Part shown: positions 1 to 64,000 of the stretch, one piece after another
How positions within the stretch are numbered: position 1 is the first letter of the stretch
Layout of the letters: each line of letters opens with the position of its first letter
Sequence record: OR067834.1
Origin: Escherichia phage KKP 3715
Direction: 5' to 3' (one strand)
DNA: 64,000 bases
Translations under genes and position numbers: made by a program
The notes under the pieces: model-generated
What the model was told of the DNA's origin: nothing
What the model saw: only the letters and a program-made list of their open reading frames with translations
The model's database searches: none

Positions 1-246
1 TTCTTCAATACTTTTCTTACGCATAGTCTCGTTCATAGCTGTTTCTTCAGCTAATTTGTTTACGAATGTATGCATTTCTAATTTAGTACGAATGGCTTGT
101 TTCTCTGCCATAGTAGATACATATGAGTTAAGCATACCTACTGCTTTAGTAGCTGTGCCAAATGTATCTGCAACAGTAGTAGCAGCAGAGTTAACAGTAC
201 CCAGTAAAGTTCCTGCGGTCATACGTACAGTAGCGGTAGTAGTCAT
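1..246 (-). CDS. hypothetical protein, partial (gene runs off the left edge of the window)
   Basis: Minus-strand frame open from ATG (plus 244-246), preceded by a GGAG Shine-Dalgarno, to position 1 without a stop; translation begins MTTTATVRMTAGTLLGTVNSAATTVADTFG. Absent from the ORF track because truncated; track ORF 56..289(+) is its antisense shadow. Confidence 0.4.
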   Translation of the reverse strand, partial: MTTTATVRMTAGTLLGTVNSAATTVADTFGTATKAVGMLNSYVSTMAEKQAIRTKLEMHTFVNKLAEETAMNETMRKKSIEE

Positions 247-404
247 GATGATAGCTCCAATAGTTGATGATAGGACGACATGTCCATAACATGCGGAGCA
301 TGTGTAACGTGTAAGGTGGGGTAGGGTAGTGGCTACAGGGTCAACATACCGGGGGGGATGGTTGAGTGTAAGGGTGTAGCCCCAGCCACACCACTGTAGC
401 CATA

Positions 405-447
405 CATAGCTATCAACATTTTGACATGCAAAAATATCATAGCTATC
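405..447. promoter_or_regulatory. paired direct repeats CATAGCTATC (405-414 and 438-447, core ATAGCTAT is palindromic) flanking a perfect TTGACA hexamer (421-426); candidate operator/promoter
   Basis: Read directly from sequence in the intergenic gap between the stop of 448..774(-) and the start of the partial gene at 246. No convincing -10 element on either strand. Confidence 0.3.
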
Positions 448-774
448 TCACTTATAAGCAGTTAAATAGGAGGGAGCGTATACCAAATGGGGGGATTGTA
501 AGGCATCACTCATGATGAAGGTAAGAGTGTACTTATCTGTGTTCACATGCCAGGGGGAGTACATGGAGGATGACCACGGTAATGCCTTTCCTGGTTCTTG
601 TAGTTTTACAATAACTTTCCTGCCTAGTATTAGAGCCAAACCTCTCACTTCATGATGGGTTTGCTCATCTGGTACTAGGATAATGGGGGTGAGTCTACCT
701 GGTTCAAGGTCTTGCAAGGTTGTATGGATAGTGGGATTAGGTCCACCAGCATAACCTATCTTAGTTAATTTCAT
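448..774 (-). CDS. hypothetical small protein, paralogous family member A
   Basis: 108-aa ORF; contains IILVPDEQTHHEVRGLALILG, matching the shared motif of four neighbouring ORFs. Confidence 0.5.
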   Translation of the reverse strand: MKLTKIGYAGGPNPTIHTTLQDLEPGRLTPIILVPDEQTHHEVRGLALILGRKVIVKLQEPGKALPWSSSMYSPWHVNTDKYTLTFIMSDALQSPHLVYAPSYLTAYK

Positions 775-1085
775 TTAATATCCTTTAGTACCTGTTCAAG
801 AATGCTATCCATGTAATAGCAGTATGCTTCACTATTGCTACTGTTTATGGGCATACCAATATAGTCAAATACCCACAAGCAGAAGTGGTTTACTTCATGG
901 ATAAGAGTTGGCAATGGTTCCTTGAAAATACCCATAAGAACCTTATTGCCAGAGTAGGTAGTGTAACCCTTACAACCATCTATATCTGGTTCATATCCTT
1001 TGAGCTTCTTGTACTTTTTACGGAAGACTTCTATGTCATTAACTATCTCCAGGTGTACTGGATAGGGTGATGTGTTTAGTTTCAT
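771..1085 (-). CDS. small protein with HExxH (HEVNH) zincin-like motif
   Basis: 104-aa ORF with LIHEVNHFCLWVFDYIGMP; 4-nt overlap with the downstream gene suggests translational coupling. Metallopeptidase assignment rests on the motif only. Confidence 0.5.
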   Translation of the reverse strand: MKLNTSPYPVHLEIVNDIEVFRKKYKKLKGYEPDIDGCKGYTTYSGNKVLMGIFKEPLPTLIHEVNHFCLWVFDYIGMPINSSNSEAYCYYMDSILEQVLKDIK

Positions 1086-1405
1086 TAGAGGCTCTCGTCG
1101 CTAGATAAATATGAGGTAGAAGGGTAGAGGGTAATAAGTCTACCAGTAAGAGTAGTAGCTACCATAGGTTCACAGGAGGAGAAGATGTATACCCGTGCAA
1201 ACTCAGATACTTCAACCGATGTATCTATCTTAGTGAATGTAATAGGTATACCTAACATTAGACAGGAACCTATAAACTCATCAGCTTCTTCACTAGGTTC
1301 ATATAAAACGGTAGCACCATCCAGTATACCACTTAAGAAATCTTGCTTAGTTACCTTACTAAGATAGCAACTTGTACTTAATGCAATTAATGAATAGAAG
1401 TGCAT
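1085..1405 (-). CDS. hypothetical small protein, divergent paralogous family member B
   Basis: 106-aa ORF with TVLYEPSEEADEFIGSCLMLG, a weaker match to the family motif. Confidence 0.45.
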   Translation of the reverse strand: MHFYSLIALSTSCYLSKVTKQDFLSGILDGATVLYEPSEEADEFIGSCLMLGIPITFTKIDTSVEVSEFARVYIFSSCEPMVATTLTGRLITLYPSTSYLSSDESL

Positions 1406-1408
1406 AAC

Positions 1409-1723
1409 TTACTTCCTTACATAGTAGTAACGGTACTCACCCTTCTCATAACGACTCTCCCATTGGTATTCATCAGATACCAGCATGAAAGGTGTAGGGT
1501 CATTAGCATTGTGGTTTATATAGACAGAAGGCGGAACAAGACATACAACCTTACGGTTATTACCTGCTAAGAATAGTTGTCCTCTTACTGCATGGTAGTC
1601 CTCTAAGGTAGGAACCAGGATTACTTGATGAGGGTTGCTGTTCATGACTTCTTCTAAGGTGAAGTCAGTTGTGTACATGGACTCCCCTTTAACAAAACTG
1701 GGGACTGTCATTACGAATTTCAT
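1409..1723 (-). CDS. hypothetical small protein, paralogous family member C
   Basis: 104-aa ORF with VILVPTLEDYHAVRGQLFLAG; an internal Met (MYTTDF, start near 1678) would remove the overlap with the upstream gene. Confidence 0.5.
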   Translation of the reverse strand: MKFVMTVPSFVKGESMYTTDFTLEEVMNSNPHQVILVPTLEDYHAVRGQLFLAGNNRKVVCLVPPSVYINHNANDPTPFMLVSDEYQWESRYEKGEYRYYYVRK

Positions 1724-2087
1724 GATTGATTCTCCTTCCTTTAGGGATAGGCCTGAAGTAAATGGAAAGTGTCTTATTAAAGACGTTATGGTCAGCTATC
1801 AATTCCCAACCAGGTACTTTATAGAACCTAACTCCTGGGAAGAATATTTCGAAGTCTGCATACTCAGTAAGGTCGTACACAACCGGTTCAGTAAGTATAT
1901 GCGTATTGATTTGCAGGTTACTTAAGAAGAATGAACCAACTATCTCATGAGATTCTTCACAGTCAGGTAAGAATACTACTTGCTTATGAGTTAGGAACTT
2001 ACTAACCATCTCTGGTTCCCCCAGGTAGTAGGGGTCTTGTCCGTGTAGTACACCCGAAATGTCAATATCAAAAGCGTAGATGCTCAT
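1689..2087 (-). CDS. hypothetical small protein, paralogous family member D
   Basis: 132-aa ORF with VVFLPDCEESHEIVGSFFLS; ATG at 2087 preceded by GGAGG. Confidence 0.5.
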   Translation of the reverse strand: MSIYAFDIDISGVLHGQDPYYLGEPEMVSKFLTHKQVVFLPDCEESHEIVGSFFLSNLQINTHILTEPVVYDLTEYADFEIFFPGVRFYKVPGWELIADHNVFNKTLSIYFRPIPKGRRINHEIRNDSPQFC

Positions 2088-2100
2088 AATTGCATACCTC

Positions 2101-2139
2101 CAGAAAAAGAAATGGGGTAGAGCCTCTCGACCCTACCCC
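2101..2139 (-). terminator. intrinsic terminator (GGGGTAG/CTACCCC stem followed by U-tract on the minus strand)
   Basis: Plus 2114-2120 ggggtag pairs with 2133-2139 ctacccc; minus-strand transcript continues AUUUCUUUUUCUG. Sits between paralogues E and D. Confidence 0.5.
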
Positions 2140-2288
2140 TTACCGTTTTCAATCACGGGTCAGTTCATCCCCCTAGGTACTTATGTACCGTTAGACCTAC
2201 GGAGTAGGAAAGGAGCCGGGGAACCCTGACTGTAGAAGTTATTAACTCTTTACGAGTACCGCCACTGTCTACTAGGCGGTATGACTAA

Positions 2289-2579
2289 TCACATCATCAC
2301 CGTCATCCGAACGCTATCTTTGCTTCGTTTGATGGAGACACTATGAGGTAATTTTGTGAAGAACACAAGAGCTGAAAAACGTTTTTCTAAAGAGTAAGTT
2401 TCTCTTGGTTCTAGAATCTTAATACCTGGACGATTCTCTAACAGCATCATCCCAGCTAATTCATGATAGGTATCTTCATCATGTGTAATGATAATATCAT
2501 CCGGTAGAATACCAGCCTTGGTGTAGTCTAGCTCTTTGTATTCATCTTTAGAGTCGAGGACTCTCATATAGATTCTCAA
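2289..2579 (-). CDS. hypothetical small protein, paralogous family member E
   Basis: 96-aa ORF with IIITHDEDTYHELAGMMLLE; TTG start at 2579 with AAGGAG 7 nt upstream. Confidence 0.5.
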   Translation of the reverse strand: MRIYMRVLDSKDEYKELDYTKAGILPDDIIITHDEDTYHELAGMMLLENRPGIKILEPRETYSLEKRFSALVFFTKLPHSVSIKRSKDSVRMTVMM

Positions 2580-2750
2580 AGGTTACTCCTTTTGGGAATA
2601 GGGTCATCGGAACATTACATACTATTTAGTATCATGAACTTTTTCTATATCATGACTAAAGTGTAACTGTGTGATAGAGTTTCTTCAAGGGGTATCTCAC
2701 CCCAAGAAAAGAATCTTCGTTAATAGACATAACTTTGTAGAGAGATAAGT

Positions 2751-3440
2751 ATGAGTGAGCTAACTAAGCAGCAGATCATTAATGCCCTACCTGCTAACTT
2801 CAAGAACAGTGTTAGTCAGGAATTGGTAGACACAATTAACAACATAACCCAAGACCAACTGGTTGCTGAAGCATTCCGTGAAAACTTCATCTCTTACTCT
2901 GGTGTTATGAAGGAAGGTAAGTTTAAGACACAGGACTACATGAATGCAGTTCAGTATGTGACTTACAAACACATGGGCTACTCAAATAAGGAAGCCTACT
3001 TCAAAACATTCCCTAACCGACAAGCAGAACTCATAGCACGAGGAACCAGTGAGAAAGATATTAGTGCTTATGTATCTGCTTATCACAGAGGTAAGTTAGT
3101 TAACCTCATCATGGAACAAAGTTTGGTTCCAGTGTGGATTGTGAACCAAGACAATTATCAGAAGGCAATCAATGTTCAGGTTGAACTAATGACTACAGCA
3201 GCAAGTGAGAAAGTAAGATGTGATGCAGCTAACTCTATCCTTACTCACTTAGCTAAACCTAAAGACCAGGTGACTAATATCAATCTGGACCTGAGAGAAA
3301 ACTCTGGGTTGACTGACCTCAAGGCAACACTTGCTGCATTAGCTGAACAGCAAATTAATGCAATCAATAGTGGTGTACCTACTAAAGAGATTGCTGGTTC
3401 TAAACTAGTACGTGCAGATGAGGACATTACAGATGTCTGA
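2751..3440 (+). CDS. hypothetical protein immediately upstream of terminase large subunit; possible small terminase subunit
   Basis: 229-aa ORF overlapping the terminase start; position only, no diagnostic motif. Confidence 0.5.
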   Translation: MSELTKQQIINALPANFKNSVSQELVDTINNITQDQLVAEAFRENFISYSGVMKEGKFKTQDYMNAVQYVTYKHMGYSNKEAYFKTFPNRQAELIARGTSEKDISAYVSAYHRGKLVNLIMEQSLVPVWIVNQDNYQKAINVQVELMTTAASEKVRCDAANSILTHLAKPKDQVTNINLDLRENSGLTDLKATLAALAEQQINAINSGVPTKEIAGSKLVRADEDITDV

Positions 3441-5016
3441 GTTAATTAAACAGGAACTGGATGAATGGCTGGACCAGGTGGATTACTCTAATTCATCAAA
3501 CTATGTTCCTAGTCAGTTTGCTCTTACCTTTGCCAACTTTATTAAGTTGGTTAATGGCAAAGAAGGTGAATCCAACAAAACACCCCCGGTTCACCTGAAG
3601 ATGTTGGATAAGATGATTACCCCGAACCAGTATGTAGTTAACCTGTGTTTCCGTGGTGCAGGTAAGACTGCTGTGTTCATGGAATACTTTACTTTGTTCC
3701 TGGCAGTGTTTGGTCACTTACCTAGTTTAGGTAAGGTAGAAGGAATGATCTACGTATCTGACTCAATGGATAACGGTGCTAAGTCTGCACGTAAGAACAT
3801 TGAGTTCCGATACAAGAATAGTGAGTTCCTTCGGCAGTGGATACCTGAAGCTACTTTTACAGATAACCTGTTAGAGTTTCGCAATGCAGAAGGGCATCGA
3901 CTAGGTGTTAAGTTGTTTGGTGCTAAGACTGGTCTTCGTGGTACGAAGATATATGGTAAGCGTCCAACACTTTGTGTACTGGATGACTTGATTAGTGATG
4001 GTGATGCTAACTCTAAGACCAGCATGGAAGCTATTAAGGATACTGTCTATAAAGGTGTGAACCATGCCCTTGACCCAACACGTCGTAAAGTAATCTTCAA
4101 CGGTACTCCTTTTAATAAGGAAGACATCATCATTGAAGCAGTAGAGTCCGGTGCATGGGATGTCAACGTATGGCCCGTGTGTGAGAAGTTCCCATGTAGT
4201 AGGGAAGAGTTTCAGGGTGCATGGGATGACCGTTTCTCATATGACTACATCAAAGCCCAATACGACATGGCAGTTAAGACTGGTAAGCTGGCTGGTTTCT
4301 ACCAGGAACTTATGCTTCGTATTAGTTCTGAAGATGAACGTCTTGTTCAGGATAGTGAGATTAAATGGTATAGCAGGCAGCAACTGTTAAGGATGAAGTC
4401 CTGCTACAACTATTACATTACAACCGACTTTGCTACCTCGGAGAAACAGACCAGTGATTACAGTGTCATATCAGTTTGGGCTTATAGTTCTAATGGAGAT
4501 TGGTTCTGGGTTGACGGTGTGGCTAATCGCCAGCTTATGGATAAAAACTTTGACGACTTGTTCCGTCTGGTTCAGGAATACCAACCACAAAACGTTGGTG
4601 TCGAAATTACAGGACAGCAAGGTGGATTCATTTCACTCCTTCAGAAAGAAATGATTAACCGAAATGTCTTCTTTAACTTTGCATCCTCTGAGGGTGGTAA
4701 GCCTGGCATCCGTCCTGTAACCTCTAAGCTGTCACGCTTTAACCTGGTAGTTCCGTGGTTCAAAGCTGGTAAGATGTACTTCCCGGAAGAGTTGAGAGAT
4801 ACAACTATTATGGGTCTGTTCATGGGCCAGATTAAACTAGCTACCATTAATGGGATTAAAGGTAAGGATGACTGTATTGATACTATCTCCATGCTGGGTT
4901 ATCTCAATCCTTGGAAACCACAAGCAGGGATGACTTTGGTGGATAACAAGGGTGACCCGATGTGGGATGAGGAAGAAGAAGATAGTGTTAACCCACTACG
5001 TTCATACATTGTGTGA
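3412..5016 (+). CDS. terL: terminase large subunit
   Basis: 534 aa; Walker A-like CFRGAGKTAV and Walker B-like LCVLDDLISD in the N-terminal ATPase region; size and position match N4-like terminase. Confidence 0.9.
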   Translation: MQMRTLQMSELIKQELDEWLDQVDYSNSSNYVPSQFALTFANFIKLVNGKEGESNKTPPVHLKMLDKMITPNQYVVNLCFRGAGKTAVFMEYFTLFLAVFGHLPSLGKVEGMIYVSDSMDNGAKSARKNIEFRYKNSEFLRQWIPEATFTDNLLEFRNAEGHRLGVKLFGAKTGLRGTKIYGKRPTLCVLDDLISDGDANSKTSMEAIKDTVYKGVNHALDPTRRKVIFNGTPFNKEDIIIEAVESGAWDVNVWPVCEKFPCSREEFQGAWDDRFSYDYIKAQYDMAVKTGKLAGFYQELMLRISSEDERLVQDSEIKWYSRQQLLRMKSCYNYYITTDFATSEKQTSDYSVISVWAYSSNGDWFWVDGVANRQLMDKNFDDLFRLVQEYQPQNVGVEITGQQGGFISLLQKEMINRNVFFNFASSEGGKPGIRPVTSKLSRFNLVVPWFKAGKMYFPEELRDTTIMGLFMGQIKLATINGIKGKDDCIDTISMLGYLNPWKPQAGMTLVDNKGDPMWDEEEEDSVNPLRSYIV

Positions 5017-5022
5017 GGAACC

Positions 5023-5187
5023 ATGCAGAAACTATCGGAAGTATACCGTGGCTTGGCACTAAGTACCTTGAAGGGTACTGGCTCAGTCACGGATGACAGA
5101 CTAGGTATTGAACCAGATAGTAAGCCGGAGATACTAGCTGCTATTAATGAAGGACTGGTACGACTGCATAGTCGTTTCCCCCCTTAA
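5023..5187 (+). CDS. small ORF (54 aa); may be the N-terminal part of the next gene via +1 frameshift, or an independent small gene
   Basis: ATG 5023 with GAGGAA Shine-Dalgarno 4 nt upstream; ends at TAA 5185-5187 just after a C6 run (5178-5183). Not in the ORF track. Confidence 0.3.
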   Translation: MQKLSEVYRGLALSTLKGTGSVTDDRLGIEPDSKPEILAAINEGLVRLHSRFPP

Positions 5188-5734
5188 GACAAATAGCTGC
5201 ATTGTGGAGATGAAGGAAGGACGTACTGATTATCCCCTTCAATCCAAATATGCTTACTCCAGATTTACTAAGCCTACTCTTGAGGTTCAGTATCCATATA
5301 TCATGGATGGCTTCATGAAGCCTTTCCAGGATGACGTTATTAAAATCTTAAATGTGTTTGATAACTCTGGGAATCGACGTAGACTGAACGACGACTCAGA
5401 CCCTCATGCTATTTTCACCCCACGGCCTGATACTATTCAGTGTATGCGACCTCGACACTTCGAGGCACTTAACGTAACGTATCAAGCTAAGCACCCAGTA
5501 CTTACGGGTGATGAAGAACAGGAAGTTGATTTAGCTGATACGTTAATGACGGCACTTCATAACTGGGTGGGTTATCGTTACCACACTGGTTTGAATACTC
5601 CTGAAGCTAACGCTAAAGCAGCAGAGTATCTGCAAACGTATGAAAGCATCTGTGGTGAGGTTGTTGATTACGACCTGGCTAATGGAAGTATTTCAATTAC
5701 CGAAACTAAATTTGAACAACGAGGATGGCGATGA
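5147..5734 (+). CDS. hypothetical virion protein
   Basis: 195-aa ORF; its frame is open from 5138; weak RBS at the 5147 ATG. Confidence 0.6.
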   Translation: MKDWYDCIVVSPLKTNSCIVEMKEGRTDYPLQSKYAYSRFTKPTLEVQYPYIMDGFMKPFQDDVIKILNVFDNSGNRRRLNDDSDPHAIFTPRPDTIQCMRPRHFEALNVTYQAKHPVLTGDEEQEVDLADTLMTALHNWVGYRYHTGLNTPEANAKAAEYLQTYESICGEVVDYDLANGSISITETKFEQRGWR

Positions 5735-8457
5735 ACGCACATACCCCCTTCGATGCAAATCAGGATTGGACCAATCCTTACTGCCAGAACAGTTCCAATG
5801 ACCCAATGGTAGATGCACTACTTGGTAATGCTTACCACGTGGTTCGTACTGTCTACTGTAACCTGGGGAATCTCAAACTTATTTATGATTTCCTGAATAA
5901 ATATGGAATGGTACTAGGTGTTCAATCAGAAGCTGAACTGAAGGCCATGCCTACCAGTGCATCCTATGTACGTCTGTATGGTTTTGATAATACCAATAAA
6001 CGAGTCGTCACAGACTACCTGTATGTAGATGGTGACCGTACAGGTGTAATTCCGGATGACCCGTCTGCTACTGGTTCCTGGATTTTGGTTGCCACTTCTA
6101 ATTCAGGCAGTGGTGAAGATGGTGGTGATGGTAAAGCATCCACCCCATACATCCCATATACGTATAACAATGGTTTCTGCTATTGGGGGGAAACTACTAT
6201 CCCAGTGCCTGTTGGTACGGTTGGTGTACCGATGATTGTAGTTGAGGGCTATACCAACTTAGTTGGTTATGGTTTTACTTATGATGCAACTTCGCTAACT
6301 GTTACTCTGGCTCAACCATTGGAACCTGGTGATGAAGTTCATCTGTTCCTGACCGGTACTCCTGCTGTTCCAGATAATCCTAACGTAACTGACTGGGTTC
6401 AGATTAACTGGTTGTACAATGGTGGGTATGCTGTAGGTGGTGAGCAAGTAATTGTTATTCCTTATACGTTTGAATCTGTACCAGCCATCTACAAGAATGG
6501 CGAACGCTACTATGCAGGTTTGGCTGATAAATCTTATACAGTCGATGCAGCTAACCAGCGTATTCTTTTAACGGAACCTCTGGCTACCAACGACCGTCTG
6601 ATTGTAACTATTGGAGGTGAATCTACTACCCTGATTATGACAGACCGTACTGTTCAGGAAGTAGCACGTTCAGCTAATGTTAAGGATTCAGAGGTTATTC
6701 TGAGCACCAATACTACTCAGTATCTCAATGGTATGAAGGTTGTATTTGATGTTGTAGCGCAGAAGATTTACGGTCTTCCTGCATTACCAACTAACGTCTA
6801 CATCAACACTGTTTCTAATGGGCAATTAACTTATTCCCCGGGTAACATTACAGTTGATTTGCTGCCTGTATCAAATGAATACACTGATGTACTACGCACC
6901 GAACTAGCTGCCGAAACTGGTTCAGAATTGGTTACCTATAAATCTGCATTAAGTGGTGCTATTGCACGTAGCATTCACGAACGTCTTTCTGACTACGTAA
7001 GTGTTAAAGACTTTGGTGCAATTGGTGATGGGATTGCCAATGATGGGCCTGCCATCAATGCTGCATTCTTGGCAGCTAAAAAAGTATTTTTCCCAGCAGG
7101 TACTTACTACCATACCCAAGTAATTAACTTACAAGATGGTCTTACTGTTGACCTTCGTGGGGCAAAGATTAAACCAGCAGATACTATCTTGACTGCTGCT
7201 TGGGTAGGCAACAACCTCAATGATTTACATATTGTCGGCGGATTCTTTGAAGGTGCTGGGTTAGATAATACCTCTGGTAATGGTCAGTTGATGACCCTCA
7301 GTAATTGTGTTCGAGCAAAAGTTGAAGGTACTCATTTCACTAAATCACCGAATGATGGTATTCGTTTAGTTGGCTGTTCCTACTCTAGTGTTCTGGATGT
7401 ACATGCTTACAATAACTTGAGTGTTGGTGTACAAGACAGGGATGGGTTATCTAACTTAATTCATGGTTGCTACTGCAATTACAATGGCGATACAGGTACA
7501 GTTAGTAATACTGGTGGGCGTGGTATTCTTCTTTGGAGAACCAAGAAGTCACTGGTATCTGATTGTTACACCTATAACAATACGGAGTACGGTTTCCGTA
7601 ACTATTCTCAGACTGGTGATGCTAGTGCATCATATCAAAACGTTGTGACTAATCTCCGTTCCGGGGACAACCTTAAAATTGATGTCTATTCTTATAATGA
7701 AGAAGGCAGCATGGCTGAGATTGTATTTAGTAACTGTACTGTACGCAGAACAACGCAGCCTCAGGGTACTTGTGTATCTATTCAGGGTAAAAATACTAAT
7801 TACATTGGGGGCACTATTAAGAAAGAGGGTGACCGTCTTACTGTACCAGTGTTTTCTATTTATCAGACGACTCGTGCTTCTGTACGAAATGTCACTATTG
7901 ATAACGCTGGTCAACTTATTAGTTTGTCTTCTGATGTGGCTACTCAGTTGTCAGGGTTAGTAGCTGAATGCTCTACCATTAGTAATGGGGGCAATGCTAC
8001 TTACACAAACTGTTACTTTACCCATGGTGGTTCTGGTACTACAGATATTGGTATTGATGCAGGTACTGTGTCTACCCCAGTCATTCAAGCTTGCACCTTT
8101 GATGGGTTTTATCGTTGTGTATCGTGGACAGCACAGAAAATGGTATTGGTTAATAACGTTAGTATTAATACTACTGATGTATCCCTTCGTATGTTTGGGG
8201 ATGGTATTGCTAACTATTGGGCATCTGGTAACTGCTGGGATAAAGAAGGTAATCCGGATGTTATTAGTAATTTTACCAAACAAGGTGGACCAACTGCTAA
8301 ACCAGTTATTTATGTTAACAACGCAGCACCTACTACTCTTACGTGGCCTGTAGGTGCTATTGCAATTAACAAGACACCTGTGGTTGGGCAACCTAAAGAT
8401 TGGCGTTGTACTGTAGCGGGAACCCCCGGTACATGGGTTTCTGGTGGTAATCTGTAA
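5725..8457 (+). CDS. tailspike protein with pectate-lyase-like beta-helix (putative depolymerase)
   Basis: 910 aa; VKDFGAIGDGIANDGPAINAAF motif typical of phage beta-helix depolymerases; N-terminal ~310 aa plausibly the particle-binding part. Confidence 0.8.
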   Translation: MAMNAHTPFDANQDWTNPYCQNSSNDPMVDALLGNAYHVVRTVYCNLGNLKLIYDFLNKYGMVLGVQSEAELKAMPTSASYVRLYGFDNTNKRVVTDYLYVDGDRTGVIPDDPSATGSWILVATSNSGSGEDGGDGKASTPYIPYTYNNGFCYWGETTIPVPVGTVGVPMIVVEGYTNLVGYGFTYDATSLTVTLAQPLEPGDEVHLFLTGTPAVPDNPNVTDWVQINWLYNGGYAVGGEQVIVIPYTFESVPAIYKNGERYYAGLADKSYTVDAANQRILLTEPLATNDRLIVTIGGESTTLIMTDRTVQEVARSANVKDSEVILSTNTTQYLNGMKVVFDVVAQKIYGLPALPTNVYINTVSNGQLTYSPGNITVDLLPVSNEYTDVLRTELAAETGSELVTYKSALSGAIARSIHERLSDYVSVKDFGAIGDGIANDGPAINAAFLAAKKVFFPAGTYYHTQVINLQDGLTVDLRGAKIKPADTILTAAWVGNNLNDLHIVGGFFEGAGLDNTSGNGQLMTLSNCVRAKVEGTHFTKSPNDGIRLVGCSYSSVLDVHAYNNLSVGVQDRDGLSNLIHGCYCNYNGDTGTVSNTGGRGILLWRTKKSLVSDCYTYNNTEYGFRNYSQTGDASASYQNVVTNLRSGDNLKIDVYSYNEEGSMAEIVFSNCTVRRTTQPQGTCVSIQGKNTNYIGGTIKKEGDRLTVPVFSIYQTTRASVRNVTIDNAGQLISLSSDVATQLSGLVAECSTISNGGNATYTNCYFTHGGSGTTDIGIDAGTVSTPVIQACTFDGFYRCVSWTAQKMVLVNNVSINTTDVSLRMFGDGIANYWASGNCWDKEGNPDVISNFTKQGGPTAKPVIYVNNAAPTTLTWPVGAIAINKTPVVGQPKDWRCTVAGTPGTWVSGGNL

Positions 8458-8463
8458 TACTTA

Positions 8464-8481
8464 GCCCCTCTTTGGAGGGGC
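8464..8481 (+). terminator. hairpin GCCCCTC-TTTG-GAGGGGC after tailspike 1 (weak U-tract)
   Basis: Read from sequence; followed by ATTACTT. Confidence 0.35.
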
Positions 8482-8507
8482 ATTACTTAGAATAAAACGA
8501 GGTATAT

Positions 8508-10496
8508 ATGAAAGACATGTTTGCTCAAGGTGGTTCTGGTTCTGCTGGAATCAAGACCAATAAACAAGCAATTGCTCGTGCTTGTAACGTTAAAGTAAGT
8601 GAAGTCATTTATAGCAATGACACCATCACTACTCTTGATGGTAAAAAGGTTATCTATGATAAACCTAATCAGTATATCTGGGGCTTACCTTCTGGTATCC
8701 CATCTGGGGCTACCGTTGTAACTGTGACTGGGGCTACTCTGGTTTATAACCCTGGCAATATCTCAGTTACATTGGAATTAGTTCCTAATTCTTCTGTTAA
8801 CCAATTAAAACAAGATTTACTATCTTCAAACGGTTTTTCTTTAGTTGGTGGAATTAGGGGTATTGTTAAAACCTCTGAAGTAGCTAACTTAGAAGATGCT
8901 ATTACGTTAGCATTAGAAAATGATGCTGATGTTCTAGTAGATAATATTCAGAACATTACAGTACCAATCCGTAAATCCTTGAATGGAAAAGATATTAAAA
9001 TAATTTCTACACCTAGTGGTTGGATTAACTTTACCCCAACGGATGCTAACACTTACTATCAGGTTCTGACTTTTGACGGAACTGGGGTGGAAAGCGTAAC
9101 CACTAAAGTGAAGATAGATGGTGGTAAAGTTCGCGGCGTAGGTCGGGCTGTTGTAGGGATTACGGTAAATAACGTTTACGCACATTATGAAAGCTCAGAG
9201 ATGAGGAACATCAGCGCATGTGTAAACACAGTTACCGCCCAGATTCACCTGTGTTATGGGGCTAAATATTATAACGTATTTCAACAACTTGCTTCTCAAG
9301 ACTGGAGTGCTGGAGTGTATGGCTATGGTACTGTACCAATTGATTGTGAAACTGTATTAGTAGAAGCCAATACATTTGGTTTGTCCGGTCAACCATTAGA
9401 CCGTCATGCAGTTTATTGTTCTAGTCAAGCTGATGGAACAGGTGTAGTTCGTAATGCATTTGTCTGTAATAACACAGCAGTAATGCGTGACTACACCACG
9501 GAAACAGCAGAGACAACAAGTGAACGCTGCTTTAAATTCATTGGTACAAACCGGGTACATCTTCACCATAATACATTACGTGGGGGATATGGGTTCTGTC
9601 TGATAACACTTCATAAATTCCAAACCATGGAAAACATCCGCATCGATAACAATAGAGCAAGAACTTACGCAAGCGGAATTATTATCGCAGGACAGAACGA
9701 AGCCTCGGCAGAACCTGATGCAACATGGTACGTTGATGAATTACAGATGGCTAATAACCATTTCCGTATGAGAGCTACGGTAGCTGGAACAAGTAATGGG
9801 GCTGAGTGGCGCAACACGTATCGTGTTAGTGACGTTGGCAGTTCGTATGTAAACGAGGCATTTGCAACGGTGAATGCGTTAACTGTTTACTACCCAAAAA
9901 CAGACCGCATACGAACTGAGAGTTTCCGTTCCGAATCTTGCTACTATCAAGGGTTCCAAAATATCACCCGAGAAATGGCCCCCACTTACACCTATATAGA
10001 TATTACATGCCGTAATGCTGTTAACACTCAGAATCCCCTGAATGCATCCGGCGCTACTGTCCAGAATGTAAAAGTACGGAGTCTTGATAACACGGCGATG
10101 TGGAAGGATTACACGGCTACCGCAATTGTAGGGTTCTCATACTACGACCCTAGCTTTCTTAAATTCATAAGATGTGCAGGAGCTGGATTGTGGGAAGATG
10201 AAGATGGGTATCCAGTAGTTGGATTATCTACTGGCAGGCCCACTAGACTTCGTGAAGGTCTTAAATTCTACCAAACAGATTTAGCCACAATGATTACTTG
10301 GACCGGTTCTAACTGGGTTCTCCAGTCAGCAGGATATACTGGGATAATTAAATCAGGAACAACTCCACAAATAAACTCTGTGAACAAGGCATTACTTGGT
10401 TATGGACATGTTATATATAACACCGACACCAAAAAACCGGCTTTCTTTGATCAATTAGCTCAGTCATGGAAGTACGCAGACGGTAGCGCAATGTAA
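8508..10496 (+). CDS. second tailspike / tail fibre protein
   Basis: 662 aa; N-terminal residues ~20-96 are clearly homologous to residues ~313-386 of tailspike 1; remainder assigned as beta-helix-like from composition only. Confidence 0.75.
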   Translation: MKDMFAQGGSGSAGIKTNKQAIARACNVKVSEVIYSNDTITTLDGKKVIYDKPNQYIWGLPSGIPSGATVVTVTGATLVYNPGNISVTLELVPNSSVNQLKQDLLSSNGFSLVGGIRGIVKTSEVANLEDAITLALENDADVLVDNIQNITVPIRKSLNGKDIKIISTPSGWINFTPTDANTYYQVLTFDGTGVESVTTKVKIDGGKVRGVGRAVVGITVNNVYAHYESSEMRNISACVNTVTAQIHLCYGAKYYNVFQQLASQDWSAGVYGYGTVPIDCETVLVEANTFGLSGQPLDRHAVYCSSQADGTGVVRNAFVCNNTAVMRDYTTETAETTSERCFKFIGTNRVHLHHNTLRGGYGFCLITLHKFQTMENIRIDNNRARTYASGIIIAGQNEASAEPDATWYVDELQMANNHFRMRATVAGTSNGAEWRNTYRVSDVGSSYVNEAFATVNALTVYYPKTDRIRTESFRSESCYYQGFQNITREMAPTYTYIDITCRNAVNTQNPLNASGATVQNVKVRSLDNTAMWKDYTATAIVGFSYYDPSFLKFIRCAGAGLWEDEDGYPVVGLSTGRPTRLREGLKFYQTDLATMITWTGSNWVLQSAGYTGIIKSGTTPQINSVNKALLGYGHVIYNTDTKKPAFFDQLAQSWKYADGSAM

Positions 10497-10502
10497 AACT
10501 AA

Positions 10503-10524
10503 CCCCGCTCAGGCGGGGTTTTTT
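10503..10524 (+). terminator. intrinsic terminator (CCCCGC-TCAG-GCGGGG then TTTTTT)
   Basis: GC-rich stem and T6 tract directly after the tailspike 2 stop. Confidence 0.75.
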
Positions 10525-10527
10525 GTT

Positions 10528-10929
10528 GTGCCACAAACAAATCATTGGGTAGACTGTTTCAGTCAATTACGACTTAACCAACCTGAGAAAGTCCCTATGG
10601 GAAATGAACCAGATAACGTAACTCTAGCCAGACTCGAAGAGAGACTGAGAAACATTTTCGAAAACCAAACCCGTGAATCGAGGGAAAGGGAGAAAATGGA
10701 AGAGTCTATTAAAAAGCTAAGTGAGTCTATGGGCGACCTTAGTACCCGACTTAAACGGGTAGAAGAGAGCATCACTAAGTCTGAACCTACCATCGAAGAG
10801 TTCATCACTATTAAACATAAGGTTGCTGGTGCTGGAATTTTTGGTAAGTGGGTGTGGGCTGGAGCAGGTGCAATCATTGGTGTATTGGCTGCTGCAAGAC
10901 GGGAGATATTCGCATGGTTTGCAGGCTAA
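10528..10929 (+). CDS. membrane-anchored coiled-coil protein (C-terminal TM); possible lysis regulator
   Basis: 133 aa; charged helical N-terminus, C-terminal hydrophobic GAGIFGKWVWAGAGAIIGVLAA; likely starts at an internal Met (MGNEPDN). Confidence 0.5.
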   Translation: MPQTNHWVDCFSQLRLNQPEKVPMGNEPDNVTLARLEERLRNIFENQTRESREREKMEESIKKLSESMGDLSTRLKRVEESITKSEPTIEEFITIKHKVAGAGIFGKWVWAGAGAIIGVLAAARREIFAWFAG

Positions 10930-11174
10930 AAAGAAAGATAGGACTAGTACCTAACTGGAAGAAGTCCTGGAAGTGGGCATCTGTTCAGATTAGCACGTTT
11001 GGATTAATTCTGTTTTCCGTCGTAGATATTATCCAACCAATGCTAACAGGGCTACCTCGCCACATCCTGGAAGATATTCCACATGGTTCCAGCATTACAA
11101 TCGCACTATTTGCCTTAAACATTGTAGGCAGACTAATACGATTCCATCCAAAGGAAGATTCTCATGAAAGCTAA
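10914..11174 (+). CDS. holin candidate (two predicted TM helices)
   Basis: ATG 10914 with GGGAGA RBS; 86 aa with two hydrophobic segments (ISTFGLILFSVVDII and SSITIALFALNIVG); sits directly upstream of and overlapping the endolysin. Track lists it as 10848..11174. Confidence 0.5.
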   Translation: MVCRLKRKIGLVPNWKKSWKWASVQISTFGLILFSVVDIIQPMLTGLPRHILEDIPHGSSITIALFALNIVGRLIRFHPKEDSHES

Positions 11175-11799
11175 ACAGAAACTTGCTGCAAAAGGTGGTG
11201 CAGTGGGAGGAGTTGTCGCTGCTATTCTGGGGGCAGTGTTCTATATGGAAGGGGGGTACGTAAACAATCCTCGTGACCCAGGTGGGGAAACTAATCATGG
11301 TATTACTCAATCAGTAGCTAAGTCTCACAAAGAAGTTCTGGCTACTGAGTATGGTTGGGATGGTTCCATGAAGGGTTTATCTAAAGAGATGGCTGCTGAG
11401 ATATACATAGATGACTACGTACTTAAGCCTAACTTCGTAGCTTTCGCTGATATATCTCCTGCTGTAACACACAAACTGGTTGATGCTGGTGTTAACACAG
11501 GTGTAACCAGACCAGCTAAGTGGTTGCAGCAATCTCTTAATGAAATGTCCCGTGATGGCAAAGACTACCCTAAAATACAAGTTGATGGTAAAGTCGGTGC
11601 AGGTACTGTTAATGCATATAAAGCATTACAGAAAAAACGAGGCAAAGTTGCAGCATGTCAGGTAATGATTAAGTTACTTGATGCTAAACAACTGAACCAC
11701 TACACCTCATTGAACATGCCAGACTTTACGTATGGTTGGGTAGCTAACCGAATTGGTAATGTACCACTGGAGGCATGTAATGAAGATGCTAATCTCTAA
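11164..11799 (+). CDS. endolysin, GH108-type N-acetylmuramidase with C-terminal peptidoglycan-binding region; N-terminal signal-anchor-release-like segment
   Basis: 211 aa; GH108 signature EGGYVNNPRDPGGETNHGITQ; N-terminal Gly/Ala-rich weakly hydrophobic stretch GGAVGGVVAAILGAVFYM. Confidence 0.85.
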   Translation: MKAKQKLAAKGGAVGGVVAAILGAVFYMEGGYVNNPRDPGGETNHGITQSVAKSHKEVLATEYGWDGSMKGLSKEMAAEIYIDDYVLKPNFVAFADISPAVTHKLVDAGVNTGVTRPAKWLQQSLNEMSRDGKDYPKIQVDGKVGAGTVNAYKALQKKRGKVAACQVMIKLLDAKQLNHYTSLNMPDFTYGWVANRIGNVPLEACNEDANL

Positions 11800-12280
11800 A
11801 GGTTGGCCTTATCTTCTGGTGGTGGTCCTCGGGGCCACCATTTACTTTTGGGGCAATTCCAATGGGCAGTCTACTGTTCAAAAGAGGTGGGATGCCCAAA
11901 AGGTTGAAGACCTGAAGGCAACACAAAAACTACAGGACAAATACAATGCTCTCCAAAGAAACCATAGTTATGAAGTCGGGTTACTTACTTCCCGGTTGCA
12001 GACGGCTGAGAGTAATTACGCAAGCGAGCTTGCTCGCGTTAGCAGTGATTACGACAGCCGGATGCAACAGTCTGAAAGACGAGCATCGGTATATAAACGT
12101 CAAGCCGAAACCGGAACCCTTGAGTGCAGAAGTCTTGCAAGCCATGCAGCCAGACTCGACAACAGTCTTGAAGAAGGCAGACGTTTGGTTGAAGAACTCC
12201 GGGCAACTGTTAGACTCCGTGACAACCAACTAATTGAGTTGGGTAAGCAAATTCAGGCTGACCGTAAACTTTTTGAATAG
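11753..12280 (+). CDS. i-spanin (Rz-like)
   Basis: N-terminal TM ([16 protein letters not shown]) then a coiled-coil-like periplasmic domain; likely true start ATG 11780; directly downstream of the endolysin. Confidence 0.7.
11970..12233 (+). CDS. o-spanin (Rz1-like lipoprotein) embedded in the +1 frame of the i-spanin gene
   Basis: Track ORF 11946..12233; from Met 11970 the product has a signal peptide with lipobox-like ITTAG|C and a short Pro-containing mature domain. Confidence 0.65.
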   Translation: MKSGYLLPGCRRLRVITQASLLALAVITTAGCNSLKDEHRYINVKPKPEPLSAEVLQAMQPDSTTVLKKADVWLKNSGQLLDSVTTN

Positions 12281-12288
12281 GATTAACT

Positions 12289-14559
12289 ATGGAACACCAA
12301 GACACTTTTAAGCCTTTACCAGACCCGGCTCAATCAGAGAAGTTAACGGACTGGAAGAAGGAACCAAGTATCCAATTACTGAAGGGTGATTTGGAATCAG
12401 CTAAACCGGCTCACGATGCGATTATGGCACAGATTCGTGAGTGGAATGACCTGATGGAAGTCAAGGGTAAAGCTAAACCCCCAAAGGTTAAGGGACGCTC
12501 ACAAGTCCAACCCAGACTGGTTCGCCGTCAGGCAGAGTGGCGATATGCTCCATTGTCTGAGCCGTTCCTCTCATCTAATAAACTCTTTAAAGTAACTCCG
12601 GTTACCTTTGAAGATGAGTTAGCTGCACGTCAGAATGAATTAGTTCTTAACTACCAATTCCGTACCCAGCTTAATAAAGTAAAACTGGTAGATGATTACG
12701 TACACAGTGTCGTAGATGACGGTACTGGTATTGCTCGTATTGGTTGGGAACGTAAGACTGTTAAGATTAAAACAGAAACTCCTGTATTTCAGTTGTATCC
12801 AATTGAGAACCAGGAACAGGCCGATGTTCTCCAGCAGGCTTTACAGCTTCAGGCAGAGAATCCTCGTGAGTATGATGAAACAATGCCGGAAGATATTAAG
12901 GAAGCTGTTAACTACTTCAATGAAACTGGGGAAGCTACCTATGCAATCCAGACTGGGGTTACTGAAGTAGAAGTAGAGAAGGCACTGGTTAACAGACCTA
13001 CTGTTGAAATGCTTAACCCTAATAACGTAGTTATTGACCCAAGCTGTAATGGTGATTTGGATAAGGCTCTTTATGCAGTTATCTCGTTCGAGACATGCAA
13101 AGCAGACCTCATGAAGAACAAAGACCGTTACCACAATTTAGATAAGATTGACTGGGAAAGCTCCAGCCCTATGACTGACCCAGACCATGAGAGTAAAACC
13201 CCTAGTGACTTCCAGTTTAAGGATGCACTTCGTAAGAAAGTTGTTGCTTATGAATACTGGGGATTTTACGACATTAATGATGACGGTTCTCTGGAACCCA
13301 TTGTTGCTACCTGGATTGGTTCTACCCTTATTCGTATGGAGAAGAACCCATTCCCGGATGGTAAATTACCTTTAGTAGTTGTTCCTTACATGCCACGTAA
13401 ACGAGAACTATTCGGTGAAGCTGATGCTGAACTGTTAGGAGATAACCAAGCAATTCTTGGTGCAACTATGCGTGGGATGATTGACCTGTTAGGTCGAAGT
13501 GCAAACGGTCAACGTGGCTATCCTAAAGGGATGTTGGATACACTGAACCGTCGTCGGTATGACGATGGGCAAGACTATGAATATAACCCAATGCAGGGCA
13601 ATCCTAGTCAGGCCATTATGGAACATAAGTTCCCTGAGTTACCACAGTCGGCAATAATAATGACCCAGATGCAAAACCAGGAAGCAGAATCCCTAACTGG
13701 TGTTAAAGCATTCTCTGGTGGTGTAACTGGTTCAGCTTATGGAGATGTGGCTGCTGGTATTCGTGGTGCACTTGATGCAGCATCCAAACGTGAGATGGCA
13801 ATCCTTCGTCGATTAGCTAAGGGTATGGCAGACATTGGTACTAAGATTTGTGCAATGAATGCCGTGTTCTTATCAGAGAAGGAAGTAGTACGTATTACTA
13901 ACGAGCAGTATGTAGAGATTAACCGTGAAGACCTTAAAGGTAACTTCGATATTGAGGTTGATATTAATACTGCCGAAATTGATAACCAGAAGTCTCAGGA
14001 TTTGAGTTTCATGGTTCAAACATTGGGTAATACGGTTGACCAGACTATTACGTTATCTCTTGTAGCTAAGATTGCAGAACTTAAACGTATGCCTGACCTG
14101 GCTCATGAGTTACGTACTTGGCAACCACAGCCAGACCCTATGGAAGAGCAGCTTAAGCAATTGGCGATTCAGAAAGCACAGCTTGAGAATGAAGAGTTAC
14201 AAAGTAAGATTGCACTCAATATGGCTAAGGCTAAAGAGGCTGCTTCTAGTGGTGACCTTAAAGACCTGGATTATCTGGAACAGGAATCTGGTACTAAACA
14301 TGCCCGTGATATGGAAAAACAAAAAGCACAATCTCAAGGAAACCAGAACCTTCAGATAACTAAGGCATTGACAACACCTATTAAAGAAGGGGAAACTACC
14401 CCCAACATATCTGCAGCTGTTGGATATAATACTTTGACTAACGGGAACTCTATACCAGAACGTGATTTAGCTGCTCAACAAGACCCGGCTTATTCACTCA
14501 GTTCCCAATACTATGACCCTAGCCAAGACCCAGCATCGGCTCTTGGCATGAACCTGTAA
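12289..14559 (+). CDS. portal protein
   Basis: 756 aa; size and position (between lysis genes and scaffold/capsid) match the N4-like portal. Confidence 0.85.
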
Positions 14560-14572
14560 GGCAGACCTTCAC

Positions 14573-14917
14573 ATGAGTAAAGAATCAACAATCGCTGGAC
14601 TGGAACATCGACTGGAAGCTGCTAAAGGTGCAGTTGCACATGCAGAAGATGTACGTAAACTTCTGGAGAATCCACTGTTCCGTAAAGTAATCCTTCGCCA
14701 GTTCTGTACGGAAGATTGTGCACGTTACGTGCAAGAGTCTGGTGACCCACTGCTTGAAGCTAATAACCGTGCAGATGCATTGAACATGGCTCAAGCTGCT
14801 GGTCACTTACGTCGTTGGCTTGACCTCGCTATTCGTATGGGCGAAAACGAAGCTGACGTTATTCTACAGGTAGAAGAAGAACTCGACGCAGTTCGTGCTG
14901 AACCTGAAGACGAATAA
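14573..14917 (+). CDS. hypothetical head-morphogenesis protein
   Basis: 114-aa ORF between portal and scaffold. Confidence 0.5.
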   Translation: MSKESTIAGLEHRLEAAKGAVAHAEDVRKLLENPLFRKVILRQFCTEDCARYVQESGDPLLEANNRADALNMAQAAGHLRRWLDLAIRMGENEADVILQVEEELDAVRAEPEDE

Positions 14918-14936
14918 TTAACCGGAGATATTTCCT

Positions 14937-16157
14937 ATGACTACGGAAGCTGCAACCACAGCTTCCGACATTCTCGCAATGTCGGATGATGAGATTCTGA
15001 ATATGGAAGCCCCAGCAATTATCGCTGAGGAAGATACTTCCACTCAGAACAACCCAGAAACCAACGGCGTACAGACTCCTGATGAAGAAGTTGACACCCC
15101 TGCTGTTGAAGACCTACCAACCGAAGAAACCTCCCCTGAAGCCAAACCAGATGAAGAAGATTCAGCAAATCCTTTAACTTCTGATAAAGTTGATGATAAA
15201 GTTGTTGACACAGAAGTTGATAGTAACGGCGAGCCGATTACTAAAGCTGAACCTTCTACTACTGAACCAGGCCAGGAACAGAAAGAAGAAGGCAAACAGT
15301 CTGAAGGTCTGCCTGCTGACTTCAACTATAAGGAAAGTTACGAAAAGTTGATGGCTCCTTTTAAAGCTAACGGCAAAGTGATTACTCCCCGTTCACCGGA
15401 GGAGGCCATTAGCCTGATGCAGATGGGTGCTAACTATACTCGTAAGATGCAAGAACTAAAGCCTTACCGTAAGGTAATGCTGATGTTACAGAACAACGGT
15501 TTAATGGATGAGGATAAACTTTCTTTCCTGATTGACCTGGATAAAAAGAATCCTGAAGCCATTAAGAAGTTGCTCAAAGACTCTGGTACAGATCCCCTGG
15601 ACTTTAATCCAGATGAGGAAATTAACTACCAGGGTGGCAATCACCGTGTTACCGACACCGAAGCAGATTTTGCAACCGAAATTGACGACTTAAAGTCTAC
15701 TCAAGAAGGACAAGCTACATTAGGTGTTATCGGCTCGACATGGGATGCTGCCAGTAAAGATGCTCTTTACCAGAATCGTGGCCTACTCCAGACTATTCAT
15801 GAACAACGTGAGAATGGTATTTATGACACCATTGCAAACGAAGTGAACCGTCTTCAGATGTTAGGCCAGATTCCGGTAGGTACTCCGTTTATTCAGGCTT
15901 ATAACCACGTCGGTAACCTCCTTGCACAGCAAGGGGCATTTAACCGAGTGACTAAGCCTGAACCGGTACAAGCAGTTAAACCAGTAGTTCAGCCGGTAGT
16001 GCGTGTAGCACAACCTAAGCAGACTCTGGCTAACAGTGAGCAAGCTAAAGCAGCTTCCCTTAATCGGGCTGCTACACGTAAAGCTACACCTATTGTAAAC
16101 CCACTCGCTATGAGTGATGAAGATTTCGCTAAACTCCCAGTACCGGGTAGTCTTTAA
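14937..16157 (+). CDS. putative scaffolding protein
   Basis: 406 aa; acidic low-complexity N-terminus; located immediately upstream of the major capsid gene. Confidence 0.5.
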   Translation: MTTEAATTASDILAMSDDEILNMEAPAIIAEEDTSTQNNPETNGVQTPDEEVDTPAVEDLPTEETSPEAKPDEEDSANPLTSDKVDDKVVDTEVDSNGEPITKAEPSTTEPGQEQKEEGKQSEGLPADFNYKESYEKLMAPFKANGKVITPRSPEEAISLMQMGANYTRKMQELKPYRKVMLMLQNNGLMDEDKLSFLIDLDKKNPEAIKKLLKDSGTDPLDFNPDEEINYQGGNHRVTDTEADFATEIDDLKSTQEGQATLGVIGSTWDAASKDALYQNRGLLQTIHEQRENGIYDTIANEVNRLQMLGQIPVGTPFIQAYNHVGNLLAQQGAFNRVTKPEPVQAVKPVVQPVVRVAQPKQTLANSEQAKAASLNRAATRKATPIVNPLAMSDEDFAKLPVPGSL

Positions 16158-16173
16158 ACAGGAATAAGATGAT

Positions 16174-17376
16174 ATGTTAAACTATAACGCCCCAATTGAC
16201 GGCCAGAAATCTAGCATTGATGGTGCTGGTTCCGACCAGATGAATACCTATTACTGGCTGAAGAAAGCTATTATTCAGTCCCGTAAAGACCAGTACTTCA
16301 TGCCACTGGCTAACACCATTAACATGCCGAAGAACTACGGTAAAACTGTTAAGGTGTATGAGTACGTTCCACTGCTTGATGATAAGAATATTAACGATCA
16401 GGGTATTGATGCTAATGGTGCTACCATCGTTAATGGTAACCTGTATGGTTCTTCCCGAGACGTTGGTAACATCACTTCTAAACTGCCTCTGCTGACAGAG
16501 AACGGTGGTCGTGTTAACCGTGTAGGCTTTACTCGTCTGTCTCGTGAAGGTTCCATCCATAAGTTCGGTTTCTTCTACGAATTTACTCAAGAGTCTCTGG
16601 ACTTTGATTCTGATGACCAACTGAAAGAACACCTGTCTCGTGAACTGATGAACGGTGCTGTACAGTTGACTGAAGCTGTTCTCCAGAAAGACCTGTTGGC
16701 TGCTGCCGGTACTGTACTGTATGCAGGTGCTGCTACTTCTGATGCTACCATCACTGGTGAAGGTTCTACCCCGTCCGTAGTTTCTTATAAGAACCTGATG
16801 CGTCTTGACCAGATTCTTACTGAGAACCGTACTCCGACCCAGACTACTATCATCACTGGTTCTAAACTCACTGACACCAAAGTACTTGGTGGTACTCGTG
16901 TAATGTACGTTGGTTCTGAACTGGTTCCTGAGCTGAAAGCGATGAAAGACCTGTTCGGTAACAAAGCATTCATCGAGGTTCAGCACTATGCTGATGCTGG
17001 TACTCTGATGAATGGTGAGATTGGTTGTATCGACAAGTTCCGTATTATCCAGGTTCCTGAGATGCTGCATTGGGCAGGTGCTGGTGCTCAGGTTACTACT
17101 AACCCAGGTTATCGTTCTTCTATGGTTAGTGGTCAGGAACACTACGACGTATTCCCGATGCTGGTAGTTGGTGATGACTCCTTCTCTACCATTGGCTTCC
17201 AGACTGATGGTAAGTCTGTTAAGTTCTCCATCATGACTAAGATGCCTGGTCGAGAAACTGCTGACCGTAATGACCCGTATGGTGAGACTGGTTTCAGTTC
17301 CATCAAGTGGTACTACGGTATCCTGGTTAAACGTCCAGAACGTCTGGCTCTGATTAAGACTGTTGCTCCTCTGTAA
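16174..17376 (+). CDS. major capsid protein
   Basis: 400 aa, matching N4-like major capsid size; followed by a strong hairpin; codon-biased highly expressed gene. Confidence 0.85.
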
Positions 17377-17393
17377 TAGTCCTAAATAAAACA

Positions 17394-17413
17394 AGGGGGA
17401 CTTATGTCCCCCT
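17394..17413. terminator. 8-bp GC-rich stem-loop (AGGGGGAC-TTAT-GTCCCCCT) downstream of the capsid gene
   Basis: U-rich tract is better on the minus strand; may act as terminator or mRNA 3-prime stabiliser. Confidence 0.5.
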
Positions 17414-17443
17414 CTTAATAAAACTAGTTGAACCACAGGAAAT

Positions 17444-18085
17444 ATGAACATGAGCATTAACGATAAACCGACCACTGACGTAGAACTGGACGTACAGGGC
17501 AACGAAGATACCGTTAACGATATTGCAATGCCTAGCGAACTTGAAGTTCTTAAGCAACGTGCAACGTTGATGAATATTAAGTTCTCTAACAACATCTCCG
17601 TTGAGAAGCTCCGTGAGAAGATTGAAGCTGCACAAGCAAAAGATGAACCAGAAGTAAAAGAATCAGCAGTTAATCCTTTGGGTGAAAAACAGGAAGCTGG
17701 TGTTAAGAAAATGACCCTGGGTCAGAAGATTCGTGCAGAACAGACTCGACTGATTCGTGTACGTATCCAGAACCTAGACCCTAAGAAGAAAGACCTGCCG
17801 GGTGAGATTATCACCGTAGCTAACGAATATATGGGTACTGTACGTAAGTTTGTTCCATTCGGTGAAGTCACCGACAATGGTTATCATATTCCGTACTGTA
17901 TCTATGAGTTCCTTAAAGAGCGTAAGTTCATCAACATTACGACTCGTAAAGGTAAGAATGGCTTACCGGATATCCGTGCAACAGAGGCACGTGAGTTCTC
18001 CATTGAAGTATTGCCTCCGCTGACTGAAGCAGAATTGACTCAACTGGCTCAAGCACAGATTGCTGCTGGTAGCCTGAACGATTAA
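17444..18085 (+). CDS. virion structural protein
   Basis: 213-aa ORF in the conserved structural block. Confidence 0.5.
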   Translation: MNMSINDKPTTDVELDVQGNEDTVNDIAMPSELEVLKQRATLMNIKFSNNISVEKLREKIEAAQAKDEPEVKESAVNPLGEKQEAGVKKMTLGQKIRAEQTRLIRVRIQNLDPKKKDLPGEIITVANEYMGTVRKFVPFGEVTDNGYHIPYCIYEFLKERKFINITTRKGKNGLPDIRATEAREFSIEVLPPLTEAELTQLAQAQIAAGSLND

Positions 18086-18105
18086 CGTATAAGCTACAGT
18101 TCAAC

Positions 18106-18144
18106 ACGGCTCACTGGGGTAACTCCGTGGGCCGTTTCTTTTTG
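18106..18144 (+). terminator. intrinsic terminator (long stem ACGGCTCAC...GTGGGCCGT followed by TTCTTTTT)
   Basis: Read from sequence directly after the 17444..18085 stop. Confidence 0.7.
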
Positions 18145-18155
18145 AACCAAGAGGA

Positions 18156-18998
18156 ATGATTATGTCTTGTTCTGCTGAGGTAGAAGCTAACCGACTCCTA
18201 GAAGAGTTAACTAAGGGGGATGACTTTACCCTCCCTGACATTGATATGTCTGGTCCTGAATGGGATATCCCTGGTGGTGATGAATCCCCAATCTTTGGTG
18301 CCATTAGCAAAGTAACTAACGAATCGCTTACTACACGTGAAGTAGGTGGTAGTGGTACGTTTGATGCATTAATGGAATCTGCACACAATCACCTTAGAGC
18401 TGAGTATAAAGCTAACCGTATTACCGGTGGTGAATACACCAAAGCCTATATTGCCATGATGGAATCATGCATGAGTAATGCTGTTCAGTTCTTACTTGGT
18501 CGTGACCAAGCATACTGGGCTGCTGCTATGGCACAGATTCAGGCAGTTACTGCACGAGTGCAACTGGCAACGTCTAAGGCACAGTTTGTACTGGCTAAGA
18601 TTCAGGCACTGTCTGCTAAGAGTGAATATGCTCTTACTAAGATGAAGATTGCTACTGAGTCTGAAACATACTGTGCTGCATTGTTTAATGTGAATAAAAT
18701 TCTTCCTGCACAAGAACGTTTGATACAGGAACAATATGAAGTACAACGTGCACAGACCCAAGAAACTCGTTCTGATGCATTACCTATTCTTGGTTCTATT
18801 GGTAAACAGAAAGAGTTGTATTCCCAACAGATTACTTCTTATCAGCGAGATGCAGAAGTTAAAGCGGCTAAGCTGTTTACTGATGCATGGATTACACAGA
18901 AGACTATTGATGAAGGCTTGAACCCACCTAATGGTTTCACTAACGCAAGTATTGATACCATTCTGACCAAGCTGAAGTCTAACAACGGGCTGAACTAA
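18156..18998 (+). CDS. virion structural protein
   Basis: 280-aa ORF. Confidence 0.5.
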
Positions 18999-18999
18999 T

Positions 19000-21642
19000 A
19001 TGGGCTTATTCAGTGGGAAGACCAAAGTATACGTAGCATCCTCTGTCTATAACATGGCAGGGGATATACATAAGCGCCCAAACTATATGAAGACTGTAGT
19101 CATCGGTAAGATTGTTGCTGATACAGGATTCACTATGGCAGACACTATCTCTGATAGTTATCTGAATGGACCGGGTATTCGTATGCGACTGTTCTCCAGC
19201 TGGAGTAAGAACCACTATGATTCAGAAGTTGGTATGGCAGGAGCTTCATTAGGTGTGCTGGCTAAGATTGACCCTACTATTATAGAGGGTCAAATTACCC
19301 CACCTGCTGGGGAGACTGTCTATGTTCAGGCAGCAGAGATTGGCTTTGCTGACTTTGAGCAATGGTGTGACCAGTATCTTTATGAGAATGCCCCAAGTCG
19401 AATAATGGAGCGATTCGACGTAGACATTGATGAAGATACTAATGAAATTACTATGACCTCCCTTGATGGTGGTTCTACCATTACATTCACACCTACTAAC
19501 TTTGAACCAGGTGCTTTGTATCTCTATGCTGATTACACTTTCTATAAGTCCCCAGCTACCAATCCACCGGTAGTAGGGCCGACTACTGTCTATGATAATG
19601 AAGGCGACTTACCATCTACCCTGCTATGGACTACCATCTCAAGTGATACGACAGCTAATACAACCAATCTTACTAAGACTATACAGACTCATTCTGTTTA
19701 CTCTGATGGTAGACCGGATGAAGACAGTACTGTTACTGAACCAAGTGTGGATAACTGGAATTCTTACGTTAAGGTTTACCGTAGAGGATTTACTGAGAAA
19801 CCTGATGATGTAACTGTGGTTGTATCTGACAGGGTAATGACTCATACAAAGTTTGGTGAGGTTCAATCTAGCACTACTGTAACTACCAATGTTGTTGATT
19901 TAGGTGGTGGTGTTACTCGCACAGATACAATCACTACAACTACAGAGACACTGGTTCGTAAGTACTCATCCCAGACTACCCGTACTGATACTGAGATGAC
20001 TGCTGTTGGTACACCTAAGATGCTTATCTATAAGCAGAACTCAGGCAACGTTGCACTTGATTCACTGTTTGAGACTGAAGCTACCGATAACCGATTCTAC
20101 CCATTCATTCCAATCAGGAATGATAAGCAATGGGTAGAGAATGACCCAATCTACCCCCACTGTAAGAAGGCACTCTATAAAGCTACCGGTGGTAAACTCA
20201 ATAAAGTAGTGACTGAGCTTAAGAAGAATGACGACATAGATGATATCCAATACATCTATGGCACATTCGGTGTATCTCTTAATACTCCAGAGGATACTGC
20301 TAAGGAATACATCTACCGTTTCTTTCAGATGGCTACTGAAGCATTCCCACCTGACCCAACCTACCCTACACTGGAAGCAGTGATTGCAGGTTATCAGGCA
20401 GCAAATGATGCAGTTGATGCATACGTAGAATGGTGGAACAGGCAGGAAGGTCAGGTAGTTGGAACACCTCCTCCACTACCGGAATACCCTGTCATACCTA
20501 AGCGAGAGTTTAGGGTACATAGTAATAAGCAGTACAAGTATGACATGACTATTGGTTGGAACTATGTGTCTGAAACTACTCATTCTGGTGAAGCATGGTC
20601 TGGTGCTAAACAAGGACAACTTCGAGCCAGATATGCAGGGGATATAACTCTTACACGTAAGAACATACGTACAGGTGCTAACAAAAAGCTGGAAGTTACC
20701 ACTACGTTTTATTCTATGCAGGAGTATGAATTGCTTTGGCAGGATGGTAATGACACCTACCGTAAACTTAGGGTACTGGGTCTGAACCACAACAACAGGG
20801 TATATAAAAATAAGTCAGTGAGCATTGATGTTGCCGAAGCAATGGGTGATGCAGAAGAGAGTGGATTCATTATTCCACTACACACTAACATCTACCGTTC
20901 AATGTCACTGACTCGTAGTACTCAACTGTCTACTGCTTGTTCCTACTTAGTGATGAACTCATATAAGAAGGTTAAGCAGAAGTGGTATACGACATCTGCC
21001 TTTAAGATTGTGGTTGTTGTAGTTGCTGTGGTTGTATCCGTATTCACTATGGGTGCTGGTGGTGCAGGTATTCTTGGGGCATACGGTGCAGTTGGTGCAT
21101 CACTTGGTTTTGTTGGATTAGCTGCTGTAATAGTAGGTGCTGTAGCAAACGCTATTGCTGCAATGATTCTGGTATCTATTATCACTAAAGTATCCACTTC
21201 TCTGTTTGGTGATAAGCTAGGCTTTATCATTGCTGCTGTTGCTTCAATGGTAGCTATGAACGTTGGCACTGCTATGTCTACCGGTACATCCTTATCTACC
21301 TTAGCCAGTGAAATGATGAATGCCCAAAACATCATGCAGCTTACCAGTTCAGTAGGTAACGGTATTAGCCAGTATATTAATGCATCCACGGCTGCTACTA
21401 TTCAGAAAGCAGAGAATGTAATGCAGCAGTACAATACTGATATGATGGCAATCAATAAGCAGTATGAAGAAATGTTTGGTACTGCTGGACAGGGTGTAAT
21501 TGACCCTATGCAATTTGTGTCAATTGAGTCGATGGATTCTTTCCTCTCACGTACTCTTATGACTGGTTCGGATATAGCTGACATGTCTTTAAATATGATT
21601 GGAAGCTACTCTGATATGACTCTTAATACAGACCTTGTTTAA
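19000..21642 (+). CDS. large virion protein with C-terminal Gly/Ala-rich multi-TM region; putative ejection/channel protein
   Basis: 880 aa; residues ~660-760 are strongly hydrophobic (SAFKIVVVVVAVVVSVFTMGAGGAGILGAYGAVGASLGFVGLAAVIVGAV...). Confidence 0.6.
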   Translation: MGLFSGKTKVYVASSVYNMAGDIHKRPNYMKTVVIGKIVADTGFTMADTISDSYLNGPGIRMRLFSSWSKNHYDSEVGMAGASLGVLAKIDPTIIEGQITPPAGETVYVQAAEIGFADFEQWCDQYLYENAPSRIMERFDVDIDEDTNEITMTSLDGGSTITFTPTNFEPGALYLYADYTFYKSPATNPPVVGPTTVYDNEGDLPSTLLWTTISSDTTANTTNLTKTIQTHSVYSDGRPDEDSTVTEPSVDNWNSYVKVYRRGFTEKPDDVTVVVSDRVMTHTKFGEVQSSTTVTTNVVDLGGGVTRTDTITTTTETLVRKYSSQTTRTDTEMTAVGTPKMLIYKQNSGNVALDSLFETEATDNRFYPFIPIRNDKQWVENDPIYPHCKKALYKATGGKLNKVVTELKKNDDIDDIQYIYGTFGVSLNTPEDTAKEYIYRFFQMATEAFPPDPTYPTLEAVIAGYQAANDAVDAYVEWWNRQEGQVVGTPPPLPEYPVIPKREFRVHSNKQYKYDMTIGWNYVSETTHSGEAWSGAKQGQLRARYAGDITLTRKNIRTGANKKLEVTTTFYSMQEYELLWQDGNDTYRKLRVLGLNHNNRVYKNKSVSIDVAEAMGDAEESGFIIPLHTNIYRSMSLTRSTQLSTACSYLVMNSYKKVKQKWYTTSAFKIVVVVVAVVVSVFTMGAGGAGILGAYGAVGASLGFVGLAAVIVGAVANAIAAMILVSIITKVSTSLFGDKLGFIIAAVASMVAMNVGTAMSTGTSLSTLASEMMNAQNIMQLTSSVGNGISQYINASTAATIQKAENVMQQYNTDMMAINKQYEEMFGTAGQGVIDPMQFVSIESMDSFLSRTLMTGSDIADMSLNMIGSYSDMTLNTDLV

Positions 21643-22099
21643 CAGGAGAATCCCCATGGATTTGTCATTCTTAACAGGCAACCAAACCCCACAGCCAGCT
21701 GCTATGTCTTGGATGTCTAATAACAATCAGAACTTTAATACCCCAGCTATGAACTATAACCCTGGTGCAGCTATTGGTATGAATGCAGGTACAGGGTTAA
21801 CTACACCTACATCTTTCTTATCTGGTTCAGCTAATCAGTTAGGTATGAACGTACCTACCTTCCAACTAGGACTTGGTGCACTTGGTTCCTTAGCAGGTAT
21901 CTATAGTGGTTTCCAGGCTAACAAACTAGCCAAAGACCAGTTGAACTTTACTAAGAGTGTTACTAACACTAACCTGAATAACCAGATTAAGTCTTATAAC
22001 ACTGCACTGGAAGACCGTGCTCGTAGCCGTGCTACAGCAGAGAACCGTGATCAGTCTTCGGCTGATGCTTACATTGCAGCTAATAAACTAACTCGTTAA
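21635..22099 (+). CDS. virion protein
   Basis: 154-aa ORF; 8-nt overlap with the upstream gene. Confidence 0.5.
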   Translation: MFNRRIPMDLSFLTGNQTPQPAAMSWMSNNNQNFNTPAMNYNPGAAIGMNAGTGLTTPTSFLSGSANQLGMNVPTFQLGLGALGSLAGIYSGFQANKLAKDQLNFTKSVTNTNLNNQIKSYNTALEDRARSRATAENRDQSSADAYIAANKLTR

Positions 22100-22111
22100 T
22101 AGGAAACCATC

Positions 22112-24076
22112 ATGGCTCAAATTACATGGCGTAATGTTGATGCACCTAACTTCTCTGGAGTTGGTGACAGCATTCGCACATTTGGCAGCATGATTGGTAA
22201 CGCCACCTCCGGCTTAAGTGATGCACTGGGTAATTTCCAGAACGCTGCCAAGCAGGAGGCTGGCAATGCCGTCATGATGAATGCTATGCAGTACCAAGAC
22301 CCGAATGAATACCGAAATGCTTTGGCATCCGGTGCATTGTTTCAGGGGGTTGACCCTTCACTGGTAAACCAACGTACCCTTCAAAACCTGGATGAGCGAG
22401 CAGGAACACTACTGACTCAGCAGGGGCAGCAGGGAACCAATGACTACAATGCATATCGCTTTGGTCGTTTACAGGATACTAACTCTGCATTAGATAATGC
22501 TTCCCCGGCTATTCGTTTACTATCTGAGGCTTATCAGTCCGGTGACCAGAACCGTATTAATGCTGCATTAAGTCAGACCCGTGATGCACTGTCTGCACTC
22601 CCTGCTGACCAGCAATTGGACATGCTTGGTCGTCTTCAAGGTCAGGGTGGTCAGGCTATTAATCAGGCACAGAACCGTTTTGACTTGGGTGTGGCTCAAC
22701 GTAATGATGCCGATAGTCAGGCAGCTATGGGTGTAATGTCACAGATTACCCGTGGTGCTGAGAACCCCAATGATGCCCGTCTGTTGGCTGAAGCATATAG
22801 TAAGAACCTGTCCCCGGTTGCACAGGCACGTTTGCAGGGATTACTGGCTAATGCTTACCCGGGTGTGTACGGTAACAATGTTGGTGCTACGTCTGCTCCG
22901 GGTACTGCTGGTACTCGTCAGGGTTCCCCTTACGATGTTACTTACCAGTTTGCTGGTACATCTACTCCTATTACTCAAATGAGTATTGGTGATGTAATTA
23001 AACACCAGGATGGTATGAAGACGAACCAGGGTGCTTCACCTGTTGGTGCATTCCAGATTAACCAAGCTACTCTGAAAGACTTCGCTCCCAAAGTTCTTGG
23101 TTCAGATTGGCAAAGCCAGCCACTTTCTCCCGAGAACCAGGATAAGATTGGTAAGGCTATCTTTGAGGCCCGTAAGAATGGCAACCTTAAAGATACCTGG
23201 GCTGCTCTGCCTAACTCTACCCCAGGTGCTTATAAGGATATGACTTGGGAACAGATTAAACCTGTTATTGCCCAAGCTGAGGTGGGGGCTGACCCACTTG
23301 CTATGGTTCAGAATAATCAAGGTAATCAGGCAGTATCTACTCTGGCTCAGGGTATGATTGGTACTCGTTCTATGCAGGATAACACCGGTAGTCTTAACAC
23401 CGACTTCCTTGGTACTGTCACTGATAATACCCCAGTAGGTGAGATTGCTAACCGTCTGTTGGAAGGTGATTTTAAAGGTGCTGACCGTAACTGGGTACTG
23501 AACCGACTGAATGATATTTCTCAACGAGGGAATATGTCACCAGCTATGGCTGCTGCTGTTATGCAACGTGCACAGACGGGTGTACCGGAAGGTTACATTA
23601 GCCGTGCTATTGATGCAGTTAACCCATTCATTACCAATGAAGCCGGTAATGGTATGCGTCTTAATGACCGTCAGGTAGAACAGTTAATCGAGGGTGTGAA
23701 ACGGGGAGAGCCACTGGAAGGTAGTGTACGTAACCTTGGTCGTGCTCAGGCTATGCAGAACATTCAGGCAGCACAGACTGCATATGATGCTGCTGTAGCT
23801 GCACTGACAAATACCCAGAATAAGATTAACACCGGACAAACTGGTCTTACTGCACTGTTACCTGCACGACAGGAGGCTGTTACTAAAGCTGCTGCAATGC
23901 TCCAAGCTGCACAGGCACAAGTACAGGCTGACCCAGCTAACCTGGCTCCAAGAGGTTTCCAGTCACAGTCTAGTGTGGACAGGGCACGAGCTAAGGAAGA
24001 TGAAGAACGTGCTGCACGATACTTACGTCAGGCACAAGGACTGCCTGAGTATATGCAACCCAGACAAAATCGGTAA
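22112..24076 (+). CDS. virion protein
   Basis: 654-aa ORF, Gln/Ala-rich; immediately upstream of the virion RNA polymerase. Confidence 0.55.
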   Translation: MAQITWRNVDAPNFSGVGDSIRTFGSMIGNATSGLSDALGNFQNAAKQEAGNAVMMNAMQYQDPNEYRNALASGALFQGVDPSLVNQRTLQNLDERAGTLLTQQGQQGTNDYNAYRFGRLQDTNSALDNASPAIRLLSEAYQSGDQNRINAALSQTRDALSALPADQQLDMLGRLQGQGGQAINQAQNRFDLGVAQRNDADSQAAMGVMSQITRGAENPNDARLLAEAYSKNLSPVAQARLQGLLANAYPGVYGNNVGATSAPGTAGTRQGSPYDVTYQFAGTSTPITQMSIGDVIKHQDGMKTNQGASPVGAFQINQATLKDFAPKVLGSDWQSQPLSPENQDKIGKAIFEARKNGNLKDTWAALPNSTPGAYKDMTWEQIKPVIAQAEVGADPLAMVQNNQGNQAVSTLAQGMIGTRSMQDNTGSLNTDFLGTVTDNTPVGEIANRLLEGDFKGADRNWVLNRLNDISQRGNMSPAMAAAVMQRAQTGVPEGYISRAIDAVNPFITNEAGNGMRLNDRQVEQLIEGVKRGEPLEGSVRNLGRAQAMQNIQAAQTAYDAAVAALTNTQNKINTGQTGLTALLPARQEAVTKAAAMLQAAQAQVQADPANLAPRGFQSQSSVDRARAKEDEERAARYLRQAQGLPEYMQPRQNR

Positions 24077-24086
24077 TACTAATAAA

Positions 24087-24109
24087 AGCCCTACGGGGCT
24101 TTTTTCTTT
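24087..24109 (+). terminator. intrinsic terminator (AGCCC-TACG-GGGCT then TTTTTCTTT)
   Basis: Read from sequence. Confidence 0.7.
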
Positions 24110-24152
24110 AACTGGCTTACTGTAGAGTAAGTTACCTATATACGATATAAGT

Positions 24153-27100
24153 TTGAACAGGAAACATGCTATGTCAACATTTGACCGTCTGGCAGGTTTC
24201 GCAGACAGCATCACTAATGCTAAGCAAGTCGATGTCTCTACTGCAACCTCTCAGAAGCAAGCTGCACAAGGGCAAAGCCCTTTCCAATTAACCCCAGAGA
24301 ATGCTTACAATCTCCAGACTGGACGAGTAGGTAATCTTGGAATCGGTGCATTCGAACCAGATTCACTTCAGGCAGATTTCACTCAAGCCTCCCCATTAGA
24401 AATCATTAATAAATACGGTAATGAGCAAGGTTTACAGATTCTTAATAGCCGAGCTAATGCTGCTGATGTTGTACGTCAGGACTTATCTAAACAGCGTACT
24501 AACGCAGAAGCATTTGGCGATACTCTTTCTGGTGTTGGTCTTGGTGTTGCTAATACCCTTGGGGGCATTGCTGCTCTTGGCACAGGTCTGGTCAATGATA
24601 ATGCCGGGGCAACCATTGCTTCCGGGATGGATTGGTTGAATGAAGGCGTACACAATCTCCAGTCTGATGCACTGAATGCTACCCGTAAAGTTGTTCAGAA
24701 TCAGAACCAGATTTCTGCTCAAAAGAACCAGAAACTCTATGAAGAAGACATCAAAAATGGGGAGAGCGATTTGGTTGCCTCCTTGTCTCGCATTGGTCGT
24801 GACGCTTTCGATTCTGTTGCTAATACACTTGATAATGGTATGGCTGCTTCCGACGGACTGAGTGAAGGGGTTGGTTCCCTCTTTACTGGTGGTCCACTTA
24901 TTCGTGGTGTATCTGCACTTGGTAAAGTAATGGTAGGTGGTGATAAAGCTGTTAAGGGTATTACCTTAGCTGCTGGGTTAGGTTCACGCCCTGCACAGGT
25001 TGCATTGTCTGCTGGTCGTGTTGCTGCACCTGCTATTGCAATCGGTGGTATGGAAGCTGGTGGTGCATACCAACAGACTGCTTCTGAAATCATGAAGATG
25101 TCCCATCAAGAATTGGCAAGCAAGTCTCCTGTTTACCAACAACATATTGCTGATGGATTATCCCCTGATGAAGCACGTCGTCAGACTGCATCTGAAACAG
25201 GTATCATTGCTGCTGGCTTAACTGCTCCAGTTGCTGCTGCTACCGGCCCATTGGTATCTCGCTTTGAACTTAATCCACTTAAGGTAGGTTCACTTGCAGG
25301 TGCTGGTTCTAATATGCTGCGTGAGACTGTAGAGGAAGGTATTCAGTCAGGCTTTGGTCAATATGCCCAGAACCGTGCAATCAAGGAAAATGTTGATGCA
25401 TCCCGTGACGTTCTCAAAGGAGTCGGTGAGCAAGCAGGTCTGGGTGCACTTTATGGCTTCGGTAGTGCTGGTGTTGCTCAAGCTCCTGGTGCAACTGTTA
25501 AAGCTGCCGGTGCTGCTGCTGGACCTGCTCTTCGTACTACTCTGGCTGGTGCTTCTCTGGTTGGTAAAACATTAGCAAAAGCTGCATCTCCTCTTACTAA
25601 TATCCTGGTTCAACGTGGTGAAGAAGTTGCTAAGCGTAATGAACAAGCATCCCCTGTAGCTGATGCTACGGTTAATGCTGCTGCACAGGAAGCTGCTGCT
25701 CAGGCAGAGCAAGCACAGGCAACTGTACAGGAAGCAGTAGATGCAATGGATATCTCTCCAGAAGAGAAAGCTGCTGCTACCCAATATGCTGCTGACTTAA
25801 CTCAGGCAATGAAGTTTGATCCAGTAGAATTGGAACAAGCTAATCCAACAATCCGTGAAGCTGTTTCTGGTTCCACTAACCGTGTAGAAGCTATTCAGAA
25901 GATGGCTGACCTGGTTAATACTGCCGAAGACCCTAACGTTCAAATGGAAGCAGCAATCCAGATGTATGACAATATCATGTCCATGGATAGCTTCATTAAC
26001 CGTGACCCGGGTGCTCTGGCTAATCTGGAACAGGGTTCCCCTGCTGCTGCAATTGTAGACCAGTTCTCTGGCCTGATGGCTAACGTACAGAATACCCCTA
26101 AAGTACTTCGTGCATTCCGTGCTATTCATTCCATGATTCAGGAACAGGCTGAAGCAGGTAAGCTGAAAGCTACTGAAGAAGCTAACCAAGCCCAGGCAAA
26201 TAACATTGCTATGGCTGCTGATGTATCTCCAGAAGTGCTGGATGCAGATTCAGTGAACATGGTTCTGAAACATGCAAGTGAAGGTAAGATTACATTAGGG
26301 AATCGTCAACGTGCTGCCCTGCAATCTGCTGCTGCCTTGTTACAGGGTGCACGTGAGTTCGACGCTAAAGCAGAAGAACTAGGCTTACGTCCTCAAGACA
26401 TTGTTAGTAAACAGATTAAAACCGATGAGTCTCGTTCTAATGAAGGACAGTACTCTGCGTTGCAACATGCGAAACGCATTCGTTCTGCGTATAACTCTGG
26501 TAACTTCGATTTGGCCTCCGCTTATCTGAGCGACTTTATGAAGTTCGCCCAGCACATGCAGAATAAGGTCGGAGCGTTGAATGAGCATTTGATTTCGGGG
26601 AATGCGGATAAGAATAAGTCTGTTCATTATCAGGCTCTCTCGCCTTCCCGTGAATGGGTACGTAGTCGTACTGGCCTCGGTGTCAATCCTTACGATACCA
26701 AGTCTGTTAAGTTTGCCCAGCAAGTAGGACTGGAGGCCAAAACCGTAGCTGATATTGCTAATGCACTTGCTACGGCTTACCCGGAGCTTAATGTTTCTCA
26801 TGTGAAAGTTACCTCGTTGGATTCACGTCTGAACAAGCCAGCTGCCCAGGTAGTTAAAGAGTTCCGTCAAGGTGGTCTTGATGCCACTCAGTCTCAACAG
26901 ACTAATGAACCAGTGAATCAGGTTGATGAATCTCCTGCACCAGTGCAAGAGGACACTACTACTGTACAGCCTAAAGCTAAACCAGTGGTAGAAAATAAGA
27001 CTGCTCCTACTAAGGAGACTAGTCCAAAAACAGAAGAAGTCTCTACTACTAAGTCTGAAACAGTAGAAGCTACCCCCACTAATGAGGATACCATCCAGGA

Positions 27101-30100
27101 AGTAGCCAAAACCAAAACAGAAATGGAAACAGTGTTCCCTGTCTATAACAATGAAAAGACACCGAACCAGTTCCTGAAAGCATTTACCTTACCAGAGGAA
27201 CCTAAGTCTCGTACCGTTGGTTCTGAATCTCCTTTGGCTGATATTAAGCAAGCACTGTCTTCTGTTGCTCGCTTTGAGGCATTTACTCAAAAAGAAAATA
27301 ACGTTCTCACAGGTGATGTGATTAAGCGTTATCAGGACTTAATGGACTTTGGGGAAACTCTGAAGACTACTTTGTCTGAACGATTGGCTAAGTTCCTTGC
27401 TAATAAGAACGTTGGTAAACGTTTTGCAGAAGGTACTGAAGCTAACCGTTGGGTAGGTGGCAAACTACTTAATATCGTTGAACGAGATGGTGACACCTTT
27501 AAGTTTAATGACCAGTTGTTAGAGACTGCTGTACTTGCTGGTCTGCAATGGCGACTGACTGCTACACAGAATGCTGCCATTAAAGACATGAAAGATGTGG
27601 CTGCTATTACTGGTGTAGAAGCATCTTTGTTACCAGAAGGTATTCTGGCTGAGTTTGAGAATGCCCAGACTCTGGTAGAAGCTACTAACTCACTGGCTCA
27701 GAAGATTGAATCCTACTGGGGTTTAAACCGTAATCCTAATGCACCACTTGGGTATACAAAAGGCATCCCAATGGCAATGGCTACAGAGATTCTGTCTTCC
27801 CTCATTGAGATGGGTGAAGTTAAAGAATCTATGCTGGATGTGTCCGAGATTGACCCAGACTCCAATAAGACTGTCGGTCTGTATACTATTGAGAAGCTGG
27901 ATGACAACGATGCCATTAACAAATTCCCTACTGCTATTGAGGAAGCTGTCCTCTTAGAACCAGAAGAGAAAATGTATTTTGATGATGATATTCCTTCTGT
28001 GGCTCAAACTCAGTTGCGTAACCCTGCTGTTAAGAATACCCCAGAACAGAAAGCTGCACTTAAAGCTGAACAGGCTACTGAGTTCCGTGTACATATGCCG
28101 ATGGTTAACTTCTATGAAGCATTAGGCCGTGACAACATTCTGGAACTGATGGGTGCTGGTACTCTTAATCCTGATTTGCTGAATAAAAACACTGCCAAAT
28201 CTTTGGAAGGTAAAAACCTGTCCGTATCCATGGCATATGATTCTCTGTTCGGTGTAATTAATCAGATACGAGAACAAGAGAATGGTCTGGATACTCCTAT
28301 TCACTACGGTTACAACATGACTCGTGTAGGTCGTATGCAGATGCTTGGTAAGAACAACCCACAATCCAGTAAACTGGTTCGTGAAGCAATTCTGCCGACC
28401 TTCTCTACTATCGACTTGAGTAATGAAAACAGCCAAGCATTCTCTGACTTCCAGCTAGGACTGGCTCAGGCATTAGGCATCAAGGTACATAAAATGTCAC
28501 GTGAAGCTATGTCTGAAAATCTGACCAAAGCTCTGGAAGGCAATCTGAAGCCTGCTGTTGATATGATGGTTGAGTTTGATAAGGCTGGTTACTTACCTAC
28601 TGATGCAGTAGATATTCTGAAGACTTCTCTGGGTGATAACAAATCCTTCGTGGCTCTCATGGCTCTGATGGAATATGCCCGTTACCTGAACAGTGATGAC
28701 CGTGCTAATTTTACTACTCCCTTGTACGTTGAAGCTGATGGTGTAACCAACGGCCCAATCAACGCAATGGTATTAATGACTGGTGGTAAGTTCACGCCCG
28801 ACTGGATTAAGAACACTGCCAAAGGTGGTTTGTTCTTTGGTCGTGCTGGTAAAACGATGAACGAACACTGTTCTATCGACGATAATGTTGACTTGTATGA
28901 AGCATCTACCAATGGTCTGCAACAAGCACTGAATGAGTTACGTACTACTTACCGTAACAACGTTCCGGTTATGAGCCAGATGAATCATCTCCAGAAGTTA
29001 ATGGACTTGTTCATTAAAGACTTTAATCTGAACGAAGACGGTACTCTGGACCTGAAACGTGGTATCGCTAAAAACCCACTGACCATTACCATCTATGGTT
29101 CTGGTGCACGTGGTATTGCTGGCAAGATGGTTAGTGCAATTACTGACACCATCTACGAACGCTTCAGTGACGTTCTGCAAGCACGGGCTGCTGACCCTAG
29201 CATTTCCCCAGCTATGGCAATGTTTGGTAAGGAGGCTGCGTCTGAGGCTGATGCTCAGGCTATGCTGGATACTTTCCTTACTTCTATGGAAGCACTGACT
29301 GGCAATGTTCCAGTTATGCGTAAAGGTGAATTGTCTATTCAGCAAGTAGATGGTGCTCTGACTGGTAAGTTAGACCCTCAGAAGTTTACCGTATCCGGTA
29401 ATGCTCTGAAGAACTTACAAGAGAACATGCTCCACCTGTTCGTTGAACCAATGCGTACCGGTATCCGGAATACTGTTGGTGAAGGTCTGATGCACTCTAC
29501 TGAGAATTTGCAGAAGGCTACCCAGATTCAATCTCTGGTATTGCAGGATATGTTCCAGCAAGCAGTACAGGCTAAGCTGGCAGAAAAAGAAAAAGACCCA
29601 ACCTGGAAGAAGGGTGATTTCTTAACGCAGAAAGAACTGAATGAAATCCAGGAATCATTATCTCCACTGGCTCCAATGATTGAGACTGGCTCACAGACTT
29701 TCTACATTGCTGGCAGTGAGAATACTGATGTTGCTAACCAAGTACTGGCTACTAACTTAGATGATCGTATGCGTGTGCCAATGAGCATCTATGCTCCTTC
29801 ACAGGCAGGTGTTGCAGGTATTCCATTTATGACCATCGGTACTGGTGATGGCATGATGATGCAGACCCTTTCTACTATGAAGGGTGCTCCGAAGAATACC
29901 CTGAAAATCTTTGATGGTATGAACATTGGTATCAGTGACATTACTGATGCAAGTCGTAAAGCTAACGAGGCTGTATACACTTCCTGGCAGGGGAACCCTA
30001 TCAAGAATGTTTATGACTCCTACGCTAAGTTCATGAAGAATGTAGACTTCAGCAAACTGTCTGATGAAACCAAACAGGCTATCGCTAAATCTGCTCTGGA

Positions 30101-33100
30101 ATATGACCTGCGTGAGGGTGCTACCGATGACCTGTTACGTGCAGGTGCTGAACAGATTGAACGTAACCTACGTAACATTGCTCTGGGTGTAGATATTCGT
30201 CACAAAGTGATGAACCAGGTACAGACCACTGTTGACCAGATGGCTGCTGTAGGTGCTCCTTATGTGAACAACGGTAAAATCTCTCTGGAAGGTCTGACTG
30301 TAGACCAGCAAGTAGCTAAGCTAAACGAACTATTTGATGCTGAATTAAATAAGCGTCGTGATGCAGTACGTGCTGCTAAAGCAGAACCTGTTAAAGAAGT
30401 GCCAGCTATGGAACAAGTTGGTCGTGTACTGAAGTCTGGTGTACGTCTGTTGTCTAATACTGCTATCACTAAGCTGGCTAAAGAGATGACTTCTGAACAG
30501 CAAGCAGTATTGAAAGAAGTACAGAAATCCCTTGCTGCTAAAGACTACAAGGTTGTTTACGGTACTCCTGCTCAACTGGATGCTTATGCTATTGAGAAGA
30601 ACATTACTCGCCCAGCACCGGAAGATATTGAAGCTGCCGAAGCTGGTAATGCATATGGCTGGACTAACTTTGATGATAAAACCATCTACTTAGTTACCCC
30701 TTCCTTAGAGACTCTGGTTCATGAATTAGTACATGCTTCTACTTTTGAATCTGTACTGGCTCACTATGAGGGTACTCCTAACGAAGCAGTCCAGAACATC
30801 GAAGATCTTATGAACCAGTTCCGTACTCTGGATGTTAAGAACGAATCCCCGGCAGTACGTGAAGCATATGCTGATGCACTCAATACCATTAACGGTCACT
30901 TGTCTAATGGCTTTATTGAACCTGCAATGGCTAAAGCTGCTGCACTGAATGAGTACATGGCATGGGGCTTAACCAATCGTGAACTGATTGGTAAGCAGAA
31001 GAAGACCACTGCACTGAAAACTATGGTTCAGTCTGTGTATGAAGCAATCAAGCGTCTGGTATTTGGTCGCAAGAAAGCACCTGCTAATGCAGATGATATG
31101 TTCTCCGGATTACTGTTTAACTCTTCAGTAGTTATGCGTGGGCAGGCTCCTACTGCTGCTGTATCCAAAGACACTACCTTGTTCCATAACAAAGCATATG
31201 GAGATAATACCCGTCTTGAAGAATTGGGGCAGACCTTTGATAAGCTGATTACTAACTACATTGGTTCTGAACCAGTGCAGCAAGTAATTCGTAAAGGTAA
31301 GTTCTCTGATGCAGTAGTGAATGCAACTAAAGTAACTCGTGATGTTCAGGCTTATGGCTTTACCATGAATATGCAGGAACAGCGATTGTTCACTAATATC
31401 GTTGCTGCTTTGGCTACTGAAGCTGCTATTAGTCCGGCTGCTCTTTCTCGTGCACAGGAATACTATGCACACGTTACTAAGAACCTGACCGTTGAATCAT
31501 TCATGGCTGACCCGGATAGTACTAACCCTGCTGACCGTTACTATGCTCAACAGAAGTTCGATACCATCATGGGTGCTAACAATATTGAGTTTGATGCACA
31601 AGGTCGTTCTTCCTTACTGCCTACCTTTGTTGGTCTGGCAATGGTAAGTGAAGAGGTGCGTAACGTACTGGCTAACATTCCTGTTATGAAAGCAGATAAG
31701 AAATCTGGTAATACCGTTGATGCAATGCTGACTAACATTGGTACTGCTGCAATGTCTAGCCTGAACGCTCGTGTAGCAGGTGATACCAAAGCTACTAACG
31801 TACAGGAAGGTATGGATGCACTGGCTCAGACAATCATGCAGACAAGTCTTAATGCACAGTCATTCTATGATTCCGTTGCTACTCCTAGTGGTAATGCTAT
31901 TGACCGTGCTAACCAGTATCTGGTGGATTCTATTGATGCACTGTCTACTCGTGCTTTAGAAAGTGCTCGTGAAGTTGCAGCTAATACCAAGAACCCATTG
32001 GTTAAGGGTGCTGCTCATGCTGCACAATTGGTGGCTGCTATTGCTACTGAGAAGAACGGTGCAATCGTGGCAGAAGGTGTTATGGCTGCAATGAACCAGG
32101 GCAAGGTATGGCAACCTTTCCACGACTTGGTTAATGACTTAACTGGTCGTACTAAGAGCAATGCTTCTGTATACGATTTGATTAAAGCAGTTCGTGCACA
32201 GGTACAGGCTGACCGTCAGCAGTTCCGTGAACATCTGCCTACCACTATCGCATCTAAGTTCAGCCGTAAGCTGACTAACGATGAGTGGAAAGCAATGCAC
32301 ACCGGTATGGGTAAAACTGACTTAGCTGTTCTGCGTGACACTATGTCTCTGGCTGAAATCCGTGACCTGCTGTCTGACCAGAAGATTGTTGACCGTGAAG
32401 TGAATAAGCTGGAAGCAGATTTGCAGAAACAAGCTGGTCGTAACTGGCCTCTGATTAACCGTAAATCTAAGCAACTGGCTCAGTACATGATTAACGGTAC
32501 GGTCGGTAATAACCTGCTGCGTAATGCTACTGCAATCTCCCGTATGCTGGGTGAACGTCAGGCTGCTCGCTCTACTGTAGATGTAGCTCAACTGGATAAA
32601 CTGATTACCCTGTATGCACTGGAAGCAATGAACAAGTCCGACCGTGAGACGTTATCTTCACTGGCTCAGACAGAAGTTGAGGGAATGGACTTTGCTACTT
32701 CTTACCTGGTTGGACAACGTAAAGATGAAATGGCTAAAGCCAAGTCTGATATGCGTGCAACCCTGAACCAGTACAAAGGGCATATTCCTAGTGAGACTAA
32801 ACAGGGTGTTAATCTGATTGTTGCTGAAGATAGCCAGTTTGCTGATTTGATTGAGAAGTCCTATGTACGTCTGGGTACTTATCAAGGTAGCTCTGCTAAC
32901 CGTGGTCCGGCACGTAGCTATTACTTTGCACCAGTACAGGCACAGGCTCCTTTCTCACAGGGTATCCTACAGAACGTTCGTAATACTGCTGGTGGTGTAG
33001 ACCTCGGCACAGGCTTTACGATGGGTTCCATGGTAGCTGGTCGTATTACTGACAAGCCTTCCGTAGACCGTATCACTAAAGCACTGGCTCGTGGCGAACG

Positions 33101-34523
33101 TGGTAATGAACCACTGCTGCCTGTATATGACGATAAAGGTAATGTAGTTGCCTATGAGCAATCCATTGACCCTAATATGCTGAAGCACATTGAGGGTGAG
33201 AACCATCTTGCCCGTGCAATCGGCGTATGGCGTGGTCGTCAGGTGGAAGAAGCTAAGGCTCAGCGTTTCAACGATATGCTGATTGAGAACCTGCATAGCA
33301 TGTATGAGAACGACATTAAGATGTCTGCCTCTAATAAGTCCCAGTACGTTAACCTTCTTGGTTCTAAATTGGACCCAGTAACTGCTGATGCTCTTAAGCT
33401 AATGAATAGTGAAACCCGTCAGAAAGCAGAGAGTTTGTTCGGTGAGGGTGAACTGTGGGTACGTCGTGACATGCTTAATGATGCACTTGGTTATCGTGCA
33501 GCTTCTGTAGGTGATGCCTGGTCTGGTAATTCTCGTTGGTCTCCGGAAACATTGGATACCTTTAAGAAAGCTATGCTGGGTGTATTTGGTAACCGTGCCT
33601 ATAAGTACACAATGGGTGGTGAGAACCTGGTTCAAAACTTAGTTAAAGAAGCTAAGACTCTGATTGTAGTTAAGTCAGTAGTCGTACCTGCTGTTAACTT
33701 CTTAGCTAACCTTTACCAGATGGTTGCCCGTGGTGTACCGGTTAAGAACATTGCTAAGAGCATTCCACAGAAGACTGCTGAGATTAACCAGTACCTTAAA
33801 TCACGTCTGCGTCAGGTAGATGCAGAAGCAGAATTACGTGCAGCTACTAACCCGAACCAGATTCGTAAACTTAAGGCTGAGATTCAGTCCATTACTGATA
33901 GCCATAAGCGTATGAGTATCTGGCCTCTGTTGGAAGCCGGTGAGTTCTCTTCAATTGCAGACGCTGGTATTGGTCGTGATGACATCCTGATTACTGAAGG
34001 CAAACTCCACGAATACATGGATAAGCTGGCAGATAAGTTACCTAAGTCTGTGCGTACTGCCGGTCGTTATGCACTTATTACTAAGGATACTGCTCTGTTC
34101 CAGGGTATCCAGAAGACGGTTGAGTACTCTGACTTTATCGCTAAAGCAATCATCTATGATGAACTGACTCAGCGTAAAGGTAAGACTCGTGAAGAAGCAC
34201 TTGGGCGTGTAACGGAAGAGTTCGTTAACTATGACCGTTTACCTGGTCGCTTCCGTGGGTACATGGAAAGTGTTGGTTTAATGTGGTTCTACAACTTTAA
34301 GATTCGTTCAGCTAAGGTTGCTGTGTCCATGATTCGTAATAACCCTGTACATGCAACAATGGCGATGCTGGCTCCAACTCCTACCATGTTTGGTAACGTT
34401 GGCTTACCTATTCAGGACAACATCTTTAGTATTGCTGCTAAGGGTAGTCTGGATTACTCATGGGGCTTTGGTCAGGGTCTTCGTGCTCACAACCTGAACC
34501 CTTGGATGAACCTGGTAAACTAA
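24153..34523 (+). CDS. virion-encapsidated RNA polymerase (giant, N4 vRNAP-like)
   Basis: 3456-aa ORF, the hallmark of N4-like phages. Track start is TTG at 24153; ATG at 24171 with AGGAAA RBS is the more likely start. Confidence 0.9.
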   Translation: MNRKHAMSTFDRLAGFADSITNAKQVDVSTATSQKQAAQGQSPFQLTPENAYNLQTGRVGNLGIGAFEPDSLQADFTQASPLEIINKYGNEQGLQILNSRANAADVVRQDLSKQRTNAEAFGDTLSGVGLGVANTLGGIAALGTGLVNDNAGATIASGMDWLNEGVHNLQSDALNATRKVVQNQNQISAQKNQKLYEEDIKNGESDLVASLSRIGRDAFDSVANTLDNGMAASDGLSEGVGSLFTGGPLIRGVSALGKVMVGGDKAVKGITLAAGLGSRPAQVALSAGRVAAPAIAIGGMEAGGAYQQTASEIMKMSHQELASKSPVYQQHIADGLSPDEARRQTASETGIIAAGLTAPVAAATGPLVSRFELNPLKVGSLAGAGSNMLRETVEEGIQSGFGQYAQNRAIKENVDASRDVLKGVGEQAGLGALYGFGSAGVAQAPGATVKAAGAAAGPALRTTLAGASLVGKTLAKAASPLTNILVQRGEEVAKRNEQASPVADATVNAAAQEAAAQAEQAQATVQEAVDAMDISPEEKAAATQYAADLTQAMKFDPVELEQANPTIREAVSGSTNRVEAIQKMADLVNTAEDPNVQMEAAIQMYDNIMSMDSFINRDPGALANLEQGSPAAAIVDQFSGLMANVQNTPKVLRAFRAIHSMIQEQAEAGKLKATEEANQAQANNIAMAADVSPEVLDADSVNMVLKHASEGKITLGNRQRAALQSAAALLQGAREFDAKAEELGLRPQDIVSKQIKTDESRSNEGQYSALQHAKRIRSAYNSGNFDLASAYLSDFMKFAQHMQNKVGALNEHLISGNADKNKSVHYQALSPSREWVRSRTGLGVNPYDTKSVKFAQQVGLEAKTVADIANALATAYPELNVSHVKVTSLDSRLNKPAAQVVKEFRQGGLDATQSQQTNEPVNQVDESPAPVQEDTTTVQPKAKPVVENKTAPTKETSPKTEEVSTTKSETVEATPTNEDTIQEVAKTKTEMETVFPVYNNEKTPNQFLKAFTLPEEPKSRTVGSESPLADIKQALSSVARFEAFTQKENNVLTGDVIKRYQDLMDFGETLKTTLSERLAKFLANKNVGKRFAEGTEANRWVGGKLLNIVERDGDTFKFNDQLLETAVLAGLQWRLTATQNAAIKDMKDVAAITGVEASLLPEGILAEFENAQTLVEATNSLAQKIESYWGLNRNPNAPLGYTKGIPMAMATEILSSLIEMGEVKESMLDVSEIDPDSNKTVGLYTIEKLDDNDAINKFPTAIEEAVLLEPEEKMYFDDDIPSVAQTQLRNPAVKNTPEQKAALKAEQATEFRVHMPMVNFYEALGRDNILELMGAGTLNPDLLNKNTAKSLEGKNLSVSMAYDSLFGVINQIREQENGLDTPIHYGYNMTRVGRMQMLGKNNPQSSKLVREAILPTFSTIDLSNENSQAFSDFQLGLAQALGIKVHKMSREAMSENLTKALEGNLKPAVDMMVEFDKAGYLPTDAVDILKTSLGDNKSFVALMALMEYARYLNSDDRANFTTPLYVEADGVTNGPINAMVLMTGGKFTPDWIKNTAKGGLFFGRAGKTMNEHCSIDDNVDLYEASTNGLQQALNELRTTYRNNVPVMSQMNHLQKLMDLFIKDFNLNEDGTLDLKRGIAKNPLTITIYGSGARGIAGKMVSAITDTIYERFSDVLQARAADPSISPAMAMFGKEAASEADAQAMLDTFLTSMEALTGNVPVMRKGELSIQQVDGALTGKLDPQKFTVSGNALKNLQENMLHLFVEPMRTGIRNTVGEGLMHSTENLQKATQIQSLVLQDMFQQAVQAKLAEKEKDPTWKKGDFLTQKELNEIQESLSPLAPMIETGSQTFYIAGSENTDVANQVLATNLDDRMRVPMSIYAPSQAGVAGIPFMTIGTGDGMMMQTLSTMKGAPKNTLKIFDGMNIGISDITDASRKANEAVYTSWQGNPIKNVYDSYAKFMKNVDFSKLSDETKQAIAKSALEYDLREGATDDLLRAGAEQIERNLRNIALGVDIRHKVMNQVQTTVDQMAAVGAPYVNNGKISLEGLTVDQQVAKLNELFDAELNKRRDAVRAAKAEPVKEVPAMEQVGRVLKSGVRLLSNTAITKLAKEMTSEQQAVLKEVQKSLAAKDYKVVYGTPAQLDAYAIEKNITRPAPEDIEAAEAGNAYGWTNFDDKTIYLVTPSLETLVHELVHASTFESVLAHYEGTPNEAVQNIEDLMNQFRTLDVKNESPAVREAYADALNTINGHLSNGFIEPAMAKAAALNEYMAWGLTNRELIGKQKKTTALKTMVQSVYEAIKRLVFGRKKAPANADDMFSGLLFNSSVVMRGQAPTAAVSKDTTLFHNKAYGDNTRLEELGQTFDKLITNYIGSEPVQQVIRKGKFSDAVVNATKVTRDVQAYGFTMNMQEQRLFTNIVAALATEAAISPAALSRAQEYYAHVTKNLTVESFMADPDSTNPADRYYAQQKFDTIMGANNIEFDAQGRSSLLPTFVGLAMVSEEVRNVLANIPVMKADKKSGNTVDAMLTNIGTAAMSSLNARVAGDTKATNVQEGMDALAQTIMQTSLNAQSFYDSVATPSGNAIDRANQYLVDSIDALSTRALESAREVAANTKNPLVKGAAHAAQLVAAIATEKNGAIVAEGVMAAMNQGKVWQPFHDLVNDLTGRTKSNASVYDLIKAVRAQVQADRQQFREHLPTTIASKFSRKLTNDEWKAMHTGMGKTDLAVLRDTMSLAEIRDLLSDQKIVDREVNKLEADLQKQAGRNWPLINRKSKQLAQYMINGTVGNNLLRNATAISRMLGERQAARSTVDVAQLDKLITLYALEAMNKSDRETLSSLAQTEVEGMDFATSYLVGQRKDEMAKAKSDMRATLNQYKGHIPSETKQGVNLIVAEDSQFADLIEKSYVRLGTYQGSSANRGPARSYYFAPVQAQAPFSQGILQNVRNTAGGVDLGTGFTMGSMVAGRITDKPSVDRITKALARGERGNEPLLPVYDDKGNVVAYEQSIDPNMLKHIEGENHLARAIGVWRGRQVEEAKAQRFNDMLIENLHSMYENDIKMSASNKSQYVNLLGSKLDPVTADALKLMNSETRQKAESLFGEGELWVRRDMLNDALGYRAASVGDAWSGNSRWSPETLDTFKKAMLGVFGNRAYKYTMGGENLVQNLVKEAKTLIVVKSVVVPAVNFLANLYQMVARGVPVKNIAKSIPQKTAEINQYLKSRLRQVDAEAELRAATNPNQIRKLKAEIQSITDSHKRMSIWPLLEAGEFSSIADAGIGRDDILITEGKLHEYMDKLADKLPKSVRTAGRYALITKDTALFQGIQKTVEYSDFIAKAIIYDELTQRKGKTREEALGRVTEEFVNYDRLPGRFRGYMESVGLMWFYNFKIRSAKVAVSMIRNNPVHATMAMLAPTPTMFGNVGLPIQDNIFSIAAKGSLDYSWGFGQGLRAHNLNPWMNLVN

Positions 34524-34532
34524 AATAAAAAA

Positions 34533-34550
34533 GCCCCTCTAATGAGGGGC
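34533..34550. terminator. bidirectional intrinsic terminator (GCCCCTC-TAAT-GAGGGGC) between convergent genes
   Basis: A-tract upstream and T-rich tract downstream on the plus strand give U-tracts in both orientations. Confidence 0.7.
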
Positions 34551-34557
34551 TTCTATT

Positions 34558-34890
34558 TTACTTCTTAGCTACAAGAATTTTTTTACCAGTCTTGATTACA
34601 TAATCAATCTTGTTGGCTTCAAAATGAATATCTACAAAATCAGCATGTACACTTTGATAAGTACCATTGTTTCTACGAATACCTAACTTCTTACAGAGAA
34701 CCATTGCAATTCCTGTATCTGGTACGGCAATCCAATTACTACCATCAATTTGTACATCACAGCCAAAGGTTAAACGGTGTCTTGCTTTACGATGTACATG
34801 CAATCCACCAATACGCTTTGGTATAAGCTGACCTTTCTTAAAGAGTTCCATAGTGCCCCTAGAATCTTTTGATTCATTTAGTAAGAACAT
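34558..34890 (-). CDS. hypothetical protein
   Basis: 110-aa ORF, probably starting at an internal Met (MELFKKG); basic, GGLHVHRKARH segment. Confidence 0.45.
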   Translation of the reverse strand: MFLLNESKDSRGTMELFKKGQLIPKRIGGLHVHRKARHRLTFGCDVQIDGSNWIAVPDTGIAMVLCKKLGIRRNNGTYQSVHADFVDIHFEANKIDYVIKTGKKILVAKK

Positions 34891-34903
34891 ACAGATATGA
34901 TAA

Positions 34904-34933
34904 AGCCCTCACTAGGAGGGCTTGTTTTGTTTT
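34904..34933 (+). terminator. second plus-oriented terminator hairpin (AGCCCTC-ACTAG-GAGGGCT then TGTTTTGTTTT)
   Basis: Read from sequence; lies 350 nt after the vRNAP terminator and would block late read-through into the minus-strand genes. Confidence 0.5.
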
Positions 34934-35003
34934 GGCTTCTAGAGCCTTACCACATGTCGGGTAGTTCTGTACCTTTCGGTAAAAACTACCTTACCCTTAT
35001 TTG

Positions 35004-35384
35004 TTAAATGGTACAACCACCACCATCACAGGTGTTGATTTCTGCAAAGGAAGCCAGAGCCTTAGCAGTTTCCTCTTTCTCATGCAGTACCTGCCGTAGC
35101 AGGTAACCCTCTTTTTCCCAAATCTTATCGAATGCTTTTTCATATGCATACTGACGGCCTTTCTGCTCATCATAGATAGCCGGGTCAACACAGGCAGATA
35201 CACCTTCAACTTTGAAGCCGTTTTCCAGGATGATAATACAATGGGTTGTCAGACCCAGATTAGCCAAATCATCTGCTGGAATTGCAGATGGGTCAACGAA
35301 TGCAGACTTCACTGCATCTGCACCATTGAAATAGTAGACGCTCTTAATTTTAGCTTCGATTGATTCTTTACTTACTGTTGCCAT
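35004..35384 (-). CDS. hypothetical protein
   Basis: 126-aa ORF with a C-terminal CDGGGC motif. Confidence 0.5.
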   Translation of the reverse strand: MATVSKESIEAKIKSVYYFNGADAVKSAFVDPSAIPADDLANLGLTTHCIIILENGFKVEGVSACVDPAIYDEQKGRQYAYEKAFDKIWEKEGYLLRQVLHEKEETAKALASFAEINTCDGGGCTI

Positions 35385-35553
35385 TATTAGCCTCGTAGAG
35401 TGGTTTGAGTTTGTATTTAAACATGACTGCGTTGTTATAGGCTACGCTACCTGCAAACACCAAAGACTTACGTCCCCGGTTATCCGTTACCTCATAGGCA
35501 TACGGGGTTAAGATTAGGTCAATCATATGAATCGTCCTATAAGTAGTTCTCAA
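35368..35553 (-). CDS. hypothetical small protein (questionable)
   Basis: 61-aa ORF with TTG start lying inside the U-tract of the upstream terminator; an internal ATG at 35526 is possible. Confidence 0.3.
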   Translation of the reverse strand: MRTTYRTIHMIDLILTPYAYEVTDNRGRKSLVFAGSVAYNNAVMFKYKLKPLYEANNGNSK

Positions 35554-35590
35554 ATAAAAAAGTCCCCCAGAGTGACGGCTCTGAGGGACT
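35551..35590 (-). terminator. intrinsic terminator (12-bp stem, then UUUUUUAUUU on the minus strand)
   Basis: Plus 35561-35572 agtcccccagag pairs with 35579-35590 ctctgagggact (one mismatch); closes the tRNA-region transcript. Confidence 0.65.
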
Positions 35591-35826
35591 TAGTGACTTT
35601 AACGCAGTCAACGAGGCAGGCCGTCAAACTACTATCACTACAGGGTTAAGCGACCATGGGTTGATAGCCCGATAGTAGTAAGACGTAGGTTTGGATTTCT
35701 AAGTGTTACCTTCACTAGCGAAATTCCCGTCGAGGGGAATAACAATACATTAGCAGCCACTGGACTGTCTTACCAGTGTTGTCTTTAGAGTGCTGTGCAA
35801 TCAGGACTATGTTACTGCTGAATGGG

Positions 35827-35900
35827 TGTCCACTACTGGATTTGAACCAGTGACCTTCTGATTATTAGTCAGTTGCTTTCCCAGTCTAAGCTAAGTGGAC
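35827..35900 (-). tRNA. tRNA gene (cloverleaf parsed by eye; anticodon loop reads CUAAUAA, i.e. anticodon AAU, Ile-like; identity uncertain)
   Basis: Minus strand: acceptor GTCCACT/AGTGGAC, D-arm GCTT-AGACTGGGA-AAGC, anticodon stem ACTGA/TCAGA, T-arm ACTGG-TTCAAAT-CCAGT, discriminator A; 74 nt. Confidence 0.6.
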
Positions 35901-35909
35901 ATAATATGA

Positions 35910-35982
35910 TTACCCGGGCAGGAATCGAACCTGCGTCCTAGTTAGTTTACTAGTGGGGCTTTACCACTAAGCCTACCGGGTA
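35910..35982 (-). tRNA. tRNA gene with atypical anticodon arm (4-bp stem with 8-nt loop, or 5-bp stem with 6-nt loop); identity undetermined
   Basis: Minus strand: perfect acceptor TACCCGG/CCGGGTA, D-arm GGCT-TAGTGGTAA-AGCC, T-arm GCAGG-TTCGATT-CCTGC; anticodon region CUAG-UAAACUAA-CUAG. Confidence 0.55.
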
Positions 35983-36796
35983 TTAATGGAAGGGTAGTGC
36001 AGCCTTACACTGCCACAGATTGACTGCCTCGTAACTAGTACGAGCTACCCATAATAGGGTGAGGCTGTACCTCTGGGTGTAGCAGCCCAGTGTTGTGCAC
36101 CTACTGTAGAACATAAGTACAGCCTCAATTAGGTGAGTCATGCCAGGCTCTAACTGGCTCCTTCTTCGCAATCCTTACATACCCCTACATAATTATTGCG
36201 TTAAGCTTTTTTTGTTTAAGTTTAAGTGAAGGCGTTCTTGCTGACTCATTGTTTGGTTTCCTGATTACATGGGCTTCCACCATATCATGACGAGTTTGAG
36301 TCTGTGGAGCGACTTCCTCAATGCAGTTACCTGCCACCAGTAAACTGGCGTTCTTTGGTCCATCGTCTTCAACCATACTGTCTTAACCATATAGGGATTC
36401 AGGCAGTTTTGGCGGTAATCAGGAAATCTGGTTTGAGATGGGAGTCCGAGTCCTGTACAGCCTTACCGTCTCCACATTGGCAGCGTATCTAGAATAGCAC
36501 TTCCGGGTACGGATTTAACTGTTACATCTCAAATAGGGTAGGGGCGTCCAGAGGTTTCATCTAGTACTTACGCCGTCGTATTTACGACTTACCCCCATAA
36601 TTCCTTTAATCCAAAGAAATAATCTTTAAATATTCTCTTGTTAGATGAGGAGTTTGACGAATGACTAGTTCGTTACTACCTCGTTGTTTGCCATAAGTAC
36701 CTGGCGACTTCTATTTGGTTTTACCAATTCAGAGTAACACTCACACAAGAATGTGTCTTTGAATACCGGGAAGTATAAACGAGTGCTACTTTGAAT

Positions 36797-36830
36797 TGGT
36801 TACCAGTGAAGGATTCGAACCTCCGGTTGG
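36797..36830 (-). ncRNA. tRNA-like element: canonical T-arm plus acceptor 3-prime strand, discriminator and encoded CCA; 5-prime half not canonical
   Basis: Minus strand reads GGAGG-TTCGAAT-CCTTC-ACTGGTA-A-CCA. The only complementary acceptor partner (UGCCAGU) lies about 120 nt upstream at about 36914-36920. Confidence 0.3.
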
Positions 36831-36922
36831 AGTCTATAGCTTACCGCAGCAGCCCTCCAATCTAGCGGTGTCACACTTAGTCCAAACTTGAACATGTCAA
36901 GCCATCTCGTGCAACTGGCAAT

Positions 36923-36988
36923 TGGTTCCGGCGTCTGGACTCGAACCAGAACACTCATGTCGTGCACGACACTAGTACCTACACCGGA
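36923..36988 (-). ncRNA. tRNA-like minihelix (7-bp acceptor, T-arm, encoded CCA) of only ~63 nt, lacking separate D and anticodon arms
   Basis: Minus strand: UCCGGUG ... central hairpin UGUCG-UGCA-CGACA ... UCUGG-UUCGAGU-CCAGA-CGCCGGA-A-CCA. Confidence 0.35.
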
Positions 36989-37050
36989 ATAGTTGCCAGG
37001 GATTCCACCTGGCTCCATCTGTTTTTATAGTCACTCAGATATCGTCTGGA

Positions 37051-37126
37051 CTATGACCATCTGGGGATTCGAACCCTCATCTCGGTGGCCAACCGTGCAT
37101 TTGCCTCATGCTACTCTGGTCATAGT
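37051..37126 (-). ncRNA. tRNA-like structured element (9-bp acceptor-like helix enclosing a GGTTCGAATCC T-loop-like motif)
   Basis: Plus 37051-37059 ctatgacca pairs with 37118-37126 tggtcatag; internal GGGTTCGAATCCCC; T-stem weak. Confidence 0.3.
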
Positions 37127-37802
37127 TGGTCCCCCGTTTCTAATACATGGACGGGAGAACTCCACGATCGTTTGTTAATCAGGACGACTCACTCCTGACT
37201 GAGGTTACGCTGTTAGGCGACCATCAGATACGCTTCTTCGTTTGCATTTATGTTATTGGTTCGTTTCTAAAAAACCGCATAATCGCTACGAAAACTATCA
37301 ATGAGTACACTCTGTGGATTCATTTTACAGGGACTTCATTTCATTCCCTGACCTCAATCAAATGTACTCATTGATAGCCCATAATAGGAGGGAGGGGACG
37401 AATCCTCCCTTTATACCCTATGTTGCATGTAAGATCTAACAGTTCGGTGTTGTAGACGGATGGGCTTATGCTTACCGGCATTAAACTCCCGCCCCCTTAT
37501 TGGGCTGGGTTAATTAATATACTCAACATTGAGCAGTTAGTTTGATAAGGGATCTGAAGCCTTATCCCAAAGATACTAACCTTTGGGATATAGCCTAAGA
37601 TTCAGAAATGGCCCCTATAGGAGAGGCCATTGATTAACCCGAATGTTGCTTTACATTTTCTGAGGTAACCAATTCTTAAAATAGTCTGTCTGACGGATGG
37701 GGGGCCACCCCTAGCGTCAGTGCCATACGGCAAAGATTAAGTTAAGAAAGGTTATGATAGGAGTTCCTATCTCAAAGGATTCTGACAGAACCCTTCACGA
37801 TA

Positions 37803-38069
37803 TTAACTACTCTTTTTCAATGCTTCAACTTCACCATCTTTATACCAAGTATAAGGTATTAAGATTTTGCAGCCTTCTGAATCAATGTGGAATGCTTTGT
37901 TTCCTTCAGCGGGTTCTCCACCCATGAAAGAACTAACCTTTCCATTGAGCCAGTGAATAGTAAATTTGTTCATATTAACCCCGATTGAACCAATGGACTG
38001 GGGAGAGTATTCCAATCCACTGGTTCGGTTGTTGTTATTCTGGCGGCTTGTCACCACCGTGTTTACCAC
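37803..38069 (-). CDS. hypothetical protein
   Basis: 88-aa ORF; likely starts at an internal Met (MNKFTIHWLNGK). Confidence 0.4.
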   Translation of the reverse strand: MVNTVVTSRQNNNNRTSGLEYSPQSIGSIGVNMNKFTIHWLNGKVSSFMGGEPAEGNKAFHIDSEGCKILIPYTWYKDGEVEALKKSS

Positions 38070-38204
38070 TGCATTTCCACAGGATAATGACAGTGATGAT
38101 AAAAGCTATGTATGGAGCCGACACGTCTATAATCCTGACTAGTAGTAGCATCAGGACTATAAACACTACCACACCTAGCAGCAGCTTCTGAGCCACCTAC
38201 CAGA

Positions 38205-38654
38205 TTAACTACGTTTTAGGCCAGCGAACAGTGAAGGCTTCGCAGCAGGTTTCTCTGCTGGTTCTTCTGCCTTAACTTCCTCCTGCACAACTTCTTCTTG
38301 TGCTTCTGGTTCAGCTACTGCTTCTTCAGGTTCCGGCGTAGAACTCCCGTTCGGTCCACCAGTAGAGGTCTGGATTTCTTCCTCCTTTACCTCTTCTTCA
38401 GCTTCATCCTCAACAACCGGTTCCGGTTCTACCGGACGGTGTTTGGCTTCTTGGGGGTTCTTACGAGGACGGCGAGTCTTCTTCTCTACCACGGGGGGAG
38501 TGTCATCACTATGACCGACCTCTTCATTGATACCAATGGTGGCAGTACCATCTGCATTCACCAGGATATTAATGTCCCCGGCAAGGTTAACTTGTTCATT
38601 TACATAAGCTTCAATAGCAGCTTCTACTTCAGACTGGTTCAGAACGATTTGCAT
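38205..38654 (-). CDS. acidic protein with small N-terminal domain, basic RRPRK patch and long Glu/Pro-rich tail
   Basis: 149-aa ORF; C-terminal ~90 residues are mostly E, P, A, V, K. Confidence 0.55.
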   Translation of the reverse strand: MQIVLNQSEVEAAIEAYVNEQVNLAGDINILVNADGTATIGINEEVGHSDDTPPVVEKKTRRPRKNPQEAKHRPVEPEPVVEDEAEEEVKEEEIQTSTGGPNGSSTPEPEEAVAEPEAQEEVVQEEVKAEEPAEKPAAKPSLFAGLKRS

Positions 38655-38655
38655 A

Positions 38656-39210
38656 TTATGCCTTTATTAATTTAATGAGATTCTGGAAAGCTGGGAGATT
38701 TACCCCAGCGTGGATTGCACCGATTGCATCAGCTAAGTGCTCATTTTTATTCAGAAGTTTACCCTTCTTATCCGTGAGCCAGTTGGCTTCAGGATAGATG
38801 GCATGAGCAGCACGAATCATCGTGTCTTTGGATGCAGTTTTATCACCGACCAGTGCAAGTTTGTTTTCAATTGGGGATACTTCAAAGATTGGGCAACCCA
38901 ATGCACGGAATGCACCGATTAGTCCTACGCATACACCATAGGACTTCATACCGTTAGCAGACTGAGAGCCTACTGGTACTTCTACAAATACTGCTTTAGC
39001 AGACCGTAACCATTCCTCACAACCAAGAAACAAATCATGGGCAGCTTGTATATCTTTGGAGTTGGTTCGAACTTGTTTGTTGTGGTCAACTTCAGTTTGA
39101 ACCAGTTTAAGTTCGACCTGCTCAAAGACACCAGACTCAATGTCCAGCATCCCACGAGCTAATCCCCAATTGCGGAGGCTAATGTCTGCACCGACAATTG
39201 GGATTTTCAT
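38656..39210 (-). CDS. RuvC-like Holliday-junction resolvase
   Basis: 184 aa; N-terminal IVGADISLRNWGLA and C-terminal EHLADAIGAIHAG resemble RuvC catalytic-site motifs. Confidence 0.65.
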   Translation of the reverse strand: MKIPIVGADISLRNWGLARGMLDIESGVFEQVELKLVQTEVDHNKQVRTNSKDIQAAHDLFLGCEEWLRSAKAVFVEVPVGSQSANGMKSYGVCVGLIGAFRALGCPIFEVSPIENKLALVGDKTASKDTMIRAAHAIYPEANWLTDKKGKLLNKNEHLADAIGAIHAGVNLPAFQNLIKLIKA

Positions 39211-40013
39211 TAACGTTTACCGAACAGAGATTTACCACCGGCTGGAGTAGTACCTGTGCCAGCACCTGCACCCGGTTTAGGAGGCAAGCCACCTTTACCA
39301 TTACCACCAGCAGAACCCTTGGTCTTATCGCGGGTTTTACCTTTGTTCTTTTCCAGCCATGCTGCATAGAATACAGCCAGCTCTGGAGTCAGTTCTTTCT
39401 CAGCCTTCTCTGCTTCCTGAGCCTCGACGACTGTGACCAGCAGTTCCGGATGAAACACTTTCTGAATCTCGTTTACTTCACGAGTTTCGCCGGAGTCAAC
39501 ATAACCGTTGTCACCTTTAACCTGCTTAGCTTCCAGAACCTTTTCCAGAGCGAAGGTAACAGTCTGACCAACCAGGTCAACTGGAACCATGACAGACTTA
39601 TTGGTTTCAGCTTTCAGATCGAAGTCATAGACTTTAACAATCTTCTCTTCGAAGTCTGCATCCGGCAGTTCACAACCAGTAGCCATAAGCATCATGTCAT
39701 TAATGACAGTGTAACCAGGCAGGAAGTATTCTTTACCATTCTTCTCGTAAGTAGGCTTATTGCCTTTAGCATTACCAGAGGTAAAGTACACCTGAGCACG
39801 GAACTCACCAGCATCATTGCCGTCAGAACCTTTCAGGTTTTCAATGATTAACTGCATCCAGTCTGCACCAGAGTCAGCTTTACCTACGTAAGCTACTTTT
39901 ACAGTACCGGTGTAGATATCAGATTCTTTTGCACCGAAGCCACCACCACCAAGGGTGTCTTTTGCAGCTTCAACGTTTTTGGTCTTTTCTTTCAAGTTAC
40001 CGAACAGTGACAT
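39210..40013 (-). CDS. single-stranded DNA-binding protein (N4 SSB-like)
   Basis: 267 aa, matching N4 SSB size; Gly/Pro-rich C-terminal tail; conserved position next to the ATPase and primase. Confidence 0.6.
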   Translation of the reverse strand: MSLFGNLKEKTKNVEAAKDTLGGGGFGAKESDIYTGTVKVAYVGKADSGADWMQLIIENLKGSDGNDAGEFRAQVYFTSGNAKGNKPTYEKNGKEYFLPGYTVINDMMLMATGCELPDADFEEKIVKVYDFDLKAETNKSVMVPVDLVGQTVTFALEKVLEAKQVKGDNGYVDSGETREVNEIQKVFHPELLVTVVEAQEAEKAEKELTPELAVFYAAWLEKNKGKTRDKTKGSAGGNGKGGLPPKPGAGAGTGTTPAGGKSLFGKR

Positions 40014-40053
40014 AATATTTTTCCTAATAAGTGATTAACAACCAGGCAAACGC

Positions 40054-40806
40054 TTAAGCGTAGTATTCAGCCAGATGGTCTAAGAGTTTCTGGGCATCAT
40101 TGTCGATATAAGTCTGTGACTTATCAAACATACCCATCGGTGAGCGAAGACGTTTACCAACAGACTTCTTGGTTGGACGAGTCTGGAATACGTGCTTATA
40201 GCCTAAGTCACGTTCTTCTTCCGTAATATCAAGCATCTTGTTGCCATACTTCTCCAGTTCCTTAATGTCTACACGTTCTGCGTAAACCACTGTAGAGAAG
40301 TAAGCCTCAAGGCCATTGTTCTTCAGGGAACCCTTAACTGGGATGAATGTTTTCATCACACCAGCAGCTTCGTCGAGTTCATCTTTGGCATGAGCAGTAA
40401 TGATTACTGGTTTACCAAACTTAACGACTTTCTGTTGCAACAGTATTTTAAAGAACTGTGCAAAGTCTCCCCAGGCTTTCTGGGTATTAGCAGAAGGCAA
40501 TACATACTGGGATTCCAGCATGTCCATCATGAAGGTAGCAGAGTCGATAATGATGCCATCAACATCGTCTGCCATTTCACCACCAGGAGATGCAACATCA
40601 AATGCTTCCCAAATCTGATATGGGTCTTCAATGTTGTAGGTGTTGAACTTATTACGGAAAGGTAGACGCTTGCCTGCTTCTGTATTCAGATACAGCCATC
40701 GTTCCTGGTTCCGGATATTGCGCAGTGATGCTGATTTACCACTCGCTGAAAATCCTGCAATCAGGATTAGCTGAGTGTTCATATCGTTGGAGATTTCTTC
40801 GGACAT
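40054..40806 (-). CDS. P-loop ATPase (RecA-core, Sak4-like) of the replication module
   Basis: 250 aa; Walker A LILIAGFSASGKSAS near the N-terminus. Confidence 0.6.
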   Translation of the reverse strand: MSEEISNDMNTQLILIAGFSASGKSASLRNIRNQERWLYLNTEAGKRLPFRNKFNTYNIEDPYQIWEAFDVASPGGEMADDVDGIIIDSATFMMDMLESQYVLPSANTQKAWGDFAQFFKILLQQKVVKFGKPVIITAHAKDELDEAAGVMKTFIPVKGSLKNNGLEAYFSTVVYAERVDIKELEKYGNKMLDITEEERDLGYKHVFQTRPTKKSVGKRLRSPMGMFDKSQTYIDNDAQKLLDHLAEYYA

Positions 40807-40863
40807 TATTTTTTCCTCGTTTAGTTTAGGAGTCCTTCAAACCAAAGAAAGACTCCTGTTTTC

Positions 40864-43074
40864 TTACTTGCCAGCGAAGCGTTTAGCCACGGTGACCATT
40901 ACGGTTGAATTCAATTCATCATCTGGTAATGGATTAGCCAGTTTCTTATTGAATGAGTAGACGGCTTGCTGTACTTGAGCAAAGTCCCAACCACTGTCTA
41001 CTAATGCCAGTGCGTACTTAATCATTTGATTATTACGATTACCGGAGGCAATACGACCAGCGAACCAACGCTCCAGATTGTCTAACGACTGTACTTCCTT
41101 CATCTGGTTCTGGAACTGCTCGTTCTTACTGGTACGAGGAATAAAGTCACGTACATCCAACAGATTCGCATCAAGGTTGTAATGATAGGAACCAGTCTCA
41201 CAGGACATCCACTTCTTGGCTCGTTGGTTAGCAGACTCATCCGTTTCGAATGGTAGCCAAGCCATAACGTTATTCATGAACTCTTTGTATTCCTCTGTGT
41301 CGAGGTGTAACTCATAGTTCATTGGAATAATCAGACGGAAGCGGTTCTCTTCGTCGGTATGACGCTTAGTGGTATAGGTCATGAACTTATATTCCTTCAT
41401 TAGTTCATGGCACGTATGCAGAGGTACTCCACCGTCACAGTCAATAACAATCATGTTAAATCCTGGAATAACGTTCTCTTCAGAACGATGTCCATTCTTC
41501 ATGTGATGGTTTACCCAGTGCATACCGGGAGCTTGGGTTAATACATGTAGCTGGTCAAACGGTACACGTTCACCAACATAGTCATAAGCAAAGCTATCAC
41601 TATATGCCACTATCATCTCATTGGTGTCAGTCTCTTTCAGAGTCTCACCACGAAAGAACTCAATGCCCTCATTGAAGGTTTTCTTAATAATGATGTGCTG
41701 TTTGTAACCCCATGCTGTAGCAAGAGTCATCATCTCATTACGAGCTGCATTACCACTCTTATAGAACGGTAATGACTCCAGCAAGTCAGCATGAGTAACT
41801 TCTTTGCCCACAGAGGCAATGTACTTAGCCAGTTTCACATAGGCTTTCTCGCGATTGAGAATACCCTGGAATGCTGCCCCGGATTCTTCTACGAGCAGGA
41901 TTGCTTGTTTAAGGTGAGACATCTCAATGAATGAACTCTGATCAACAAACGCCAGTGCACCTGCCAGCTTAAGAGCCTTGAAGTAACGGTGAGAGATTTC
42001 AGCCTTACGAATTTCTTCATGGTCAGCCATAGCTTCTGCTTGTTTCTCACAATCAATTTTGTAAGTAATCAGAGCAATACCCACTGCATCTTCCACAATC
42101 ATCTTAAAGCCAAACAGGTTTGGGTCAGCCAGACTATGGAAGTGGTTAGCCCACTTACCAAGAGACTGAACGTTATCCTGCTTAATAAGGTTACGGTAGA
42201 TTTCTTCCGGGGTCATCGTTGCATGTGCTCGCTTGTCTAAGTGCCCAATGGCAAACAGACAACGACGTGCATACCCTGTATCAAGGAAGTCATAGAACTG
42301 GTCTTCAGTCTGCCCACCATCCAGCAACTTACTCGGAGTACCGAACAGCAGCAGGTTAGCAGGAGTCTTACCATCCAGTTCTTCACCACGAATACTTTCA
42401 GCAGTGTTCTTGGTTAACTTCTGTTTTACTTTCCCCTGGTCATATAACTCAAGGAACAGGTTAAGCACTTCAACGTTGGCAATGAGGTTGGAACCAATCT
42501 CATCAATCTGTAAGTTAATAGCACCACAACCAGCCATTAGCAGCTTGTGACGTAGCTGTTTTACAGCAGGTGCTGTACCAGAGTCGAATGTGAATGGGAA
42601 TGCCCCAGCACGTTTATACTCTGCTTCAACTTTGTCGAACTCATCATTCTGGTCCGTACCCTGACGAGCAGCCCGTTCGTTAGCAATCTTCCATAAACGG
42701 TCATTTGCAATAACGGGCATGGTGTCTTCCATAAAACGCTTACGGAAGCCAGTCATAAACCCGTCTTCAATGATATTTACCGAGTGACCTTTACCGAAAC
42801 CAGATGTAGCCAACGCCATAGCGTAGATGTTTACCGGCAGGTCACCACGGTCTTTAGTTACGATGGTTGCACCCATGCAGGATGCCATTTTAGCCAAGAA
42901 GTAGGCTACTTCGACACGGAAAAATCCCCGGTCGTTATTCTGGGTTTTATTGCAGAGCACATCTACGATTTCTTCAATCGCTGGATGGTGCACTACTCCG
43001 GTAAGGTCAATACTCATGATGGAAAATATCTCTCTCTTTGTTTGCAAATAGATGCGACAGGGCAGTAAAGACAT
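40864..43074 (-). CDS. DNA primase (archaeo-eukaryotic primase-like domain with C-terminal PriCT-like region)
   Basis: 736 aa; hhhDxD-type motif FNMIVIDCDGG followed by conserved His; likely true start at an internal Met (near 43017), which would remove the overlap with the upstream nuclease gene. Confidence 0.7.
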   Translation of the reverse strand: MSLLPCRIYLQTKREIFSIMSIDLTGVVHHPAIEEIVDVLCNKTQNNDRGFFRVEVAYFLAKMASCMGATIVTKDRGDLPVNIYAMALATSGFGKGHSVNIIEDGFMTGFRKRFMEDTMPVIANDRLWKIANERAARQGTDQNDEFDKVEAEYKRAGAFPFTFDSGTAPAVKQLRHKLLMAGCGAINLQIDEIGSNLIANVEVLNLFLELYDQGKVKQKLTKNTAESIRGEELDGKTPANLLLFGTPSKLLDGGQTEDQFYDFLDTGYARRCLFAIGHLDKRAHATMTPEEIYRNLIKQDNVQSLGKWANHFHSLADPNLFGFKMIVEDAVGIALITYKIDCEKQAEAMADHEEIRKAEISHRYFKALKLAGALAFVDQSSFIEMSHLKQAILLVEESGAAFQGILNREKAYVKLAKYIASVGKEVTHADLLESLPFYKSGNAARNEMMTLATAWGYKQHIIIKKTFNEGIEFFRGETLKETDTNEMIVAYSDSFAYDYVGERVPFDQLHVLTQAPGMHWVNHHMKNGHRSEENVIPGFNMIVIDCDGGVPLHTCHELMKEYKFMTYTTKRHTDEENRFRLIIPMNYELHLDTEEYKEFMNNVMAWLPFETDESANQRAKKWMSCETGSYHYNLDANLLDVRDFIPRTSKNEQFQNQMKEVQSLDNLERWFAGRIASGNRNNQMIKYALALVDSGWDFAQVQQAVYSFNKKLANPLPDDELNSTVMVTVAKRFAGK

Positions 43075-43994
43075 CTTTTAACCTGTCCCTCCACGACCTT
43101 GATAGCACCCTTGCCACCTTTTTCAGCCATGAAGATACGGGCAGATGCCATATCGTCAAAGTTTTTGGTACTTCTGGCTCCAGGTACATCTACCTTAGAA
43201 GCATCAGAGAAGTATTTGAACTGTGGCTCTGTTCGCCACAACTCCTCGTCAGTACATTCAGGGATTTCCTCTTCAGGTGCATCCCAGTACTTTTCGATTA
43301 GATGAATCTTCTCCTCTACCCAACGCTCAGTCTTCTCGACAGACAGTAACGGAATATCCTTATGCATAATACGATTAGCAGGATAGTTCGGATTGCTGTT
43401 AGCCATGTGTTTCATGAAGTCGGTGAAGATGTAGTTAATACGAATTACATCCTCAGTAATGATGTCGTTGTGAATCCAACGGTATAAGCTGCCTTGCATC
43501 TTGTGTTCATCATCACGAGAACCAGCAACCCAGGAATAGGTTGAGGTAGACTTGAAGTCTTGCAACAGACCTTCTGTTACGATGTCGAATTTACCACCAA
43601 TAGTCCATCCCCTAACCTGCTTGGTTCCACGTTGTTCAATGTAGATTGGGATAAGGTCAGGATTAGCAGCAAAGTCTGCTTTGGTTGGGTTAATGACTAC
43701 TGCATCAATTACTCGCTGAGGATAACCCAGCTTCTTCAATGCAGTTTTATGACCTAGCTTCCAGGCTTTCTCGATAGAATCATGTAAGCCAGTACCCATT
43801 GATGTGGATACAAAATCCATAACATCAATAGACTGGTCACTAAAATCTACACGATGTTTCATGACGATTTGCTTAATGGGCTTAAGCAATGTAGTAGCAG
43901 ACAGGTACTTAGGATTGTCTACGTAATCATACTCGTCATGTAATAGCCATACAGCCAGGGCTAGTGAGACATCATGGTTGTTGGTTATTTTCAT
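43014..43994 (-). CDS. PD-(D/E)XK nuclease with C-terminal Cys cluster (Cas4/RecB-like)
   Basis: 326 aa; GGKFDIVTEGLLQDFKST (D...D/ExK) and C-terminal CLYCPVASIC. Confidence 0.6.
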   Translation of the reverse strand: MKITNNHDVSLALAVWLLHDEYDYVDNPKYLSATTLLKPIKQIVMKHRVDFSDQSIDVMDFVSTSMGTGLHDSIEKAWKLGHKTALKKLGYPQRVIDAVVINPTKADFAANPDLIPIYIEQRGTKQVRGWTIGGKFDIVTEGLLQDFKSTSTYSWVAGSRDDEHKMQGSLYRWIHNDIITEDVIRINYIFTDFMKHMANSNPNYPANRIMHKDIPLLSVEKTERWVEEKIHLIEKYWDAPEEEIPECTDEELWRTEPQFKYFSDASKVDVPGARSTKNFDDMASARIFMAEKGGKGAIKVVEGQVKRCLYCPVASICKQRERYFPS

Positions 43995-44488
43995 TAGTAG
44001 AAAATCCTATAACGGTAAACATCTGCCCAATCGATATGTAGTTCTCCCGGAAAGCATGTGTATGTTTTACAATGGTTTTTGTACTCATACTCAATCTTCT
44101 TCCACTTACGCATGAAGGATGGTCTTTCATTACTGTAAACCCAATCGGTACAGGATTCTTCCAACGCAACTACTTCACCACTACACACAGAGTTAAGGAC
44201 ATCTTTGACTACTGGATCCTCTGCTAACCTTTCTTTAGCGAGAATACGATTAGCGTAATGAACCAGCTTCTCACATTCATACAGGGCTTTGTTACCTGGT
44301 TTACCATTACCCATACGGGCAGCAGCATTTCGCCATAGAGCTTTAAAGGCACAACCTTCATCGAAGGTCATGCCTAGTGCTTGGATAATATCCTCACACT
44401 CTGCTTGATATGGCTCTTGCTCTTTCCGTTGGGGATTCTTAATTGAAACTACATAGTAGTTATTAAGACCACCGGAGAGCTTAGTCAT
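43994..44488 (-). CDS. hypothetical protein
   Basis: 164-aa ORF, 1-nt start/stop overlap with the neighbouring gene. Confidence 0.5.
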   Translation of the reverse strand: MTKLSGGLNNYYVVSIKNPQRKEQEPYQAECEDIIQALGMTFDEGCAFKALWRNAAARMGNGKPGNKALYECEKLVHYANRILAKERLAEDPVVKDVLNSVCSGEVVALEESCTDWVYSNERPSFMRKWKKIEYEYKNHCKTYTCFPGELHIDWADVYRYRIFY

Positions 44489-44793
44489 TATTCCCCCTTG
44501 GGAATCATGTTTGCCTGGAACTCCGGTTCAGACATCAGACCCAGGTTGTTAATAGACAGATAAACAATGTCTTTCAGGTCAACCGAGGTGTCGAAACGCT
44601 GGTCCAGACTAATCTTCAGGGAATGATTGACACGGGCCAAATCTTTATAAGTCACATGAGGTTCGTCAGTGAGCAGCATTGTGTTCATGGTAAGCAGGGA
44701 ACCATCATCGGCTTTAGGAAGCTGGAAGATTACCTGTGCTGCCACCATCCAATGATATTTTTTGACGACGGTTTCTTTAGTACTTTTAGTCAT
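44488..44793 (-). CDS. hypothetical protein
   Basis: 101-aa ORF, translationally coupled to the DNA polymerase gene. Confidence 0.5.
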   Translation of the reverse strand: MTKSTKETVVKKYHWMVAAQVIFQLPKADDGSLLTMNTMLLTDEPHVTYKDLARVNHSLKISLDQRFDTSVDLKDIVYLSINNLGLMSEPEFQANMIPKGE

Positions 44794-47369
44794 GCGAATG
44801 CCTTTTGAATTATTTGATGAACTTCTTCTGGGGTAGCGTGATTTGGAATCTCAATCTCGTTAGCCCACGTTGGGTAAAACAAGGATAGTTCCCCACCCAA
44901 ACCAACTTCTGGATGAGCAATATCAGGATGGTCTTGCCAGTTAACGGCTTCAACCAAGTGCTTGTTCGTGTACTGCAAGGTATCCATGTTGTCACGAATC
45001 ATGAAGTACTGAGCATCATGAATGTGAATACTAGGACGTATATCTAACCTGAACTCACTGGCTCTGACTTTACGCATAAATTCTGAACCAGCACGGTTAT
45101 TCAGTAGACACCAGCTTTGCCCCAAGGCATTACCAGCAGTTCTACCTTCTGCTTCTGCTTCATATGGAGTCTTACATGTCCCACGTAATACCTGAGCCAG
45201 TAAAGGAGTACGCACTCTCAAACCAAATGCAGCAGTTACATAACCAGTCTTAGCAGCTTCGTCTAGTTTAGCCTGAACCCACATATCACTAACTACATAA
45301 AGGTCGTGATAACGTTTCTCTGTTGTCTTAGCTTTCTCTTCCGAGAAGCCACAGTTTTTCATCAAGCCCATATACGTGCCACCATAGGTAAGCAAGAATG
45401 TTGGGGCTTTAGAATCACTACGCAAGTGCTTGTACTTTGTCTGAATAGAATTAATTGACTCAACCGTATCTACAATGTCTGGCATCTGCTCACCAAAGTA
45501 AGCATACGCACGGAGACTATGCCCATCATAACCATCGGTATACACCTTAAGTTTCTGAGGGTCTTTCGTAGTCAATGCAGATATTCTGTCTTCCAGCGAG
45601 GCGAAGTCCAAACCGCAAAATATCCAGCCAGGAGGGGCTTCGAAGCATTTCTTAATCTTCTTGGCATATTTAGAACCGGATGGAATTGTTTGTAGATTTG
45701 GCTCTGAAGCCGATAGCCTACCGGAGACTGTGCCTCCCAGATTGAGGTTGCCGAATAGGTAGTGCCAGCCATCTGGCCCCGGTTGGGCATTCCTGAAAGC
45801 TGGTATAAAACTAGTGATAATCTTATCCACGAGTTTATAGTCGATAAGTGCATTGAGCAGTTCCTTAACATCTTCACTCTGCGTATGTGTACGCAGTGCT
45901 TTAATAGTGTCACCGTCAGTAGCAGGTTGCTTGCTCTTAGTAAGACCAAGAACCGGTAAGCCAATATAATCAAATAACAGTTTCTGTAATTGTGGACCGG
46001 AGTTAGGATTAAACTCGATGTCACAATCAGCCAGAGTTACCTGCTTCTTCTTTAGCTTAGCATTCTTATCGTCTACCCATTCTTGACGAAGCATCAGGGT
46101 GAAGTTTTTCATGAGCTTAGACTCACGAATAGTTTTCAGAGCCTGGTTCCTGTCAGTTTCCATCTCTTCAGCTACTTGGTTAACGGTTTCCATATTCATG
46201 GGCATACCGGTTAACTGCATCTGAATAATGTCTTCACAGGCTGGTTTAAAGATGTTGTTGTAAACATCCAATTGGTTATCAGCAATGAGAGTATCCCAGT
46301 GCTTCTCGTAGGTGTACCACGTACACAAACCATCAATGAGGTTGTAGCGTAGCAGTTGCTCATTAGGAATAAGACGAATGTCTTTAATATCATCCTGAGC
46401 ATAGTTACCAGCATATTCCTGAGCCTGATCTTTCAGGCTAAGGTGATTGCCAGCACAACTGTTAGTAGCCAGGTAGGTGATTAACTTAGTACAGTCCCAA
46501 TTACGTAGCATGATTTCCATGCCATGCAGTAAGCCTTCTGTATCAATCAGGTTATCCATGAATAACTGATAGATAAGTATGTACACGTCATAGCTAATGT
46601 TGTGATACATCTGCCGTTGAGTGTACTTAATGAAGAACTCACGTAACAGGTTACGAACAACATCATTCCTGTTAATACGCCCATAAGGAGCTTCAGTAGC
46701 CCCCTTAATCGGCTCGTAGTCCACATTAAAGGCTATGCCTTGTGTCTTACTCCAACAGAACGTAATCGTTCCTATGCCTGCGTTATAGTGCTTTAAACCG
46801 AATGATTCGATGTCTATAGCCAGAGGCTTATTCATCTCAAGCAACTGGTCTAGCCAGGCTTTAATTTTTTCGGGTGTATCTGGATAGGCTTCAAACTCAA
46901 TGATTCCCTGACCTGGTTCAGCATACTGTCCACGGATGTGGTTAAGTAATGCAACCATACCCTGAGCAATCTTGGCTTTTACTACAGGTGGGTCATAAAA
47001 GACCTGTCTGTAACTAGGTGTATAGATAACCTTCTGTTTACCCCATACTGAATCACAAACATAGCCGAGGTTAGCCTCTGCTTTAGCTTCTTTAGTCAGT
47101 ATTTTAAAGTAGTCAGAATCGGTACAGATAATGTACTGAGTTTCTGCATCATCCAGTACTTGTTGCAGTTCCTGCTGTATGAACTCTTTAATCTCCCTTG
47201 CAGGAGTTTTCTTCTTACCTGGGGCAGAATGAAGTTCAAGGAAGATGAAGTCTTCCATGCTTAGGTCATAAGGCAGCAGGTAGGTTTTAATCATCTCCTC
47301 CCTTCGGATTTGATGACCGAGGATAGCAATAGGATACTTGCCAGTATCCTGAGAGGTGATGTAACGCAT
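44790..47369 (-). CDS. DNA polymerase, family A (Pol I-like) with 3-prime to 5-prime exonuclease domain
   Basis: 859 aa; exo motif LAIDIESFGL; polymerase motif A region DFASLEDRISAL; motif B RSDSKAPTFLLTYGG. Confidence 0.85.
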   Translation of the reverse strand: MRYITSQDTGKYPIAILGHQIRREEMIKTYLLPYDLSMEDFIFLELHSAPGKKKTPAREIKEFIQQELQQVLDDAETQYIICTDSDYFKILTKEAKAEANLGYVCDSVWGKQKVIYTPSYRQVFYDPPVVKAKIAQGMVALLNHIRGQYAEPGQGIIEFEAYPDTPEKIKAWLDQLLEMNKPLAIDIESFGLKHYNAGIGTITFCWSKTQGIAFNVDYEPIKGATEAPYGRINRNDVVRNLLREFFIKYTQRQMYHNISYDVYILIYQLFMDNLIDTEGLLHGMEIMLRNWDCTKLITYLATNSCAGNHLSLKDQAQEYAGNYAQDDIKDIRLIPNEQLLRYNLIDGLCTWYTYEKHWDTLIADNQLDVYNNIFKPACEDIIQMQLTGMPMNMETVNQVAEEMETDRNQALKTIRESKLMKNFTLMLRQEWVDDKNAKLKKKQVTLADCDIEFNPNSGPQLQKLLFDYIGLPVLGLTKSKQPATDGDTIKALRTHTQSEDVKELLNALIDYKLVDKIITSFIPAFRNAQPGPDGWHYLFGNLNLGGTVSGRLSASEPNLQTIPSGSKYAKKIKKCFEAPPGWIFCGLDFASLEDRISALTTKDPQKLKVYTDGYDGHSLRAYAYFGEQMPDIVDTVESINSIQTKYKHLRSDSKAPTFLLTYGGTYMGLMKNCGFSEEKAKTTEKRYHDLYVVSDMWVQAKLDEAAKTGYVTAAFGLRVRTPLLAQVLRGTCKTPYEAEAEGRTAGNALGQSWCLLNNRAGSEFMRKVRASEFRLDIRPSIHIHDAQYFMIRDNMDTLQYTNKHLVEAVNWQDHPDIAHPEVGLGGELSLFYPTWANEIEIPNHATPEEVHQIIQKAFA

Positions 47370-47378
47370 AGCTTTACC

Positions 47379-47909
47379 TTAGAAAATCAGATGGGAAGCT
47401 GCATAGTACTCAATAGAAGGTAGAATCTTCTCATACTGTTTAATTGCCATAGCATCACCAGCAAGAGTCCATGCTGCTTCACGAGTACGTGGTAGTCCTT
47501 TGTACTGACCAGTCTGGTCTTGTGCTACCAGACATTCAGGTAAAGCATCACGTACATCCTGATAGGACATACAACCACGAACCAGGCGATATACAGTCTG
47601 GTTCACAAGGTGTACTTCCATAATCAGACGGCTGGAGGCTTTCAGATACTTGTCCATTGCAGGCCAAAGTTCTGGGTTAAGTGTTAATCGTTCACCGTAG
47701 GTTGGGGGTCTGGTAGCATTAGAACGCTGATAGAATTCCCCTTGGTGAAGGAATCCAGCCGATACATCCACACCATTGATACGGTCATTCTTATCAATGA
47801 TACCGTTTAACACACCATCAAGACGAACCAGTTCTGCTAAGAACAGATGCTTGACTATCTCACTGCTATTGGCAACTTGACCAATAGTCGCTGAACCAAT
47901 CTGAGGCAT
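47379..47909 (-). CDS. hypothetical protein
   Basis: 176-aa ORF between helicase and polymerase. Confidence 0.5.
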   Translation of the reverse strand: MPQIGSATIGQVANSSEIVKHLFLAELVRLDGVLNGIIDKNDRINGVDVSAGFLHQGEFYQRSNATRPPTYGERLTLNPELWPAMDKYLKASSRLIMEVHLVNQTVYRLVRGCMSYQDVRDALPECLVAQDQTGQYKGLPRTREAAWTLAGDAMAIKQYEKILPSIEYYAASHLIF

Positions 47910-47919
47910 ATACCCTCCC

Positions 47920-49230
47920 TTAGAAAGTTAGACCACCGTACTTACTGGCAAGATTGCCATAGAACACCACACGCTTACGGGCACGAGACACAGCGACGTA
48001 AAGCAGACGGGCAACCATATCAGGTTGGCGACAGCTTGAGAGGTCATTTGCATCAATAAAGATTGTGTCGTAAGTAGAGCCTTGTGATTTATGAACAGTA
48101 CATGCATGAGTAGCACGCAGGTCTGGAATGGTTTCTTTAAGACGGAAGTAAGGTTCCCAATTCTTCTCTTTACCCAACCACTTAACCAAACGGTTGAAGT
48201 AGTCCGGGTCGGTAGGAATTGGAACTTCACTAACAATACCACCATAACCAAGGTCTAGCGTACTATCACGGACTTCCAGTTCCAGGTCACCTGTAACTTT
48301 AATCATGCGAGTACTACTATCCTGGTCGATAAGTTTTACGTCCTGCTCGATAGACAGACGGTCATCCACACCTAAGCGAACGGCTGAGTTAGAAACAAGC
48401 TGTTCACCTATGGAGTATTCACCTACGTAGCCGTTAGCTTCACGAATGTAGTTATTATAATTAATAACTTGGTCATTTGTGTAAGCGACAATACGACTGT
48501 TGGTGGGTTGAGTGAAATGACTGAGAACCAGTTTCTCCATTTCTTCCTCCTGCACCCAGTCAATAATGCCCGGGATACATTTAATAGGCAGGAAGCCTGT
48601 CTTACCTTCCACCGTATCACGCAATTGCTGGTGCAATGCTTTGAGTTCCGGTGTATCAGTACGCATCTGTTCAGTCAGATAGTGTGTTGGGATATTACCT
48701 GCATACACTGGAGACTTACTCTCTTTAACAGGCAGAAGCTGACAAGCATCACCTACGAATACCAGTTTGCACTGGTGAGTACCTTCACGAGCATACTTAA
48801 GTAACTGACGGTCAATCATGGATGCTTCATCTACGAAGATAATTTTGTTCTTCTTAATAGTGAATGATTTAGAAGGTACGACATTAGCCTCACCAGTTTT
48901 AAAGTCATTCTTAACAATCAGTCCCTGGAAGGAATGATAGGTAGACGTTGGACGTCCTGTAGCTTGAGCCAGAACTTCAGCAGCTTTGTTCGTGGTCGCT
49001 GTCATGACAACTTCGTTATACAGAGGCTTGGTTCCCATCAGAGAACAGGTTTCCATATATGCAGGCATAGTGTCATCAATCAGGTGCGACATCAGGAATG
49101 TCTTACCAGTTCCCCCAGGTCCACTAATATTGAATTCTGAGGCATTAGGGTCGAGCAGGAAGTCGAAGAACTCCTTCGCAACCGCTTCTTGCCCCTGGTT
49201 CAATGGGGCTTTGGTAGGTTTGGAAAACAT
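47920..49230 (-). CDS. SF1 DNA helicase (Dda/RecD-like)
   Basis: 436 aa; Walker A ISGPGGTGKTFL; Walker B-like KIIFVDEASMI; size and position match the N4-like helicase. Confidence 0.8.
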   Translation of the reverse strand: MFSKPTKAPLNQGQEAVAKEFFDFLLDPNASEFNISGPGGTGKTFLMSHLIDDTMPAYMETCSLMGTKPLYNEVVMTATTNKAAEVLAQATGRPTSTYHSFQGLIVKNDFKTGEANVVPSKSFTIKKNKIIFVDEASMIDRQLLKYAREGTHQCKLVFVGDACQLLPVKESKSPVYAGNIPTHYLTEQMRTDTPELKALHQQLRDTVEGKTGFLPIKCIPGIIDWVQEEEMEKLVLSHFTQPTNSRIVAYTNDQVINYNNYIREANGYVGEYSIGEQLVSNSAVRLGVDDRLSIEQDVKLIDQDSSTRMIKVTGDLELEVRDSTLDLGYGGIVSEVPIPTDPDYFNRLVKWLGKEKNWEPYFRLKETIPDLRATHACTVHKSQGSTYDTIFIDANDLSSCRQPDMVARLLYVAVSRARKRVVFYGNLASKYGGLTF

Positions 49231-49239
49231 TTAAATCTC

Positions 49240-49265
49240 CAGTAAAAAACCCTCCGTAGAGGGTT
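49240..49265 (-). terminator. intrinsic terminator (AACCCTC-CGTA-GAGGGTT, then UUUUUUACU on the minus strand)
   Basis: Read from sequence between 49264..49722 and the helicase start. Confidence 0.6.
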
Positions 49266-49722
49266 AGATGTAAGGGGTTAAATCTGGGGGAGTGTAGTCT
49301 TTCCCCTTCATGACTTTCTTGTTCTCGTTGAAGATAGGTTCCCCATCTTCGAACTTGGAATAGTTTGAGCGATTGACTTCAGCCAATGCTCCGGGGACAT
49401 TCATCCCAAGGAAAGTACCGACGCCAGTTGCTGTAACAATCTGGTCAGCAATGCTGTCCAAAAGTCCGATACGGTCTTTCGCAACAATACCACCGTTTTG
49501 TTTAATACGGTCTGCTACGTAGTTAATAGCATCATGTAAGGAAGCAAGTATTTTAGCGTCATCTTTATTGACACTACTAATTGTCTCCAGCATTTCAGCT
49601 ACTTCTTCCAGATGGCATCCAACTTGTGTACTGATGTTTTTACTCGTCGGATTCGGTACGGCTTTTAGAAACCATTGCCGTGTGCTTTCCAGCGTACAAA
49701 CGGATGAACTTGTCATGCTCAC
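49264..49722 (-). CDS. hypothetical protein
   Basis: 152-aa ORF; its first ~27 codons overlap the upstream HTH gene, so the true start may be an internal Met. Confidence 0.45.
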   Translation of the reverse strand: MSMTSSSVCTLESTRQWFLKAVPNPTSKNISTQVGCHLEEVAEMLETISSVNKDDAKILASLHDAINYVADRIKQNGGIVAKDRIGLLDSIADQIVTATGVGTFLGMNVPGALAEVNRSNYSKFEDGEPIFNENKKVMKGKDYTPPDLTPYI

Positions 49723-50065
49723 TCTCTTGGTTAAGGTGGCGATTATTATATGCCTCCAGAATCAAGTCCCTTACGTATGAACGAATCTCATAAGCAGGAC
49801 CAACTTGCTCTGATAGCCAATCTGCCACATGGGTTGGTAATGGACGGAGTACATTCTCCATGAACGTCCGACGTGTATCGGCTGGTTCAATGTTTAAAGA
49901 ACGCAATCGCAAAGTAACCGTAGTGGGGTGAACCCCCAACGTCTTAGCGATAGTTGCGAGGGACAGACCAACAGCATTCATACGAATGATGTCTTCATCA
50001 GTTGCTTTGCGATTAACTCTGTAAACTTTACTCATAGTACATTTCCTCTTCAAATTTACCCTCAC
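49640..50065 (-). CDS. helix-turn-helix DNA-binding protein (putative transcriptional regulator)
   Basis: HTH segment NAVGLSLATIAKTLGVHPTTVTLRL; track start is GTG at 50065 but ATG at 50035 (MSKVYRV) is more likely. Confidence 0.55.
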   Translation of the reverse strand: MRVNLKRKCTMSKVYRVNRKATDEDIIRMNAVGLSLATIAKTLGVHPTTVTLRLRSLNIEPADTRRTFMENVLRPLPTHVADWLSEQVGPAYEIRSYVRDLILEAYNNRHLNQESEHDKFIRLYAGKHTAMVSKSRTESDE

Positions 50066-50084
50066 TTTATTATAAGTGAGGGTA
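50057..50084. promoter_or_regulatory. perfect 11-bp inverted repeat TACCCTCACTT-N6-AAGTGAGGGTA upstream of the HTH gene; candidate operator or terminator hairpin
   Basis: Read from sequence; the spacer reads ATAATA on the minus strand; lies between the rIIB-like stop and the HTH gene ATG. Confidence 0.45.
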
Positions 50085-50097
50085 TTTGAACAGGCTA

Positions 50098-52146
50098 TTA
50101 CTTAACGGCTTTGACCAGTTTGGTAGCTAACTTAGCTTCTTCTTCAGTCAGGCCCATTGCAGTGAATGACTTCTTAGCATGACGCTTATAGTCTTGCAGA
50201 GCATGACCTTTCTGATAGTCGGAGTAGGACGTATCATTCAGGATGCTACGCAGGTTATCGGCGTGTGTTCCATTAATTGGTTTAGGGGCAGCTTTAGTAA
50301 CCTTAGCTTTCTTCACTGGTTTTGGTTTGCCGATAGGTTTAGCTGTGTAAGTTGTACGTACATCAGCAATCTTAGCCACCACATCGGAACCAACACCTAA
50401 AGCAGCCCATGGCTTACGAGCCTTACCTCGCATTTCCACAAGTAAGTCAGCAGCAGCTAATTTATCTTCCGGAGTAGTAGCGTTAAGGAACTCTTTAATT
50501 AGTTCCTGGATTTGTTCTTTCACGGTAGGAGCCTTATTAACAATAGGTTTAAGGTCAGTAGCCTTCACTGGTTCAGCAGCTACAGCTTCATTCAGTGACT
50601 CTTCCATATTCAGTGCTTCTTTATTAGCAACTGTACGGAACTGTTCTACAGAACCAGACGAGAGATTAGTGTATTTGAGGTTAGTACCACGATGCCCACC
50701 AACCATAACAAGTGTGGTAGGTGAACTATGGTTCCCAACGATGGCATCATTAAGTAATTTCTTACCTACTTCTGTCTTAGACAGATAGATGCCATTGTTA
50801 ACGTTGCAACGTTCCTCTTCTGGTAGTTCAGCAATAATGTGATACGCAGCTACACGCATCTTATTAGTGTTGTACTCAGGAACAGCAAATACATCTTCTG
50901 GTGCTACTTTACCAAGGATAGTTACGTTACCACCGAAGGTACGGATGTAACTCATGGATGCTACGTGCAGACCATTAGAGCAGTCCTGACGACGGTCAGG
51001 GTCTACCAGGTCTTCTCGTACCTGTACTTTACAGCCTACCCACTGACGGATGTTGCCTGAGTGACAGTCAACAAATACACGTTTACCATTTTCTTCACCT
51101 CTGAACTTAAGGCGTTTCAGGAACAGGATAGAACCATCATCAGCGATAGGCAGTTCAGCAGTTTCCATGAACTTCATCAGGTCTTCCACTGAGTGCAGAC
51201 GGTCTTTAATAACCGGAGCCAGACGCTCAAGGAACTTGGTAAAGCCCTTATAGTCTTTTAGCTGGGCAGACTGACGTAGGTGACGTTGTAGGTTCTCAAT
51301 TCCAGGGATAACCCCATTGTTGGTAACAGCAACAACCACTTCATCCTCCTTCACATCAGTGTGGAAGTTAGCATCATCGGTACTGATAGCACCTAATGCA
51401 GCCAGCTTCTCTGAAGCAGCAGCCAGCTTATCCTGGTTCGTAGTTTTAACCACTTCCACATAAGGCAGTGGTGTTACCCCACTCCCACGGTTGGTAAATA
51501 CAACATGTACACCCTTGATGTTCTGAGCTTGTTTAGTAAACTCCCCCATTTCATCATCAGATACTGCACGAATTGCAATAGGCCATTCCTGTCTAAGTAC
51601 GATGTCGGTGAGGTCAGTACTCATCCATAGTACGTCGTTAATAAAACGAACCAGTGCAGGATGGTTATGGTCTTTATCCCAGCCAGTAACCCACATCAGA
51701 TTGTCACGTTTGTCGTAGTAACCATCTGCTACTGTTACCTCTGGTTCATTAGCCTGAACAGCCAAGAAGGTATCCATAGCTTTGGATACTAATGTCTTAG
51801 TAGGATTACCCAGCTTAATATCTGAAACAATACGGACTGGTGAAACACCTGTACCATCCTCGAAGAACTCTTTAAGTTTAGCCTTAGCTACCTTGAAGAA
51901 ACGGACGAATCCGTTGGTGTTCTTCTCTGCTTCTAGGTATTCAGTACGCAGTTCTACTTCTGGTGCAATGTTTACTTCTATTTGGTCTTGGGTAGTACCA
52001 AGACCTTTGGTCTGTGCTTCAGATACAATACGAGCAACCCGTGGGTCGCTCTGAGGATATACAACCGTGGAGCCATCAGGCTTCCACAGTGTGAGGTTTC
52101 GACTGTCAACTGCCAGTGCGATGATAGAAATCAATTCGATTTTCAT
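50098..52146 (-). CDS. rIIB: rIIB-like protein
   Basis: 682 aa; segment DCHSGN...CSNGLHVASMSYIRTFGG...KMRVAAY matches what I recall of T4 rIIB; immediately downstream of the rIIA-like gene. Confidence 0.65.
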   Translation of the reverse strand: MKIELISIIALAVDSRNLTLWKPDGSTVVYPQSDPRVARIVSEAQTKGLGTTQDQIEVNIAPEVELRTEYLEAEKNTNGFVRFFKVAKAKLKEFFEDGTGVSPVRIVSDIKLGNPTKTLVSKAMDTFLAVQANEPEVTVADGYYDKRDNLMWVTGWDKDHNHPALVRFINDVLWMSTDLTDIVLRQEWPIAIRAVSDDEMGEFTKQAQNIKGVHVVFTNRGSGVTPLPYVEVVKTTNQDKLAAASEKLAALGAISTDDANFHTDVKEDEVVVAVTNNGVIPGIENLQRHLRQSAQLKDYKGFTKFLERLAPVIKDRLHSVEDLMKFMETAELPIADDGSILFLKRLKFRGEENGKRVFVDCHSGNIRQWVGCKVQVREDLVDPDRRQDCSNGLHVASMSYIRTFGGNVTILGKVAPEDVFAVPEYNTNKMRVAAYHIIAELPEEERCNVNNGIYLSKTEVGKKLLNDAIVGNHSSPTTLVMVGGHRGTNLKYTNLSSGSVEQFRTVANKEALNMEESLNEAVAAEPVKATDLKPIVNKAPTVKEQIQELIKEFLNATTPEDKLAAADLLVEMRGKARKPWAALGVGSDVVAKIADVRTTYTAKPIGKPKPVKKAKVTKAAPKPINGTHADNLRSILNDTSYSDYQKGHALQDYKRHAKKSFTAMGLTEEEAKLATKLVKAVK

Positions 52147-52150
52147 CAGA

Positions 52151-54715
52151 TTATTTACCTTTCAGTTTATTTAGACGATTACGGTAGAGGGACTTAAACC
52201 CAGGAATATCCTCTGGATTCTTCTTGAGATGTTTAACTAAATTACCCAAGTCCAGGCTCTGTAGGATGTCACCAGCACTCCAGCTATAACAGAATAGTTC
52301 TTTGTACTTTTTAAGTACTTCGTAATGCTTATGCATACGAGGATTAACCATGCATTTATACGGCTCTAGGTCATACATCGACTTAATGAGGCCCATTTCA
52401 ATGAGTCTATCCTTGCTACTTGATTGGTTTCTTAAGAAGACGCATGCCCATTCATACTCTGGTTTAAAAACCAGACTCTGCAATGGTTTGAATGTCAGAC
52501 CCAGAATATCGAGGATTTCCCAATATTCTCTGTCATCCAGTCCTACGTATTCCAGAACACCGATACGCTGTTCAGTGGCATACTTCTTGAATCCCTTACT
52601 GGTAATAACAGACATCAATTCATTAAGACGAATATCGTCAATGTGAATAGCACCACGACGTTTGGCTTTGTTAACTTCGATTTGATTACGACAGACAACA
52701 GTCTCTGCTTTCATCTCATCAGACAACTCCCACCATTTCCACATGGTTCCAATCTTGGCAGTTTCTGGTCTATCAGAACCAACCTGATTGGCTGGTACGT
52801 AGTACTTAGGCAATTCTACTTCAACGAATCTAGGTTCCTCATGGAATCTCGGGTCAGCAAAATCCTTGTCAATGTGTGGTTTAGATACCAAATCTCCATT
52901 TTTATCTCGTACAGGGGTAGTACCAAGTACTGCATTCAATGAAACCAGTGCATTAGTTTTACCACCTGCTTTGGTTTTATTGGCAGCTATTGTCTTAGCA
53001 CGTTTCTCAGCAGCTATCTTAGCCTGTTCTCTGCGGAAGTTAGTTGGTTTGTCCCACTCATTATATTGAGTAAGGTCAATAACCCGATAACCCATAGCAG
53101 TGAACTTAGCTACAGCTTCTGCCGCTTCCCCTTTCTTAGGACCAACGACGTGAACAAAAGCAGTACGCTCCAGGTCACCTCGGTTGTACTCAGGGAAGTA
53201 TGAGAAAGAGTCTGCACAGTCAGATAAACGTCTTGTAACTACAACGTTCTTGGTAGTGAAAATACCAATACCCAAATGGTTGTTATAGCCCATCTTAAAG
53301 TAGTCAGTAAGTTTACCTTTCACCAAGTCAACACGGTTACCCCGGTTCATTATGTAACCAGACCACTTAGCACCAGTAGCTTTTAAAGCAGCAAGCTGAG
53401 GTAGGTGCAGATGACGGTATACTAAATCCTGGAATGAGTAACTATTATCACCTACACGAGTATTCTTAAGAGCACGCATAGCCTTACTATACAGTTTCTT
53501 AAGACCTGCATACTCAGGACGAGCTAACAATGCCTTATTGGATAGATTACGCCAGTGCTTAATATGATGTTTACGTTGCTTAGCCCACAAGCTAGAGGAC
53601 ATATAGCGTTGAACAGTTCTGTCTGTAACAGCACCCAGGAAAGATGGGTATTCCCAGTAACGAGTAGAAGATTCAGAGGCATATTCTTCAATCTGCTTAA
53701 TAGCTTCAGGAATCTTAGCCTTAATCTCTTTCTCCATACGGTCTACTAAATCTACGCATAGAGTAGTAATACCATCGTCAGTTAACTTCTGGTTAGACAG
53801 TGTTTCGCGACTAGGGGCAATAGCTAAGGTATCTGGTGCAGCCTGAACTACTAGAGTGTCAGCACCAATGATATTCATGAAGTTGAGGATAAGACCCACA
53901 GCCTCTTCACTAGCAGGACTAGATACTATTGGGTACATTACGTTACCGTAGCGAACAAAGATGTTACTGTTACCCATATAGCCTTGATACCAGCTATCAG
54001 ACATATCATATGAACCAGGTTCAAATGACATACCTAGGGTATTCAGTAGAGTGAAGTCACCCTGCTGAATACTATTGCCTGTTTCTTCACGAATTAATTT
54101 GGGAATACTAAGCTCAGCCTTAATTTCACCGTTAAACACAATTGATGTGATGTAGTGTACAAAGGTATTTACATCATGTTTACCTAACTGGAATTTAACT
54201 TCCAGTCCAGATTCCTCAGTAGGAATATTGGTAACAATAGGAACAATACCCGGTTTACCATCATTCTCAATCGCAGCCTTAGCTACGTTATATACCGACA
54301 TCTTTCCTTGGTTCCATGAAGTAACCTGGAAGCTATCTGTATAGGCGAATGGGGACTTACATCCCAGACCAAAGCCACCAGTAACACTACTGTTGGACTT
54401 CTTAGTAGATGCACCATAGACGCCATAAATGGAACCAATGAGTTCATCCGGGATTCCGTTACCAAAGTCACGGAAGGTAATAAAGTTGTCGGTATCAATA
54501 GTAATACGGATAGGAGTATCAGTCTTACCTGCTTCAATATGAGCATCCCAACTGTTACAGATAGTCTCACGGACTACTGCTAGAGTAGGGTTGTTATACA
54601 AGGAAGTACTTAATACGTGAAAGAATGCCGGGTCATCAGAGATGCCAAAGGCGATTGCTTCTTTGCCACCCAGTGTCGCTGAAGTAGCTGATTGATTGGT
54701 ATCTGCAACTAACAT
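52151..54715 (-). CDS. rIIA: rIIA-like protein (N-terminal GHKL ATPase-like domain)
   Basis: 854 aa; N-terminus LYNNPTLAVVRETICNSWDAH and GGFGLGCKSPFAYTDSFQVTSW closely parallel T4 rIIA N-terminal motifs. Confidence 0.8.
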   Translation of the reverse strand: MLVADTNQSATSATLGGKEAIAFGISDDPAFFHVLSTSLYNNPTLAVVRETICNSWDAHIEAGKTDTPIRITIDTDNFITFRDFGNGIPDELIGSIYGVYGASTKKSNSSVTGGFGLGCKSPFAYTDSFQVTSWNQGKMSVYNVAKAAIENDGKPGIVPIVTNIPTEESGLEVKFQLGKHDVNTFVHYITSIVFNGEIKAELSIPKLIREETGNSIQQGDFTLLNTLGMSFEPGSYDMSDSWYQGYMGNSNIFVRYGNVMYPIVSSPASEEAVGLILNFMNIIGADTLVVQAAPDTLAIAPSRETLSNQKLTDDGITTLCVDLVDRMEKEIKAKIPEAIKQIEEYASESSTRYWEYPSFLGAVTDRTVQRYMSSSLWAKQRKHHIKHWRNLSNKALLARPEYAGLKKLYSKAMRALKNTRVGDNSYSFQDLVYRHLHLPQLAALKATGAKWSGYIMNRGNRVDLVKGKLTDYFKMGYNNHLGIGIFTTKNVVVTRRLSDCADSFSYFPEYNRGDLERTAFVHVVGPKKGEAAEAVAKFTAMGYRVIDLTQYNEWDKPTNFRREQAKIAAEKRAKTIAANKTKAGGKTNALVSLNAVLGTTPVRDKNGDLVSKPHIDKDFADPRFHEEPRFVEVELPKYYVPANQVGSDRPETAKIGTMWKWWELSDEMKAETVVCRNQIEVNKAKRRGAIHIDDIRLNELMSVITSKGFKKYATEQRIGVLEYVGLDDREYWEILDILGLTFKPLQSLVFKPEYEWACVFLRNQSSSKDRLIEMGLIKSMYDLEPYKCMVNPRMHKHYEVLKKYKELFCYSWSAGDILQSLDLGNLVKHLKKNPEDIPGFKSLYRNRLNKLKGK

Positions 54716-54848
54716 TTATTTACTCTCCAGTTTAAATGTTGCTTATAGGAAAAGACTGAACACAACTACGGAAATACCTATGGCTGTTCCGTATGTACCC
54801 AATAGCTCGTTAAGTATGTAGGGTAGAGCCATGAAATAGTTGAATACT

Positions 54849-55223
54849 TCAACCATTGCGTTTACCTGCCATTGCTTGAAGAACGAATACAGCCATATCA
54901 GATGCCATATCATCAGTAATATCATTAACCGTTCCGTAAGGTAACGGACCATTATCTTCCCAGTTATCAAGCACATTCTGCACTTCAGCTAAACCAGCCT
55001 GAATCATCTCTTTGCTTGGTTCCAACCATAATTTACGTTCTTCTGCCAGTGCAGCAATGCACATACACAGGGAAGCGATATTAGCTGGGCAAGCAGCAAT
55101 ATCACCAGTAACTGCAATATCACTAAGTGGAACAGCCTTACCAGTTTTACTATGAATAACTTCAGGATTAATCATGGATTTGCTCCAGGTTATGGGCAGG
55201 AATTGGGAAGCATGGATAGTCAC
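54849..55223 (-). CDS. hypothetical protein
   Basis: 124-aa ORF. Confidence 0.45.
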   Translation of the reverse strand: MTIHASQFLPITWSKSMINPEVIHSKTGKAVPLSDIAVTGDIAACPANIASLCMCIAALAEERKLWLEPSKEMIQAGLAEVQNVLDNWEDNGPLPYGTVNDITDDMASDMAVFVLQAMAGKRNG

Positions 55224-55410
55224 CGGTAGGGTCCAGTGTTACAGATACATGCAGTGTATTTGTCATTTGAGTTAACATCAGAGCAGCATTGAAATCATCC
55301 TGGATACAGGCATATACAATGTCACCTTTCCCACCCTCACACATTAGTGGTGTGTCTTTGATACGGTATTTAGCAGGCATATGCCCTCCCAAAAGAGTTA
55401 ATAGATTCAA
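55168..55410 (-). CDS. hypothetical small protein
   Basis: 80-aa ORF; TTG track start lies in the upstream terminator, so ATG near 55380 is more likely. Confidence 0.4.
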   Translation of the reverse strand: MNLLTLLGGHMPAKYRIKDTPLMCEGGKGDIVYACIQDDFNAALMLTQMTNTLHVSVTLDPTGDYPCFPIPAHNLEQIHD

Positions 55411-55434
55411 AAAAAGACCTCCCGGAGGAGGTCT
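55405..55434 (-). terminator. intrinsic terminator (AGACCTCC-CGGA-GGAGGTCT, then U-tract on the minus strand)
   Basis: Read from sequence. Confidence 0.6.
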
Positions 55435-55439
55435 TAGGT

Positions 55440-55676
55440 TTACTTACGATTCCGTCCTACGAATTGTAATAGACGTTCCTTAGCAACATCCTGTTCCTTG
55501 ATAGCTACATAGTCGCGTGCATAGTAATACACACACCATAAGCCAATAGAACATGCAGAATATCGAGCCACTACGAAGAACATCTCTTCCAGGCTCTGTG
55601 CACCATGCAGTGCAAATACAAATTCCAGAACCAGGATGATACTTATAATCATTGCTTGGATAGCTAAACGTTTCAT
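55440..55676 (-). CDS. small membrane protein (two predicted TM helices)
   Basis: 78-aa ORF; hydrophobic segments IQAMIISIILVLEFVFAL and CSIGLWCVYYYA. Confidence 0.45.
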   Translation of the reverse strand: MKRLAIQAMIISIILVLEFVFALHGAQSLEEMFFVVARYSACSIGLWCVYYYARDYVAIKEQDVAKERLLQFVGRNRK

Positions 55677-56617
55677 TCTTTAATTGTTTCTCCGGGGATT
55701 AGTTTACGGAATTGGATGAAATCCAGTAAGTTACCTGAATACAGCTTACCTTCACGATCCATTGAAGTAACACCCTGTTCCCAGGTTAATGGGTTCTGGT
55801 TGTTAATGAACTTATCACCGAACAGCATAGGAGTTGCCTGGTGTTCGGTAGGGGACGCATGAATAGGTTGGTTCTCAACTAACTTAGCAAACAATCCTAA
55901 GTCTTCTTCAATAGTAGAAGGACGGCCCTCGAAGTTGTTGTAAGAAGCACGAGCACAACGAGCAGCACTTACTTTAAGAAGTAAGCCATACACTTCTGCA
56001 TCACTTGGTTCATCGCGAGTAATTCGTTGATGTTTGCAGAAATCATAAGCAACATAAAGATCATTATCAGTGATATACGGCATATGCCAATGCCCTTGCA
56101 TGAGTTTTGATGGAACACTTTCATTATGAGCCTTACGCATTGCTTGAGCCAGTTCACGAATCTCTGGTTGAGCATCTTCATGGTCACGTAAGCCATAGAA
56201 GTTAGCCCAGCTAGTTGAAGTTACCACTACACGGATATGTGTGAATGGTTCCAGAATACGGTTAACAATCTGCTTATGTACTTGTCCACGACGCAGTTGT
56301 TCAGCATAAACAGCAGCAGCAGATGCAGCGTTATCCCAGATAAACTTAGCATCCTCAATCTCCATAGGAGTGAGTTCTTCCTCTGCTTGCATACCTTTCT
56401 GGTTCTTGCCCCAGTGACTTGGCATCACTGGTTCATTACGAACCTGTTCGATGAGCTTAGAAGTAGGGATAGCACGACTACTTGAAGCATTTCTGTTGAA
56501 TACACGGTGGGTCATAAACTCACTGTGGATGAATCGGGGATAGACCAATTCAAAGGTAGTAATACGAGTACCCGTTGCATGATGAACGGAATCTGCAATG
56601 ACAGTTGCCTTAATCAT
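55673..56617 (-). CDS. thyX: flavin-dependent thymidylate synthase (ThyX)
   Basis: 314 aa; ThyX signature HRVFNRNASSSRA (RHR...S motif). Confidence 0.75.
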   Translation of the reverse strand: MIKATVIADSVHHATGTRITTFELVYPRFIHSEFMTHRVFNRNASSSRAIPTSKLIEQVRNEPVMPSHWGKNQKGMQAEEELTPMEIEDAKFIWDNAASAAAVYAEQLRRGQVHKQIVNRILEPFTHIRVVVTSTSWANFYGLRDHEDAQPEIRELAQAMRKAHNESVPSKLMQGHWHMPYITDNDLYVAYDFCKHQRITRDEPSDAEVYGLLLKVSAARCARASYNNFEGRPSTIEEDLGLFAKLVENQPIHASPTEHQATPMLFGDKFINNQNPLTWEQGVTSMDREGKLYSGNLLDFIQFRKLIPGETIKE

Positions 56618-57060
56618 TAGAATGACCTTAGATAGTTGGTAATACCACTACGGTTTTCTGTAATCCTCTTGGCCTGAACATATACCAGCTTAAACTCACT
56701 ACGGGGTAGTTCCTGTAATACTGCTATACCTTCAGTAAGGGCCACAGAACACGCTACAGCGGTTTCTTTTTTAAAGGAGTACAAGTCTTCATACATGAGG
56801 GCTTCATACTCTTTACGGAGCATACAGAGAGCATCTCTTGCCTTATCACTTACTTCTTGTGAACCAGCAGACATAGCTAAGCTGTATATGATAAAGACTT
56901 GTTCGAAAACAAAGTCCAGTAATCTATCAGGGTTGCTAGTCCCCATGAACAATTTTGTTATATAGGAACGAGCTTTACGGTTGAGTTCGTACTCATCCTC
57001 TATGCCTTTATTATAAAGAACAGGATTTCGCTCCCTTTTTCTTAGGAATGGAATACGCAT
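56617..57060 (-). CDS. hypothetical protein
   Basis: 147-aa ORF, start/stop coupled to neighbours. Confidence 0.5.
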   Translation of the reverse strand: MRIPFLRKRERNPVLYNKGIEDEYELNRKARSYITKLFMGTSNPDRLLDFVFEQVFIIYSLAMSAGSQEVSDKARDALCMLRKEYEALMYEDLYSFKKETAVACSVALTEGIAVLQELPRSEFKLVYVQAKRITENRSGITNYLRSF

Positions 57061-57548
57061 TAGTATTTACTACCTCTTCTATACCAAGGGTAATGGTGGG
57101 TAGTGCTCTTGCCTTTGAACACATCCTTGGTATAAGGATTCTTTTGTATTTGAGCCAGGTAAAGATGCATGTCGTCATAGCAAGGACTAAGCCAGAACTT
57201 ATCTATGATACGATCTACCTTAGCTTTCAGATGAGGTTCAGGAGGGATGTATGGGAAAACATTAAATGATCTACTAGTCCATCCTTTCTGAATAGCAGCT
57301 TGCATTGCTGCGTAAACATCGGGACCAATTCCATTTTCTTCTACTTGGTCATGTATAGTTTTACCTAAAGTAAGCATTGCAGTTTGTTCCAGTTTACTTA
57401 AGTCCAGTCCATATAAGATAGACTTACCATTTTGTCTGTTTGACATAAGAGTACCTGTAATTAAAAAAGCCCACTGGTTAGGTGGGCTTGGATTAGGAGA
57501 TGGATAAGCAATGAGCTGGAAGTAACTTCCACAAGCATCACTATACAA
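57060..57548 (-). CDS. hypothetical protein
   Basis: 162-aa ORF; a terminator inside the annotated N-terminus suggests the true start is an internal Met near 57446. Confidence 0.5.
   Translation of the reverse strand: MYSDACGSYFQLIAYPSPNPSPPNQWAFLITGTLMSNRQNGKSILYGLDLSKLEQTAMLTLGKTIHDQVEENGIGPDVYAAMQAAIQKGWTSRSFNVFPYIPPEPHLKAKVDRIIDKFWLSPCYDDMHLYLAQIQKNPYTKDVFKGKSTTHHYPWYRRGSKY
57461..57488 (-). terminator. intrinsic terminator (AGCCCAC...GTGGGCT, then UUUUUAA on the minus strand)
   Basis: Read from sequence. Confidence 0.6.
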
Positions 57549-57563
57549 TGATGCTTAGGTTAG

Positions 57564-57842
57564 TTACTCTGCTTTACTGCCACCATTGGTTTGAACAACA
57601 GTTACATTTGTAACTTGGTTCTGACCTTTGTTGGACAGTGACCAAATCAGTGCTACTACCCAGAAGACTAAAGACCAGCCTAATACGATATTGAGTACAC
57701 CAATGCCCCACTTAGAGGCATGGCCTCGTGCAAAAGCAATAATGGTAGGGATAAGGTATACAGCTAGTGCAAATAACAGAACAAGGATTGCTGCTAAAGA
57801 TTCCATGATGGTTCCTATGTGGGGTTGAGTTAGTTTCTTCAC
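57564..57842 (-). CDS. superinfection-immunity-like small membrane protein
   Basis: 92 aa; LIPTIIAFARGHASKWGIGVLNIVLGWSLVFWVVALIWSL resembles the Imm_superinfect (PF14373-type) motif as I recall it. Confidence 0.6.
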   Translation of the reverse strand: MKKLTQPHIGTIMESLAAILVLLFALAVYLIPTIIAFARGHASKWGIGVLNIVLGWSLVFWVVALIWSLSNKGQNQVTNVTVVQTNGGSKAE

Positions 57843-57879
57843 AAATAGCCCAACTATGCTGGGCTATTTAGGCAGCTAC

Positions 57880-58089
57880 TTACTCAGCATCTTTGCTTGC
57901 AGGAGCAAGAGCTTTCTTCAGGTAATTACGTACCGAACGATAGGTTTCTTTGGTGTCCATAGCGCTATCATTTACAAATACGATACGTGCACAGTCAGAC
58001 AGCGGAATCTGTTCTACTGCAATTACATTTGCAGCATTAATGGTTAAGCGTACATCTGAGGTTGCATGAGTTACTTGAAATACTGACAT
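57880..58089 (-). CDS. hypothetical small protein
   Basis: 69-aa ORF. Confidence 0.4.
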   Translation of the reverse strand: MSVFQVTHATSDVRLTINAANVIAVEQIPLSDCARIVFVNDSAMDTKETYRSVRNYLKKALAPASKDAE

Positions 58090-58119
58090 ACTGTTTCCTT
58101 GATTAATCTGGATAGCCTT

Positions 58120-58572
58120 TTATTTTGAAGGTCTAGCAGATACTGGTTTGTTTGGTTGACACTGGTACTTACCTTCATAACGACAATGCTCTGCTATCTC
58201 TTCGAAGATAACCTGAGCTATGCCAGTACCAGCTTTTATTGTAACAGGCAAAACACCCGAATAACGAAGCTCAAGAGTAAGGAAACCTTTCCACCCTGGT
58301 TCGATATTGGTTGTCATGCTTGCATCAATCCCCTTTCTGGCCCATGTACTCTTATTAAGTACACGGCCCATAAGGTTTGGTGGTACGTCAAACTCTTCTA
58401 TGGCTGACGCTAGTACGAATCGACGCCCCAAGAACATAGTCACATCCTGCTTAATACGAATATCGTATCCGCATTCTGTAAGACCCCAAGAGAAACCATT
58501 ACTGGTTTGCTTAGAGTCCACCATGTTCTTTATAGGAGCCAGTTCTAATAAACGACTGCGGTTAATAATCAT
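58120..58572 (-). CDS. dCTP deaminase / dUTPase-fold protein
   Basis: 150 aa; motifs GLTECGYDIRI, NKSTWARKGI, EPGWKGFLTLEL and GTGIAQVIF typical of the dCD/DUT family. Confidence 0.7.
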   Translation of the reverse strand: MIINRSRLLELAPIKNMVDSKQTSNGFSWGLTECGYDIRIKQDVTMFLGRRFVLASAIEEFDVPPNLMGRVLNKSTWARKGIDASMTTNIEPGWKGFLTLELRYSGVLPVTIKAGTGIAQVIFEEIAEHCRYEGKYQCQPNKPVSARPSK

Positions 58573-59978
58573 TTCATTCCTTTAGGGATATGAACTACCT
58601 CCCCAAAAGGTACGGTAGCATTGGGATTATTCAGAACACACCATATGATAGGAATATCAAATGGTAATTCTTCCATAGGGCGAACATACATATCAGAGAA
58701 TATGATTGCAGCGGTTGGCTTATTCTTAATAATCCAATCACGTACCGGTACAAGGTTTGTACCACCACGACCGGTAATCTTAATCTCTTCAAAAGTATCT
58801 TCTTCAGTGATGTCTATTTCTTCTTGGATAATATCGTCGAAGGTAATAAGAGTCATCTTCTTAGGATTGAACTGGCTCTTGACGTAGGCAACCTCTGAGT
58901 TAAAACGCAGAGAGTCAGCACTACTAATAGAACCGGATACATCTTCAAAGTAGGCTAAGTGCCGTAAACGTCCTTCATCATCTTCCAGTGATGGTAGATA
59001 GATGTCAGTGAATCGACGATTAGGTCTGGCCCACGTATAGTGTGTATCATCAATGTCGGTAAAGAAATTCAGCAGGACTTCCTGCCATGGAACCACTGGT
59101 TTTAGGAATTGGGTAATAACCTCTTCCATACGACCAGCACCTTTACCGGGCATCATTCCACCAGCCATCTTCTGGCTTTGCATTGCACGTACTACGTTGT
59201 TGACAACAGCACCCTGGGACTGCCCCGAAGAGGGAGCTTTCATGTCGCCAGCAAGACCTGCTCCAGCACCCCCTGACGGCTTCTGCCTTTTCTGAGGGTT
59301 CTTCATCAGGTCATCGTAGATGTCTTCTTCGACCCATCCTTTATATTGAGGGTCTTTGCAAATGCCTTCGTCGATACCAGTGAACTTGTAACCATCTTCC
59401 TCTAACTGAAGGTTGATGAAGTGGTCACATGCTTGGTTCCATACTTCCGGGTCACGGCTTCCACAACGGATGCCATGCAGATATGCTACATGCCAGAGTT
59501 CGTGCATTAGCACTGTTTCTCTTGCATCAGGGCACATCCAAATAAAGAAGTCTGGGTTGAAATGGAGTTCTATCCCATCGGTACATGCAGTGGGACAGTC
59601 TTCACGTTTCCATGAGAACTTAAGGCTACACAGCAATGAACCAAAAAACGCAGCAGACTTGCCTAGAAAGGCTTGGGCCTGAATACGGTCATACTCACGC
59701 ATGAGTTGTTCATCACTGAGTGTGTGCTGAGGTATCTGGTTCATGTTGTGATTATCCGTGAATGTAACGAGAGATGTTGGCAGCAGCCTTACGCCATTCA
59801 GGGGTAGCCTGAATTTCTGGTAATGCTTTGCCCACTGTACGGAAGTACAGAATCTTATGAGTGAACGTTTTAAAGCGTTCAATGTACTGAAGTACATCAA
59901 CGAAATTATCTTCAGTGGTCTTGTTAGCCAGATGGTTAACGGTAGCCCAGCACAGGTTATTATCTTCCGGCAGTGCAC
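58569..59978 (-). CDS. vWA-domain protein with N-terminal HExxH metallopeptidase-like region
   Basis: Likely true start ATG at 59744 (MNQIPQ), 7 nt after the ATPase stop; HExxH VLMHELWHVAYLHG; MIDAS-like FEDVSGSIS. Confidence 0.7.
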   Translation of the reverse strand: MHCRKIITCAGLPLTIWLTRPLKIISLMYFSTLNALKRSLIRFCTSVQWAKHYQKFRLPLNGVRLLPTSLVTFTDNHNMNQIPQHTLSDEQLMREYDRIQAQAFLGKSAAFFGSLLCSLKFSWKREDCPTACTDGIELHFNPDFFIWMCPDARETVLMHELWHVAYLHGIRCGSRDPEVWNQACDHFINLQLEEDGYKFTGIDEGICKDPQYKGWVEEDIYDDLMKNPQKRQKPSGGAGAGLAGDMKAPSSGQSQGAVVNNVVRAMQSQKMAGGMMPGKGAGRMEEVITQFLKPVVPWQEVLLNFFTDIDDTHYTWARPNRRFTDIYLPSLEDDEGRLRHLAYFEDVSGSISSADSLRFNSEVAYVKSQFNPKKMTLITFDDIIQEEIDITEEDTFEEIKITGRGGTNLVPVRDWIIKNKPTAAIIFSDMYVRPMEELPFDIPIIWCVLNNPNATVPFGEVVHIPKGMK

Positions 59979-60804
59979 AGCCCAAAGGGTCTTTGACTAC
60001 CTTCTCAATCGTAATCATACGATTATATACCTGGGTGAACTGAACAAACTCTACAGCCTTACCTGGTGTAACGAAACCACTGTAGTACAGGGAATCCTCG
60101 TCAGGCAAAGCACCTTCTGGTTGGTTCTTGAGGTCTTTATTAATGAAGTCCCAAGTACGAGGGCAACAGAATGTTTTGTTCTTATGAGCAGGATCGAAGT
60201 CGTGCAAATAACCCGGGTTAGCATGTAAGAATGCAACCAGACGCTCATCCCATTCTTGTGGAATCATTACGTCTTCAACAAAGATGTCGAAGTTAAGTTC
60301 CATTTCGAAGTGGACGACACGGGACTGCATTGCAGTACCCAGTGGGTTAACGATAGCACGGTCAGTAGCTTTGTTACCGGCACAGATAATCATCACATTA
60401 GGGTGAAGTTTCTTCTGACCAGTCATACGGTCGAGAATCAGTTTGTATGCAGCAGCTACTACTTCTTTCTTAGCTGAGTTGAACTCATCAAGGAACAGGA
60501 GCCAGCCATTATAACCTTCTGGTACTTCATCTCCCTCAATAGGGAATAAGTCAGCGAAAGGGATAAACTCTGCTCGGTCACCATTACGGAATGGTAGACC
60601 AGACAAGTCTTCCGGGGCAGAAGTAGACAGACGATGGTCAATCAGCTTCATACCAAATTCTTCTGCAACAGAACGAATAATTGCAGACTTACCCATGCCA
60701 GGTGATGAAGTCAGGAACGGTACGTTACCTGCTTGCAAGGCACGGATAATAAAGTTACGGGCTTGGCGTGTATTACATACAGTCAAGGAGTCAATGCTCG
60801 CCAT
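59752..60804 (-). CDS. MoxR-like AAA+ ATPase
   Basis: 350 aa; Walker A LTSSPGMGKSAIIRS; Walker B LLFLDEFNSA; partner of the downstream vWA protein. Confidence 0.75.
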   Translation of the reverse strand: MASIDSLTVCNTRQARNFIIRALQAGNVPFLTSSPGMGKSAIIRSVAEEFGMKLIDHRLSTSAPEDLSGLPFRNGDRAEFIPFADLFPIEGDEVPEGYNGWLLFLDEFNSAKKEVVAAAYKLILDRMTGQKKLHPNVMIICAGNKATDRAIVNPLGTAMQSRVVHFEMELNFDIFVEDVMIPQEWDERLVAFLHANPGYLHDFDPAHKNKTFCCPRTWDFINKDLKNQPEGALPDEDSLYYSGFVTPGKAVEFVQFTQVYNRMITIEKVVKDPLGCALPEDNNLCWATVNHLANKTTEDNFVDVLQYIERFKTFTHKILYFRTVGKALPEIQATPEWRKAAANISRYIHG

Positions 60805-60838
60805 TTACTTACTCTCCTAAAGTTAATGGAATTACTAA

Positions 60839-61165
60839 TTAAGATTTAACGCATGGATACGCTGTATCAATCGCTAACAGAACCATGTCTGATGGTATTT
60901 TTACTGCATTAACCTTTCGGTCATACAGAATAATAGAGGCCACTCTGTCAAAAATGTGCCCTAACTTCATATCGTCAGGTACACAGTTCTTTCCTGCTTC
61001 CACCCCCATAGTAACCATGCCCATGAAGTAACCCTGATTCACAAAGTTTGCATTATTGGCTTTGTAGTCAGCAGCAGCTTCCAGCAAGGTTGCACGACTA
61101 GATGCTTGAGCACCGAATGACAGAACTGATAAAGCTACTACAGCAACAGTAATTAAAGTTTTCAT
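60839..61165 (-). CDS. secreted/periplasmic small protein (signal peptide)
   Basis: 108 aa; N-terminus MKTLITVAVVALSVLSFGAQASS. Confidence 0.5.
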   Translation of the reverse strand: MKTLITVAVVALSVLSFGAQASSRATLLEAAADYKANNANFVNQGYFMGMVTMGVEAGKNCVPDDMKLGHIFDRVASIILYDRKVNAVKIPSDMVLLAIDTAYPCVKS

Positions 61166-61351
61166 TTAGTTACCTTTTAACTCATTGAGTTGAAGTACTC
61201 CGGTAGGGGTTAATGACCACCCAAGACCAGCATTGAACTGTACTAAGCCCAGCTTCTTAAGAGACTGTGCGGTTTTATTATTACGGTTGCTGGTGGCAGA
61301 ACCACCTTGAACCATGCGAAGGAAAATTGCTTGGGACTGAGTAAGTTTCAT
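61166..61351 (-). CDS. hypothetical small protein
   Basis: 61-aa ORF. Confidence 0.4.
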   Translation of the reverse strand: MKLTQSQAIFLRMVQGGSATSNRNNKTAQSLKKLGLVQFNAGLGWSLTPTGVLQLNELKGN

Positions 61352-61569
61352 TTCTTCTCCGGTACGAACTGCATTACACAGTTTTGATTACGAGGGATAT
61401 TCAATTCACATTCATGCTTGAGGGTTTGGGTTACAGAGTTTGGAGTAGAACCAAAGTAGGTATTAGAAATAGCTACAATTCCTGCACCAAAGAACCCTCC
61501 TAACACGAACGAGAAGAATGCAATCTCTTTATACATTTCCTGGCTCCAGATGTGAAAAACCCCAGTCAA
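61348..61569 (-). CDS. small membrane protein
   Basis: 73-aa ORF with one hydrophobic helix. Confidence 0.4.
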   Translation of the reverse strand: MTGVFHIWSQEMYKEIAFFSFVLGGFFGAGIVAISNTYFGSTPNSVTQTLKHECELNIPRNQNCVMQFVPEKK

Positions 61570-61597
61570 TGCTGGGGTTTATCTATCAGTTTATACT

Positions 61598-61858
61598 TTA
61601 CAGACCATGAGGTCGGCATAGACTACCTGAACCAAAGGAACGGTGTCCAAGTCGGCCCAGGATTAGATTGCTTACTTCAGCAGCAGCACGGCTGAATGCT
61701 TTAAAGTCAAAGACTACGACACCAAATAGCGGGGCTGCGATAGCAGCTACCATGACCGGTGTCAGGTCATTTAGTGACATACCCAAGATTACGTGGGCAG
61801 CATAAGCAATAAGGCCCATAACAGCACTACAACCGAATCCAATAGCAATTTTACGCAT
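61598..61858 (-). CDS. small membrane protein
   Basis: 86-aa ORF with two hydrophobic helices. Confidence 0.45.
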   Translation of the reverse strand: MRKIAIGFGCSAVMGLIAYAAHVILGMSLNDLTPVMVAAIAAPLFGVVVFDFKAFSRAAAEVSNLILGRLGHRSFGSGSLCRPHGL

Positions 61859-61912
61859 AGTTACCTTCTTAGTTAGTAGATTGATACATATTCATATAAC
61901 AGACAAACAATA

Positions 61913-61945
61913 GTCAAAAAAAGACCCCCCTTCAATAGGGAGGTC
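61913..61945 (-). terminator. intrinsic terminator (GACCCCCC/GGGAGGTC stem, then U8 tract on the minus strand)
   Basis: Read from sequence; preceded by a second hairpin GGGGTT-TAT-AACCCC at 61966-61980 directly after the stop of the upstream gene. Confidence 0.65.
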
Positions 61946-61995
61946 AATCTTGAGGGTTTCCTTTCGGGGTTTATAACCCCAAATAAGGGATACCC

Positions 61996-62829
61996 TTACT
62001 CTGCAACAGTAACAGCGATGGTTACGTCTACAGTACCATTGGTAACTACTACAGAAGTAGCATCACCAGCAGCCACTGGTTTAACTGTCAGTACGTTACC
62101 AGCAATGGTAGCTGTAGCACGGGCGGAATCCGGAGCAGTCTTGATAGATAAAGTACCAACAGACGCTCCAACAGGCATAGCAGTAATGGTTACAGTCTTA
62201 CCATCTGTGGTATCGTCAGCAACGGACAGAGCCAGTGAAGCAGGAGTAGCTACCAGTGAGCTTGCTTCGTAGTAGCCTACAGCCAGCAGTGAGGTATCTT
62301 CTACCGTGGTTCCATTAGCATCAGTAACAATCACTTTATAAGTACCAGCAGAAGCAGCTGTTACGTTACTAAGGGTCAGTGTTGCAGTAGCAGCAGATGC
62401 GTTATCACCAGAATCAATATCAGCGAATACTGCACCAGCAGTGTTAGCTTTGTATTGCCACTTATAAGTAAATGGTGCTTTACCGCCTGCTACATCAATG
62501 TGCCAGTTAATATCTTCACCTTCGATAGTGGAGATTACACGAGGCAGTTTGGTAGCAATAGTTAGTCGTGGAGTAGCTTGCATGTCGATAGTGACCGACT
62601 GCATATCCACGATGTTGTCAGGCCAGAAGCCTTCTTCAGCAGGGTTTTTAGCAGAGCGTTTATACAACAGGTCACGAACACCGTGAAAGATAACTAAGCT
62701 ATCGGGGTAAGTGGCATCTGGATGTACAAAAGTACCTACTTCCACAGAACCACCTGGAACACTACCACCTGAATCAAGCACGGTAGCAACGTTGGTAGTT
62801 TTATTAAACGCAATCTTTAAGGTTGGCAT
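61996..62829 (-). CDS. Ig-like domain capsid decoration protein (N4 gp17-like)
   Basis: 277 aa; Ig-like segment PFTYKWQYKANTAGAVF...TLTLSNVTAASAGTYKVIVTD and a C-terminal Ala/Thr/Val-rich repeat region; followed by tandem terminator hairpins. Confidence 0.65.
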   Translation of the reverse strand: MPTLKIAFNKTTNVATVLDSGGSVPGGSVEVGTFVHPDATYPDSLVIFHGVRDLLYKRSAKNPAEEGFWPDNIVDMQSVTIDMQATPRLTIATKLPRVISTIEGEDINWHIDVAGGKAPFTYKWQYKANTAGAVFADIDSGDNASAATATLTLSNVTAASAGTYKVIVTDANGTTVEDTSLLAVGYYEASSLVATPASLALSVADDTTDGKTVTITAMPVGASVGTLSIKTAPDSARATATIAGNVLTVKPVAAGDATSVVVTNGTVDVTIAVTVAE

Positions 62830-62903
62830 GCATGTATCCTCTTGAGTAAATATGCCTAATCATTATGAAGGCTGATAAAAAAGAAAGCCACCCTCAAGGG
62901 TGG

Positions 62904-63122
62904 CTAGTTGTTGATGTGGTAAATCCAGTAAGCTATCCAACCGGCTAATACAAAACATCCGGCAGAGTACGCTCCATAGTAGCAATAAGCAAACTTGGAT
63001 TTGTGGGCGTTAACTATAGTGAGTATCACAATAGCAGATAAAACTATCAGTACGGTTTTAGTAATAACATCATAGATGTCTGGCATGTTGACTACCTCCA
63101 AGCAAAAAATAAAAAGCCCCAT
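62904..63122 (-). CDS. small membrane protein
   Basis: Track start lies inside the upstream terminator hairpin; ATG at 63086 with GGAGG RBS is more likely, giving a 60-aa product. Confidence 0.4.
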   Translation of the reverse strand: MGLFIFCLEVVNMPDIYDVITKTVLIVLSAIVILTIVNAHKSKFAYCYYGAYSAGCFVLAGWIAYWIYHINN

Positions 63123-63138
63123 ACCCGAAGGTATGAGG
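63103..63138 (-). terminator. intrinsic terminator after the RNA polymerase subunit gene (stem CCUCAUACC/GGUAUGGGG with UUCG loop, then U-rich tract)
   Basis: Read from sequence. Confidence 0.6.
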
Positions 63139-63146
63139 CCAGTTTA

Positions 63147-64000
63147 TTAACTTAATGCATAATCCGTTTCAAGAATGTCCTGCCAGAGGCTGTCATCCAG
63201 CTTACCAGCAGAAAACTCTTGTCCCAGTACCTGAGACAGAATGAAGCCCAGCAAATCACTCTTAGCAATGTCAGACAGAATCTGATTGTACTGACGACGC
63301 AGGTCATTGCCATAGTTAGGGTGACAACGGAAGCAGTCATGTACGGTCATTACAGGGAATGGTTTCTTAGGCATGGTATTGATCATAGCCATGATTACAT
63401 CTGTATCAACCAATGCAATCGTTTCTGAGTCCAGATAGTCAAAGATACGGGTAGACAGGAATCCCGACTTCTCATAGCTAGCCCATAGTGTGTTAACCAT
63501 TTCATGGTTAGCATCAGGAACAACTATGTATTCACTGGTTCCTTCACAGAGGGACTTAATATAGTTCACCTGGTTCATGTTGAAGTTACAACGACGCAGC
63601 ATCTCACGTACCACCATCCCATCAATAGAGTGGGTGATGTTAGCAGAGAGCATACGAGTCTTCTCTTCAGTACCCTGAACCATACGAGTGATGTCGAATG
63701 GTTTACCTAAGAAGTTAACGGTCTGTACTTCTGGAACCATGACCTTAATGACAGCATGGTAGTTGTCAGGCAATACCCATACGTAACGGTTAGCATCCGG
63801 GTTACCACATTGCAGTAAGAACTTGTTCAGTGCCCAAGGTCCACTAGCAACAGTTTCCATTACATTCTCAAAAGTCTTGAGACGGATACCTTCACCGAAT
63901 ACTTCTTTAGGCTTAGCTTCTGAACCGTAGAACGCAGTCATAACTGCCTGCTTGGTGTCACTACGTTTAATACGAGATGCTTCACCAAGGATGTCCAGCA
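63147..64000 (-). CDS. T7-like single-subunit RNA polymerase, C-terminal (large) subunit of the split phage RNA polymerase II; partial, N-terminus beyond the window
   Basis: C-terminus TVHDCFRCHPNYGNDLRRQ ... ILETDYALS parallels the T7 RNAP motif C region and its C-terminal end; frame appears to continue to the window edge. Confidence 0.75.
   Translation of the reverse strand, partial: LDILGEASRIKRSDTKQAVMTAFYGSEAKPKEVFGEGIRLKTFENVMETVASGPWALNKFLLQCGNPDANRYVWVLPDNYHAVIKVMVPEVQTVNFLGKPFDITRMVQGTEEKTRMLSANITHSIDGMVVREMLRRCNFNMNQVNYIKSLCEGTSEYIVVPDANHEMVNTLWASYEKSGFLSTRIFDYLDSETIALVDTDVIMAMINTMPKKPFPVMTVHDCFRCHPNYGNDLRRQYNQILSDIAKSDLLGFILSQVLGQEFSAGKLDDSLWQDILETDYALS

Follow-up and report, generated by a model that had tools for sequence, protein, structure and literature searches.

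An N4 gp70/gp71-like gene family forms a variable cassette beside the right terminal repeat of a G7C-like coliphage

N4-like phages are common and have therapeutic uses, and the small genes at the right ends of their genomes have no assigned function. In N4 itself these genes are gp70 and gp71. In G7C, gp70 and gp71 are followed by gp71.1 and gp71.2, and then by a 1,160-bp region that contains the terminal repeat; in both phages the products are annotated as hypothetical proteins. In the G7C record gp70 and gp71 alone are marked N4-like, and there is no statement that the four form one family. Literature searches found no published function for gp70 or gp71 of either phage, and nothing on these genes in N4-like transcriptomes, in CRISPRi-ART or transposon essentiality data, or in accessory-gene screens. 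Among the Pseudomonas N4-like phages, LUZ7 has 29 small ORFans clustered immediately upstream of its right terminal repeat, and these are unexplained (PMC3715699). The LUZ7 cluster, too, belongs to an N4-like phage, occupies the corresponding niche in the genome and encodes small proteins, and it is by place and size that we liken it to the genes described here.

The window (the whole 64,000-nucleotide stretch of DNA that was analysed, from Escherichia phage KKP 3715, OR067834.1) is that of a G7C-like coliphage (Gamaleyavirus, N4-like). In all, 89 phage records match its first 6 kb, with nucleotide identities as high as 93%, and every one of them is a G7C-like/N4-like podophage of Escherichia, Shigella, Klebsiella or Erwinia. 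The gene content of the window—a 3,456-aa virion RNA polymerase, terminase and tailspikes—agrees with that assignment. Relative to the conventional N4 map the window is reverse-complemented, which places the array of small genes at the N4 ‘right end’. A homologue of gp1 runs off the window start (Table 1). In G7C, gp1 occupies positions 145–468 of the 1,160-bp repeat-containing region, the left-end copy of which carries gp1, gp1.1 and gp1.2. With the gp1 homologue lying at 246→1, the direct terminal repeat starts near window position 390, and the array abuts it. A preliminary description of this DNA had put the array at the genome end, and this is right in the sense that it lies just inside the right direct terminal repeat, between the repeat and the gp69/terminase genes. 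Its orientation is opposite to that of the late genes.

The same description had picked out five adjacent minus-strand ORFs of 96–132 aa with a common core motif. All five are present, motif strings included, and they do belong to one contiguous minus-strand run, but an unrelated ORF, X, separates A from B. E, D, C and B have the same orientation as their N4 or G7C counterparts and the same place between gp69 and the right terminal repeat. Compared with G7C, the window has an additional member, A, which is found in some other relatives (array maps), and X.

Table 1. Features at the start of the window (E, E-value; leave-one-out, search with a profile rebuilt minus the orthologous group of the member tested)
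Feature	Position	Strand	Length (aa)	Description	PHROG	Leave-one-out E
N4 gp1 homologue, 5′ part	1..246	-		98% identity to a protein labelled Pfam Phage_N4_Gp1		
A	448..774	-	108	Family member; no counterpart in G7C	phrog_16338 (E 8e-59)	2.4e-5
X	771..1085	-	104	HEVNH (HExxH) motif; not a family member	phrog_1365	
B	1085..1405	-	106	Divergent family member; matches G7C gp71.2	phrog_12099	1.7e-5
C	1409..1723	-	104	Family member; matches G7C gp71.1	phrog_11661	3.2e-5
D	1689..2087	-	132	Family member; direct orthologue of G7C gp71/N4 gp71	phrog_9160	4.2e-9
E|D intergenic region	2088..2288	-		Structured; terminator scan, folding, cross-clade comparison		
E	2289..2579	-	96	Family member; direct orthologue of G7C gp70/N4 gp70	phrog_7213 (E 6.7e-44)	1.8e-12
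E|gp69 divergent control region	2580..2750	.		Alignment of 17 phages, N4 included		

When Smith–Waterman scores are set against 500 shuffles, the strongest pairs are A–C (z = 9.1), A–E (z = 9.0) and C–D (z = 6.0), followed by B–D (z = 3.6), C–E (z = 3.6) and D–E (z = 3.2). The pairs A–B (z = 0.8), B–C (z = -0.3) and B–E (z = 0.6) are not significant alone, and they are what could be said for the motif being a chance resemblance, or for the ORFs not being genes. We give this explanation next to no chance. Other pairs reach z = 9, and leave-one-out profiles retrieve all five window members, at E-values from 1.8e-12 to 3.2e-5, which places the paralogy that had been proposed from the core motif well beyond coincidence. 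Every profile match shares genomic position and strand, and the genes are under purifying selection and have a confident fold common to distant N4-like phages (both discussed below). The profile search took in 80 related loci gathered by terminase similarity (TerL identity 99% to 67%, N4 included). Iterated from the five-member alignment over 5,480 ORFs of at least 45 aa from 83 loci, the HMM converged on 90 ORFs, all upstream of gp69/terminase; these come from 22 sources (21 loci and the window) and lie at the same position and on the same strand in every one. Even the top ‘non-family’ matches of the leave-one-out searches were more small ORFs of the same arrays. Most of the more distant N4-like loci, whose terminases are still 67–74% identical, gave no sequence-level family match.

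B is the weakest member. Only its N-terminal core (about residues 17–57) aligns to the rest, and hhalign, comparing the B group with the others, returned a probability of 79% (E = 1.5e-5) over 40 columns, in the motif region only. Its predicted structure is confident at residues 1–60 only. These residues are modelled as strand–strand–strand–helix–strand, as in E, and the top 10 Foldseek matches begin with B's own orthologue and continue with the N4-like set matched also by the E model. Together, the z scores, the HMM, the leave-one-out searches and this comparison for B confirm the original observation, with B as a divergent, moderately supported member. We are highly confident that the five are genuine protein-coding genes of one paralogous family.

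PHROGs keep these ORFs apart, and what is new here is that they turn out to be one family. Each of the five matches a PHROG of its own, at full length and with E-values from 7e-44 to 2e-61 (the match to D spans residues 1–121 of its 132), and each of these PHROGs is function-unannotated. C also matches phrog_16338 (E = 0.0013), and so does E. Judged by sequence, the five PHROGs (7213, 9160, 11661, 12099 and 16338) make up a single N4 gp70/gp71-like superfamily.

The genes are tightly packed. E begins with TTG, six bases after AGGAG; read from here, it regains the M-[KR]-[IF]-Y N-terminus that is common to the paralogues. Shine–Dalgarno motifs precede D, C and A, and a weaker one precedes B. 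The 3′ end of D overlaps the start of C by 35 nt; 3 nt lie between the stop of C and the start of B; B and X share TAATG at their junction, and X and A share ATGA. The start of X overlapping the stop of B, and the stop of X overlapping the start of A, suggest translational coupling. The array is a compact operon-like cassette in which E is followed by a terminator and then by D-C-B-X-A, whose stops and starts overlap or abut. X is a stranger in this company, scoring z ≤ 1.3 against all five family ORFs in the shuffling test. Its homologues are found only in N4-like contigs, and its HEVNH motif, of the HExxH type seen in zinc metallopeptidases, is accompanied by no Pfam, NCBIfam or PHROG annotation.

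The intergenic regions are structured, too. A CCGCC..GGCGG hairpin comes directly after the E stop, a small hairpin lies at 2196–2208, and an intrinsic terminator at 2139..2114 sits just ahead of the D ribosome-binding site. The E|D region folds better than shuffled versions of it (z = -3.0), and its hairpin stems are kept as far as N4, with stem sequences that differ between clades. On the other side of E, conservation in the E|gp69 region also reaches N4, and includes a hairpin (2686–2708) and an 11-mer, TTACACTTTAG (2656–2666). Each is unique within the window, and since neither recurs elsewhere in it no promoter family can be assigned. At a threshold of at least 9 of 12 hexamer matches, no sigma-70-like promoter was found upstream of E or D, positions 2580–2750 included, and sigma-70-like sites are depleted in positions 1–3000 as a whole (2 observed versus 9.2 expected). 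Rfam and tRNA scans of positions 1–3000 were negative. A scan for N4-type virion-polymerase hairpins found one that conforms to the rules upstream of gp1, at 289–303. The hairpin at 2196–2208, upstream of D, is only a near-miss, with A rather than G at -8 and an unconserved loop, and so we assign no early promoter to the array.

Related phages carry from one to six copies of the family—N4 has two—and copy number and composition vary even among near-identical phages, which answers the suggestion, made with the first description, that copy number be compared among relatives. The block E-D-C-B is retained in G7C-like phages, and A, X and three further family lineages vary. One relative has only E and X; a clade of four related loci (L013–L016) has four or five members, belonging to other lineages; and Klebsiella phage KP8 turned up several family-like proteins in a separate BFVD search. 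Within a genome, paralogues are at most 46% identical. The duplications are therefore old, recent tandem duplication is ruled out, and the variation between phages comes from old lineages being gained, lost or exchanged. The array had been called ‘expanded’ and ‘fast-diverging’; recent expansion there has not been, but the second adjective is well earned. Among orthologues, median dN/dS is 0.25 for E, 0.19 for D, 0.18 for C, 0.28 for B and 0.29 for A, versus 0.022 for TerL, 0.025 for gp69 and 0.039 for gp67 in the same phages, a ratio of about ten; dN itself is 15–40 times higher. Selection on the five genes is purifying, and about ten times more relaxed than on TerL, gp69 and gp67.

Searched with E, tblastn matched 93 phage records, all N4-like (by host or name: Escherichia 64, Klebsiella 11, Achromobacter 8, Shigella 5, Gamaleyavirus 3 and Pseudomonas 2), and in complete linear records the homologue is located near the right end. 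When 1.84 billion cluster representatives were searched with a profile, only 18 proteins matched. Fifteen are small (54–132 aa), and the 12 of these that were read are clear family members. The other three are long, repeat-containing proteins that we judged to be spurious, compositional matches; the one inspected, P0129, is apparently a cell-surface protein with Ig-like repeats (EEIQEVTGWELSEDKK...). By this distribution of sequences, the family is restricted to Schitoviridae, with N4 gp70 and gp71 as its founding members.

The position of E invites another explanation for the whole array, and the main rival to the one that we prefer: that these proteins serve the biology of the phage DNA ends, in repeat generation, concatemer processing, end protection, or as packaging accessories acting with gp69 and terminase. 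gp69 adjoins E (gp70) in N4-like phages of Escherichia, Klebsiella, Achromobacter and Pseudomonas, and E is invariably beside gp69/terminase from the G7C-like phages to N4. The two genes share the divergent, highly conserved control region, the array abuts the terminal repeat, and the Achromobacter phage homologues, too, are near the right end of the record. So fixed a place is more like that of a core gene than of a typical anti-defence gene, and the constancy of E across several Schitoviridae genera would be consistent also with a conserved function in the cycle of the phage itself. Against this explanation stand a copy number that runs from one to six, a composition that differs among near-identical phages, a dN/dS about tenfold higher than the terminase value, the lack of conserved polar residues, and the lack of sequence-level family matches in most of the more distant loci, where terminase is still 67–74% identical. 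On balance we consider the DNA-end explanation quite unlikely.

Structure prediction for one member, another check suggested at the outset, was carried out on E: AlphaFold2, given an 87-sequence alignment, produced a model with a pLDDT of 86.8 and a pTM of 0.75. The model comprises an N-terminal beta-hairpin, a strand–loop–helix–strand unit that holds the motif first noticed, and four more strands. The domain shared by the family is thus predicted to be a small alpha/beta one, consisting of a beta-hairpin, the beta–loop–helix–beta motif unit and a beta-rich C-terminal half. In a viral structure library, the only strong matches to E (TM 0.85–0.88) come from Achromobacter N4-like phages and are uncharacterised. 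Several proteins each from Klebsiella phage KP8, from Pseudomonas phage Zuri—the only Pseudomonas phage to give structural matches, and weak ones—and from coliphages match less well.

With lineages weighted equally, the single invariant residue is Gly43. Asn or Gly occupies position 49, the remaining conserved positions are hydrophobic, and the His and Glu of the motif occur in 46% and 25% of lineages, respectively. This is the pattern of a constant scaffold with a variable surface, and it speaks against both an enzyme and a DNA mimic. With pIs of 8.9, 4.3, 5.9, 5.1 and 6.3, the five proteins are not strongly acidic, and hence are not DNA mimics. None has membrane or signal features; the hydrophobic N-terminus of B is modelled as beta strands.

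Conservation limited to a hydrophobic core, a single glycine in the helix and a single residue in a turn, together with fast divergence of the surface, suggests non-enzymatic binding modules. From this evolutionary pattern we infer, with confidence that is about evenly balanced, that the array proteins are accessory binders rather than enzymes or structural proteins. Each paralogue might bind a different protein of the host or of its defences, or possibly of a competing phage. The DNA end on which the array resides enters the cell last in N4-like phages, after middle transcription (PMC3715699), and we propose on this account that the proteins would act in middle-to-late infection. The same late entry argues against an immediate-early, or first-line, role in counter-defence. 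Host takeover or anti-defence, which the first description held to be typical of such gene families, would be plausible for the array; counter-defence specifically we find rather doubtful. The most elaborate version holds that the gp70/gp71 family has a new, Schitoviridae-specific fold and forms a diversified panel of inhibitors, one for each of several host factors or late, abortive-infection-type defences, and would so aid the robustness of N4 and Gamaleyavirus phages to host immunity. This we rate as unlikely. In one variant of it, the D–A operon may have its own hairpin promoter (2196–2208), from which a phage RNA polymerase would transcribe at the right genome end.

Variability, fast evolution and late entry would fit equally well if the proteins were aimed not at the host but at other phages, in competition or in superinfection exclusion. 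The proteins have no membrane or signal features, and nothing about them is specific to exclusion, and we believe there is only a slim chance that this is what they do.

Library searches bear little on the choice. Pfam, NCBIfam and PADLOC gave no meaningful match to the six ORFs, X included (for PADLOC defence models, none at E ≤ 1), and a sequence profile search of the PDB gave noise only (E ≥ 0.08). The family had not been recognized at the start, and it matches no curated domain library now. As regards accessory binders, the empty PADLOC, Pfam, NCBIfam and PDB searches are uninformative rather than supportive.

What emerges is a family whose fold is predicted with confidence, whose variable cassette is defined and whose evolution is measurably fast, and with it a small set of targets for further work: one conserved member, E, and a swappable D–A module. 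Should the proteins prove to be inhibitors, the counter-defence or host-takeover repertoire would gain a new fold. If they have a role at the genome end, a gap in N4 replication and packaging would be filled.

How does this family compare with proteins of known structure and function? It has some resemblance to RecA-like domain 2, the C-terminal RecA-like domain of SF2/DEAD-box helicases, and on this account the proteins could be small nucleic-acid-binding or helicase-mimicking regulators of late transcription, replication or RNA metabolism. The similarity is below the level that supports homology, however. The family members are about half the size, with a single helix, and lack helicase motifs: there is no match to Pfam helicase_C, and a search for motifs IV–VI and the arginine finger came to nothing, Gly43 being the sole invariant residue and no Arg or Gln/His motif being conserved. 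Regulators of this sort seem to us very unlikely. Among the solved anti-defence proteins—Acr, Tad, Gad and Acb, and the DNA mimics Ocr and ArdA—none resembles the family in sequence or in model. According to the BASEL papers, N4 and Gamaleyavirus withstand restriction in a way yet to be explained (PMC11990801); nothing connects this with the array locus. There is a likeness in kind to fast-evolving phage accessory genes, counter-defence and defence-trigger genes among them, that lie in variable regions with core genes on either side (bioRxiv 10.1101/2023.04.06.535777, the main text of which does not contain the terms ‘N4-like’, ‘G7C’ or ‘Schitoviridae’). Those genes, like the ones described here, are small, evolve quickly, vary in presence, and cluster between conserved landmarks. 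The array appears to be an uncharacterised phage accessory multigene family, whose known structural relatives all belong to N4-like phages.

ORF X, an unrelated reading frame lodged between B and A in the array of gp70/gp71-like paralogs (A–E), belongs to phrog_1365, a PHROG of unknown function. It has no match in Pfam or NCBIfam, and its homologues are found in N4-like contigs only. Because its junctions with both B and A are formed by overlapping stops and starts, the sequence suggests that X is translationally coupled to these neighbors. Its place within the array varies among relatives; in one related locus, X directly follows E. Paralog D is 11 codons longer than its 121-position PHROG profile, and its orthologue in another relative measures just 115 aa; judged by sequence comparison, D therefore varies at its C-terminal tail.

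Features in and around the array, and elsewhere in the window
Feature	Position	Strand	Remarks
ACATGC-GGA-GCATGT hairpin	289-303	template (+)	6-bp stem; in terminal repeat
X, HEVNH ORF	771-1085	-	104 aa; HExxH motif; within array
D/C overlap	1689-1723		D runs 35 nt into start of C
E/D spacer	2088-2288	-	structured; 200 nt
Intrinsic terminator	2139..2114		E/D spacer
CCTAC-TCC-GTAGG hairpin	2196-2208		E/D spacer
CCGCC..GGCGG hairpin			E/D spacer; immediately 3' of E stop
E/gp69 intergenic region	2580-2750		divergent; conservation reaching phage N4
TTACACTTTAG	2656-2666		within E/gp69 intergenic region
GGGGT-N5-ACCCC hairpin	2686-2708		within E/gp69 intergenic region
Two adjoining tRNA-like genes	35823-35982	-	between late and replication modules

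The spacer between E and D folds with a z-score of -3.0 and has no match in Rfam; its stems are retained in other clades despite differing stem sequences. On the far side of E, the intergenic region shared with gp69 contains two elements, the GGGGT-N5-ACCCC hairpin and the TTACACTTTAG motif, each of which occurs once in the window and neither of which resembles a sigma-70 promoter. The region may serve as a promoter of the late or middle class, or else as a packaging signal.

Farther afield, one of the tRNA-like genes is a tRNA-Ile (anticodon AAT), and the other has an aberrant anticodon loop. Two chromosome assemblies of 2.76 Mb that bear the label Enterococcus faecium (CP043865.1 and JAJAOK010000001.1) carry, at about 2.70 Mb, an embedded G7C-like phage segment of at least 12 kb; it includes the tailspike, the terminase, the E-D-C-B-A-X array, and the early genes starting with gp1 and gp2. 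Contamination of the assemblies is almost certainly the explanation.

Matches to sigma-70-like promoters are depleted in the first 3000 nt of the window (1-3000), where two were found against 9.2 ± 2.7 expected from shuffles, consistent with dependence on phage RNA polymerases plus weak late promoters. The terminal-repeat hairpin, which lies ~45 nt upstream of gp1, the homologue of N4 gp1, satisfies in its sequence the published rules for early promoters of the N4 virion RNA polymerase: a 3-nt loop with a central G, and a G at -8.

What the first reader, a model, noticed from the sequence alone, without database searches (positions are those of the whole stretch)
771..1085. Minimal HExxH protein embedded in the paralogue array
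A ~100-aa protein with LIHEVNHFCLWVF sits within the paralogue cluster and is translationally coupled to its neighbour. A zincin motif in so small a protein could mark a minimal metallopeptidase or a degenerate scaffold; either would be unusual here.
Basis: seen in the sequence. Interest (0 to 1): 0.45.

Follow-up and report, generated by a model that had tools for sequence, protein, structure and literature searches.

The report
Bare-core zinc protease gene in phage
This 104-residue phage protein is a real, widely conserved gene that appears to be nothing but the catalytic core of a zinc protease; it is an optional accessory gene carried by many unrelated phages, and its target is unknown.

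Summary
Window 771..1085 (-) encodes a 104-aa protein with HEVNH at residues 63-67. It overlaps its upstream neighbour by TAATG and its downstream neighbour by ATGA. The window is an N4-like coliphage (Gamaleyavirus).

The motif is not a chance hit or a decayed relic. The protein belongs to PHROG 1365 (function unknown), which has 635 representative clusters in a 1.84-billion-protein library, almost all stand-alone and 95-190 aa. Across 148 diverse members, H63, E64 and H67 are invariant, E86 is present in 147 and Y90 in 145. This gives HExxH-x18-E-x3-Y, a gluzincin-type zinc site.

The protein is not one of the neighbouring paralogues. It is missing from the closest relatives (E20, pSb-1), has no conserved partner gene in 19 distinct phage contexts, and includes HK620/P22 HkcC.

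Best reading: a stand-alone cytoplasmic zinc metallopeptidase acting as an accessory effector, with an unknown target. It is a new variant of a known kind and of moderate interest.

The parts
771..1085 (-). CDS of the 104-aa stand-alone HExxH protein (PHROG 1365 member)
   Evidence: ORF. phrog_1365 match at E 6.9e-29 over residues 1-104. 119 close homologues. Annotated as a hypothetical protein in related phages.
885..899 (-). Codons of H63-E64-V65-N66-H67: two proposed zinc ligands and the general-base Glu, on predicted helix 57-75
   Evidence: Read (reverse complement CAT GAA GTA AAC CAC). H63, E64 and H67 are each 148/148 in the family alignment. Helix 57-75 comes from the AF2 model.
816..830 (-). 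Codons of E86-A-Y-C-Y90: proposed third zinc ligand E86 and conserved Y90, at the start of predicted helix 85-103
   Evidence: GAA at 828-830 and TAT at 816-818. E86 is 147/148 and Y90 is 145/148. The spacing H67-x18-E86 is read directly from the sequence.
1083..1087 (-). TAATG stop/start overlap with the upstream gene 1085..1405
   Evidence: Sequence; ORF coordinates.
771..774 (-). ATGA start/stop overlap with the downstream gene 448..774
   Evidence: Sequence; ORF coordinates.
448..2087 (-). Tightly packed five-gene block that carries the HExxH gene: 1689-2087, 1409-1723, 1085-1405, 771-1085, 448-774. It is hypervariable between Gamaleyaviruses.
   Evidence: ORFs. Per-gene identities are 57-97% in this block, against 98-100% for the TerS-like protein and TerL. 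The HExxH gene is absent in E20 and pSb-1.
2114..2139 (-). Intrinsic-terminator-like hairpin (11-bp stem followed by a T-run) just upstream of the five-gene block. It separates the block from gene 2289..2579.

Best explanation
The ORF encodes a genuine stand-alone zincin-type zinc metallohydrolase, most likely an endopeptidase, reduced to the bare catalytic core. That core is a three-stranded sheet and a backing helix, then the active-site helix carrying H63-E64-x-x-H67, then a second helix carrying E86. H63, H67 and E86 would hold the zinc. E64 would activate the water. Y90, one helical turn after E86, would act as a second-shell or transition-state residue. The edge strand 48-54 (conserved G52, F54) would bind the substrate backbone. 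The protein has no signal peptide or membrane segment, so it should act in the infected cell's cytoplasm. It is an optional single-gene cassette inserted into a hypervariable cluster of small genes at the end of an N4-like genome. The same family moves as a lone gene among unrelated phages, including P22-like, T7-like, Kuttervirus and other N4-like phages. It therefore probably cleaves a host protein, or another broadly available protein, for host takeover or counter-defence, rather than serving a lineage-specific assembly step. Shown: the gene is real, the family exists, the residues are conserved, the predicted topology matches, the gene is accessory and no partner gene is conserved. Inferred: zinc binding, peptidase activity and a host-directed role.
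For: Gene and family: phrog_1365 at E 6.9e-29. The profile search found 635 representative clusters at E <= 1e-3, and all but one of the 150 listed hits are 69-189 aa (the exception is a 557-aa repetitive protein). Motif conservation: HExxH is present in 147/148. H63, E64 and H67 are 148/148, E86 is 147/148, Y90 is 145/148 and G40 is 141/148. Fold: AF2 gives pLDDT 92.8 and pTM 0.83, with elements E11-15, H18-29, E40-45, E48-53, H57-75, H85-103. [quoted passage not shown] Remote similarity points only to zincins. Sub-threshold Pfam hits of family members are SprT-like 16/96, DUF4344 9/96, M50B, astacin and eCIS_core. The PDB profile hits align the strand plus HExxH helix with BMP1/astacin and with N4-type vRNAP chains. 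The best Foldseek PDB hit is SPRTN. Named BFVD neighbours are the PolyVal metallopeptidase (TM 0.77), SprT-like, BepA and IrrE. Accessory status: the gene is absent from E20 and pSb-1. It is 92% identical in PGN829.1 but only 57% in Moonfish, while TerL is 98-99% identical. Stand-alone action: no neighbour family is shared across 19 distinct locus groups. The contexts differ widely. Some sit beside conflict genes: Lar in phiEap-2 and the sieA/ant moron in P22-likes. Cytoplasmic and not DNA-binding-like: pI 6.3, with 12 K/R against 13 D/E.
Confidence: 0.6

Rival explanations
1. It is a functional analogue of the SprT/Wss1/Spartan proteases. It would clear proteins covalently trapped on, or blocking, phage DNA, working alongside recombination and repair nucleases.
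For: The commonest sub-threshold Pfam hit among members is SprT-like (16/96). The best Foldseek PDB hit is the SPRTN SprT domain (6mdw, E 0.05). Several members sit beside DNA-repair or replication genes: SbcD/SbcC-like in Det7, a DNA repair exonuclease in L022, a metallophosphoesterase in L020 and an exonuclease in L039, the polymerase/endonuclease/helicase module in phiEap-2 and DNA ligase in P. putida phages.
Against: hhalign of the family profile against E. coli SprT gives only 13.5% probability. SprT/WLM enzymes use a third His soon after HExxH (own knowledge); here no His follows and the conserved ligand candidate is E86. The protein has no basic or DNA-binding extension (pI 6.3). About half of the contexts are terminase, lysis or genome-end sites rather than DNA metabolism.
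Confidence: 0.15
2. It is a morphogenetic or processing protease. It would trim virion, ejection or packaging proteins, as proposed for the MPTase domains of polyvalent proteins, including the N4 virion RNA polymerase.
For: In two unrelated groups the gene lies between the terminase small and large subunit genes (Possum; L005). In P22-like phages it directly follows ejection-protein gene 16 in the late operon. N4-like vRNAPs carry a zincin-like MPTase domain (PMC5512222). The window's vRNAP has TLVHELVH, which matches the family consensus TLVHELxH.
Against: The closest relatives, E20 and pSb-1, have 98-100% identical TerS-like and TerL proteins but lack the gene. In the window it is on the strand opposite the late structural genes. 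Similarity to the vRNAP domain covers only 21 aligned columns (hhalign 76%). Many members lie in replication modules.
Confidence: 0.1
3. It is a zincin-fold hydrolase acting on something other than a protein, such as a nucleotide or signalling molecule or a small peptide-like metabolite. Alternatively, it is an inert metal-binding adaptor.
For: Some HExxH zincin-like proteins are reported to have non-protease activities (own knowledge, not tested here). The protein is very small, and no obvious substrate-binding domain is present.
Against: The full catalytic signature, including the general-base Glu, is invariant, which argues against an inert adaptor. All remote sequence and structure neighbours that carry a name are peptidases.
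Confidence: 0.1

Closest known systems
PHROG 1365 / HkcC of coliphage HK620 and P22-like phages (ant-moron gene of unknown function)
   Same: Same family. The window protein hits phrog_1365 at E 6.9e-29. HkcC matches the family profile at hhalign 99.5%, E 3.8e-22, and has HECAH...NETYCY. All ten context proteins tested are phrog_1365.
   Different: HkcC lacks the N-terminal M-K-x-x-x-x-P-Y-P segment. It sits in a temperate phage's late operon, next to sieA/mnt/arc/ant. No function is known for any member (PMC2629481).
Minigluzincins (proabylysin, projannalysin, selecase): ~100-residue soluble archaeal metallopeptidases
   Same: Both are stand-alone, about 100 residues, soluble and consist of a minimal zincin scaffold of sheet, backing helix, HExxH helix and a ligand-bearing helix. 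Minigluzincins are described as the minimal scaffold of M48/M56 catalytic domains (bioRxiv 10.1101/2020.07.07.192476; PMC4559962).
Zincin-like MPTase domains of polyvalent proteins (Iyer et al. 2017), including the C-terminal region of N4-type virion RNA polymerase
   Same: Same core definition: a three-stranded sheet, an N-terminal helix, an HExxH helix and a Glu helix. Both are phage-borne. The window's own vRNAP has ...TLVHELVH..., matching the family consensus. A BFVD 'PolyVal metallopeptidase' is a structural neighbour (TM 0.77).
   Different: Those domains are embedded in giant multidomain proteins that are packaged and injected. This protein is a free ~100-aa protein. Profile similarity is limited to the strand plus HExxH helix (21 columns, 76%).
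Classical gluzincins (thermolysin M4, aminopeptidase N / LTA4 hydrolase M1)
   Same: HExxH plus a Glu ligand on a following helix. The x18 spacing equals the M1 signature HExxH-x18-E, and thermolysin has x19. A conserved residue sits four positions after the Glu (Asp in thermolysin, Tyr here). These comparisons are from own knowledge.
   Different: Those enzymes are 300-900 aa, with large substrate-binding subdomains. No significant sequence or structure match was found here.
SprT-like / WLM (Wss1, Spartan) DNA-protein crosslink proteases
   Same: Small zincin domain. This is the commonest weak Pfam hit and the best, though non-significant, Foldseek PDB hit.
   Different: hhalign against E. 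coli SprT gives 13.5%. The third ligand is His rather than Glu, those proteins have DNA-binding parts, and they are cellular.

Membership tests
PHROG 1365 (HkcC-like phage proteins, function unknown) | Significant full-length match to the family profile | tested here: met
   E 6.9e-29, residues 1-104 on profile positions 6-117 of 127. HkcC against the family profile: hhalign 99.5%.
Zincin-like metallopeptidase superfamily | HExxH on an alpha-helix, conserved in relatives | tested here: met
   HEVNH at aa 63-67 lies inside predicted helix 57-75. HExxH is found in 147/148 relatives and is invariant in the alignment.
Zincin-like metallopeptidase superfamily | Core fold: three-stranded sheet, N-terminal (backing) helix, active-site helix and a second C-terminal helix | tested here: inconclusive
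Zincin-like metallopeptidase superfamily | Binds catalytic zinc and hydrolyses peptide bonds | not testable with these tools
   Needs a metal analysis and an activity assay on wild-type and E64 mutant proteins.
Gluzincins | Third zinc ligand is a Glu on a helix about 18 or more residues after HExxH | tested here: met
   E86 is 147/148 conserved, 18 residues after H67, at the start of predicted helix 85-103. Actual coordination was not verified.
Minigluzincins | Stand-alone soluble protein of about 100 residues | tested here: met
   104 aa. All but one of the 150 listed family representatives are 69-189 aa. No hydrophobic segment (GRAVY -0.26).
Minigluzincins | Third ligand is His; detectable similarity to proabylysin, projannalysin or selecase | tested here: not met
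SprT-like / WLM | Match to PF10263 at threshold, and a third His a few residues after HExxH | tested here: not met
   No Pfam hit for the window protein. Only sub-threshold hits in 16/96 members (best E 0.034). hhalign against E. coli SprT gives 13.5%. No His follows H67 in the helix.
MPTase domains of polyvalent proteins | Domain embedded in a large multidomain packaged or injected protein | tested here: not met
   Free-standing 104-aa ORF. The family is almost entirely 95-190 aa.
MPTase domains of polyvalent proteins | Specific profile similarity to the N4-type vRNAP MPTase region | tested here: inconclusive
   hhalign 76% over 21 columns. hmmsearch gives 10.8 bits. PDB vRNAP chains score E about 1.
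ImmA/IrrE (peptidase M78) | Match to the Pfam M78 model | tested here: not met
   No hit for the window protein at E <= 1. M78 is not among the 25 (of 40) families listed as matched by the 96 members. BFVD 'IrrE' neighbours are weak only (TM about 0.5).

The most novel reading that the evidence does not exclude
PHROG 1365 could be the smallest autonomous gluzincin protease family known: about 100 aa, with a true Glu third ligand, unlike the His-using archaeal minigluzincins. On this reading, many unrelated lytic and temperate phages exchange it as a single-gene effector that disables a host defence or housekeeping protein by site-specific cleavage. P22/HK620 hkcC would give a genetically tractable entry point.
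Probability: 0.3. Interest if true: 0.65.

Novelty: new variant of a known kind. Interest (0 to 1): 0.45.

Why it matters
If the family is active, it would define a lower size limit for a Glu-liganded zincin protease and give a compact scaffold for structural and engineering work. It would also add a proteolytic class to the small accessory effectors that phages trade. The family is currently labelled 'hypothetical' in every record and library I examined, across hundreds of phage genomes, so a one-line functional prediction (zinc metallopeptidase, catalytic residues H63/E64/H67/E86) is directly useful for annotation. The family includes the long-unexplained hkcC gene of P22-like phages and is dispensable in close relatives of this phage, so clean knockout and point-mutant experiments are feasible.

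Tried and rejected
- **Curated libraries.** Pfam, NCBIfam and PADLOC gave no hit for the window protein.
- **PDB by sequence.** The single sequence gave nothing. The profile gave only E 0.4-1.6 matches confined to the strand plus HExxH helix.
- **SprT membership.** Rejected: hhalign 13.5% against E. coli SprT.
- **Specific kinship to the phage's own vRNAP MPTase domain.** Only superfamily-level similarity was found.
- **The HExxH protein as a diverged member of the flanking paralogue array.** Rejected: no similarity in all-against-all BLASTP.
- **A conserved partner, inhibitor or substrate gene.** None was found across 48 loci in 19 groups. The paralogues co-occur with the gene only in N4-like phages.
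- **Second word-indexed homologue search, using the diverse alignment.** It added only four distant members.
- **Locus scans.** The full diverse alignment failed for lack of a conserved stretch. A 15-sequence subset worked on viral contigs. Two scans of species-representative bacterial genomes found no relative, though sensitivity was limited by the patterns used.
- **Literature.** MPTase-PolyVal, phrog_1365 and two phage metalloprotease/anti-defence queries returned no papers; hkcC alone and two further metalloprotease/anti-phage queries returned only unrelated papers; 'polyvalent proteins' gave the general MPTase paper; hkcC with HK620 gave only the statement that hkcC is of unknown function. 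The original minigluzincin paper could not be retrieved.

Full report
**What is there.** The window is an N4-like podophage. Its first 6 kb match Gamaleyavirus (Schitoviridae) genomes at about 90-93% DNA identity, for example PGN829.1. On the minus strand, ORF 771..1085 encodes 104 aa with HEVNH at residues 63-67 (nt 885-899). The stop of the upstream gene (1085..1405) overlaps the start as TAATG. The stop of this ORF overlaps the start of the next gene (448..774) as ATGA. The gene is the fourth of five tightly packed small genes (2087 to 448). A strong terminator-like hairpin at 2139..2114 precedes the block. The block is oriented divergently from the TerS-like gene, the TerL gene and the tail genes.

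**Is it more than chance?** One HExxH in a phage proteome means little on its own; about 0.34 are expected in this window's large ORFs. Conservation settles the matter.
- The protein matches PHROG 1365, annotated 'unknown function', at E 6.9e-29 over its full length.
- It has 119 close homologues.
- A profile of 26 of these found 635 representative clusters (each at 50% identity) at E <= 1e-3 among 1.84 billion proteins. All but one of the 150 listed hits are 69-189 aa.
- Among the 148 newly found representatives in that list, 147 contain HExxH. The exception is a 557-aa repetitive protein.
- In a MAFFT alignment of 148 sequences, H63, E64 and H67 are 148/148. E86 is 147/148, Y90 is 145/148, G40 is 141/148, Y8 is 131/148 and G77 is 125/148.

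The signature is HExxH-x18-E-x3-Y. The motif is a selected active-site signature, not a decayed relic.

**Structure.** AlphaFold2 on the 26-sequence alignment gives pLDDT 92.8 and pTM 0.83. The elements are strand 11-15, helix 18-29, strands 40-45 and 48-53, helix 57-75 (HExxH) and helix 85-103 (E86, Y90). [quoted passage not shown] The first of these helices carries HExxH and the second a zinc-binding Glu (PMC5512222). The predicted protein is that core and nothing else.

Three-dimensional searches are less helpful.
- The best Foldseek PDB hit is the SprT domain of SPRTN, at a non-significant E 0.05.
- Against predicted viral structures there are 22 hits at E <= 0.001, mostly uncharacterised phage proteins with TM up to 0.88. 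Further down the list (E 0.0015-0.07), the few neighbours with informative names are 'SprT-like', 'PolyVal metallopeptidase' (TM 0.77), 'BepA' and 'IrrE'.
- I could not access model coordinates, so the ligand geometry is unverified.

**Relation to known families.**
- The window protein has no Pfam, NCBIfam or PADLOC match.
- When 96 diverse members are scanned individually, the recurrent sub-threshold Pfam matches are zincins or HExxH metalloproteases: SprT-like 16, DUF4344 9, M50B 5, astacin 2 and eCIS_core 2.
- The family profile against PDB sequences gives only E 0.4-1.6 matches. These align the edge strand plus HExxH helix with BMP1/astacin, a Mycoplasma HExxH protein and N4-type virion RNA polymerases.
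- The vRNAP match is intriguing. N4 vRNAP is reported to contain a zincin-like MPTase domain, and the window's own 3456-aa vRNAP has ...TPSLETLVHELVHAS... at residue 2190. However, hhalign aligns only 21 columns (76%; 10.8 bits). This is kinship at superfamily level only.
- hhalign against E. coli SprT gives 13.5%, so this is not an SprT.
- The x18 spacing equals the M1 aminopeptidase signature, and thermolysin has x19 (own knowledge).
- Minigluzincins are the known ~100-residue soluble minimal zincins. They use a His third ligand (own knowledge) and were not detected by sequence or structure searches here.

The family is best described as an uncurated stand-alone gluzincin-type branch of the zincin fold.

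**Distribution and context.** tblastn finds the family in 96-183 phage records, depending on the query. The hosts' phages include:
- Gamaleyavirus and Kaypoctavirus (N4-like);
- Cbunavirus (N4-like phages of Pectobacterium);
- Kuttervirus (Det7 and Vi01-like);
- Guernseyvirinae (phiEap-2);
- Autographiviridae of Pseudomonas and Ralstonia;
- P22-like phages.

HK620 HkcC (121 aa...HECAH...NETYCY...) matches the profile at hhalign 99.5%, E 3.8e-22. hkcC is listed among the genes of unknown function in the P22 'ant moron' (PMC2629481). All ten context proteins I tested are phrog_1365.

The positions of the gene differ widely:
- the genome-end small-gene cluster in N4-likes;
- between terS and terL;
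- after ejection gene 16, next to sieA/mnt/arc/ant;
- between the lysis genes and terS;
- the right end of T7-like genomes, after the lysis genes;
- between DNA ligase and RNAP;
- a replication module, directly upstream of a Lar-like anti-restriction gene;
- after SbcD/SbcC-like genes, or before a DNA-repair exonuclease or metallophosphoesterase;
- beside a QueC-containing cluster.

I clustered the neighbours in 48 loci, which fall into 19 distinct groups. No partner gene is conserved across them. Two pattern-limited scans of species-representative bacterial genomes found no relatives.

**Accessory status in this lineage.** I compared the window with four Gamaleyaviruses. The TerS-like protein and TerL are 98-100% identical, but the small-gene cluster is only 57-97% identical. 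The HExxH gene is 92% identical in PGN829.1 and 57% in Moonfish. It is absent from E20 and pSb-1. In those two phages the slot holds a 112-aa phrog_12606 gene. The flanking genes (448, 1409, 1689, 2289, and marginally 1085) are weakly similar to one another. None is similar to the HExxH protein, and they accompany it only in N4-like phages. The protease-like gene is therefore a cassette lodged inside a paralogue array, not a member of the array.

**Mechanism.** I commit to a stand-alone cytoplasmic zinc metallopeptidase.
- H63, H67 and E86 bind the zinc.
- E64 is the general base.
- Y90 supports the site.
- Strand 48-54 (G52, F54) docks the substrate.

The gene is dispensable, hypervariable, horizontally mobile and partner-less, and it is sometimes adjacent to conflict genes. 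A host-directed effector role (takeover or counter-defence) is therefore the most likely reading, at about 0.4 within an overall 0.6 for the enzyme assignment.

Rivals:
- An SprT-like role on DNA-bound proteins. This is supported by several nuclease and ligase neighbourhoods. It is weakened by the poor SprT comparison, the different third ligand and the neutral pI of 6.3.
- A virion or packaging processing protease. This is weakened by the gene's absence from relatives with near-identical TerS-like and TerL proteins.
- A hydrolase of a non-protein substrate, or an inert adaptor. The adaptor version is contradicted by the invariant E64.

**Verdict.** The 'minimal metallopeptidase' interpretation is supported at the level of sequence conservation and predicted topology. 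'Degenerate scaffold' is rejected, and 'unusual here' is overstated. I found no characterisation of the family in the searchable literature. This is a new variant of a known kind: a bare-core, Glu-liganded zincin carried as a phage accessory gene. It is of moderate interest, with a clear experimental path through P22/HK620 hkcC and through E64 and E86 mutants.

Noticed in passing
window 448-774, 1085-1405, 1409-1723, 1689-2087, 2289-2579 (all minus strand): An array of small (96-132 aa) paralogous genes shares a central motif of the type hhh(V/L)P-x(5-7)-H-x-(V/I/L)-x-G-x-hhL, for example ILVPDEQTHHEVRGLALILG, VILVPTLEDYHAVRGQLFLAG and VVFLPDCEESHEIVGSFFLSN. They fall in PHROGs 16338, 12099, 11661, 9160 and 7213, all of unknown function, with weak cross-hits between them. 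Copy number and content vary between Gamaleyaviruses, which add phrog_12606 and extra phrog_16338 copies. Function is unknown.
   Followed up: partly
window 2114-2139 (minus strand): A strong terminator-like hairpin (11-bp stem with 7 GC pairs, a 4-nt loop, then a T-run) lies between gene 2289-2579 and the five-gene block. Only about 27 nt separate it from the next start codon. The block is therefore either read through the hairpin or driven by an unrecognised (N4-type) promoter.
   Followed up: no
window 24153-34523 (+), residue about 2190 (nt about 30720-30734): The 3456-aa virion RNA polymerase carries ...TPSLETLVHELVHAS.... This lies in the region where Iyer et al. 2017 placed a zincin-like MPTase domain in N4 vRNAP. 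The local sequence TLVHELxH is identical to the consensus of the small-protein family, but profile similarity covers only about 21-40 residues.
   Followed up: partly
window 58569-59978 (-) and 59752-60804 (-): This is a third HExxH protein in the phage: a 469-aa DUF2201_N putative metallopeptidase (E 7.8e-55) fused to a VWA-like DUF2201 domain. It lies next to an AAA ATPase (MoxR-like pair). The two ORFs overlap as listed.
   Followed up: partly
window 1689-1723: The maximal ORFs 1689-2087 and 1409-1723 overlap by 35 nt. In PGN829.1 and Moonfish the homologue of 1409-1723 is annotated 4 codons shorter, with a 23-nt overlap. The true start here may therefore be the internal ATG (MTVPSF...).
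   Followed up: no
window 290-447: A G-rich non-coding stretch of about 155 nt lies downstream of the cluster (…GGTGGGGTAGGGTAGTGGCTACAGGG…CCGGGGGGGATGG…). It contains a GGGGTAG(G/A)G word that also forms one arm of the 2114-2139 hairpin. ARAGORN finds no tRNA there. In many related records the genome end lies a few hundred bases beyond the HExxH gene, so this stretch may be close to the physical terminus or terminal repeat.
   Followed up: no
L015 2315-2899 (phage mEp021 gene 49); L039, L022 and related IMG/VR loci: Some family members are longer. mEp021_49 (194 aa) has a C-terminal Ala/Glu/Lys-rich tail, possibly a coiled coil or a basic region. A 22-locus metagenomic subgroup has maximal ORFs of 171-182 aa and lies between an exonuclease gene and the PhoH-like and TerL genes. 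Its start codons are uncertain.
   Followed up: partly
close homologues P0089 and P0100: Two natural variants among close Gamaleyavirus-type homologues break the motif: HALNH, with the general-base Glu lost, and YELNH, with the first His lost. These could be inactivated alleles or sequencing errors.
   Followed up: no

Follow-up and report, generated by a model that had tools for sequence, protein, structure and literature searches.

Within the 64,000-nucleotide stretch of Escherichia phage KKP 3715 that was analyzed here at its full length (record OR067834.1; the window), an open reading frame (ORF) of 54 amino acids at positions 5023 to 5187 is followed in the +1 frame by a 195-aa ORF ending at 5734. 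Does the phage carry two genes at this locus, one gene that is read through a +1 frameshift, or one gene into which a surplus base has found its way? The initial annotation had described a TAA directly behind a run of six C residues (5178 to 5183), with the +1 frame continuing to 5734, and this layout was confirmed in the sequence. The end of the 54-aa ORF reads ...CGT TTC CCC CCT TAA. In frame 2, a TAG at 5135 to 5137 is followed by an open frame from 5138, as had been stated, with the first ATG at 5147 and a TGA at 5732 to 5734 (195 aa). The features of the locus are given below, with gene names that anticipate the identification of the product as gp67.

3412 to 5016, plus strand: terminase large subunit gene (gp68 orthologue), directly upstream; PHROG 38, E 4e-101
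5015 to 5020, plus strand: Shine-Dalgarno (SD)-like GAGGAA for the true gp67 start, read from the sequence
5023 to 5181, plus strand: gp67 codons 1 to 53, frame 1; PHROG 2125 positions 2 to 52
5147 to 5182, plus strand: spurious 5' extension of the 195-aa ORF, gp67 codons about 42 to 53 read out of frame
5178 to 5183, plus strand: C6 homopolymer, the site of the frame break, with one C more than in any relative
5183 to 5734, plus strand: gp67 codons 54 to 236 and stop, frame 2; PHROG 2125 positions 52 to 233, E 4.5e-71
5185 to 5187, plus strand: premature TAA in frame 1, made by the extra C; relatives read ..CTT AAG.. (Leu-Lys)
5731 to 8457, plus strand: gp66 tailspike gene (910-aa ORF); PHROG 12242, tail protein

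The position of the terminase gene matches that of G7C gp68 and Bas96_0002. Its 534-aa ORF ends with the TGA at 5014 to 5016, which the GAGGAA at 5015 to 5020 overlaps, and the gp67 coding sequences of G7C and Bas96 begin at the ATG homologous to 5023, 7 nt past the terminase stop. The sole SD-like element ahead of ATG 5147 is a GGAG at 5127 to 5130, 16 nt upstream. The better ribosome binding site (RBS) that had been claimed for 5023 was thus upheld, whereas the 4-nt spacing given for it holds when counted from GAGG and becomes 2 nt when counted from the whole GAGGAA. ATG 5147 therefore lacks a usable RBS and is no real start. The first 11 residues of the 195-aa ORF (MKDWYDCIVVS) represent an out-of-frame reading of DNA that encodes NEGLVRLHSRF, and the PHROG 2125 match within this ORF begins only at residue 12; these residues are therefore out-of-frame noise. 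At the other end of the locus, the start of gp66 overlaps the stop of gp67 (ATGA), and the gp66 of relatives opens with MNAHTPFD at the homologous ATGA. Translation of gp66 is probably coupled to that of gp67 through this overlap.

The two ORFs were found to tile a single profile, PHROG 2125 ("virion structural protein", 234 positions), the 54-aa ORF covering positions 2 to 52 and the 195-aa ORF positions 52 to 233. They are therefore consecutive pieces of one protein and not a chance adjacency, and by homology they are assigned as the N- and C-terminal parts of gp67, the N4-like head-to-tail adaptor. For the structure comparisons, a repaired protein of 236 aa was obtained by removing one C from the window sequence. 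This protein matched 9d80_B (residues 1 to 235 against 1 to 233, E 3.8e-108) and N4 gp67 (9lc0/9yf4/9yf5; 4 to 236 against 4 to 236, E 6.6e-72), with further structure matches to 9d83_B ("head to tail adaptor") and 9bgm_b. The junction, ...LHSRF-P-LKTN..., fell within the best-conserved stretch of the adaptor alignment, where the joined product reads ...LHSRFPLKTNSCIVE... In N4, the tail is attached to the portal by gp67, the head-to-tail adaptor, which was modelled at full length in the virion in a 2026 cryo-EM study (PMC13434306). The annotation of G7C gp67 points to similarity with the N4 30 kDa virion protein and records a "confirmed presence in G7C virion."

The window belongs to Gamaleyavirus (N4-like, G7C group), with approximately 95% DNA identity to Bas96, G7C, PhAPEC7 and E20; the best DNA identity in the phage collection searched was about 95 to 96%. 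As in other Schitoviridae, the adaptor gene lies downstream of the terminase large subunit gene and upstream of the gp66 tailspike gene and shares the ATGA overlap, and after removal of one C its product has the same length (236 aa) as the Gamaleyavirus gp67 orthologues and 97 to 99.6% identity to them. Sequence and synteny together thus place the gene in the N4 gp67 adaptor family, from which it differs solely by the extra C at 5178 to 5183 that splits the ORF. A single uninterrupted ORF of about 234 to 236 codons is absent from the KKP 3715 record as written, and the phage itself may differ from its record in this respect. The initial annotation had proposed that the two ORFs belong together, which one shared profile and the continuous ORF of the orthologues bear out; its estimate of about 237 aa for the fusion is corrected to 236 aa.

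These data also bear on the reading of the locus as two genuine genes, one for a 54-aa protein and one for a 195-aa virion protein initiating at Met 5147. Such a reading is what an ORF caller obtains from the sequence as written, and the 54-aa ORF has been annotated accordingly: WLW40924.1 is the exact 54-aa sequence, a "hypothetical protein" of Escherichia phage KKP 3715 (contig of 71,272 bp). This product formed a singleton cluster among 15 billion proteins, and the exact 195-aa sequence had no match in the protein collection searched. However, the orthologues are single ORFs, the 53 N-terminal residues belong to a conserved adaptor that is modelled at full length in the N4 virion, the start at 5147 has no RBS, and the first 11 residues of the 195-aa ORF show no homology. 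The probability that two genes are present is accordingly next to nothing.

Comparison with relatives located the surplus base. The segment from 5023 to 5734 comprises 712 nt in the window, whereas G7C gp67 and Bas96_0003 are each a single 711-nt coding sequence in the same place. The alignment put the surplus base inside the C run, where the window has CCCCCC, Shigella phage pSb-1 has CCCCC, G7C has CCCTC and Bas96 has TCCTC. Over a longer stretch, the window reads TTTCCCCCCTTAAG, while pSb-1 and one metagenomic contig read TTTCCCCCTTA, with C5 and in frame; the relatives without C5 read TTTCCCTCTTAAG (G7C) and TTTTCCTCTTAAG (Bas96). Removal of one base from the homopolymer restores colinearity with all orthologues. 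The C6 allele, searched as a 24-mer and as a 19-mer, gave no exact matches in IMG/VR or in JGI metagenomes, and the in-frame C5 allele was present in two IMG/VR contigs by exact-pattern scan. When the repaired protein was used in tblastn, it was matched over at least 80% in one place in 394 of 400 phage records across the Schitoviridae. The initial annotation had suggested that orthologues be compared for one continuous ORF; this is what the relatives carry, and not two separate conserved genes. The join is thereby confirmed, and the comparison contains nothing in favor of recoding.

Among the 60 best records, the protein was found in two pieces only in pSb-1 (two copies of the record), with a different break site. 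In that phage (NC_023589.1, locus at about 896 to 897), the annotation divides the gp67 orthologue into gp25 and gp24, each a "virion structural protein," and the break consists of a 1-nt deletion (CACCCAG to CACCT-G) approximately 330 nt beyond the site in KKP 3715. Since pSb-1 is split by a deletion of its own, independent single-base breaks of gp67 recur in deposited genomes.

The coding signal was intact in both halves of the gene. Against Bas96, the N-terminal part was 55/55 identical by tblastn, and all 10 differing codons were synonymous; the C-terminal part showed 98.9% identity over 184 aa, with 11 of 13 differing codons synonymous. Extended to six relatives, the comparison gave 7 to 12 differing codons with 0 to 2 amino acid changes in the N-terminal part and 13 to 26 differing codons with 1 or 2 amino acid changes in the C-terminal part. 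That nearly all differences are synonymous on both sides indicates purifying selection in one frame up to the present, and the break is therefore either extremely recent or not real.

The same comparisons weigh on the possibility of an evolved, programmed +1 frameshift of the prfB or Listeria phage PSA type, which would set the ratio of the 54-aa product and the 236-aa fusion. The locus shares with such sites a proline codon near a stop as a potential shift site (CCC CCU UAA), and phage PSA shifts to the +1 frame in structural genes at a proline codon that precedes a stop codon or a pseudoknot (PMC5009743). A P-site codon able to re-pair in the +1 frame is present, namely, CCC at 5179 to 5181 followed by C at 5182. 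However, the A-site codon for a slip on CCC_C would be CCU, an ordinary proline codon, and the UAA follows one codon later; the stop therefore adjoins CCU, from which +1 re-pairing would be on CUU, and not the CCC_C slip site. Known sites of this type are conserved, give rise to two functional products and have stimulators (a pseudoknot, an SD-like element or a stop in poor context); none of this applies here. All examined relatives read the gene in one frame, some of them without a C run (TCCTC, CCCTC), and the 54-aa product matched only the adaptor N terminus and has no identity of its own. No SD-like motif was present in 5155 to 5178, the fold of 5150 to 5270 downstream had a z score of -1.47, with 17 of 200 shuffles folding as well, and the region had no match in Rfam. 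A programmed +1 frameshift was therefore rejected on the grounds of the one-frame relatives and the lack of a stimulatory structure, an SD-like element and an Rfam family, and it is considered exceedingly improbable. Transcriptional slippage was likewise set aside on account of run length: productive slippage by RNA polymerase needs runs longer than C6, usually of A or T and 8 to 9 or more in length.

The quality of the assembly was assessed by comparing the whole window with the complete Bas96 and G7C genomes, both through all alignment indels and through tblastn of stop-to-stop ORFs in both directions. Compared with these two genomes, gp67 was the sole conserved gene with a frame break in 64 kb. 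The remaining indels with lengths that are not a multiple of three were either intergenic or, in divergent mosaic segments, paired so as to compensate each other. The idea that the genome is riddled with frameshifts was thus rejected, as the indel scan and tblastn showed gp67 alone to be broken. The C6 run is one of eight G/C runs of at least 6 in the 64 kb. Three-way polarization of isolated 1-nt indels showed the window to differ from both relatives at 5178, 40813 and 63111, and a fourth such indel, at 37130, could be aligned to Bas96 only. All four were insertions in the window, three of them in homopolymers and that at 37130 beside a C5 run. By comparison, G7C had two unique isolated 1-nt indels and Bas96 at most one.

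At 40811 to 40816, the window has T6 where Bas96 and G7C have T5; the T6 version (23/24-mer) was found in no IMG/VR contigs, and the T5 version was found in eight. This run forms the intergenic spacer between RBS and ATG of a gp44-like gene on the minus strand (ORF 40054 to 40806) and may be another homopolymer overcall. The intergenic run at 63111 to 63115 is A5 in the window and A4 in Bas96 and G7C, and it adjoins a terminator-like GCCCCATACC...GGTATGAGGC hairpin. The A5 version is also present in IMGVR_UViG_3300045988_012650 and, being shared with an independent contig, is a natural variant. At 37130, an extra T precedes the C5 run (GGTCCCCC versus GGCCCCC in Bas96), in a region of small ORFs and tRNAs between the virion RNA polymerase and the replication genes where G7C is unaligned.

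In its behavior, the frame break matches a homopolymer indel artefact and not a recoding site, and it contains no new biology. The affected gene was identified, the excess of one base falls within a homopolymer and occurs in this record only, and the coding signal is intact on both sides. We infer that the sixth C is very likely a homopolymer-length miscall in the consensus assembly, that is, an artefact and not a mutation in the phage DNA. The real run would then consist of five C residues and read TTC CCC CTT AAG (Phe-Pro-Leu-Lys), and the deposited sixth C would shift the 183 downstream codons to the +1 frame and create the TAA. The real phage would accordingly have an uninterrupted 236-aa gp67 translated from ATG 5023 without recoding. 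Of the two causes offered by the initial annotation, the homopolymer error thus fits the single surplus base and a C6 found in no relative, while the programmed +1 frameshift falls with its lack of conservation and of a stimulator.

Leftover errors in homopolymer length are a typical defect of nanopore-only assemblies. The break in gp67 resembles such long-read errors in adding a single base to one of the longest G/C runs, in its record-only allele and in the conservation of both halves, and the contemporaneous phage genomes of the same laboratory were nanopore-only and unpolished. Specifically, KKP 3708, KKP 3709 and other sister phages of the same collection and period were sequenced by nanopore only, using Rapid Barcoding, GridION, Guppy 6.3.8 and Flye 2.8.1 with no short-read polishing (PMC11172527, PMC10299301). 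The sequencing method of KKP 3715 is undocumented in the searchable literature, and the platform argument therefore rests on the sister phages; a further paper on the same collection names only KKP 3710, 3712 and 3716 and refers to the isolation work as unpublished (PMC12114494). Several observations count against a miscall. Unlike typical genomes with nanopore errors, KKP 3715 has only one broken gene, the assembly being otherwise clean over 64 kb. Some homopolymer differences in this genome are natural, as seen for the A5 at 63111. Furthermore, the extra C happens to make a good +1 slip site (CCC_C) that restores the ancestral protein.

The last of these observations leads to the readings in which the sixth C is real. 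It could be a recent mutation in the phage stock, with full-length adaptor either made at a low level by non-programmed +1 slippage or supplied by wild-type genomes that complement it in a mixture. An intact coding signal on both sides is what would be expected of a very recent mutation. The peptidyl-tRNA-Pro could slip from 5179-5181 to 5180-5182 (CCC to CCC) and then read CTT AAG, giving a +1 product identical to the orthologues, with the ancestral ...RFPLKT... A Pro-Pro-stop ending, such as that of the 54-aa product, should slow termination, an effect reported by Hayes, Bose and Sauer in 2002. In E. coli, the sequence CC[C/U]-[C/U] is particularly slippery, and at the position most prone to shifting, +1 shifts reach about 1% at most (PMC4519876); the G run of herpesvirus thymidine kinase is an example of "compensatory" frameshifting on a homopolymer indel (PMC5009743). 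In KKP 3715 as deposited, a CCC_C stands in the right register, and the +1 product would be the ancestral protein. However, there is no sign that the site is used, and at most about 1% would be expected from such slippage for an adaptor that is needed stoichiometrically: in the N4 tail, gp67 is ordered over its full length and sits on the portal, and essentially all Schitoviridae have the gene unbroken. With a yield of 1% or less and the ATGA coupling to gp66 lost, the phage should be crippled, yet it was propagated and sequenced. Moreover, no stimulator was seen, as an SD-like element is lacking upstream and the fold downstream is not significant (z = -1.47), and the C6 allele went unmatched in IMG/VR and in JGI metagenomes. 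A real, recent stock mutation is therefore regarded as unlikely. The stricter version, in which the sixth C is real and the essential adaptor is made only by obligatory +1 slippage of tRNA-Pro on CCC_C, is very unlikely; possibly, such slippage would be aided by slow termination at Pro-Pro-UAA. Were the extra C real, the locus would be a modestly interesting natural instance in which +1 slippage on CCC_C compensates for a mutation in an essential phage gene, a "corrective" frameshifting by which a lytic double-stranded DNA phage rescues a structural gene from a fresh indel.

With a homopolymer miscall as the preferred explanation, the public record of KKP 3715 presents a 54-aa "hypothetical protein" and a truncated downstream ORF where one 236-aa adaptor belongs. 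The record probably needs correction, so that the 54-aa ORF and the fragment that follows it form one adaptor gene. More generally, signals that resemble frameshifts can be cheaply resolved through comparison with relatives.

Three further observations were made in the window. In gp66 (plus strand), two compensating indels lie 13 nt apart, an added T at 6174 (GGTTC to GGTTTC) and the loss of one nucleotide at 6187 (TGGTGGGG to TGGGGGG), and together they turn the gp66 motif NGSA(T/N/A/I)GGET into NGFCYWGET. Six relatives were compared; four keep the motif, and two are shorter there and end in GGE. The pair, which has the look of a local consensus problem, may represent either two further errors in the consensus or a true frameshift patch that is compensated.

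The virion RNA polymerase ORF at 24153 to 34523 (plus strand) has approximately 3,450 codons, compared with 3,599 in Bas96 and 3,748 in G7C. No frame break was detected in this ORF against Bas96 and G7C, and the difference in length is thus attributed to in-frame indels or mosaic segments (e.g., around 30115 to 30140). Finally, a 472-aa ORF at 16177 to 17595 on the minus strand runs antisense to the major capsid protein gene (16174 to 17376) and is probably a chance ORF.

Follow-up and report, generated by a model that had tools for sequence, protein, structure and literature searches.

Two adjacent tailspikes of a G7C-like Escherichia phage share a TD1/D1 head domain and probably form a branched receptor-binding apparatus

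The analysed stretch of Escherichia phage KKP 3715 DNA (OR067834.1; 64,000 nucleotides, hereafter the window) contains two adjacent tailspike genes on the plus strand, the open reading frames 5725-8457 (910 aa) and 8508-10496 (662 aa), both present as described earlier from the sequence alone and referred to here as spike 1 and spike 2. Outside the spikes, the DNA shows ~95% nucleotide identity to Gamaleyaviruses and the genes follow the G7C order gp68-gp67-gp66-gp63.1-gp63, which by sequence places the phage among the Gamaleyaviruses (G7C-like, Schitoviridae) and agrees with the sequence-only reading, where the two-spike layout had been likened to that of G7C-like relatives of N4. The spike 1 gene lies between a gp67-like virion protein gene and the short-spike gene and is syntenic with G7C gp66, and spike 2 is syntenic with G7C gene 63.1. 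The locus comprises the following features, with the basis of each assignment in brackets.

5725..8457, plus strand: spike 1, gp66-type primary (branching) tailspike, 910 aa (open reading frame, homology, synteny)
5725..6138, plus strand: spike 1 aa 1-138, putative N-terminal virion-anchor domain (homology to long spikes)
6139..6399, plus strand: spike 1 aa 139-225, first T4 gp10-like domain, XD2 (similarity to XD3)
6400..6636, plus strand: spike 1 aa 226-304, second gp10-like domain, XD3, probable docking platform (sequence similarity)
6637..6882, plus strand: spike 1 aa 305-386, TD1/D1 head, internal module copy (alignment, HMM, AlphaFold)
6883..6990, plus strand: spike 1 aa 387-422, neck helix and flexible linker (AlphaFold, motif)
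6991..8454, plus strand: spike 1 aa 423-910, right-handed beta-helix, receptor-binding and putative depolymerase domain (Pfam, AlphaFold, Foldseek)
8464..8481, plus strand: GC-rich hairpin between the spike genes, without a U-tract (folding energy)
8508..10496, plus strand: spike 2, gp63.1/TSP1-type secondary tailspike, 662 aa (open reading frame, homology, synteny)
8508..8579, plus strand: spike 2 aa 1-24, conserved Gamaleyavirus N-terminal peptide and start of the first TD1 helix (identity)
8580..8792, plus strand: spike 2 aa 25-95, TD1/D1 core, N-terminal module copy, clade B, gp66/TSP4-like (core identities)
8793..8858, plus strand: spike 2 aa 96-117, neck helix and linker, no D2 (AlphaFold, Pfam)
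8859..10493, plus strand: spike 2 aa 118-662, right-handed beta-helix, receptor-binding and putative depolymerase domain (AlphaFold, Foldseek)
10501..10526, plus strand: intrinsic terminator ending the two-spike cassette (stem and T run)

The intergenic hairpin (-15.6 kcal/mol, z=-3.6) is the positional equivalent of the annotated repeat/stem-loop of G7C, and the conservation and possible exchange role of this stem-loop have been discussed in bioRxiv 10.1101/542787. The terminator consists of an 8-bp stem with six G-C pairs followed by a T run.

A segment of ~75 residues had been aligned by eye between the two spikes (spike 1 residues 313-386, nt 6661-6883, and spike 2 residues 20-96, nt 8565-8796), and both peptides quoted for it are found in the respective open reading frames. 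The likeness is formally significant: in BLASTP, the alignment runs from aa 297 to 439 of spike 1 and from aa 8 to 149 of spike 2, with 35% identity (E=3e-17), the module core (spike 1 aa 311-390, spike 2 aa 20-100) is 44% identical (E=1.6e-19), and the Smith-Waterman score of 171 compares with 29 +/- 5.5, maximum 60, in 1000 shuffles (z=26). The homology has thus held up, but its extent has not, since the true stretch is longer and covers spike 1 aa 297-404 and spike 2 aa 8-113, with ~105 aligned residues (42% amino acid and 49% nucleotide identity) that take in a short upstream 'GG...' segment and the downstream neck helix. Both spikes hold long beta-helices, the rungs of which often yield weak spurious matches, and the numerous HSPs with E>0.5 in the spike-versus-spike BLASTP are of this type; nevertheless, the idea that the module likeness is due to chance, or to a generic beta-helix or low-complexity repeat of tailspikes, has practically no probability left and is already refuted by the sequence comparison. 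Besides the E-values and the z-score against shuffles, the module sits upstream of the beta-helix in both spikes (PF12708 covers spike 1 aa 424-628 in Pfam, and the AlphaFold models of both proteins agree on this order), hence it is not a generic beta-helix repeat, and each copy independently matches solved D1 domains. That the two tailspikes have a real domain of ~85 residues in common is confirmed at the sequence level. Kinship of the module with the two tandem gp10-like (XD) domains of spike 1 was considered and rejected, as no significant similarity was found.

The module is a domain already described, namely the TD1/D1 head of G7C gp63.1 and gp66, CBA120 TSP1-4 and B2 gp48/gp49. Spike 2 aa 1-88 matches B2 gp48 (9d84_A, 2.5e-17), CBA120 TSP1 (4oj5, 6.4e-17) and G7C gp63.1 (4qnl, 8.3e-16), and for spike 1 aa 293-380 the match is to the TD1 part of B2 gp49 and Moo19 gp82. 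The two copies were compared by secondary-structure order and common matches to solved D1 domains; the order is the same in the AlphaFold models of spike 1 and spike 2, and one helix and six strands are predicted for TD1 of spike 1. In both spikes the boundaries fit those published for D1 (TSP1 12-96, gp63.1 13-96, TSP2 166-247, TSP4 340-421; PMC7506556). An HMM of the module found 342 cluster representatives, in which it starts at discrete classes of positions (13-26, 168-174, 279-309 and 341-345) that recur in two Ackermannviridae-like four-spike clusters; in spike 2 the HMM aligns to residues 14-105, which puts the TD1 head at the extreme N-terminus.

Pfam PF18668 ('Tail_spike_N') was rejected as the identity of the module, because it covers the second head domain D2 (gp63.1 91-153, gp66 400-454), which is absent from both spikes. 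PF18668 scores 54-85 bits in gp63.1, gp66 and the close relatives P0001 and P0003, and no match to it was found in either spike head even at E<=10. That both heads are devoid of the D2 of gp66 and gp63.1 is an observation against the branched arrangement of these proteins. CBA120 TSP2 is a known D1-only head (PMC7506556), which suggests that D2 is not essential to spike architecture.

Residues 1-418 of spike 1 match co-linearly Moo19 gp82 (PDB 9d80_D, E=3.4e-142) and also B2 gp49 (9d83_D, E=4e-132), and the protein matches phrog_12242 'tail protein' (E=1.8e-259). Spike 1 had been viewed as the same module and beta-helix preceded by an extra region of ~310 residues, and the layout is indeed of this kind, the ~304 extra N-terminal residues being made up of the anchor and two gp10-like domains. 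HMM searches with these XD domains match gp66 136-220 and 222-299 and the XD3 of TSP4-like proteins, and XD2, XD3 and TD1 together align with residues 15-256 of 6w4q_A, which is CBA120 TSP2 according to the fold-search description. The 7rej/7rfo chains (341 aa, 'Tailspike protein') are ones that we take to be CBA120 TSP4-N. XD2 and XD3 are 31% identical to each other (E=8.5e-9), XD3 is 87-95% identical to the XD3 of PD205 and HK2, and two tandem XD-type domains before TD1 occur only in long spikes. The anchor is 96%, 94% and 77% identical to the long spikes of PD205, HK2 and G7C, respectively, with residues 3-78 matching PDB 9lc0_A '60 kDa protein' and phrog_29955 'appendage', and by analogy with G7C gp66, as described in PMC8825819, aa 1-138 would anchor the spike to the virion.

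Downstream of TD1, the neck of spike 1 consists of a helix at aa 388-395 and a low-confidence linker (model residues 87-126, pLDDT <50), and its motif PVSNEYTDxLRxxLAxxxGxxLV is common to the proteins L004_618 and L005_998; the spike 2 neck has a helix at aa 96-104, and pLDDT is low at aa 92-116. The beta-helix of spike 1, modelled at a pLDDT of ~90, passes the thresholds of PF12708 (37.4 bits, cut-off 27, E=3.1e-9) and PF13229 (35.8 bits, cut-off 25.9), which supports the pectate-lyase-like motif proposed for it earlier, a term that denotes the fold and not lyase chemistry. Its best Foldseek matches are CBA120 TSP2/TSP3, followed by HK620, phi29 gp12 and PfbA. Similarly, the spike 2 beta-helix is modelled at a pLDDT >90 and finds CBA120 TSP2/3/1, then HK620, Det7, P22 and GH28 polygalacturonases; it has no Pfam family match, so that the beta-helix is recognised by fold only. 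Conserved acidic positions are candidate catalytic residues in both proteins (D573, E621, D632 and D653 in spike 1; D298, D309, E332, E335 and E339 in spike 2). The lack of a Pfam-recognisable catalytic family in spike 2 is a further observation against the branched model. Among deposited phages, the closest relative of the spike 1 body is JulesPiccard (44% identical) and that of the spike 2 body is Phagiculus (52%). The last 149 aa of spike 1 are 87% identical to Dickeya phage proteins, and the spike 2 body recurs in other proteins, there joined to PF09008 and PF18668 heads.

Within the spike 2 head, the Gamaleyavirus short-spike type is confined to residues 1-24 (identity of 100% with the PD205 short spike, 96% with that of L008, and 75-79% with those of G7C and HK2). 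The TD1 core is 59-60% identical to the internal TD1 of TSP4-like proteins, 46% to its own spike 1, and 37% to gp63.1 and the PD205 short spike; in this comparison of core identities it falls outside the canonical short-spike clade, with ~60-80% identity among gp63.1, TSP1 and PD205. As judged from these identities, the head is chimeric, an internal-clade (gp66/TSP4) core joined to the usual 24-residue Gamaleyavirus peptide. The spike genes are adjacent and co-oriented, and their module copies are closer here (46% core identity) than in G7C (38%) or PD205 (33%), as might be expected if one had arisen from the other by recent duplication or gene conversion within the genome. This origin is highly improbable, however, and was rejected given the low identity of the two copies, above all at the nucleotide level; the nucleotide comparison found no near-identical tract between them, TD1 of spike 1 is 90% identical to PD205, which is above its neighbour copy, and TD1 of spike 2 is 89% identical to L008, in addition to its likeness to TSP4-like proteins. 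The higher similarity of the copies is most likely because spike 2 gained a clade-B TD1 from elsewhere.

The nucleotide similarity of spike 1 to G7C, PD205, HK2 and pSb-1 stops at aa 377-380, and that of spike 2 to PD205, G7C and pSb-1 ends at codon 23-24, thus the putative exchange junctions coincide exactly with the TD1 edges. The swapping of receptor-binding domains as modules, which the sequence-only reading had proposed, is supported both by this and by the presence of the same receptor-binding domains on other adaptors. In L008, the long protein ends right after TD1 and the short spike has the same head as spike 2 with an unrelated body, and P0069 and P0002, from Ackermannviridae-like genomes, combine the spike 1 and spike 2 bodies with one shared TD1 head. 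Receptor-binding cassettes would be swapped between phages, also across families, at the C-terminal edge of TD1, which has the motif PGN[IV][TS]VxL. A 741-aa protein (P0067) with a seemingly different N-terminal architecture proved to be the same gene, on a contig (L003) with a 1-nt deletion. Relative to L003, apparent indels lie at positions 5178 (in gp67) and 3489.

The homology, domain order, synteny, predicted folds and exchange junctions observed here match the published model of G7C, CBA120 and B2 (PMC8825819, PMC11414711, PMC11654681), in line with the branched two-spike apparatus suggested earlier, and with a probability of roughly 85% the window codes for a branched receptor-binding apparatus of two components, as is typical of G7C-like (Gamaleyavirus) podophages. 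The primary branching spike would be spike 1, with the anchor, XD2, XD3, TD1/D1 head, neck helix and beta-helix body, and the secondary one would be spike 2, in which a neck and a separate beta-helix come after the 24-residue peptide and TD1 head. TD1 would represent the first domain of the 'spike proper', which the assembly domains covalently precede in the long protein, and in the short protein the N-terminal face of TD1 would be docked by non-covalent contacts on the XD3 trimer of its long partner. Two different trimers, which would recognise and probably also cleave polysaccharides, would then share one virion attachment site. The trimeric state, docking of spike 2 on spike 1 XD3, virion attachment and enzymatic activity are expected here from experiments on G7C, CBA120 and B2. 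TD1 of TSP1/TSP3 binds XD3 of TSP4/TSP2 (PMC11414711, PMC8825819), gp63.1 binding requires gp66 XD3 (PMC8825819, citing Prokhorov 2017), and B2 gp48 and gp49 purify together in a complex (PMC11654681). By analogy with the gp66 deletion mutants and TSP4 ultracentrifugation cited in PMC8825819, XD3 of spike 1 is the probable docking platform for spike 2.

With a TD1 core only 37% identical to that of gp63.1, the docking geometry could differ, and spike 2 might bind the TD1 of spike 1 (homotypic TD1-TD1), the partner-less XD2 or the virion directly instead of XD3. The role of gp66 XD2 is stated as unknown in PMC8825819, and the core has been swapped to the other clade here with an XD3 still 87-95% identical to that of phages with clade-A heads, which means that the TD1 core need not be the specificity determinant. 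Docking elsewhere than on XD3 is nonetheless unlikely, as the deletion and ultracentrifugation data on G7C gp66 and CBA120 TSP4 (PMC8825819) put the site on XD3, and profile and PDB homology searches find no anchor-like domain in spike 2. In addition, six-frame translation of the 64-kb window (genome ~72 kb) contains no third TD1- or XD-bearing open reading frame, and thus no such occupant for XD2.

It is conceivable, although we lean against it, that the lineage-specific docking determinant of Gamaleyavirus secondary spikes is only the first ~24 residues and not the TD1 core, in which case the disordered 'MKDMFAQGGSGSAGIKT' peptide and the first turns of the TD1 helix may be the docking tag. 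Spike 2 combines a TD1 core of the other clade and a lost D2 with a peptide fully identical to that of PD205, and this next to an XD3 nearly the same as in clade-A-head phages. In alignment, the peptide falls on the linker between XD3 and TD1 in the long spike, which suggests that short spikes may have arisen by fission and may restore the covalent XD3-TD1 junction in non-covalent form. The part of the short-spike N-terminal residues in docking has been left open by PMC8825819, and the chimeric head of spike 2 is a natural experiment that bears on it; if the peptide were the determinant, any TD1-type spike could be grafted onto a G7C-like virion by means of a 24-residue tag alone.

Among known systems, G7C (Prokhorov et al. 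2017, as cited in PMC8825819 and PMC11414711) has the same genus-level backbone and gene order, a long spike (gp66) with anchor-XD2-XD3-TD1, a short spike (gp63.1) that begins with TD1, and an intergenic stem-loop, and swaps of the C-terminal parts have been documented within the G7C-like group (bioRxiv 10.1101/542787). It differs in that both receptor-binding bodies are unrelated to those described here, gp63.1, a GDSL esterase, has domains specific to G7C and a TD1 of the other clade, and both proteins contain D2. TSP1-TSP4 of CBA120 and other Ackermannviridae are built of the same blocks, namely gp10-like XD, TD1/D1, neck and beta-helix (PMC8825819, PMC7506556, PMC11414711), TD1 being N-terminal in TSP1/TSP3 and internal in TSP2/TSP4, and TSP2, TSP3 and TSP1 are the best fold matches of both spike models. 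However, CBA120 has four spikes on a myovirus baseplate instead of two on a podovirus, another anchor domain, and XD1, which is absent here. Shigella phage B2 gp49/gp48 and Moo19 gp82 (PDB 9d80-9d84) are highly similar to the N-terminal 380-418 residues of spike 1 (E=1e-132 to 1e-142) and, through gp48, to spike 2 aa 1-88, and the B2 complex has been purified and imaged (PMC11654681). B2 gp49 (410 aa) is an adaptor ending shortly after TD1, like the L008 long protein, whereas spike 1 has its own beta-helix, and the B2 and Moo19 spikes are esterases in contrast to the putative beta-helix depolymerases of this phage. T4 gp10 is a baseplate protein, the trimeric domains 2 and 3 of which bind gp11 and gp12. 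It has been described as the origin of the XD-type jelly-roll platforms used to attach other trimers (PMC8825819), on which the XD likeness invoked here rests, but it has neither TD1 nor an enzymatic beta-helix.

To conclude, the two-spike architecture is already known and textbook for this phage group, and the main value of the analysis lies in the annotation of the two genes, which can confidently be called primary (gp66-type) and secondary (gp63.1-type) Gamaleyavirus tailspikes. What is new is minor: by sequence comparison, two receptor-binding alleles with best deposited-phage matches of 44% and 52%, together with the D2-less heads, the clade-B TD1 core of spike 2 and the junctions at the TD1 edges. 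The mapped domain boundaries and exchange junctions can serve host-range prediction and spike-swap engineering. Since these receptor-binding domains are absent from deposited phages, they probably confer a serotype specificity that is not yet represented in collections.

The two adjacent tailspikes of KKP 3715 share a common module at different positions, and formal pairwise alignment bears out what had been noticed by eye. BLASTP aligns residues 297-439 of the long spike (spike 1) with residues 8-149 of the short one (spike 2) at 35% identity (E=3e-17), the module core (spike 1 aa 311-390, spike 2 aa 20-100) reaches 44% identity (E=1.6e-19), and the Smith-Waterman score is 171, where shuffles give 29 +/- 5.5 (n=1000, maximum 60; z=26). 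The sequence-only reading had located both genes as listed here, but it understated the length of the module at ~75 aa, since about 105 residues align (42% amino acid and 49% nucleotide identity).

Features of the two-spike locus
5725..8457, + strand: spike 1, 910 aa
aa 1-138 of spike 1: anchor (internal comparison)
aa 139-225 and aa 226-304 of spike 1: tandem domains, mutually similar (E=8.5e-9)
aa 305-395 of spike 1: shared module in the internal comparison, with the TD1/D1 copy at about aa 305-386
8464-8481, + strand: intergenic hairpin, -15.6 kcal/mol, without a U-tract, equivalent of the G7C-like stem-loop
8508..10496, + strand: spike 2, 662 aa, same orientation as spike 1
about aa 14-96 of spike 2: module copy
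10501-10520 plus T run, + strand: canonical terminator 3' of spike 2

Structure prediction gives the module the same order of secondary structure in both spikes (one helix, six strands and a neck helix), with a beta-helix downstream in each; in spike 1, the Pfam families PF12708/PF13229 also cover aa 424-628. Because the module lies upstream of both beta-helices, the possibility that it is a generic beta-helix repeat is ruled out.

The first 400 residues of spike 1 fall into four parts upon internal comparison, in which the module has no similarity to the two domains that precede it. The stretch from residue 1 to 418 is co-linear with two N-terminal parts of known structure, those of Moo19 gp82 (9d80_D, E=3.4e-142) and B2 gp49 (9d83_D, E=4e-132). 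Both tandem domains can be aligned to XD2-XD3 of CBA120 TSP2 (6w4q_A residues 15-256, module included) and to residues 136-299 of gp66, the long spike of G7C, and such tandem domains are identified in the literature as T4 gp10-like XD2 and XD3 (PMC8825819). Past the module, the model has a short helix (aa 388-395), then a linker of low confidence and then a right-handed beta-helix predicted with confidence (mean pLDDT 85), and the best fold matches of the model are CBA120 TSP2 and TSP3, then HK620, phi29 gp12 and PfbA. In spike 2, aa 1-88 match B2 gp48 (9d84_A), CBA120 TSP1 (4oj5) and the short G7C spike gp63.1 (4qnl) with E=1e-16 to 1e-17. Its model (pLDDT 86) comprises a helix (19-25), six strands (aa 33-88), a neck helix (aa 96-104), a floppy linker and the beta-helix, and resembles CBA120 TSP2/3/1, followed by HK620, Det7, P22, 9NA and GH28 enzymes; a Pfam search of spike 2 found no families.

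The shared module is the head domain called TD1 in the Leiman and D1 in the Herzberg nomenclature, with published D1 boundaries of 12-96 in TSP1, 12-95 in TSP3, 13-96 in gp63.1, 166-247 in TSP2 and 340-421 in TSP4 (PMC7506556). TD domains occur in all four Ackermannviridae TSPs; TSP1 and TSP3 begin with TD1, which contacts XD3 of TSP2 and TSP4 (PMC11414711). XD3 of TSP4 is reported to be the binding partner of the TSP1 D1 head, and gp66 XD3 to be needed for gp63.1 binding (PMC8825819). When the two copies in the window are combined into an HMM, it matches at about aa 14 in all short spikes examined, and elsewhere at aa 174 (one TSP2-like protein), aa 300-305 (gp66-like proteins) and aa 343 (TSP4-like proteins). 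Among 1.84 billion representatives it retrieves 342 proteins at E<=1e-3, and in the best 150 of these the module starts at 13-26 (n=9), 168-174 (n=29), 279-309 (n=84) or 341-345 (n=22). These discrete classes indicate that one module at different positions is a stereotyped, widespread architecture. The module is not PF18668 ('Tail_spike_N'), which corresponds to the second head domain, D2 (gp63.1 91-153, gp66 400-454); a check for PF18668 found it in neither spike, and CBA120 TSP2 is a precedent for such a D1-only head (PMC7506556). No third TD1 or XD copy was found within the 64-kb window.

Apart from the spike bodies, the window shares ~95% nucleotide identity with Gamaleyaviruses (G7C-like Schitoviridae; for example E20, PhAPEC7 and SP5M), and the G7C gene order is kept (gp69, terminase gp68, virion protein gp67, gp66, gp63.1, gp63, holin, endolysin, spanins, portal). 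GC skew turns from positive to negative near 34 kb, presumably where gene blocks of opposite transcription direction meet, as they do in N4-like genomes. A 59-kb Logan contig (L003, SRR24296945_0) is the same phage, with 0 substitutions and only four indels over 10 kb. There is a 6-nt indel at 3489 in the terminase N-terminal region, and 1-nt deletions in L003 at 6174 and 11251 break its spike 1 (167 + 741 aa) and endolysin, both intact in the window. The gp67-like virion/adaptor ORF (5147..5734, region 5023-5734) has 195 aa, compared to 236 aa in G7C and L003, because of an extra C at 5178 relative to L003; a homopolymer or assembly error is the probable cause, rather than a real pseudogene. 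The 133-aa ORF listed at 10528-10929 (GTG start) is probably over-extended, as PHROG and G7C gp63 matches start at residue 24 (ATG 10597); the latter start leaves a ~100-nt intergenic region containing the terminator.

The branched two-spike layout proposed from G7C-like N4 relatives agrees with this domain order and synteny. At the locus itself, the analysis shows which domains are present and in what order, their homology to domains of known structure, the synteny, the beta-helices as predicted folds and the exchange junctions. By analogy with the homologues, spike 1 trimers would attach to the tail via aa 1-138, the TD1 trimer of spike 2 would dock with its N-terminal face on the spike 1 XD3 trimer, and each beta-helix would recognise, and probably cleave, O-antigen or capsule.

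The swapping of receptor-binding domains as modules, also anticipated, is visible at the nucleotide level. G7C, PD205, HK2 and pSb-1 are similar to the window from the terminase into spike 1 as far as aa 377-380, where TD1 has its C-terminal edge, and again only past the spike 2 stop codon; for spike 2, sharing is limited to the upstream hairpin and the first 23-24 codons. Both bodies are rare among deposited phages, with best matches of 44% for spike 1 (JulesPiccard lateral tail fiber) and 52% for spike 2 (Phagiculus). The last ~149 aa of spike 1 (aa 762-910, window 8008-8454) are 87% identical to proteins of the Dickeya Limestonevirus-type phages RC-2014, phiDP10.3 and phiDP23.1, and the remaining body is <=44% identical to deposited phages, a contrast that points to a C-terminal sub-domain which moves separately. 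In a large protein collection, the same bodies occur on other adaptors, including, in proteins of E. coli prophages, head-binding domains of the P22 type (PF09008). Two spike 2 relatives with D1+D2 heads (P0001 and P0003, 721 aa, 73-81% identical) differ from it mainly by a clade-A TD1 and a ~59-residue D2 (PF18668) before the same body, which shows that the head has been replaced while the receptor-binding domain stayed constant. On two ~155-kb Ackermannviridae-like contigs, the spike 1 body (87%; P0069, L004 7966-9822) and the spike 2 body (79%; P0002, L005 10001-11980) respectively are joined to nearly identical D1-only heads, in the second slot of four-tailspike clusters. In a 70-kb Gamaleyavirus-like metagenomic contig (L008, 3797-4945), a 382-aa 'long' protein consists of anchor-XD2-XD3-TD1 and stops just past TD1 (...PGNITVTLLPISII), an adaptor-only form resembling B2 gp49; its 787-aa short spike joins a spike 2-type clade-B head (96% and 89%) to an unrelated body. 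Together, the nucleotide breakpoints, the bodies on other heads and L008 identify PGN[IV][TS]VxL at the TD1 end as a recurrent junction. The hairpin and terminator are consistent with a two-gene cassette; swapping of gp66/gp63.1 C-termini and a conserved intergenic stem-loop have already been described in G7C-like phages (bioRxiv 10.1101/542787).

TD1 domains form two clades: clade A (gp63.1, the PD205 short spike, TSP1-like proteins) has D2 after it, and clade B contains gp66-, TSP4- and TSP2-like proteins together with D1-only short spikes. The spike 2 TD1 core belongs to clade B (59-60% identity to TSP4-like proteins, 52% to G7C gp66, 46% to the copy in spike 1, 37% to gp63.1), which is why the likeness is visible by eye in KKP 3715; the same comparison between long and short spike TD1 gives 38% for G7C and 33% for PD205. 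Over its first 24 residues, spike 2 matches the PD205 short spike at 100% identity, and spike 1 XD3 is 87-95% identical to that of PD205 and HK2, both of which have clade-A short-spike heads. This conserved XD3 beside a clade-B core implies that the TD1 core was exchanged without a change of platform. Judging from the sequences, docking may depend either on residues conserved in both clades or on specificity in the N-terminal peptide and first helix. In spike 1, the counterpart of the N-terminal spike 2 peptide (GGSGSAGIKTNKQAIAR) in the alignment is the XD3-TD1 linker (GGESTTLIMTDRTVQEVAR). How far the 13 residues at the TSP1 N-terminus contribute to binding has been left open, and TSP1 without them still bound (PMC8825819). 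No head above ~58% identity to that of spike 2 was found in deposited phages, and the head is present in several ~70-kb metagenomic contigs.

To conclude, the shared module was both correctly observed and correctly interpreted, and the locus restates the well-characterised architecture of G7C gp66/gp63.1, CBA120 TSP1-4 and B2 gp49/gp48. Its receptor-binding alleles are new, and the secondary spike carries a D1-only, clade-B head of a less common type.
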